NCBI GenBank assembly: GCA_043743105.1
Contig: JAYTXD010000011.1
Span: 1 to 24,000 of the forward strand
Length of the DNA stretch: 24,000 nt
From: Candidatus Saccharimonadota bacterium
GTDB taxonomy: Bacteria; Patescibacteriota; Saccharimonadia; Saccharimonadales; JACDBH01
Direction of reading: 5' to 3'
The translations under genes were made by a program, and so were the position numbers. The notes beneath the pieces were generated by a model, which had not been told where the DNA came from, searched no databases, and saw only the letters and a list, made by a program, of their open reading frames with translations. Positions 1 through 24,000 of this stretch are shown piece after piece. Position 1 is the first letter of the stretch, and every line of letters begins with the position of its first letter.

Positions 1-465
1 ATAGGGCTTAGTGCGCGAGCTGCTAGCATTGCCGCTGGTAGTATGGCCGTCCTGCTCATCGGTGGAATACTTGCATACCAAAATATTCCAAATATTTCGG
101 TGCGTTATGCCAGCACAAAGGCAGGGATTAATGCTAGCTTGCCAACCTATCAACCGTCTGGTTTTGCCATTAACAATCATATCAACTACCGCCCTGGCGA
201 AATTAGCGTTGCCTATAAAGCCAACGCCGATAACCGCGCCTACGTCCTTACACAAAAAAGCACCAACTGGAACAGTGATGCGCTAAAAGAGCACATTATG
301 GGTACCACAGGTATTATTCCGCAAATTTATCCCGACAATGGCCGCACCATCTATTTGCATGACAACCACGAGGCCGACTGGGTCAATGATGGAGTCTGGT
401 ACAGCATTACCGGTAACTCCAACCTAAACACCGACCAACTTATCAAAATCGCCACTTCTTTGTAA
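1..465 (+). CDS. DUF4367-like domain membrane protein, C-terminal part (5' end lies outside the window)
   Basis: Frame 1 is open from base 1, with no stop before the listed ATG at 43. A hydrophobic segment (MAVLLIGGILAY) is followed by a domain ending ...NTDQLIKIATSL, a pattern I associate with DUF4367 / anti-sigma-associated C-terminal domains. Family call is from motif memory only. Confidence 0.55.
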   Translation: MGLSARAASIAAGSMAVLLIGGILAYQNIPNISVRYASTKAGINASLPTYQPSGFAINNHINYRPGEISVAYKANADNRAYVLTQKSTNWNSDALKEHIMGTTGIIPQIYPDNGRTIYLHDNHEADWVNDGVWYSITGNSNLNTDQLIKIATSL

Positions 466-489
466 CACCTGTGAAAGGTGCGTGAAAGT

Positions 490-2151
490 TTACTGCAATC
501 TGTTTTTAATGCGGTCTATGCCCATTACTTTCATAATAGTCCAAAGATCCGGTGTGCGGTTTTTGCCAGTCAATTTAACCCGAATAATACGCGCAAAGTC
601 TGCTACATTGCCCTTAAATTTTTTGGGGGATTCTTTAAACTCCTTATTATCGGTTGCAAAGCCGGTTTTTTCGGCAGCGGCTTTTAGCTTATCAAACCAT
701 GTTTGTTGATCATCATCCGAGTTGTATGTATGCAAAAACTCTGCGCATGCTTCACGTCCAGTATCTACGGAAAAATCCTTCAGTTCTTCTATAACTCTTG
801 ACGCAAATTCTTCAGGGTAAAGGTCATCATAAAAATAGCTGTAATTCTCTGGTGCATCAGACCACTTAGCGATATCTTTACGCGGTTTTTCGCCCTGACG
901 CTCTACGGCTAATACCCGGGTCGTGTACTCAGTACCAGACTCCATAGCAGTCGCAAAACGGGGTGAATTTTCACGCGCCCAACTAATTATTGCTGCGTTG
1001 AATTCTTCTTGGGGCAAACTGGCTATGTAGTCTTTGGCGTAATCCTCAATTTTTTTTATATCAAGGAGCGGAGCGCGGCTAGCTGCTAATTTTTCCAGTG
1101 AAATGACAAAATCTGTAACTGGTTTGCCAGCATTAGCACGGTACCAGTCTTCGAAGTTTGAGTTCGCAAGGCCAAATAAATACGCTCGCACGGCCTCAAG
1201 AGGGTAGCCTGCTTCCAACCAAAACTTCACGTCGGCCTCAGAATCTTTGCGTTTACTCAGCTTTCGTTTGCCACCACCATTTTTGTCGATGACTGAAATT
1301 GGTGCAAAGTGTCCGTAGATAAATGGTTCTAAATGTAATGCCTGTGCGAGCTCGATATGCAGGGCAGTGCTTGGCAACCATTCATCACTACGGAAAACTT
1401 TTGTGACATGCATTAGATGGTCATCTACCACATGCGCCAGATGATAAGTCGGCAAACGGTATTCGTCGCTTTTTATTAGTGGCACGTCCAGATCATTTTC
1501 GGGCACTTCCATCTTGCCCTTAAAAACGTCCGCGTACTGGATTCGCTTTTGGTGGTCACCGTTTGATTTAAAGCGAAGTACAAACGGCTTGCCGGCATCG
1601 AGAGCTTCTATAATTTCTGCTTCGGATTTATTGCGCCACAACGCCCAATCGCCATAATAACCAGGGCGCTGTTTCTTAGCCTGCTGGTCGTCAATCGCCA
1701 CCTTAAGCTCTTCTGGTGTTGCAAAACAGGGATACGCACGACCATTTTCAAGAAGCTCCAAAGCGTACCCCATATACGTTTTGCCACGTTGGCTCTGAAA
1801 ATATGGACCGTATGCTGCCTCTTTATCAGGGCCTTCGTCATATTTAAGCTCAAACTCACGGAAAGCGTTAATGATGCCATCAACCGAGCCCTCTATCTCA
1901 CGTTTTTTATCGGTATCTTCAATACGCAAGATAAATACGCCGCCCGTCTGGTGGGCAACACGCTCATTAACAAGCCCAGCATAAATCGTGCCAATGTGCA
2001 TAAACCCTGTTGGGCTTGGCGCTATACGCATAACCTCAGCACCCTGTGGCAAGTTACGAGCGGGATACTGCAATTCACTTTCTTGGCGTGGCGTATAGCC
2101 TTCGGGTGCCAATATTTTTTTGAGTCTTTCTATAAGATCAGGGGAATACAT
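490..2151 (-). CDS. gltX: Glutamate--tRNA ligase (class I GluRS)
   Basis: 553-aa ORF with a HIGH-type motif (SPTGFMHIGT), an RIEDTD box and a KMSKS-type motif (KLSKRK). Bacterial GluRS-like throughout. Confidence 0.92.
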   Translation of the reverse strand: MYSPDLIERLKKILAPEGYTPRQESELQYPARNLPQGAEVMRIAPSPTGFMHIGTIYAGLVNERVAHQTGGVFILRIEDTDKKREIEGSVDGIINAFREFELKYDEGPDKEAAYGPYFQSQRGKTYMGYALELLENGRAYPCFATPEELKVAIDDQQAKKQRPGYYGDWALWRNKSEAEIIEALDAGKPFVLRFKSNGDHQKRIQYADVFKGKMEVPENDLDVPLIKSDEYRLPTYHLAHVVDDHLMHVTKVFRSDEWLPSTALHIELAQALHLEPFIYGHFAPISVIDKNGGGKRKLSKRKDSEADVKFWLEAGYPLEAVRAYLFGLANSNFEDWYRANAGKPVTDFVISLEKLAASRAPLLDIKKIEDYAKDYIASLPQEEFNAAIISWARENSPRFATAMESGTEYTTRVLAVERQGEKPRKDIAKWSDAPENYSYFYDDLYPEEFASRVIEELKDFSVDTGREACAEFLHTYNSDDDQQTWFDKLKAAAEKTGFATDNKEFKESPKKFKGNVADFARIIRVKLTGKNRTPDLWTIMKVMGIDRIKNRLQ

Positions 2152-2158
2152 ACTCTAG

Positions 2159-2167
2159 ATTGTACCA
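2159..2167 (-). promoter_or_regulatory. Extended -10 element (TGgTACAAT on the minus strand) 7 nt upstream of the gltX ATG; putative leaderless promoter
   Basis: The minus strand reads ctcTGgTACAATctagagtATG. There is no SD sequence between the hexamer and the start codon. Confidence 0.45.
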
Positions 2168-2213
2168 GAGGTTATAACCAGCAAATAACTTTTGTATTCA
2201 TACATAAGCGCTA

Positions 2214-2222
2214 TGGTACAAT
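2214..2222 (+). promoter_or_regulatory. Extended -10 element (TGgTACAAT) 9 nt upstream of the ATG at 2232; putative leaderless promoter
   Basis: The plus strand reads ctaTGgTACAATttaaagcaaATG. No SD sequence. It mirrors the divergent gltX element. Confidence 0.45.
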
Positions 2223-2231
2223 TTAAAGCAA

Positions 2232-3569
2232 ATGGATGATATTAAAAGGCCGCGCAAGTCAAAGTTGCAAGCGGAAACAAAACCAGACCCTATCGATGAC
2301 TCAGTGCCTGAATATAGTGCCGCTGAATCAAGGACTGTAGAATTAAAGACTGACGAACCCGACCATACCATCGAAAAGCCAGAGCCTATCTTTAAAACAC
2401 CCGAGTCAATAGCCGATGCAGAAATAGCCGCAGCTGCAAGCACCTCAGAAGACGACGAAGAGGCAGCAGGCAAAGTCGATGCCAATAAGCCAACCAAAAA
2501 TCGTCGTATTGATCTCCACATGCCTCGTGGCAAAAAGCAATGGATTATCGCCAGCATTATTGCCATTATTGTACTGGGCAGTATGGGTGCCAGCGCCTAT
2601 TGGTTTGTCATTAAAAAGCCTGTAAAGCCTGCGCCCGTGGTTGCTAGGCTAGTTAAAAAAGTAGTTAAACCAAAGCCAACCACCGAAGTCTCTAAGCTTA
2701 GTGGCCTAATCGTACCGATTGGCACCAACCTTGGTCCTGTCACAGCCGTACAGATAGAAAATAGCCCTGATGCCCGTCCGCAATCGGGCCTCAAAGAAGC
2801 CAGTGTCATCTTTGAGGCTATCGCCGAAGGTGGTATCACACGTTTTAATGCGATATTTCAGGATACAACACCAGATTACGTAGGGCCAGTACGGTCGTTG
2901 CGTCCATACTACATCGACTGGTTTTGGCCGTTTGATGCATCTATTGCCCATGTCGGTGGCGCCCCGCAAGCATTAGCCGACATAAAATTACTTGGCCTCA
3001 AGGACCTCGACCAGTTTTATAACGGCGGCAGCTACGACCGTATTACCAGCCGCTACGCTCCACACAATGTCTACACTTCTATCGCGAGACTCAATGACCT
3101 CGAAAAGGCCAAAGGCTTTACCGCTGCTACGTATACTGGTTTTCTTCGTAAAAAAGAAACCAAAGCTGTTACACCAACCGCAAAAGCAATTGATCTTGGT
3201 ATCTCAAGTTATTTTTATAATGCTCATTATGATTATGACGTAGCCACTAATTCCTACCTGCGCAGCGAGGGCGGGGCAGCGCATGTTGACCTTAAATCTA
3301 ATACGCAGCTCGCACCAAAAGTTGTTGTTGCAATCGTAATGTCACGTGGCCTCGACACCGACGGCGAACACACCGATTACGTTACAACGGGCAGTGGGCA
3401 TATGTATGTGTTCCAAGATGGGTCAGTAGCCGAGGGAACATGGAGTAAAGCCAGCCGCCAAGCTCAATGGGTCTTTGCGGGCGACGACGGCAAACCAATA
3501 GCTTTTAACCCCGGACAAACATGGTTTAGCATGGTCGATAACACTGGTGCCGTAACCTACACCCCATAA
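2232..3569 (+). CDS. Membrane-anchored DUF3048 domain protein (YerB-like) with an acidic N-terminal tail
   Basis: 445 aa. One TM helix (WIIASIIAIIVLGSMGASAYWFVI), then VQIENSPDARPQSGL...VIFEAIAEGGITRFNAIF and RSLRPYYIDW motifs typical of DUF3048. Confidence 0.75.
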   Translation: MDDIKRPRKSKLQAETKPDPIDDSVPEYSAAESRTVELKTDEPDHTIEKPEPIFKTPESIADAEIAAAASTSEDDEEAAGKVDANKPTKNRRIDLHMPRGKKQWIIASIIAIIVLGSMGASAYWFVIKKPVKPAPVVARLVKKVVKPKPTTEVSKLSGLIVPIGTNLGPVTAVQIENSPDARPQSGLKEASVIFEAIAEGGITRFNAIFQDTTPDYVGPVRSLRPYYIDWFWPFDASIAHVGGAPQALADIKLLGLKDLDQFYNGGSYDRITSRYAPHNVYTSIARLNDLEKAKGFTAATYTGFLRKKETKAVTPTAKAIDLGISSYFYNAHYDYDVATNSYLRSEGGAAHVDLKSNTQLAPKVVVAIVMSRGLDTDGEHTDYVTTGSGHMYVFQDGSVAEGTWSKASRQAQWVFAGDDGKPIAFNPGQTWFSMVDNTGAVTYTP

Positions 3570-3571
3570 TT

Positions 3572-5128
3572 ATGGATAATTTTAAAAAATTCAGTAACAA
3601 CCTCAGCATCTACGGGTTCTTTTGGATACTTATAAATAGCCTCTTGGCTGTTGGCTCTTATTTGTTATTCCAAAGAGTTTTCAATCTAAGTGAAGAACTT
3701 TCACTGACAGCTACAACAGTAATGGCTATCTTTTTGTCTTTTGGGGTAGCAAAGCTTGTTGTCATGGCGGTAAGCGAGCCCTTTAAAGCTGTCTGGCAAG
3801 CAATCTGGGTTATGAGTGATCGTGACGTACCAACTCCACAGCCTGACAAGCTAACTCATGGGCGAGAACTGGCACAATCCATGATCCAGCAAGTCTATAA
3901 ATTAGGTGATACTATCGTACCTCAAACATCGGCAGTTGCCAGTACGCAATCAACCCTAGCTATCCAACCGGCCGTAAACGGTACTAATACAGATCTTTTA
4001 GAAATCATGCCTTTGCCAGTGTTGGTGCTCGATGCTAATGACCAAGTAGTACTTGCAAATCAGATGCTACTTCAATATTTAGGGCGCAACCGCGAAGAAG
4101 TTATTGGCAAGTCAATCAATGACGTCTTGCAACTTTCGTTTCAGTCCAAAGACACGCTAGAAAGCTGGTTGACAAATGCTAAAATTAATAGCGTTACTTC
4201 TGGTTCTTCGTGGGACCGAGTGCGTATGCAATTACCCGATGAAAAAGGCCTTAAGCAGTTTGACTTAATAGCCCATTACACTAAAAATAACGCCTCCAAT
4301 TACGAAACACTACTGGCGATTTTCGACCACACCGAACGCTACGGAGGTGAAGACAACAGCACTAGCTATGTTGCCCTAGCAGTGCACGAGCTCCGTACGC
4401 CGTTAACGGTTCTACGCGGCTATATTGAAGTATTTGAAGATGAGCTAGAAGGTCAGCTTACCCCCGAACTAAAGGATTTTATGCATAGAATGAGCGCCTC
4501 AGCTCAAACATTAACGGCATTCGTCAGTAATATATTAAATGTTGCTCGTGTAGACGAAAATCAGCTTACGCTAAGTTTGCATGAAGCAAATTGGAACGAA
4601 CTTTTGCCGGAGATTGCTAAGGACCTCGAGTTGCGTGCCCACGTTAGGGGCAAGACAATTGAATTAGAAATTCAACCAAACCTTCCTTTGGTCGCAGTAG
4701 ACAAAGTTAGCATTTATGAAGTTGTTAGTAACCTAGTCGACAATGCCATAAAATACAGCGCCGATAGCACAAAGATTGTCATTAAAGCAGGGGTCGGTAA
4801 AGAAGGAGCAGTTGACACGGTCGTCCAAGACTTTGGCGTAGGCATACCGGCCAGCACGATGAAATTTTTGTATACCAAATTTTATCGCAATCATCGCAAC
4901 AAGGGCAGCATCAGCGGTAGCGGGCTAGGTCTATACCTAGTAAAAGCTATTATTACCGCTATGGGTGGCAGTGTTTGGGTTAATAGTAAAGAAAACGAAG
5001 GCAGCAGCTTCGGTTTTTCGTTAATCCCATACCAAAATCTTGCAGCCGAGCTAAAAGACGCGCCAAATGGTAATATTGAACGTCAGGCCCACGGTTGGAT
5101 TAAAAATCATTCAATGTATAGGAGATAA
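3572..5128 (+). CDS. Sensor histidine kinase (TM, PAS-like, HisKA and HATPase_c regions)
   Basis: H-box ALAVHELRTPLTVLRGY, N-box NLVDNAIKYS, G-boxes DFGVGIP and GSGLGLYLVK. The start lies 2 nt after the upstream stop. Confidence 0.9.
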   Translation: MDNFKKFSNNLSIYGFFWILINSLLAVGSYLLFQRVFNLSEELSLTATTVMAIFLSFGVAKLVVMAVSEPFKAVWQAIWVMSDRDVPTPQPDKLTHGRELAQSMIQQVYKLGDTIVPQTSAVASTQSTLAIQPAVNGTNTDLLEIMPLPVLVLDANDQVVLANQMLLQYLGRNREEVIGKSINDVLQLSFQSKDTLESWLTNAKINSVTSGSSWDRVRMQLPDEKGLKQFDLIAHYTKNNASNYETLLAIFDHTERYGGEDNSTSYVALAVHELRTPLTVLRGYIEVFEDELEGQLTPELKDFMHRMSASAQTLTAFVSNILNVARVDENQLTLSLHEANWNELLPEIAKDLELRAHVRGKTIELEIQPNLPLVAVDKVSIYEVVSNLVDNAIKYSADSTKIVIKAGVGKEGAVDTVVQDFGVGIPASTMKFLYTKFYRNHRNKGSISGSGLGLYLVKAIITAMGGSVWVNSKENEGSSFGFSLIPYQNLAAELKDAPNGNIERQAHGWIKNHSMYRR

Positions 5129-5130
5129 CT

Positions 5131-5535
5131 ATGGATCAACATGCAACCACTCAGGTTACGCCAAATGGCCTCAAAGTGCTATGTATCGAAGATGAGTTTT
5201 TTATTAGTGAGCTTTACGACCGTGCGCTCCGCAAAGTAGGCTACAACGTCACCAATGCGCTCAATGGCAATGACGGGCTAGAGCTTGCCAAGACAGATAT
5301 GTATGATATTATCCTGCTTGACCTAATGGTACCAGGCATGACAGGTATCGAAATTCTTAAAATCTTACGTGATCCACTCCAAACCAAAGAGATTCATTCT
5401 AAGATTATTATAACCACCAACCTAGTACAGGACGAAGAGGACCGTAAGGCTATAGAAAGTCATGCAGACGGCTATATTATAAAGGCCGACATTACACCAA
5501 AAGAACTCGTGGCGTTTCTTGAAAAGCTTCGATAG
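5131..5535 (+). CDS. Single-domain (CheY-like) response regulator receiver
   Basis: 134 aa with a receiver fold pattern (VLCIEDE...IILLDLMVPGMTG...KIIITT) and no output domain. SD sequence TAGGAG lies upstream, and the start is 2 nt after the kinase stop. Confidence 0.9.
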   Translation: MDQHATTQVTPNGLKVLCIEDEFFISELYDRALRKVGYNVTNALNGNDGLELAKTDMYDIILLDLMVPGMTGIEILKILRDPLQTKEIHSKIIITTNLVQDEEDRKAIESHADGYIIKADITPKELVAFLEKLR

Positions 5536-5618
5536 CCATCACCTTAGAGCCTAAGTGGTACATAGTAGTAAAATATGCTAAAATTGTCTCTGTTATTAGC
5601 GTAATATTGCAATTAAAA

Positions 5619-5648
5619 GGTTTCGTCGTCTATCGGTTAGGACACCAG
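5619..5648 (+). pseudogene. Truncated 5' fragment of tRNA-Glu (acceptor 5' strand, D arm and start of anticodon stem)
   Basis: GGTTTCGTCGTCTATCGGTTAGGACACCAG matches bases 1-30 of the intact tRNA at 5744 in 28 of 30 positions. I found no matching T arm or acceptor 3' strand downstream. Confidence 0.6.
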
Positions 5649-5743
5649 CCATTCGTTGCTTGCAACGAAAAATAAAGTACACATCCTGGTCAGGATGAGA
5701 ACATTACAATCAAATACAATAAAATGTTACACGTATGACATAA

Positions 5744-5818
5744 GGTCCCGTCGTCTATCGGTTAGGACACCAGGTTCTCATCCTGGTAAGAGGAGTTCGA
5801 CTCTCCTCGGGATCACCA
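5744..5818 (+). tRNA. tRNA-Glu (anticodon CUC), 3' CCA encoded
   Basis: Hand-folded cloverleaf. Acceptor GGTCCCG/CGGGATC, D arm GTCT-ATCGGTTA-GGAC, anticodon arm CCAGG-TTCTCAT-CCTGG, T arm AGGAG-TTCGACT-CTCCT, then discriminator A and CCA. The D-arm sequence is typical of bacterial tRNA-Glu. Confidence 0.92.
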
Positions 5819-5925
5819 TTGTTTGAAACATAGTCAAATTTTAAAGTCAGTAATTTTATGCCTGCTTCATGAATTATATCTTCCGTGTTCATTTCCTACT
5901 CCTTATATAATATGTGATGAATTTG

Positions 5926-5951
5926 AAAGAGTGCCGATTTAAGCACTCTTT
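5926..5951 (-). terminator. Hairpin terminator directly after the DUF3892 stop codon (possibly bidirectional)
   Basis: 9-bp perfect stem AAAGAGTGC/GCACTCTTT with an 8-nt loop. It is T-rich on the 3' side of the plus strand, and there is a partial T run on the minus strand. Confidence 0.55.
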
Positions 5952-5952
5952 T

Positions 5953-6231
5953 CTAGCACGGTGGCAAGCTCAAGAGGTTGTTTGCCTCTGAAGCGTCGGG
6001 CCGTGTCTGCAGAAAACGAATATTTCCGTTATCTTTTATGTCACAGATAGCCTGGTTGCCATCCTCAGCAACATATGCGTATAGGCCCTTTGCTTCGAGT
6101 TGGCTTATGAGCGATTTCCGTTCGATAACGCTAAACGTACCGTCTGAAGTGTCCGAGGTACCATAGTGGCTTATCGCTTCATAGCGACTATCACGATCAG
6201 GTTTGCGGATATGCGTAATTCTAATTCCCAT
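5953..6231 (-). CDS. DUF3892 domain protein
   Basis: 92 aa. ITHIRKPDRDSRYEAISHYG near the N-terminus and C-terminal NNLLSLPPC match my recollection of the DUF3892 signature. A strong SD (AAGGAG) lies upstream on the minus strand. Confidence 0.65.
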   Translation of the reverse strand: MGIRITHIRKPDRDSRYEAISHYGTSDTSDGTFSVIERKSLISQLEAKGLYAYVAEDGNQAICDIKDNGNIRFLQTRPDASEANNLLSLPPC

Positions 6232-6395
6232 AGTTTTACTCCTTTCCCCTTGTTATTAATTTTTGATGATTATTATGAAGTATGTGTTTTCTCGCAGTAA
6301 ACGCAACTTCCGTGAACTCCCGCAGTACTATCATGCGATTAGTTCTAAGAAAAGCATAGTTTATTTTTACTAGTTTGTCTAGTGTTTACACTATA

Positions 6396-6424
6396 TTTAC
6401 AATTTACACCAAATGCGCTACAAT
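6396..6424 (+). promoter_or_regulatory. Putative promoter of the S24 repressor operon: TTTACA, 17 nt spacer, TACAAT, with the -10 ending 7 nt before the ATG (leaderless)
   Basis: TTTACA at 6396-6401, a 17-nt spacer, TACAAT at 6419-6424, ATG at 6432. No SD sequence. It is embedded in three TTTACA repeats. Confidence 0.45.
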
Positions 6425-6431
6425 TATATTC

Positions 6432-7076
6432 ATGAATGAAATCCAAGAAAAGCTACTCAAGCTAGCCGATAAGAGTGACTTGTCACGTATACCGCTCCGT
6501 ACAATTGCTGAAATGTTAGATAAGCCAAATATGAGTCCGGGTGTGTTGCAGCACCATTTTGCGCAGCTCGAGAAAAAGAAACTTCTTTTTGTCGATCGTA
6601 AAGCAAAAACGCAGCAACTTGGTTCTGACACAAGCGATGACAGATTCTATGTTATTCCTATTGTTGGAATGGCAAGCTGTGGACCCGCAAACCAATTTGC
6701 TGATGAAACTGTAGAAGGATATTTGAATATATCAAAGAGCAGCCTTAGAGCTAAAGGTAAGTTATTTGCAGTTAGAGCTACAGGTAAGTCTATGGATTAT
6801 GCGAATGTTCCAACGCCAAACGGCCTCACGGCCTCAATTGAGGATGGAGACTACGCCATAGTTGATACATATTTCACTGAGGTAAATGACAATGTTGGTA
6901 GGTATGTAGTATCAATCATTAATGGTCTTGCGAATATTAAAAAGCTCGCAAAGCGTGCATATGATTACGCACTGGTCTCAGAATCAACCAACACATTCGC
7001 TTATCCGCCAATTATAATTCACAAAGATGATGATTACTTGATAAATGGGCGTGTCATAGCAGTGGTTAAAGGATAG
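6432..7076 (+). CDS. LexA-family transcriptional repressor with an S24 autopeptidase domain
   Basis: N-terminal winged-helix LexA-like region (RTIAEMLDKPNMSPGVLQHHFAQLEKKKLL). The cleavage-site region IPIVGMASCGPA aligns with LexA LPLVGRVAAGEP. Catalytic Ser is in ATGKSM and Lys in ANIKKL. I prefer ATG 6432 to the TTG at 6375 because the first 19 codons of the longer ORF look non-protein-like and overlap the promoter. Confidence 0.85.
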   Translation: MNEIQEKLLKLADKSDLSRIPLRTIAEMLDKPNMSPGVLQHHFAQLEKKKLLFVDRKAKTQQLGSDTSDDRFYVIPIVGMASCGPANQFADETVEGYLNISKSSLRAKGKLFAVRATGKSMDYANVPTPNGLTASIEDGDYAIVDTYFTEVNDNVGRYVVSIINGLANIKKLAKRAYDYALVSESTNTFAYPPIIIHKDDDYLINGRVIAVVKG

Positions 7077-7078
7077 CT

Positions 7079-7723
7079 ATGAAAAAAGAAATAATCGAAC
7101 AGCTATTTGTAAGTTTTGAGGATATAAAGGAAGAACAGTCTGGCATAGAGTACTGGAGTGCGCGTACACTGCAAGAATTACTTGGATACACTAAATGGGA
7201 GAACTTTGAACGGGTAATACTTCGTGCTCAAGAGAGTGCAAAAAATAGCGATTATGCCATAGACGATCATTTTCTTAAAGTCAGGAAGATGATTGAAACC
7301 GGCAAAGGCGCCCAACGTGAAGTGATTGACTATAGTCTTACACGCTACGCATGCTACTTGATTGCCCAAAATGGTGACCCGTCTAAATCACAAGTTGCTT
7401 TTGCGCAAACATACTTTGCGGTACAGACACGCAAGCAAGAAATAATCGAACAACGACTGCTAGACATCGAACGCGTCGAAGCACGAGAAAAGTTATCCCA
7501 AACAGAAAAGAAATTATCAGGCGTAAAAGACCTGAAAGGCCAACGATTTATCTCTGGCGAACACGTTGCAAACAACAAGGCAGTACGTAAGATATTGGGT
7601 GAGCGTGGGGTTAAGCCTGAATTTCTACCTGCAGGTGAAGATGTAAAAAAGGTGCAACGTAAACTTGTAAGCGACGAAAAGAAGGCTGCAAAATTACAAG
7701 TGGATAGGAAAAAGAAATCATGA
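7079..7723 (+). CDS. dinD: DNA damage-inducible protein D homolog
   Basis: The stretch from [13 protein letters not shown]... through ...[35 protein letters not shown] closely parallels my recollection of E. coli DinD (WSARQLGKLLGY...LSRYACYLVVQNGDP...GQTYFAIQTRRQE). SD AAAGGA lies upstream, and the start is 2 nt after the repressor stop. Confidence 0.8.
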
Positions 7724-8874
7724 ACGAAATAATTTGCCCACACTGTAAAAAAGCATTTAAGATCGACGAAGCAGGTTTTGCCAACATTTTAAAACAAGTT
7801 CGAGATGGTCAGTTCGAAGCTGAACTGCACGAACGGATCGAGAACGCTGTAGCACTAGCAGAAGCCAAAACTAAAAATGAGCTGCTATCCGAAATTGCAC
7901 GTAAAGATACAGAAGTTTTAAAGCTGCAAGCCAAAGTAGACGCCACGGAGACAGAAAAAAAGCTTGCTGTTACAGAGGCTGTAAACTCGGTCGAAAAACA
8001 ACGTGATGAACTAGTTGGCAAGCTAGAAGTAAAAGAACACGAACAAAAACTACTCGAATCTTCATTAAAAGAAAAATACGAATCTGAGTTGAAAACCAAA
8101 GATGAGATGATTGCGCAGTACAAAGATATGAAGATGAAACTTTCTACAAAAATGCTCGGCGAAACACTAGAACTTCATTGTGAAATTGCTTTTGCCCAAC
8201 TTCGTTCTACGGGTGCTTTCAAGAATGCTGAGTTTGGCAAAGACAACGATTCTAGCAGTGGTAGCAAAGGAGATTACATCTACCGCGAAACAGATGACAA
8301 CGGCGTTGAGTTCATCTCAATTATGTTTGAGATGAAGAACGAAGCCGATGAAACCGTTGCCAAGCACAAAAATAAAGACTTTTTCAAAGAACTAGACAAG
8401 GACCGGAACGAAAAGAAATGTGAATACGCTGTACTTGTGAGCACCCTAGAAGCGGATAGCGAACTATATACTGGGATAACTGATGTATCACATGAATTTC
8501 CAAAGATGTACGTTGTGCGGCCCCAATTTTTTATTCCTATATTGACCGTGCTGCGCAATACCGCATTCAGCTCACTGCAGTACAAGACCGAGCTTGCACT
8601 TGTTAGAAACCAAGAACTTGATATCACCAGGTTTGAAGACACAGTTAAGGATGTCGCGAAATATCTTGAGGACAATTACGACTCTGCACACAACAAATTT
8701 GGTAATGCTATTACTTCAATAGATGACGCTATCAAGAAGCTAGAAAAGACGAAAGAATTTCTTCTAGGCTCGGAAAAGAACCTGCGACTCGCTAGTAGTA
8801 AGACGGATGAACTGACCGTGAAAAAACTAACCCGTGGCAACCCTACCATGCAAGCTAAGTTCGGTGAGTTATAG
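7720..8874 (+). CDS. DUF2130-like protein: N-terminal CxxC knuckle, long coiled coil, C-terminal putative PD-(D/E)xK-type nuclease core
   Basis: [23 protein letters not shown] start, roughly 130 aa rich in E, K and L, then GDYIYRE...[10 protein letters not shown] (a D...ExK pattern). The start overlaps the dinD stop (ATGA). The family name is from memory and the nuclease assignment is an inference. Confidence 0.6.
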
Positions 8875-8918
8875 CCCCCGGTAAAACAAAACCTGTCTTT
8901 TTGACTTACTGGGGGCTA
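8872..8918 (+). repeat. Inverted repeat / hairpin built from two TATAGCCCCC copies, overlapping the DUF2130 stop codon
   Basis: TAGCCCCCGGTAA (8872-8884) pairs with TTACTGGGGGCTA (8906-8918): 13 bp with one G-T wobble and a 21-nt loop. There is no U-tail after the stem. Confidence 0.6.
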
Positions 8919-8982
8919 TAGAGGTAAAAAGGTTTTTACGGTATATACTATGCTAAAGCTTAACTACTAATATAAGGAACCT

Positions 8983-10650
8983 ATGCAAGACCAACAAGAT
9001 ACTGAACCCCAGGCACAGCCCATAAGTAAGACCCTCGAATTGCAGCGAACTCCAGGGACAGCGCATCCGCAGGCGATGCAGGCTTCCTCGGCCGTTAAAA
9101 AAGGTGGGATTGCTCACAATCTAGTCCCAATTTGTATCTTTTTAGTAGCTTTGGGCATCGGCGGTGCAACCTATGCTCTAGTCAAAAGATATACCAACAA
9201 CGTACCCACAACTTCATCCAAAAAGACTGTTGTAGGCTCGATCTTGCTGGACCGCACACTTCTACGTTACACAGAAAACGCCGCTTATGAAAAAGATGGA
9301 AGTGGCGCAACCAAAACAACCACCAATGCCGACGGAAGCACCAATTTTGTACGCAAAAAATCTTTTGTTGTGACGATAGAAAAAAACGGCTTCAATAAAG
9401 ATATTACGCTGGACGATAAAACAATTTCTTTTGGCGCAACAGCTGACAACAAATTTTTTGCACTATCCTGCACGGTGCCAGCCCTTGGTGCAGTAGGAGG
9501 TAATGATGCGACCTATACGGCACAGCTCTACAGTACAAACGGCACGAAAACGAACGCAATTACATGGAAGCAGCAGAGCGTAACGGCACCAGCCAGTGAT
9601 GACACCTGCCAGTATAGCCAAGGTTCCTTTAATGTTGTCGGAACACGCTTTGACCTTAGTTCGCGCGGCTATGGTCGGGAAGCCGTCGATGCCCTAAACT
9701 ATAAAGTTGTCTACGCCAAGCTCGATGGCACAAAACAAGATGTCGATACTGAGACTTTGAGCGATATAGACGTCCCGCTAGGTGTATCGCCTGACAAAAA
9801 AGTATTTATGTATAACCGTATTAGTGCAAAGCAATCTTTAGATGGCTGTACCGAATCAATAGCTCTTTCATATAAAATCCCAGACTTTTCTGGCCCAATC
9901 AACGAGCTCCATGCTTATAATCTTGCTACTAAATTAGACACGCTTGTTGGCACCGATAAATCGTTGTCAGCACCCTCGCACGAGATTGTGCTGGATACAA
10001 TTGGATACTTCTCAACAGATAGCAGCCGTTATTACCTCCGAGAGGGTGGGCATGGCGGCTGCAGGGGCGGCGACAGCAAACCAATACGCATTGCATATAT
10101 AGACCTCAAGACAAATAGCCTAGCTGTAATCGGCTCGCCAGAGGGCAAACAGTATTCGGGCTATTGCTTTACCGAAAATGGTGCATACGCGCTAGAATAT
10201 GGGGCTTTGGATTATTTTAACGGAGCAACACCCGCGCTCGAACCAGGGATGCCTAGCATACTCGACACCTCAACAGGCAAGACATATGAAGCTACCGATA
10301 AAAACCTAGGGTGCGATTACGCAACACATGCCAATAACAGATTTGTTGGCTTCAGCAAAATAACCACGATAGACAAAAATAATTACCCTCAAGACAAATT
10401 ACTGCTTGGGCTCAGTGTATTTAGCCCTAATGATAAAACATCGAGATCCATCACATTTAAAATACCCCTCGAGCTGGACACGCACTCCATCAATTTCACA
10501 TCCTTTTCAGCAGCCGAAGATATTGGCTATATTAACCGTATCGGAAACTATGACAGCCACACTAGTATAGCTACACCAGTTCCAACCCTTATATTCGACT
10601 TAAAGTCTGGTAATAGCCAAGAAGTACCTTACGCACAAGTCGTATTATAA
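8983..10650 (+). CDS. Hypothetical membrane-anchored protein with a large predicted extracytoplasmic domain
   Basis: 555-aa ORF with SD AAGGA 5 nt upstream. A polar N-terminal tail is followed by one TM helix (LVPICIFLVALGIGGATYALV) and then about 480 aa rich in T, S, D, G and N. I recognise no motif. A strong terminator follows. Confidence 0.7.
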   Translation: MQDQQDTEPQAQPISKTLELQRTPGTAHPQAMQASSAVKKGGIAHNLVPICIFLVALGIGGATYALVKRYTNNVPTTSSKKTVVGSILLDRTLLRYTENAAYEKDGSGATKTTTNADGSTNFVRKKSFVVTIEKNGFNKDITLDDKTISFGATADNKFFALSCTVPALGAVGGNDATYTAQLYSTNGTKTNAITWKQQSVTAPASDDTCQYSQGSFNVVGTRFDLSSRGYGREAVDALNYKVVYAKLDGTKQDVDTETLSDIDVPLGVSPDKKVFMYNRISAKQSLDGCTESIALSYKIPDFSGPINELHAYNLATKLDTLVGTDKSLSAPSHEIVLDTIGYFSTDSSRYYLREGGHGGCRGGDSKPIRIAYIDLKTNSLAVIGSPEGKQYSGYCFTENGAYALEYGALDYFNGATPALEPGMPSILDTSTGKTYEATDKNLGCDYATHANNRFVGFSKITTIDKNNYPQDKLLLGLSVFSPNDKTSRSITFKIPLELDTHSINFTSFSAAEDIGYINRIGNYDSHTSIATPVPTLIFDLKSGNSQEVPYAQVVL

Positions 10651-10664
10651 AAACCTAGGGTATT

Positions 10665-10694
10665 AAAAACACCCACTTAAAGTAGGGTGTTTTT
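10665..10694 (+). terminator. Rho-independent terminator after the 555-aa ORF
   Basis: AAAAACACCC / GGGTGTTTTT form a 10-bp stem with a 10-nt loop. A T run lies at the 3' end and an A run at the 5' end, so it could work in both directions. Confidence 0.75.
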
Positions 10695-10718
10695 AAGTTT
10701 AAAATATGTTGGAGTGTT

Positions 10719-10731
10719 AGTTATAGCCCCC
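10719..10731 (+). repeat. Direct-repeat copy AGTTATAGCCCCC (partner at 8867-8879)
   Basis: Exact 13-mer shared with 8867-8879. The next 26 nt match the partner in 16 of 26 positions at equal length, both ending in CTTTTGAC. Confidence 0.5.
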
Positions 10732-10871
10732 CCAAAGACAAATACACTACTTTTGACAAGCCCTCAACTTGCGAAGGCAGTAATATTTATTACACAACAA
10801 AATACTCACTTGGGTTGGCTATGAACATTGTAAAACAGGGGCGTATGCGCCATAATACAGACTAAGTTCTT

Positions 10872-12176
10872 ATGCTTTATATAGTTATTATTACGGGGGT
10901 ATTTACTGTGGTGGCCGTCACTGCCATATTAGTTATGTCCATAAAAAAGCGTAACAAAAAAGGTCCCAAAGGCACCGAACACTTCCTTGCAGCCGACTTG
11001 CGTGACGAAAGGCTAAAGTCAGAGCTTATTTTAAACGCCATAGAAGACGGCGTAGTATTACTAGACGACCAGAGAGTCATCCAGCTGTTTAATCCTGCTG
11101 CAGGCGCTATAACCGGCTGGGACCCGGCAACTGCTATGGGGATCGACTACAAATCAGTCCTGAAGTTTATAAACGAAAAGGGTGAGCCCTACGCGCCCGA
11201 AAATGACCCTGTTAACATCGCCCTTACAGAAAAACGCACAGTTAAAGACAATGGCGCCAATCTTGCAACCCAGTCTAAAAATATTATGTCTCTAGCAATA
11301 ACGGTGTCACCGATTTTAGATGCAGCCCAAAACATTCGTGGAGCTGTTGCAGTTTTTCGTGATGTTGGAGAAGAACGCAAAGTGGGCCAGCAGCGCGCCG
11401 AGTTTGTAAGCACTGCCAGCCATGAAATGCGTACTCCGGTTGCAGCTATTGAAGGCTATCTGGCATTGGCTCTCAACGACAAAGTCAGCACCATCGACAG
11501 CAAAGCCCGTAACTTTCTTGAAAAAGCGCACGAAAGCACACAGCATCTCGGTCAGCTGTTTCAAGATCTACTTACGAGCGCTAAGGCAGAGGATGGACGT
11601 CTCACCAACCACCCCGTCGTTGTAGAAGTTAGCTCAATGCTAGAAAGCCTAACTGATGGGCTCAAGTTTGCAGCACAAAAAAAAGGCTTATCCGTAGAGT
11701 TTGTCTTGGGAGCGCCAAATAGCGTCATTGATGCCAGCGGCGGCAATGTCTTAAAGCCACTATACTACGTCCAGGTTGACCCAGACCGCATTCGTGAAGT
11801 TATTACCAACTTGTTTGACAATGCCGTTAAATACACCGACAGCGGCAAAATTACTCTAGGTCTTACAGGTGACGATAACGTCGTTCAGCTACGCGTAAGC
11901 GATACTGGCCACGGTATCCAGACCGATGATGCAAAACATTTATTCGAAAAATTCTACCGCGTCGACAATTCTAATACCCGTACTGTTGGTGGCACAGGTT
12001 TGGGGCTCTTTATTTGTCGTAAAATTGTTGAGCTTTATAACGGCCGTATCTGGGTAGACAGCATTGTCGACAAGGGCAGCACGTTTTATATTAATCTACC
12101 TCGTCTTAGCTCCGATCGCGCCCAAATATTGATGCGTGAAGAAAGTGCTAAGACTTCGGTATTATCAAGCAAATGA
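10872..12176 (+). CDS. Sensor histidine kinase (TM, PAS, HisKA and HATPase_c regions)
   Basis: N-terminal TM helix, a PAS-like region (LNAIEDGVVLLDDQRVIQLFNPAAGAITGW), H-box STASHEMRTPVAAIEGY, N-box NLFDNAVKYT, and G-boxes DTGHGI and GTGLGLFICRKIV. Confidence 0.9.
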   Translation: MLYIVIITGVFTVVAVTAILVMSIKKRNKKGPKGTEHFLAADLRDERLKSELILNAIEDGVVLLDDQRVIQLFNPAAGAITGWDPATAMGIDYKSVLKFINEKGEPYAPENDPVNIALTEKRTVKDNGANLATQSKNIMSLAITVSPILDAAQNIRGAVAVFRDVGEERKVGQQRAEFVSTASHEMRTPVAAIEGYLALALNDKVSTIDSKARNFLEKAHESTQHLGQLFQDLLTSAKAEDGRLTNHPVVVEVSSMLESLTDGLKFAAQKKGLSVEFVLGAPNSVIDASGGNVLKPLYYVQVDPDRIREVITNLFDNAVKYTDSGKITLGLTGDDNVVQLRVSDTGHGIQTDDAKHLFEKFYRVDNSNTRTVGGTGLGLFICRKIVELYNGRIWVDSIVDKGSTFYINLPRLSSDRAQILMREESAKTSVLSSK

Positions 12177-12246
12177 TATCAGCAAGAGTTCGTGATACAA
12201 TGACCGTAATGAAGCATAAACACATAAGCAAGAGAGGATAGCAACG

Positions 12247-13149
12247 ATGTCAAAAATCATGCTCGTCGAGGACGACAACAATTTACGAGAAATCTATGAG
12301 GCACGCTTGCTTGCGGAGGGCTACGAGATTGTCTCGGCGCACGACGGCGAAGAAGCCCTGGCACTTGCTGTCAAAGAAAAGCCAGATCTTATAATTTCAG
12401 ACGTTATGATGCCTAAAATCAGTGGCTTTGATATGCTAGATATACTTCGTTCTACTCCTGAGACTAAAGATACGAAAGTAATAATGATGACCGCCTTAAG
12501 CCAGGCTGAAGATAAAGAACGTGCCGATAAACTTGGCGCCGACCGCTACTTGGTTAAATCGCAAGTAACCCTCGAGGATGTTGCAAAGATTGCTCGTGAA
12601 GTTATTGAGGGCACGGGCGCAGCACCAAGACCTGCTGCAATCGAAGAAACAATGCTTACAACTCCTCAGCCAGTAGCTACCGTTGCAACACCTCCAGCTG
12701 CTGTAGCTGATACTCCTGTTGTTGCACCACCCGCTGATCCGATGGCTACAACAAACTCTGGTCCAATCACACCTGTCGATTCGCCTTTAGCGCCTATACT
12801 AGAACCTGTGATGCCTTATGATGCAACAGTGCCTTCAACGCAAAGCCCAGTTGAGTCAGCTCAAACGTCGTCAGACGAGCTCTCGACAGTAACCGAACAA
12901 ATTAACCAGTTCGTCAGCCAAACACCGGCCCTAGAAGTTACGCCAGAAGCTACACCAGCAAGTGACGCCCAAAGCAGAATGTCTGGCGCAAAAGTTATAC
13001 AGCCAATTAATGACCCAACCGCCAAGCCGGACCTCGACAAACTCCTTGCAGATGAAGAGAAAAAAACTACCAGCACAGGTACCATTGTTTCACCACAGAC
13101 CGATGCTGCTATGTCTAGCTCAAATGACCCAAACCTAATATCGTTATAG
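12247..13149 (+). CDS. Response regulator receiver domain fused to a roughly 175-aa Pro/Thr/Ala/Ser-rich low-complexity tail, with no recognisable output domain
   Basis: Receiver motifs MLVEDD...LIISDVMMPKISGFD...VIMMTAL...YLVK. Residues from about 125 to 300 are P/T/A/S-rich. SD GAGAGGA lies upstream. Confidence 0.85.
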   Translation: MSKIMLVEDDNNLREIYEARLLAEGYEIVSAHDGEEALALAVKEKPDLIISDVMMPKISGFDMLDILRSTPETKDTKVIMMTALSQAEDKERADKLGADRYLVKSQVTLEDVAKIAREVIEGTGAAPRPAAIEETMLTTPQPVATVATPPAAVADTPVVAPPADPMATTNSGPITPVDSPLAPILEPVMPYDATVPSTQSPVESAQTSSDELSTVTEQINQFVSQTPALEVTPEATPASDAQSRMSGAKVIQPINDPTAKPDLDKLLADEEKKTTSTGTIVSPQTDAAMSSSNDPNLISL

Positions 13150-13150
13150 T

Positions 13151-13864
13151 ATGCGCATAAATCGTTACATAGCCGCCGCAACGGGCATTTCGCGACGCGC
13201 CGCAGATAAGTTAGTGCAGGGTAACGCAGTGTTTATAAATGGCCTCCCAGCTCAGCTCAGTGACCATGCCACCGCCAACGACAAGGTATTTGTCAACAAA
13301 AAACAATTTTTTTTACCTGCCGAAACTACAACAATTATGCTCAATAAACCCGTCAGTTACGTATGCTCGAGAGATGGGCAGGGCAGTAAAACTATCTACA
13401 GCCTGCTCCCCGATGAATATAGGTCATTAAAGCCTGTTGGAAGGCTCGACAAGGACTCTAGCGGGCTTTTAGTATTGACTGACGACGGCCAGTTAGCCCA
13501 CGAACTAACACATCCGAAATTTGTGAAAGATAAGATCTATCTAGTGCACCTAACTCACACTCTTAAAGGTACGGATTTTGACTTAATTACTAAAAAAGGC
13601 GTTAATATCGGTGATAAAACACTTAGCAAATTCCGCCTTGAGGTTCACGCGCCAGACCATGAGGCAGGTGAAGCCCACAAAACACACGACAATTGTTTTG
13701 CCGAGAATAATAAAGATTGGATAGTAACACTACAAGAAGGTCGAAACCGCCAGATCCGCCGCACATTCAGCGCGCTAGGTTATACAGTCAAAACTCTTCA
13801 CCGTATCACTTTCGGCGATTATTTTTTATTAGAGCTACAAAGCGGACAGTTCAAAAAAGTATAA
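13151..13864 (+). CDS. Pseudouridine synthase, RsuA/RluB family (S4 domain plus catalytic domain)
   Basis: N-terminal S4-like region (MRINRYIAAATGISRRAADKLV) and catalytic motif GRLDKDSSGLLVLTDDG, with RNRQIRR near the C-terminus. The start is 1 nt after the upstream stop. Confidence 0.85.
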   Translation: MRINRYIAAATGISRRAADKLVQGNAVFINGLPAQLSDHATANDKVFVNKKQFFLPAETTTIMLNKPVSYVCSRDGQGSKTIYSLLPDEYRSLKPVGRLDKDSSGLLVLTDDGQLAHELTHPKFVKDKIYLVHLTHTLKGTDFDLITKKGVNIGDKTLSKFRLEVHAPDHEAGEAHKTHDNCFAENNKDWIVTLQEGRNRQIRRTFSALGYTVKTLHRITFGDYFLLELQSGQFKKV

Positions 13865-13909
13865 ATTTAACAGTGCATTATTTTACCCCTTTTGTCAAGA
13901 GGCGTTACC

Positions 13910-13918
13910 TGTTATAAT
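13910..13918 (+). promoter_or_regulatory. Extended -10 element (TGtTATAAT) 9 nt upstream of the der ATG; putative leaderless promoter
   Basis: The sequence reads TTGTCA (13892-13897)...ccTGtTATAATgaatacaacATG. No SD sequence. Confidence 0.45.
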
Positions 13919-13927
13919 GAATACAAC

Positions 13928-15343
13928 ATGAGTGTAAAAGTTCCTATAGTAGCGATTATCGGCCGTGCAAACGTTGGCAAGTCCAGCTTATTCAACGCGG
14001 CCCTTGGACGGCGTGAAGCAATTGTGGCCGACGAAGCAGGTACCACTCGTGACAGCCTGTATGGCAAAGTAACGTTTTATGACAAGGATTTTTGGCTCGT
14101 CGACACCGCTGGACTCAAGCAAAAGGCCGCCGATGAGTTTGAATTTACCATCCAGGAGCAGATTGCCCAGGCCGCCGACAGCGCCGACCTTATCTTGGTC
14201 GTGATCGAATCCCACGTCACTTTAACCGAAGAGGACCGCAAAGTCGCCAAAATGGCTCTCAAAACACGTAAGCCTGTTATTTTGGTCGTCAACAAGGGCG
14301 ACAAGCTTGGCCGCCATATCAATAATGACGATGTCATGGCCCCATACCAACGTCTTGGCATCAAAGATATCTTCATCACCAGCGCCACCCAATCTGCCGG
14401 CATCGAAGAGTTGTTTGAGTACGTCAGTAGTATTATTCCAAAAGCCACCATCGTTGTGGCCGAAGACCGTATATCACTAGCTATCTTAGGTCGCCCAAAC
14501 GTTGGTAAATCACAGCTTTTTAACGCTCTAGCTAAAAAGCAGCAGGCAATTGTGGCCGACCGCGCAGGGACCACCCGTGACATTAACCGCACAGCTGTTA
14601 AGTTTATGGGTAAAGAAATTGAGCTTATGGACACCGCTGGCATCCGTCGTAACGGCAAGATTGAAGTAGGCGTTGAAAAGTTTAGTGTTATTCGATCTTT
14701 GAGCGCCATTGAACAGTCCGACATCTGTTTGTTACTCATCGATGCCAACGATTTAAGCGTACAACTCGACCAAAAAATAGCCGGCATGATTAAAGAAGCA
14801 GGCAAGGGGTTAATTATTATTATCAGTAAGTGGGACAGTGTAGAAGACAAAGATGCATACACACATGACAAAATGATCCCAACCGTTAAATCAGAGTTCG
14901 AGTTTGTGCCGTGGGCTCCTATGATTGTCACGAGCAGTGTTACTGGCCAAAACGTCAGCAAGATCTTTGAAATGGTACTCGAGGTTTCTGCTATGCGCCA
15001 CAAACGCCTAAAAACATCCGAACTCAACGGCTGGCTGCACAAGACTACCGACAGGCACCCGCCAGCTGGCCTTAAAAACCGCCAGCCTAAGCTACGCTAC
15101 GTCGTACAAGAAGAAGGAAATGATAGCCCTAACTTCAAGATTTTTGGCTCACAACTTAAGTTTTTACATTGGTCGTATCGCCGTCATCTCGACAGAACCT
15201 TCCGCGAAACCTTTGGCTTTGAAGGCACCCCAGTTAAGTTTTGGTACATCGACCAGCACGAACCCCGCGAGAAAAAAGACGGCATCGACTGGAAGAAAAA
15301 TCTTCGCCCCGACCAGCTGCCTGACCGCACCAAAAAAGATTAG
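13928..15343 (+). CDS. der: Ribosome-biogenesis GTPase Der (EngA), tandem GTPase domains plus a KH-like C-terminus
   Basis: Two P-loops (GRANVGKSSLFN, GRPNVGKSQLFN), two DTAG motifs and two NKxD/SKWD motifs. I prefer ATG 13928 (MSVKVPIVAIIG) to the TTG at 13892, which overlaps the -35-like hexamer (TTGTCA 13892-13897). Confidence 0.92.
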   Translation: MSVKVPIVAIIGRANVGKSSLFNAALGRREAIVADEAGTTRDSLYGKVTFYDKDFWLVDTAGLKQKAADEFEFTIQEQIAQAADSADLILVVIESHVTLTEEDRKVAKMALKTRKPVILVVNKGDKLGRHINNDDVMAPYQRLGIKDIFITSATQSAGIEELFEYVSSIIPKATIVVAEDRISLAILGRPNVGKSQLFNALAKKQQAIVADRAGTTRDINRTAVKFMGKEIELMDTAGIRRNGKIEVGVEKFSVIRSLSAIEQSDICLLLIDANDLSVQLDQKIAGMIKEAGKGLIIIISKWDSVEDKDAYTHDKMIPTVKSEFEFVPWAPMIVTSSVTGQNVSKIFEMVLEVSAMRHKRLKTSELNGWLHKTTDRHPPAGLKNRQPKLRYVVQEEGNDSPNFKIFGSQLKFLHWSYRRHLDRTFRETFGFEGTPVKFWYIDQHEPREKKDGIDWKKNLRPDQLPDRTKKD

Positions 15344-15359
15344 ATCGCACGTTTTGCAG

Positions 15360-15365
15360 TATACT
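15360..15365 (+). promoter_or_regulatory. -10-like hexamer TATACT 7 nt upstream of the pth ATG
   Basis: The sequence reads gcagTATACTaacacctATG. No SD sequence. Confidence 0.35.
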
Positions 15366-15372
15366 AACACCT

Positions 15373-16002
15373 ATGGGACTTTTTGAACGCAAATCTACAC
15401 CTATTACTATGAGCTATTTCAGTGTGGGTAACGAAAAAACCAAACTCGTTGTAGGCCTCGGCAACTTTGGAAAAAAATACGATAAAACACGGCATAATGC
15501 TGGTTTTTTGTGTATTGACCACGCCGCTAACCAGGCAGGCGGCGAATGGAAAGAAAAAAAGTCACTCAAATGTTTTGTAAGTGAAGTCCGTGTCGGTGAA
15601 AAACGTGTAATCTTCGTTAAGCCAACCACTCTCATGAACCTCAGTGGCGATGCTGTCCAAGCTGTTAAGCAATTTTATAAAATAGAAAATAAGGATATAT
15701 TAGTCGTGCACGACGAGCTGGCGCTACCGTTTGGCTCACTCCGTATCCGCACGGGCGGCAGTAGTGCGGGCAATAACGGCATTAAATCTGTTTCGGCAAC
15801 ATTGGGCGAAGAATACTCACGCCTTCGCATTGGCATAGCTGGCGATCCAGCGCGCAAAGAGGACGCAAGCGCCTATGTACTCAAAAACTTTAGTAAAACA
15901 GAGCATGGGCACTTTAAAGCCCTCTACACGGAGGTTAACGCCCTCATAACTGAATTCATATACTCCGACCATCTCCAACCCGACACCCGCCAATTTATAT
16001 AA
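15373..16002 (+). CDS. pth: Peptidyl-tRNA hydrolase
   Basis: LVVGLGNFGKKYDKTRHNAGF, FVKPTTLMNLSG, VVHDELALPFG and GNNGIKS are canonical Pth motifs. Confidence 0.9.
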   Translation: MGLFERKSTPITMSYFSVGNEKTKLVVGLGNFGKKYDKTRHNAGFLCIDHAANQAGGEWKEKKSLKCFVSEVRVGEKRVIFVKPTTLMNLSGDAVQAVKQFYKIENKDILVVHDELALPFGSLRIRTGGSSAGNNGIKSVSATLGEEYSRLRIGIAGDPARKEDASAYVLKNFSKTEHGHFKALYTEVNALITEFIYSDHLQPDTRQFI

Positions 16003-16017
16003 ACATCCCGAAGATAC

Positions 16018-16284
16018 TTATTGTTGTGGGTTGGTCGCTAAACTGCCTAGCTGGCTGATTATTTGAAGTGCCGAGGTTTGATTGCTTGCGGCTTCCTTGA
16101 TCTCTGCTATTTCTGCCCGTGTCGGACCATTAACCTGCGCTAGCTCGCAGCTTCTAGCGCTAAGGCCCCGAGATGCATCTCCTATTTTAGACAGAAGTCC
16201 ATCCACCTCTCCCTGGGCGTAGGGCCTCTCATCGAGGCCAAAAAGCCTTTGCTCATCTTGATTAAATATTATATGGATTTCCAT
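16018..16284 (-). CDS. Hypothetical 88-aa protein
   Basis: ORF convergent with pth. Its composition looks protein-like, and a -10-like TAATAT sits 8 nt upstream of the ATG, the same architecture as other first genes here. I recognise no motif. Confidence 0.5.
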   Translation of the reverse strand: MEIHIIFNQDEQRLFGLDERPYAQGEVDGLLSKIGDASRGLSARSCELAQVNGPTRAEIAEIKEAASNQTSALQIISQLGSLATNPQQ

Positions 16285-16292
16285 AATTAGTA

Positions 16293-16298
16293 ATATTA
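16293..16298 (-). promoter_or_regulatory. -10-like hexamer TAATAT (minus strand) 8 nt upstream of the 88-aa ORF ATG
   Basis: The minus strand reads gcttTAATATtactaattATG. Confidence 0.35.
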
Positions 16299-16367
16299 AA
16301 GCATGTATTAAAGATTATGTACAGCATTCGTGAAGTAACAACCTGTTTCGTAGTAGGTGAGTTTACG

Positions 16368-23347: not shown

Positions 23348-24000
23348 ATGTTGAGACTAATAACTTGGCCAGATCTTTTGCAGCTGTGGGCTTAGCCAGT
23401 GCTCCTAGAGCAGTGGCCAACGCTTCCCGTTTGCCTGCATTTCGCAACAAGTCATCAATAGCGTCATATAACCCTTCCCTATCGGCGTGCGCAACATGTA
23501 GTGTCATATTACTATCTGTGAGGTGTTTTGCATTTGCAGACTGATGGTCATCAGCTAGTTGTCCTGGTACCAAAATTGTCGCAACTTCTTGTTCTGCAAG
23601 CTCAGCAACAACTGTTGCAGAAGCCCGACTTACCACTACATCTGCCGCACCTGTGTAGCGATATACATCTGGCACAAAGCCTTTTACAACCACTCGCCGG
23701 CGCTCATTGGCCAGCAGTTCCTTGGCGTAGGCGTGTAGCATTTCAGTTTCATGCGAAGGCCCCACTATGTGTAGAATCCCAAGATCATGGTGATGCTGCA
23801 TCAAGCGGCCGGCAAGTGCCACAATGTCTTCGTTAAGCTGTAAAGCGCCCTGGCTACCACCAATAATGGTAACTACCTTTTTGCAGTCCGATACACCAAC
23901 AAGTGTGCGATATGAAGCAACAAGCTCAGTATTCAGTGTCTCAAACTCGGCGGCAATAGGCGTACCCGTATATACCATAGTGCCTTTTGGGTAGTTATAA
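23319..24000 (-). CDS. murG: MurG (undecaprenyl-PP-MurNAc-pentapeptide GlcNAc transferase), C-terminal part; the 5' end lies outside the window
   Basis: The frame stays open upstream of the listed Met to the window edge (…YNYPKGTMVYTGTPI). It carries the IIGGSQGA motif and VVSRASATVVAELA...ILVP, typical of the MurG C-terminal domain. Confidence 0.85.
   Translation of the reverse strand, partial: YNYPKGTMVYTGTPIAAEFETLNTELVASYRTLVGVSDCKKVVTIIGGSQGALQLNEDIVALAGRLMQHHHDLGILHIVGPSHETEMLHAYAKELLANERRRVVVKGFVPDVYRYTGAADVVVSRASATVVAELAEQEVATILVPGQLADDHQSANAKHLTDSNMTLHVAHADREGLYDAIDDLLRNAGKREALATALGALAKPTAAKDLAKLLVSTFGVEQDSGA

Follow-up and report, generated by a model that had tools for sequence, protein, structure and literature searches.

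A probable SOS control locus of a Saccharibacterium linking a LexA-type repressor with DUF2130, DinD-like and DUF3892 genes

Analysis of a 24,000-nucleotide stretch of DNA (hereafter the window) revealed a compact four-gene module, which is probably the locus that governs the SOS response of a Saccharibacterium, with LexA repressing an operon and a divergent gene. It is best read as an SOS locus with conflict-type cargo that would be induced by DNA damage. An earlier sequence-only reading had offered three options for this module (the host SOS core of a minimal genome, a prophage-remnant switch, or a defence/abortive-infection module), the first of which fits the evidence best.

LexA would bind a tandem-repeat operator within a 200-nt bidirectional control region and repress two promoters, i.e. 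that of its own operon (lexA-dinD-DUF2130), presumably co-transcribed, and that of the divergent DUF3892 gene. DNA damage or phage replication would produce RecA-ssDNA filaments, which would trigger self-cleavage of LexA at Cys83-Gly84 and thereby the joint derepression of all four genes. The DinD-like protein may then act on RecA filaments or on DNA, and the putative PD-(D/E)xK nuclease DUF2130 would cut DNA; the output may be repair or an anti-phage (abortive) response.

Layout, repressor and control region

The identified features are as follows:

5617-5648, plus strand: pseudo-tRNA fragment corresponding to the 5' half of tRNA-Glu, a second copy of 5742-5773 (direct repeat D2, 94% identity)
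5744-5818, plus strand: tRNA-Glu(CTC) (Rfam tRNA, 54 bits; ARAGORN)
5953-6231, minus strand: DUF3892 small protein, 92 aa (PF13031, E=6.5e-8), divergent from lexA
6353-6381, minus strand: predicted DUF3892 promoter, TAGACA-17-TATGCT (promoter scan, 9/12 matches)
6369-6385, plus strand: operator-like element ACTAGTTTGTCTAGTGT, conserved in related loci, candidate LexA box
6396-6424, plus strand: predicted lexA promoter, TTTACA-17-TACAAT (best hit of the promoter scan, 10/12 matches)
6432-7076, plus strand: lexA, S24 protein, 214 aa (PF00717, E=1e-14)
7079-7723, plus strand: DinD-like Bro-N protein, 214 aa (NF008573; Bro-N; PADLOC PDC-S13, E=8e-79)
7720-8874, plus strand: DUF2130 protein, 384 aa (PF09903, E=1.3e-74)
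8870-8920, plus strand: long hairpin (inverted repeat I2, 22-nt arms, 86% complementary), directly 3' of the DUF2130 stop

The coordinates, the operon structure and all four domain assignments given in the sequence-only reading were borne out by Pfam, NCBIfam and Rfam and by inspection of the junctions. The lexA stop codon is separated from the dinD ATG by 2 nt (GGATAGCTATG), and dinD and DUF2130 overlap by ATGA (ATCATGAAC); Shine-Dalgarno-like sequences (AAAGGA and AGGAAA) lie within the upstream genes at these two junctions. The minus-strand DUF3892 gene next to tRNA-Glu and the 200-nt control region, which extends from the DUF3892 start (6231) to the lexA ATG (6432), were likewise placed correctly. 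Although the mechanically defined lexA reading frame opens at a TTG codon (6375), the start shared by all homologues is the ATG at 6432. The hairpin at 8870-8920 is probably the end of the operon; it has no T-tract and was hence not called as an intrinsic terminator. A copy related to this hairpin was found at 10716-10757, past the next gene. The module is flanked by genes for GluRS, HK/RR, Der, Pth, DprA and TopA, and its GC content falls to 0.40, compared with 0.44-0.47 in the flanks.

As judged from sequence comparisons, the first gene of the operon appears to code for a Patescibacteria-type LexA and not for an oddity. This identification is based on (i) a continuous series of orthologues (from 88% to 39% identity), the distant members of which are annotated as LexA by their sources, (ii) the LexA_DNA_bind domain (PF01726), borne by full-length homologues sharing 40-46% identity with the window protein, for which Pfam called no N-terminal domain, (iii) the cleavage site (C83-G84, within ASCGP) and the Ser/Lys dyad (S120, K170), which are invariant in 29 homologues, and (iv) the shared upstream repeat described below. 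The S24 peptidase domain (PF00717) spans residues 76-209. The Cys-Gly scissile position (MASCGP in the window), previously regarded as a peculiarity of this repressor, is indeed present, but it is common to the whole Patescibacteria LexA family; Cys-Gly is also an accepted cleavage-site variant of UmuD (PMC8565304). The LexA equivalog model TIGR00498, built mainly on classical phyla, aligned with residues 22-212 at 51.4 bits, i.e. below its cut-off of 110.95. This speaks against the SOS reading, as do the non-syntenic flanks, the replaced DUF2130 allele and the single occurrence of the operator motif in the window.

The operator-like element at 6369-6385 is the window's local form of a tandem GTCAA/TCTAG repeat, and its only occurrence in these 24 kb. 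It is near-identical in five related loci (L086, L088, L090, L092, L093), and reads CTTTGTCAAG in the more distant group L094-L103. Of 86 related loci, 57 have the tandem motif in the 200 nt preceding lexA, compared with 27 matches elsewhere in approximately 0.7 Mb, and it was absent upstream of the DUF2130 genes unlinked to lexA (L001-L080, L081, L084, L085). A direct-repeat LexA motif has been ascribed to Patescibacteria (PMC7739468), and the pattern of conservation suggests that the element is a LexA box. However, the -35 hexamer of the predicted DUF3892 promoter falls inside the element (T(A/T)GACA on the opposite strand of related loci), so part of the conservation may be unrelated to LexA.

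The -10 hexamer of the lexA promoter ends 7 nt before the ATG, and the lexA mRNA is therefore probably leaderless. No Shine-Dalgarno sequence precedes the start at 6432, and a TAxAAT-type -10 is located within about 10 nt of the lexA ATG in most of the related loci shown (6-9 nt in the Saccharibacteria-type loci).

The DUF2130 and DinD-like proteins

The DUF2130 protein is composed of a CxxC hairpin, a helix of approximately 130 aa, a PD-(D/E)xK core and a C-terminal helical domain. The CxxC motif, long coiled-coil region and D...ExK core recognised earlier all hold: no variation at C6/C9, H153-C154-E155, D185, E204 or K206 was seen among 64 homologues, and an AlphaFold model (pLDDT 76, pTM 0.41) shows a single long helix (31-163) followed by an alpha-beta-beta-beta-alpha-beta core. 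The three residues expected to be catalytic (D185, E204, K206), whose absence would have counted against a nuclease, sit on model strands 185-191 and 197-206. In a Foldseek search of the PDB the top matches of the model were restriction-endonuclease folds, none of them at E<1e-3; the best were BstEII (E=0.04, probability 0.85), MspJI, BamHI, Can2 and Cap4. The PD-(D/E)xK suggestion stands as regards the motif but is not new, as DUF2130 was assigned to this superfamily by Steczkiewicz 2012 (PMC3424549).

The general design of the protein resembles that of RmuC-type proteins, in which a long helical/coiled-coil N-terminal region also precedes a restriction-endonuclease-like core. RmuC combines a coiled coil with a PD-(D/E)xK nuclease. 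The DUF2130 protein differs in that a CxxC hairpin is added at its N-terminus and a helical domain at its C-terminus, and it gave no RmuC match at E<0.01 in Pfam.

The product of the second gene was previously recognised as a DinD homolog, which NCBIfam confirms by the narrowest of margins (NF008573: 242.2 bits, cut-off 242); a Bro-N match was also found. The alignment pairs residues 1-149 with positions 1-155 of the 288-position model, together with a short C-terminal stretch, and the protein is best described as a borderline, shortened member of the DinD family. In E. coli, dinD is an SOS gene, and inhibition of RecA filaments or strand exchange is known for E. coli DinD alone. The location of the window gene in the lexA operon, 2 nt downstream of lexA, suggests that its expression is LexA-controlled. 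Similar genes occupy the same operon position in L174 (72-80% identity) and L092 (69%), so that DinD appears to be an optional middle insert of the operon.

The lexA-DUF2130 linkage and its flanks

The earlier proposal that S24, DinD and DUF2130 co-occur was only partly upheld. A lexA gene followed by DUF2130 recurs in 7 of 9 Saccharibacteria-type lexA lineages, but DinD is limited to the window, L174 and L092; the comparisons thus point to lexA-DUF2130, and not the triad, as the conserved unit. The pair was identified in L172 (LexA 88% identical to that of the window), L086 (81%), L173 (76%), L174 (75%, with Bro-N), L088 (69%, with a 151-aa insert) and L094-L103 (45-49%). It is absent from L090 and L175, as well as from all 49 more distant lexA loci with at least 1.5 kb of downstream sequence. 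No published account of this link was found in the literature covered, which did not include Sanchez-Osuna 2017 (SOS in Patescibacteria).

In L172, L086, L173 and L088, the DUF2130 identities (68-77%) follow the LexA identities (67-80%), and this parallel argues for co-inheritance. Between the DUF2130 of the window and those of its nearest lexA relatives, however, identity is just 61-64%, whereas the lexA-unlinked copies L084 and L081 are considerably closer (87% and 79%); the allele has therefore been replaced horizontally. The slot opposite lexA is also variable: it is filled by DUF3892 or DUF2188 genes in the window, L086, L141/L144, L090 and L174, or by proteins of unknown family (DUF3892 itself occurs in L086/L087 and L141/L144, with 79% and 32% identity, respectively). 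The DUF3892 gene is presumably damage-induced. Taken together, lexA-DUF2130 seems to be the ancestral, vertically inherited operon core in Saccharibacteria, and DinD, the gene opposite lexA and even the particular allele of DUF2130 are probably exchangeable cargo.

It is very improbable that these genes were packed together fortuitously, without shared regulation or function. Patescibacteria genomes are gene-dense and no partner of DUF2130 is conserved across 80 genomes, which would suit such packing, but the pair recurs down to 45% LexA identity, in differing flanks and with DUF2130 proteins of several clades, the start and stop codons are coupled, and an independent LexA-box link exists in Bradyrhizobium (see below).

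The sequence-only reading considered that the operon might be universally syntenic core in the clade. We found instead that the flanks of lexA-DUF2130 differ in every relative and usually carry restriction-modification (RM), OLD or Abi genes; the locus is therefore not syntenic core, as expected of an island-borne module. In L007 the same upstream block (DUF4367, GluRS, DUF3048, HK, RR, tRNA-Glu) is followed by DUF2130 only, and lexA, dinD and DUF3892 are missing. The tRNA-Glu gene thus appears to separate a conserved flank from a variable region.

The recombination scar reported at this tRNA is real, i.e. the 5' half of tRNA-Glu has been duplicated (94% identity), although neither ARAGORN nor Rfam called a tRNA in the 5617-5648 fragment. 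This scar, the adjacent tRNA, the divergent layout and the reduced L007 locus would all suit the remnant of a prophage or integrative element with a cI-like S24 protein, a cro-like DUF3892 and DinD as a Bro/Ant-type anti-repressor; the S24 protein matches the phage repressor family phrog_4, and DinD matches phrog_8036 and Ant. We rejected this cI/cro-like interpretation, to which we give hardly any credence. The window contains no integrase, no phage structural or replication genes and no repeat of the tRNA 3' end that could mark an att site, and the flanking genes are not those of a phage. The duplicated fragment is a 5' half placed upstream, a geometry unlike integration into a tRNA 3' end, and no tRNA lies within 7-8 kb of the other lexA-DUF2130 loci. 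Moreover, DUF2130 was found in none of 50,697 phage genomes, is absent from PHROGs and occurs in 19 of 2.9 million IMG/VR contigs, and the LexA family has only 4 viral matches, all of them distant.

Defence context and comparison with known systems

Outside the clade, DUF2130 is a solitary and rare accessory gene. None of 80 species-level loci had an S24 or DinD neighbour, and the commonest family among 144 immediate neighbours (80 genomes) was present only 5 times, i.e. there was no conserved partner. Among 5,426 E. coli genomes, 3 carry the gene, there as an OLD-DUF2130 pair within RM islands, and it was present in 72 of 72,556 plasmids. The family, with 50-60% identity across phyla, is rare within any species, and in many taxa it usually adjoins RM, OLD or PDC-S06 genes (the latter in L081 and a Lactococcus plasmid). 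RM genes (type I, ISP or MmeI), OLD/GajA-like ATPases or AbiH are also located directly beside the lexA-DUF2130 type loci L172, L173, L086, L088, L174, L175 and L097.

The module could accordingly be regarded as a self-contained mobile defence/abortive system, whose LexA-like protein is a dedicated sensor-regulator (cf. CapH/CapP, BrxR) rather than a housekeeping LexA, and in which phage replication would, via RecA filaments, switch on the DUF2130 nuclease, DinD (PDC-S13) and DUF3892. The RM/OLD/Abi surroundings, the rarity of DUF2130, its exchanged alleles, the lowered GC content and the match of DinD to the single-gene PADLOC candidate PDC-S13 agree with this. We nevertheless consider it unlikely, as the repressor family behaves as one orthologous LexA lineage extending over Patescibacteria with a common promoter and operator design, and no second LexA-like clade from Saccharibacteria was seen in the homologue search. 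The lack of a recurrent family among the 144 neighbours of DUF2130 also speaks against it. The defence-module check yielded a mixed result, with the expected kind of flanks but no defined PADLOC 2.0 system: the S24, DUF2130 and DUF3892 proteins had no match.

The defence idea as such gains circumstantial support from PDC-S13, from the RM, OLD and PDC-S06 neighbours of DUF2130, and from the observation that operons with DUF3892 and DUF2188 are cargo of the damage-responsive CapH/CapP regulators (Lau et al. 2022, bioRxiv 10.1101/2022.04.27.489752). On three Bradyrhizobium plasmids with unrelated flanks, the sequence CTTGACC-N14-GTTCTAATTTTGTTC is kept upstream of DUF2130; it is an alpha-type GTTC-N7-GTTC LexA box lying over the -10. 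In favour of the SOS reading, the cargo families are independently tied to DNA damage by this box, by the SOS gene dinD of E. coli and by CapH/CapP control. We tentatively suggest, while regarding it as less than an even chance, that DUF2130 is a widespread damage- or phage-triggered defence nuclease for which Saccharibacteria LexA was recruited as the sensor, and that SOS in these ultra-small epibionts is largely an immune/abortive programme (DUF2130, DinD/PDC-S13, DUF3892/DUF2188) and not one of repair.

An uncharacterised and unusually conserved nuclease family hereby gains its first regulatory handle, with two independent LexA links (the Saccharibacteria operon fusion and the Bradyrhizobium plasmid SOS box) and a third lead in the OLD-DUF2130 pairing of enterobacterial restriction islands. 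The results also sketch the possible SOS content of reduced-genome Patescibacteria and carry the theme of a damage-cleavable repressor with DUF3892/DUF2188 cargo from CapH/CapP to LexA. These ideas are directly testable with a few proteins and a reporter.

In the enterobacterial cassettes (E. coli ET245, E. coli H6 and a Citrobacter plasmid), the highly conserved DUF2130 is approximately 60% identical to that of the window. L086, L088 and L172 have an OLD-like ATPase gene as well, about 0.5-0.9 kb upstream of their lexA. The enterobacterial cassettes differ in having neither lexA nor a gamma-type SOS box, and in them DUF2130 follows OLD after a 3-nt gap, in translational coupling, whereas the window contains no OLD gene.

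SOS loci in which lexA and a small damage-induced gene are transcribed away from each other are known, with yneA in B. subtilis and chiZ in M. tuberculosis as examples. With autoregulated lexA loci that have co-transcribed or divergent damage-inducible genes (these two and lexA-dinF of E. coli) the window shares a self-cleaving S24 repressor with a (putative) operator at its own promoter, a small gene pointing the other way and presumably damage-inducible genes in one transcription unit. It differs in (i) the Cys-Gly site, (ii) the tandem-repeat and not palindromic operator, (iii) the probably leaderless lexA mRNA, (iv) the cargo, which comprises a DUF2130 nuclease, a short DinD and DUF3892 instead of dinF, yneA or translesion polymerases, and (v) its border with defence islands and horizontally exchanged cargo. 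In CapH/CapP (as in ImmR/ImmA and DdrO/IrrE) a cleavable repressor is likewise encoded opposite a cargo operon that responds to DNA damage, and the cargo includes DUF3892 and DUF2188, the families found opposite lexA in the window and its relatives. CapH/CapP, however, is a dedicated regulator made of two proteins (an HTH repressor and an ssDNA-activated metallopeptidase), whereas the window would rely on a single RecA-dependent S24 autoprotease, which appears to be the LexA orthologue of its lineage.

Gene layout and chromosomal setting of the module

The module (5953-8874) lies 3' of a tRNA-Glu gene and comprises the following features, assigned by ARAGORN and Rfam (the tRNA) or by profile matches.

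5744-5818, tRNA-Glu(CTC)
5953-6231, minus strand, DUF3892 protein (PF13031, E=6.5e-8)
6432-7076, plus strand, S24 protein, the repressor (PF00717, E=1e-14)
7079-7723, plus strand, DinD-like Bro-N protein (NF008573, 242.2 bits against a cut-off of 242)
7720-8874, plus strand, DUF2130 protein (PF09903, E=1.3e-74)

This analysis bore out the gene order proposed in the sequence-only reading, as well as its 200-nt control region between DUF3892 and the repressor and its two tight operon junctions (TAG-CT-ATG between the repressor and dinD, and an ATGA overlap between dinD and DUF2130). The mechanically called repressor ORF begins at TTG 6375, yet ATG 6432 is the start in all homologues. On both sides lie ordinary chromosomal genes (GluRS, DUF3048, two HK/RR pairs, RluB-like, Der, Pth, DprA, TopA and MurG), and the best-matching named proteins belong to Candidatus Saccharibacteria and Saccharimonadaceae.

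One comparison locus, L007, shares the entire upstream block of the window (DUF4367-GluRS-DUF3048-HK-RR-tRNA-Glu(CTC)) and carries past the tRNA, about 150 nt downstream, DUF2130 alone, of the clade otherwise found downstream of lexA. The stretch 3' of tRNA-Glu is thus a variable region. Over 5500-9000, GC content falls to ~0.40 across the module, the flanks having 0.44-0.49, as would fit a region that is variable or acquired. That the module is a prophage remnant, as such a position beside a tRNA might suggest, is nevertheless very improbable: neither an att repeat nor an integrase was detected within the window, and DUF2130 was found in none of 50,697 phage genomes and has no PHROG family. 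A second copy of the tRNA-Glu 5' half is present at 5617-5648 (versus 5742-5773; 94% identity), 125 nt upstream of the true gene and adjoining an inverted copy of the anticodon arm (hairpin 5682-5697); the geometry of this duplication differs from that of a classical att duplication.

Downstream of the operon lies a 555-aa ORF (8983-10650) with no homologue in the loci of relatives and no Pfam, PHROG or PADLOC-relevant match. It is situated between a ~50-nt GC-cored hairpin, TATAGCCCCC…GGGGGCTATA, 3' of DUF2130 (8864-8920) and a 74% identical copy (10716-10757); the pair may represent a genome-specific terminator or REP-like element.

The LexA repressor, its conserved partner and its control region

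Homologues of the repressor form a single continuous series, descending from 88% to 39% identity and all of ~205-215 aa, whose distant members contain LexA_DNA_bind and are annotated as LexA by their sources. The window protein aligns with the TIGR00498 lexA model over residues 22-212 (51 bits, below the cut-off of 111). An alignment of 29 members shows no variation at Cys83-Gly84, Ser120 or Lys170. Judged by its sequence, the window repressor is a Patescibacteria LexA. The Cys-Gly scissile position, likened earlier to UmuD, is indeed present; its invariance makes it a trait of the clade and not a local peculiarity. In view of this continuous series, we regard a dedicated island regulator, distinct from a housekeeping LexA, as rather unlikely. 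None of the proteins encoded by the three-gene operon had a match in sequence searches of the PDB.

Neighbourhoods were anchored on LexA orthologues, and gene order was then taken from each locus.

Gene order at loci carrying LexA orthologues (LexA identity to the window protein)
L172, 88%: lexA->DUF2130
L086, 81%: divergent DUF3892; lexA->DUF2130
L173, 76%: lexA->DUF2130
L174, 75%: divergent DUF2188; lexA->Bro-N/DinD->DUF2130, triad as in the window
L092, 72%: lexA->DinD, contig end
L088, 69%: lexA->151-aa unknown->DUF2130
L090, 61%: without DUF2130
L175, 59%: without DUF2130
L094-L103, 45-49%: lexA->DUF2130

Of the more distant lexA loci, 49 extend 1.5 kb or more downstream, and DUF2130 was absent from all of them. 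On the evidence of gene order, the conserved unit is lexA->DUF2130; given this recurrence, chance packing of the genes is highly unlikely. Among L172, L086, L173 and L088 the DUF2130 proteins are 68-77% identical, in step with their LexA identities, which indicates co-inheritance. The window DUF2130 is merely 61-64% identical to these copies and closer to copies not linked to lexA (87% in L084, 79% in L081, 73% in L085), and that of L174 represents a third clade. These differing clades behind lexA mean that the nuclease gene has been replaced horizontally at least twice. An exact-sequence look-up of the window DUF2130 gave no match.

A lexA-upstream motif was derived in this analysis from the upstream regions of related loci. 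Most loci shown have a TAxAAT-type -10 no more than ~10 nt from the lexA ATG (6-9 nt in Saccharibacteria-type loci), a proximity implying that the lexA mRNA is probably leaderless. Further upstream is a tandem GTCAA/TCTAG repeat, which 57 of 86 loci carry at most 200 nt from lexA, against 27 occurrences in the remaining ~0.7 Mb. Its window version, ACTAGTTTGTCTAGTGT (6369-6385), is the sole copy in the window and is near-identical in L086, L088, L090, L092 and L093. PMC7739468 ascribes a direct-repeat LexA motif to Patescibacteria. The predicted -35 of the DUF3892 promoter (TAGACA) is part of the reverse complement of the window element at 6369-6385, so that the conservation of this element has two possible causes. 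The palindrome TAGTGTTTACACTA (6380-6393) was rejected as an operator, being window-specific and not kept in relatives. Among distant Patescibacteria lexA loci (L104-L171), 42 of 63 lexA promoters carry a DnaA-box-like TGTGGAWAA within 150 nt upstream of the gene, placed after the tandem repeat and before the -35; there are 59 matches in 470 kb overall. This box is missing from the lexA promoter of the window, whose single copy is at 20602.

DUF2130 as a putative nuclease and a rare accessory gene

DUF2130 has already been placed in the PD-(D/E)XK superfamily (Steczkiewicz et al. 2012, PMC3424549). Residues C6, C9, H153-C154-E155, D185, E204, K206 and C234 are invariant in 64 homologues, and the putative catalytic residues D185, E204 and K206, suspected from the sequence beforehand, are thus all present. 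In the AlphaFold model (pLDDT 76, pTM 0.41) an N-terminal beta-hairpin is followed by one helix (residues 31-163), an alpha-beta-beta-beta-alpha-beta core, in which D185 opens strand 185-191 and E204/K206 lie on strand 197-206, and a C-terminal helical domain. A Foldseek search of the PDB returned nothing at E<1e-3; its top matches, all above this value, were restriction-endonuclease folds (BstEII, MspJI, BspD6I, BamHI, Can2 and Cap4), and the modelled fold is consistent with a nuclease. Protein size ranges from 384 aa (window) to 540-620 aa (Shewanella, Citrobacter) around a near-invariant nuclease core, the coiled coil varying in length by tandem insertion of ~30-40-aa helical repeat units (alignments A1/A3; A1 columns 100-300).

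DUF2130 proteins are 50-60% identical across Saccharibacteria, Bacteroidota, Proteobacteria, Actinobacteria and Firmicutes. The gene was found in 3 of 5,426 complete E. coli genomes, on 72 of 72,556 plasmids and in 19 of 2.9 million IMG/VR contigs, and is a rare accessory gene. In 80 species-level loci from all phyla, tblastn detected neither S24 nor DinD within 6 kb of DUF2130, and all-against-all clustering with a Pfam census of neighbours identified no conserved partner (the top family reached at most 4-5 loci). A universal three-gene system was rejected on these two grounds; of the co-occurrence that the sequence-only reading asked about, the recurrent lexA->DUF2130 pairing stands, and S24 and DinD were not found beside DUF2130 in these 80 loci.

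The commonest neighbours were ResIII, GmrSD_N, AAA_21/AAA_15, type I HsdR, DUF4011-MTES_1575 helicase-nuclease and WYL proteins, and the annotated contexts are mostly defence-type. In E. coli ET245 (L210, 7118-10413) a tRNA-Gly/integrase island carries type I RM->OLD endonuclease->DUF2130; E. coli H6 (L211, 7118-10410) and a Citrobacter plasmid (L177) carry WYL/HTH-helicase-DUF4391-OLD-DUF2130-MTase-type III Res. Between the type I RM island and the type III, DISARM-like island, OLD is 83% and DUF2130 84% identical, showing that the two travel together. The OLD-family ATP-dependent endonuclease and DUF2130 genes are translationally coupled in all three (3-nt gap) and form a candidate two-gene defence cassette. 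A full-length ATPase of the PADLOC candidate model PDC-S06 adjoins DUF2130 on a Saccharibacteria-like contig (L081, 5368-7983, E=2e-191) and a Lactococcus cremoris plasmid (L176, 8389-10623, E=5e-245). Just upstream of lexA in L086, L088, L172, L173, L174, L175 and L097 are OLD/GajA-like ATPases, type I/ISP/MmeI RM or AbiH.

Probable damage regulation and the relation to known systems

A separate LexA link was found in Bradyrhizobium. Plasmids pBel61, pBBta01 and pUSDA123-1 share an identical island, GCTTGACC-N14-GTTCTAATTTTGTTCT, upstream of DUF2130; their flanking genes are unrelated and the upstream DNA outside the island is unalignable. The DUF2130 promoter -10 is overlapped by GTTCTAATTTTGTTC (L178 ~5864, L206 ~3908, L207 ~3920), with the pattern GTTC-N7-GTTC, the alphaproteobacterial LexA box (chance expectation ~0.008 per 270 nt). 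It was the only type of box detected: no locus, nor E. coli, had a Cheo-type or gamma-type SOS box upstream of DUF2130. Upstream of the DUF2130 genes unlinked to lexA (L001-L080, L081, L084, L085), the saccharibacterial operator half-site did not occur near any Patescibacteria gene, the single match within 300 nt being in a Flavobacterium locus (L036).

DinD is an E. coli SOS gene product that antagonises RecA filaments; its literature yielded nothing new of use. The window DinD is short (214 aa), with a good match over its N-terminal 149 residues, and matches the PADLOC single-gene candidate PDC-S13 (E=8e-79). Its Bro-N/DinD domain (7079-7723) also matches the N-terminus of the 717-position type I RM specificity-subunit model PDLC03083 (E=5e-39), indicating that DinD-like domains are fused to HsdS in some systems. 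The divergent slot beside lexA is occupied by DUF3892 in the window, L086/L087 and L141/L144, and by DUF2188 in L090/L091 and L174; the small divergent genes of L088, L172, L173, L175 and L097 had no family match even at E≤1.

The best-supported reading, which we consider fairly probable, is that the module is an SOS locus. LexA would repress the bidirectional control region, and its self-cleavage upon damage would induce DUF3892 together with the whole operon, from lexA through dinD to the DUF2130 nuclease gene. The output might serve repair or recombination, as with RmuC, or else conflict with phages; genomic context tips towards the latter, DUF2130 being rare within species, carried on plasmids, adjoined by RM, OLD and PDC-S06 genes and subject to allele replacement. 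Our searches turned up no paper on what DUF2130 does or how it is regulated, or on lexA operons of Saccharibacteria, and the module offers a tractable entry point to this widespread unknown nuclease.

Lau et al. 2022 (10.1101/2022.04.27.489752) described DUF3892 and DUF2188 as predicted defence genes and as divergent cargo of modules governed by the damage-responsive repressors CapH/CapP. The cargo families and the divergent geometry are alike in the two cases, whereas the damage sensor differs, being LexA here. In its architecture the module varies on SOS loci and damage-regulated defence operons already known, rather than founding a new category.
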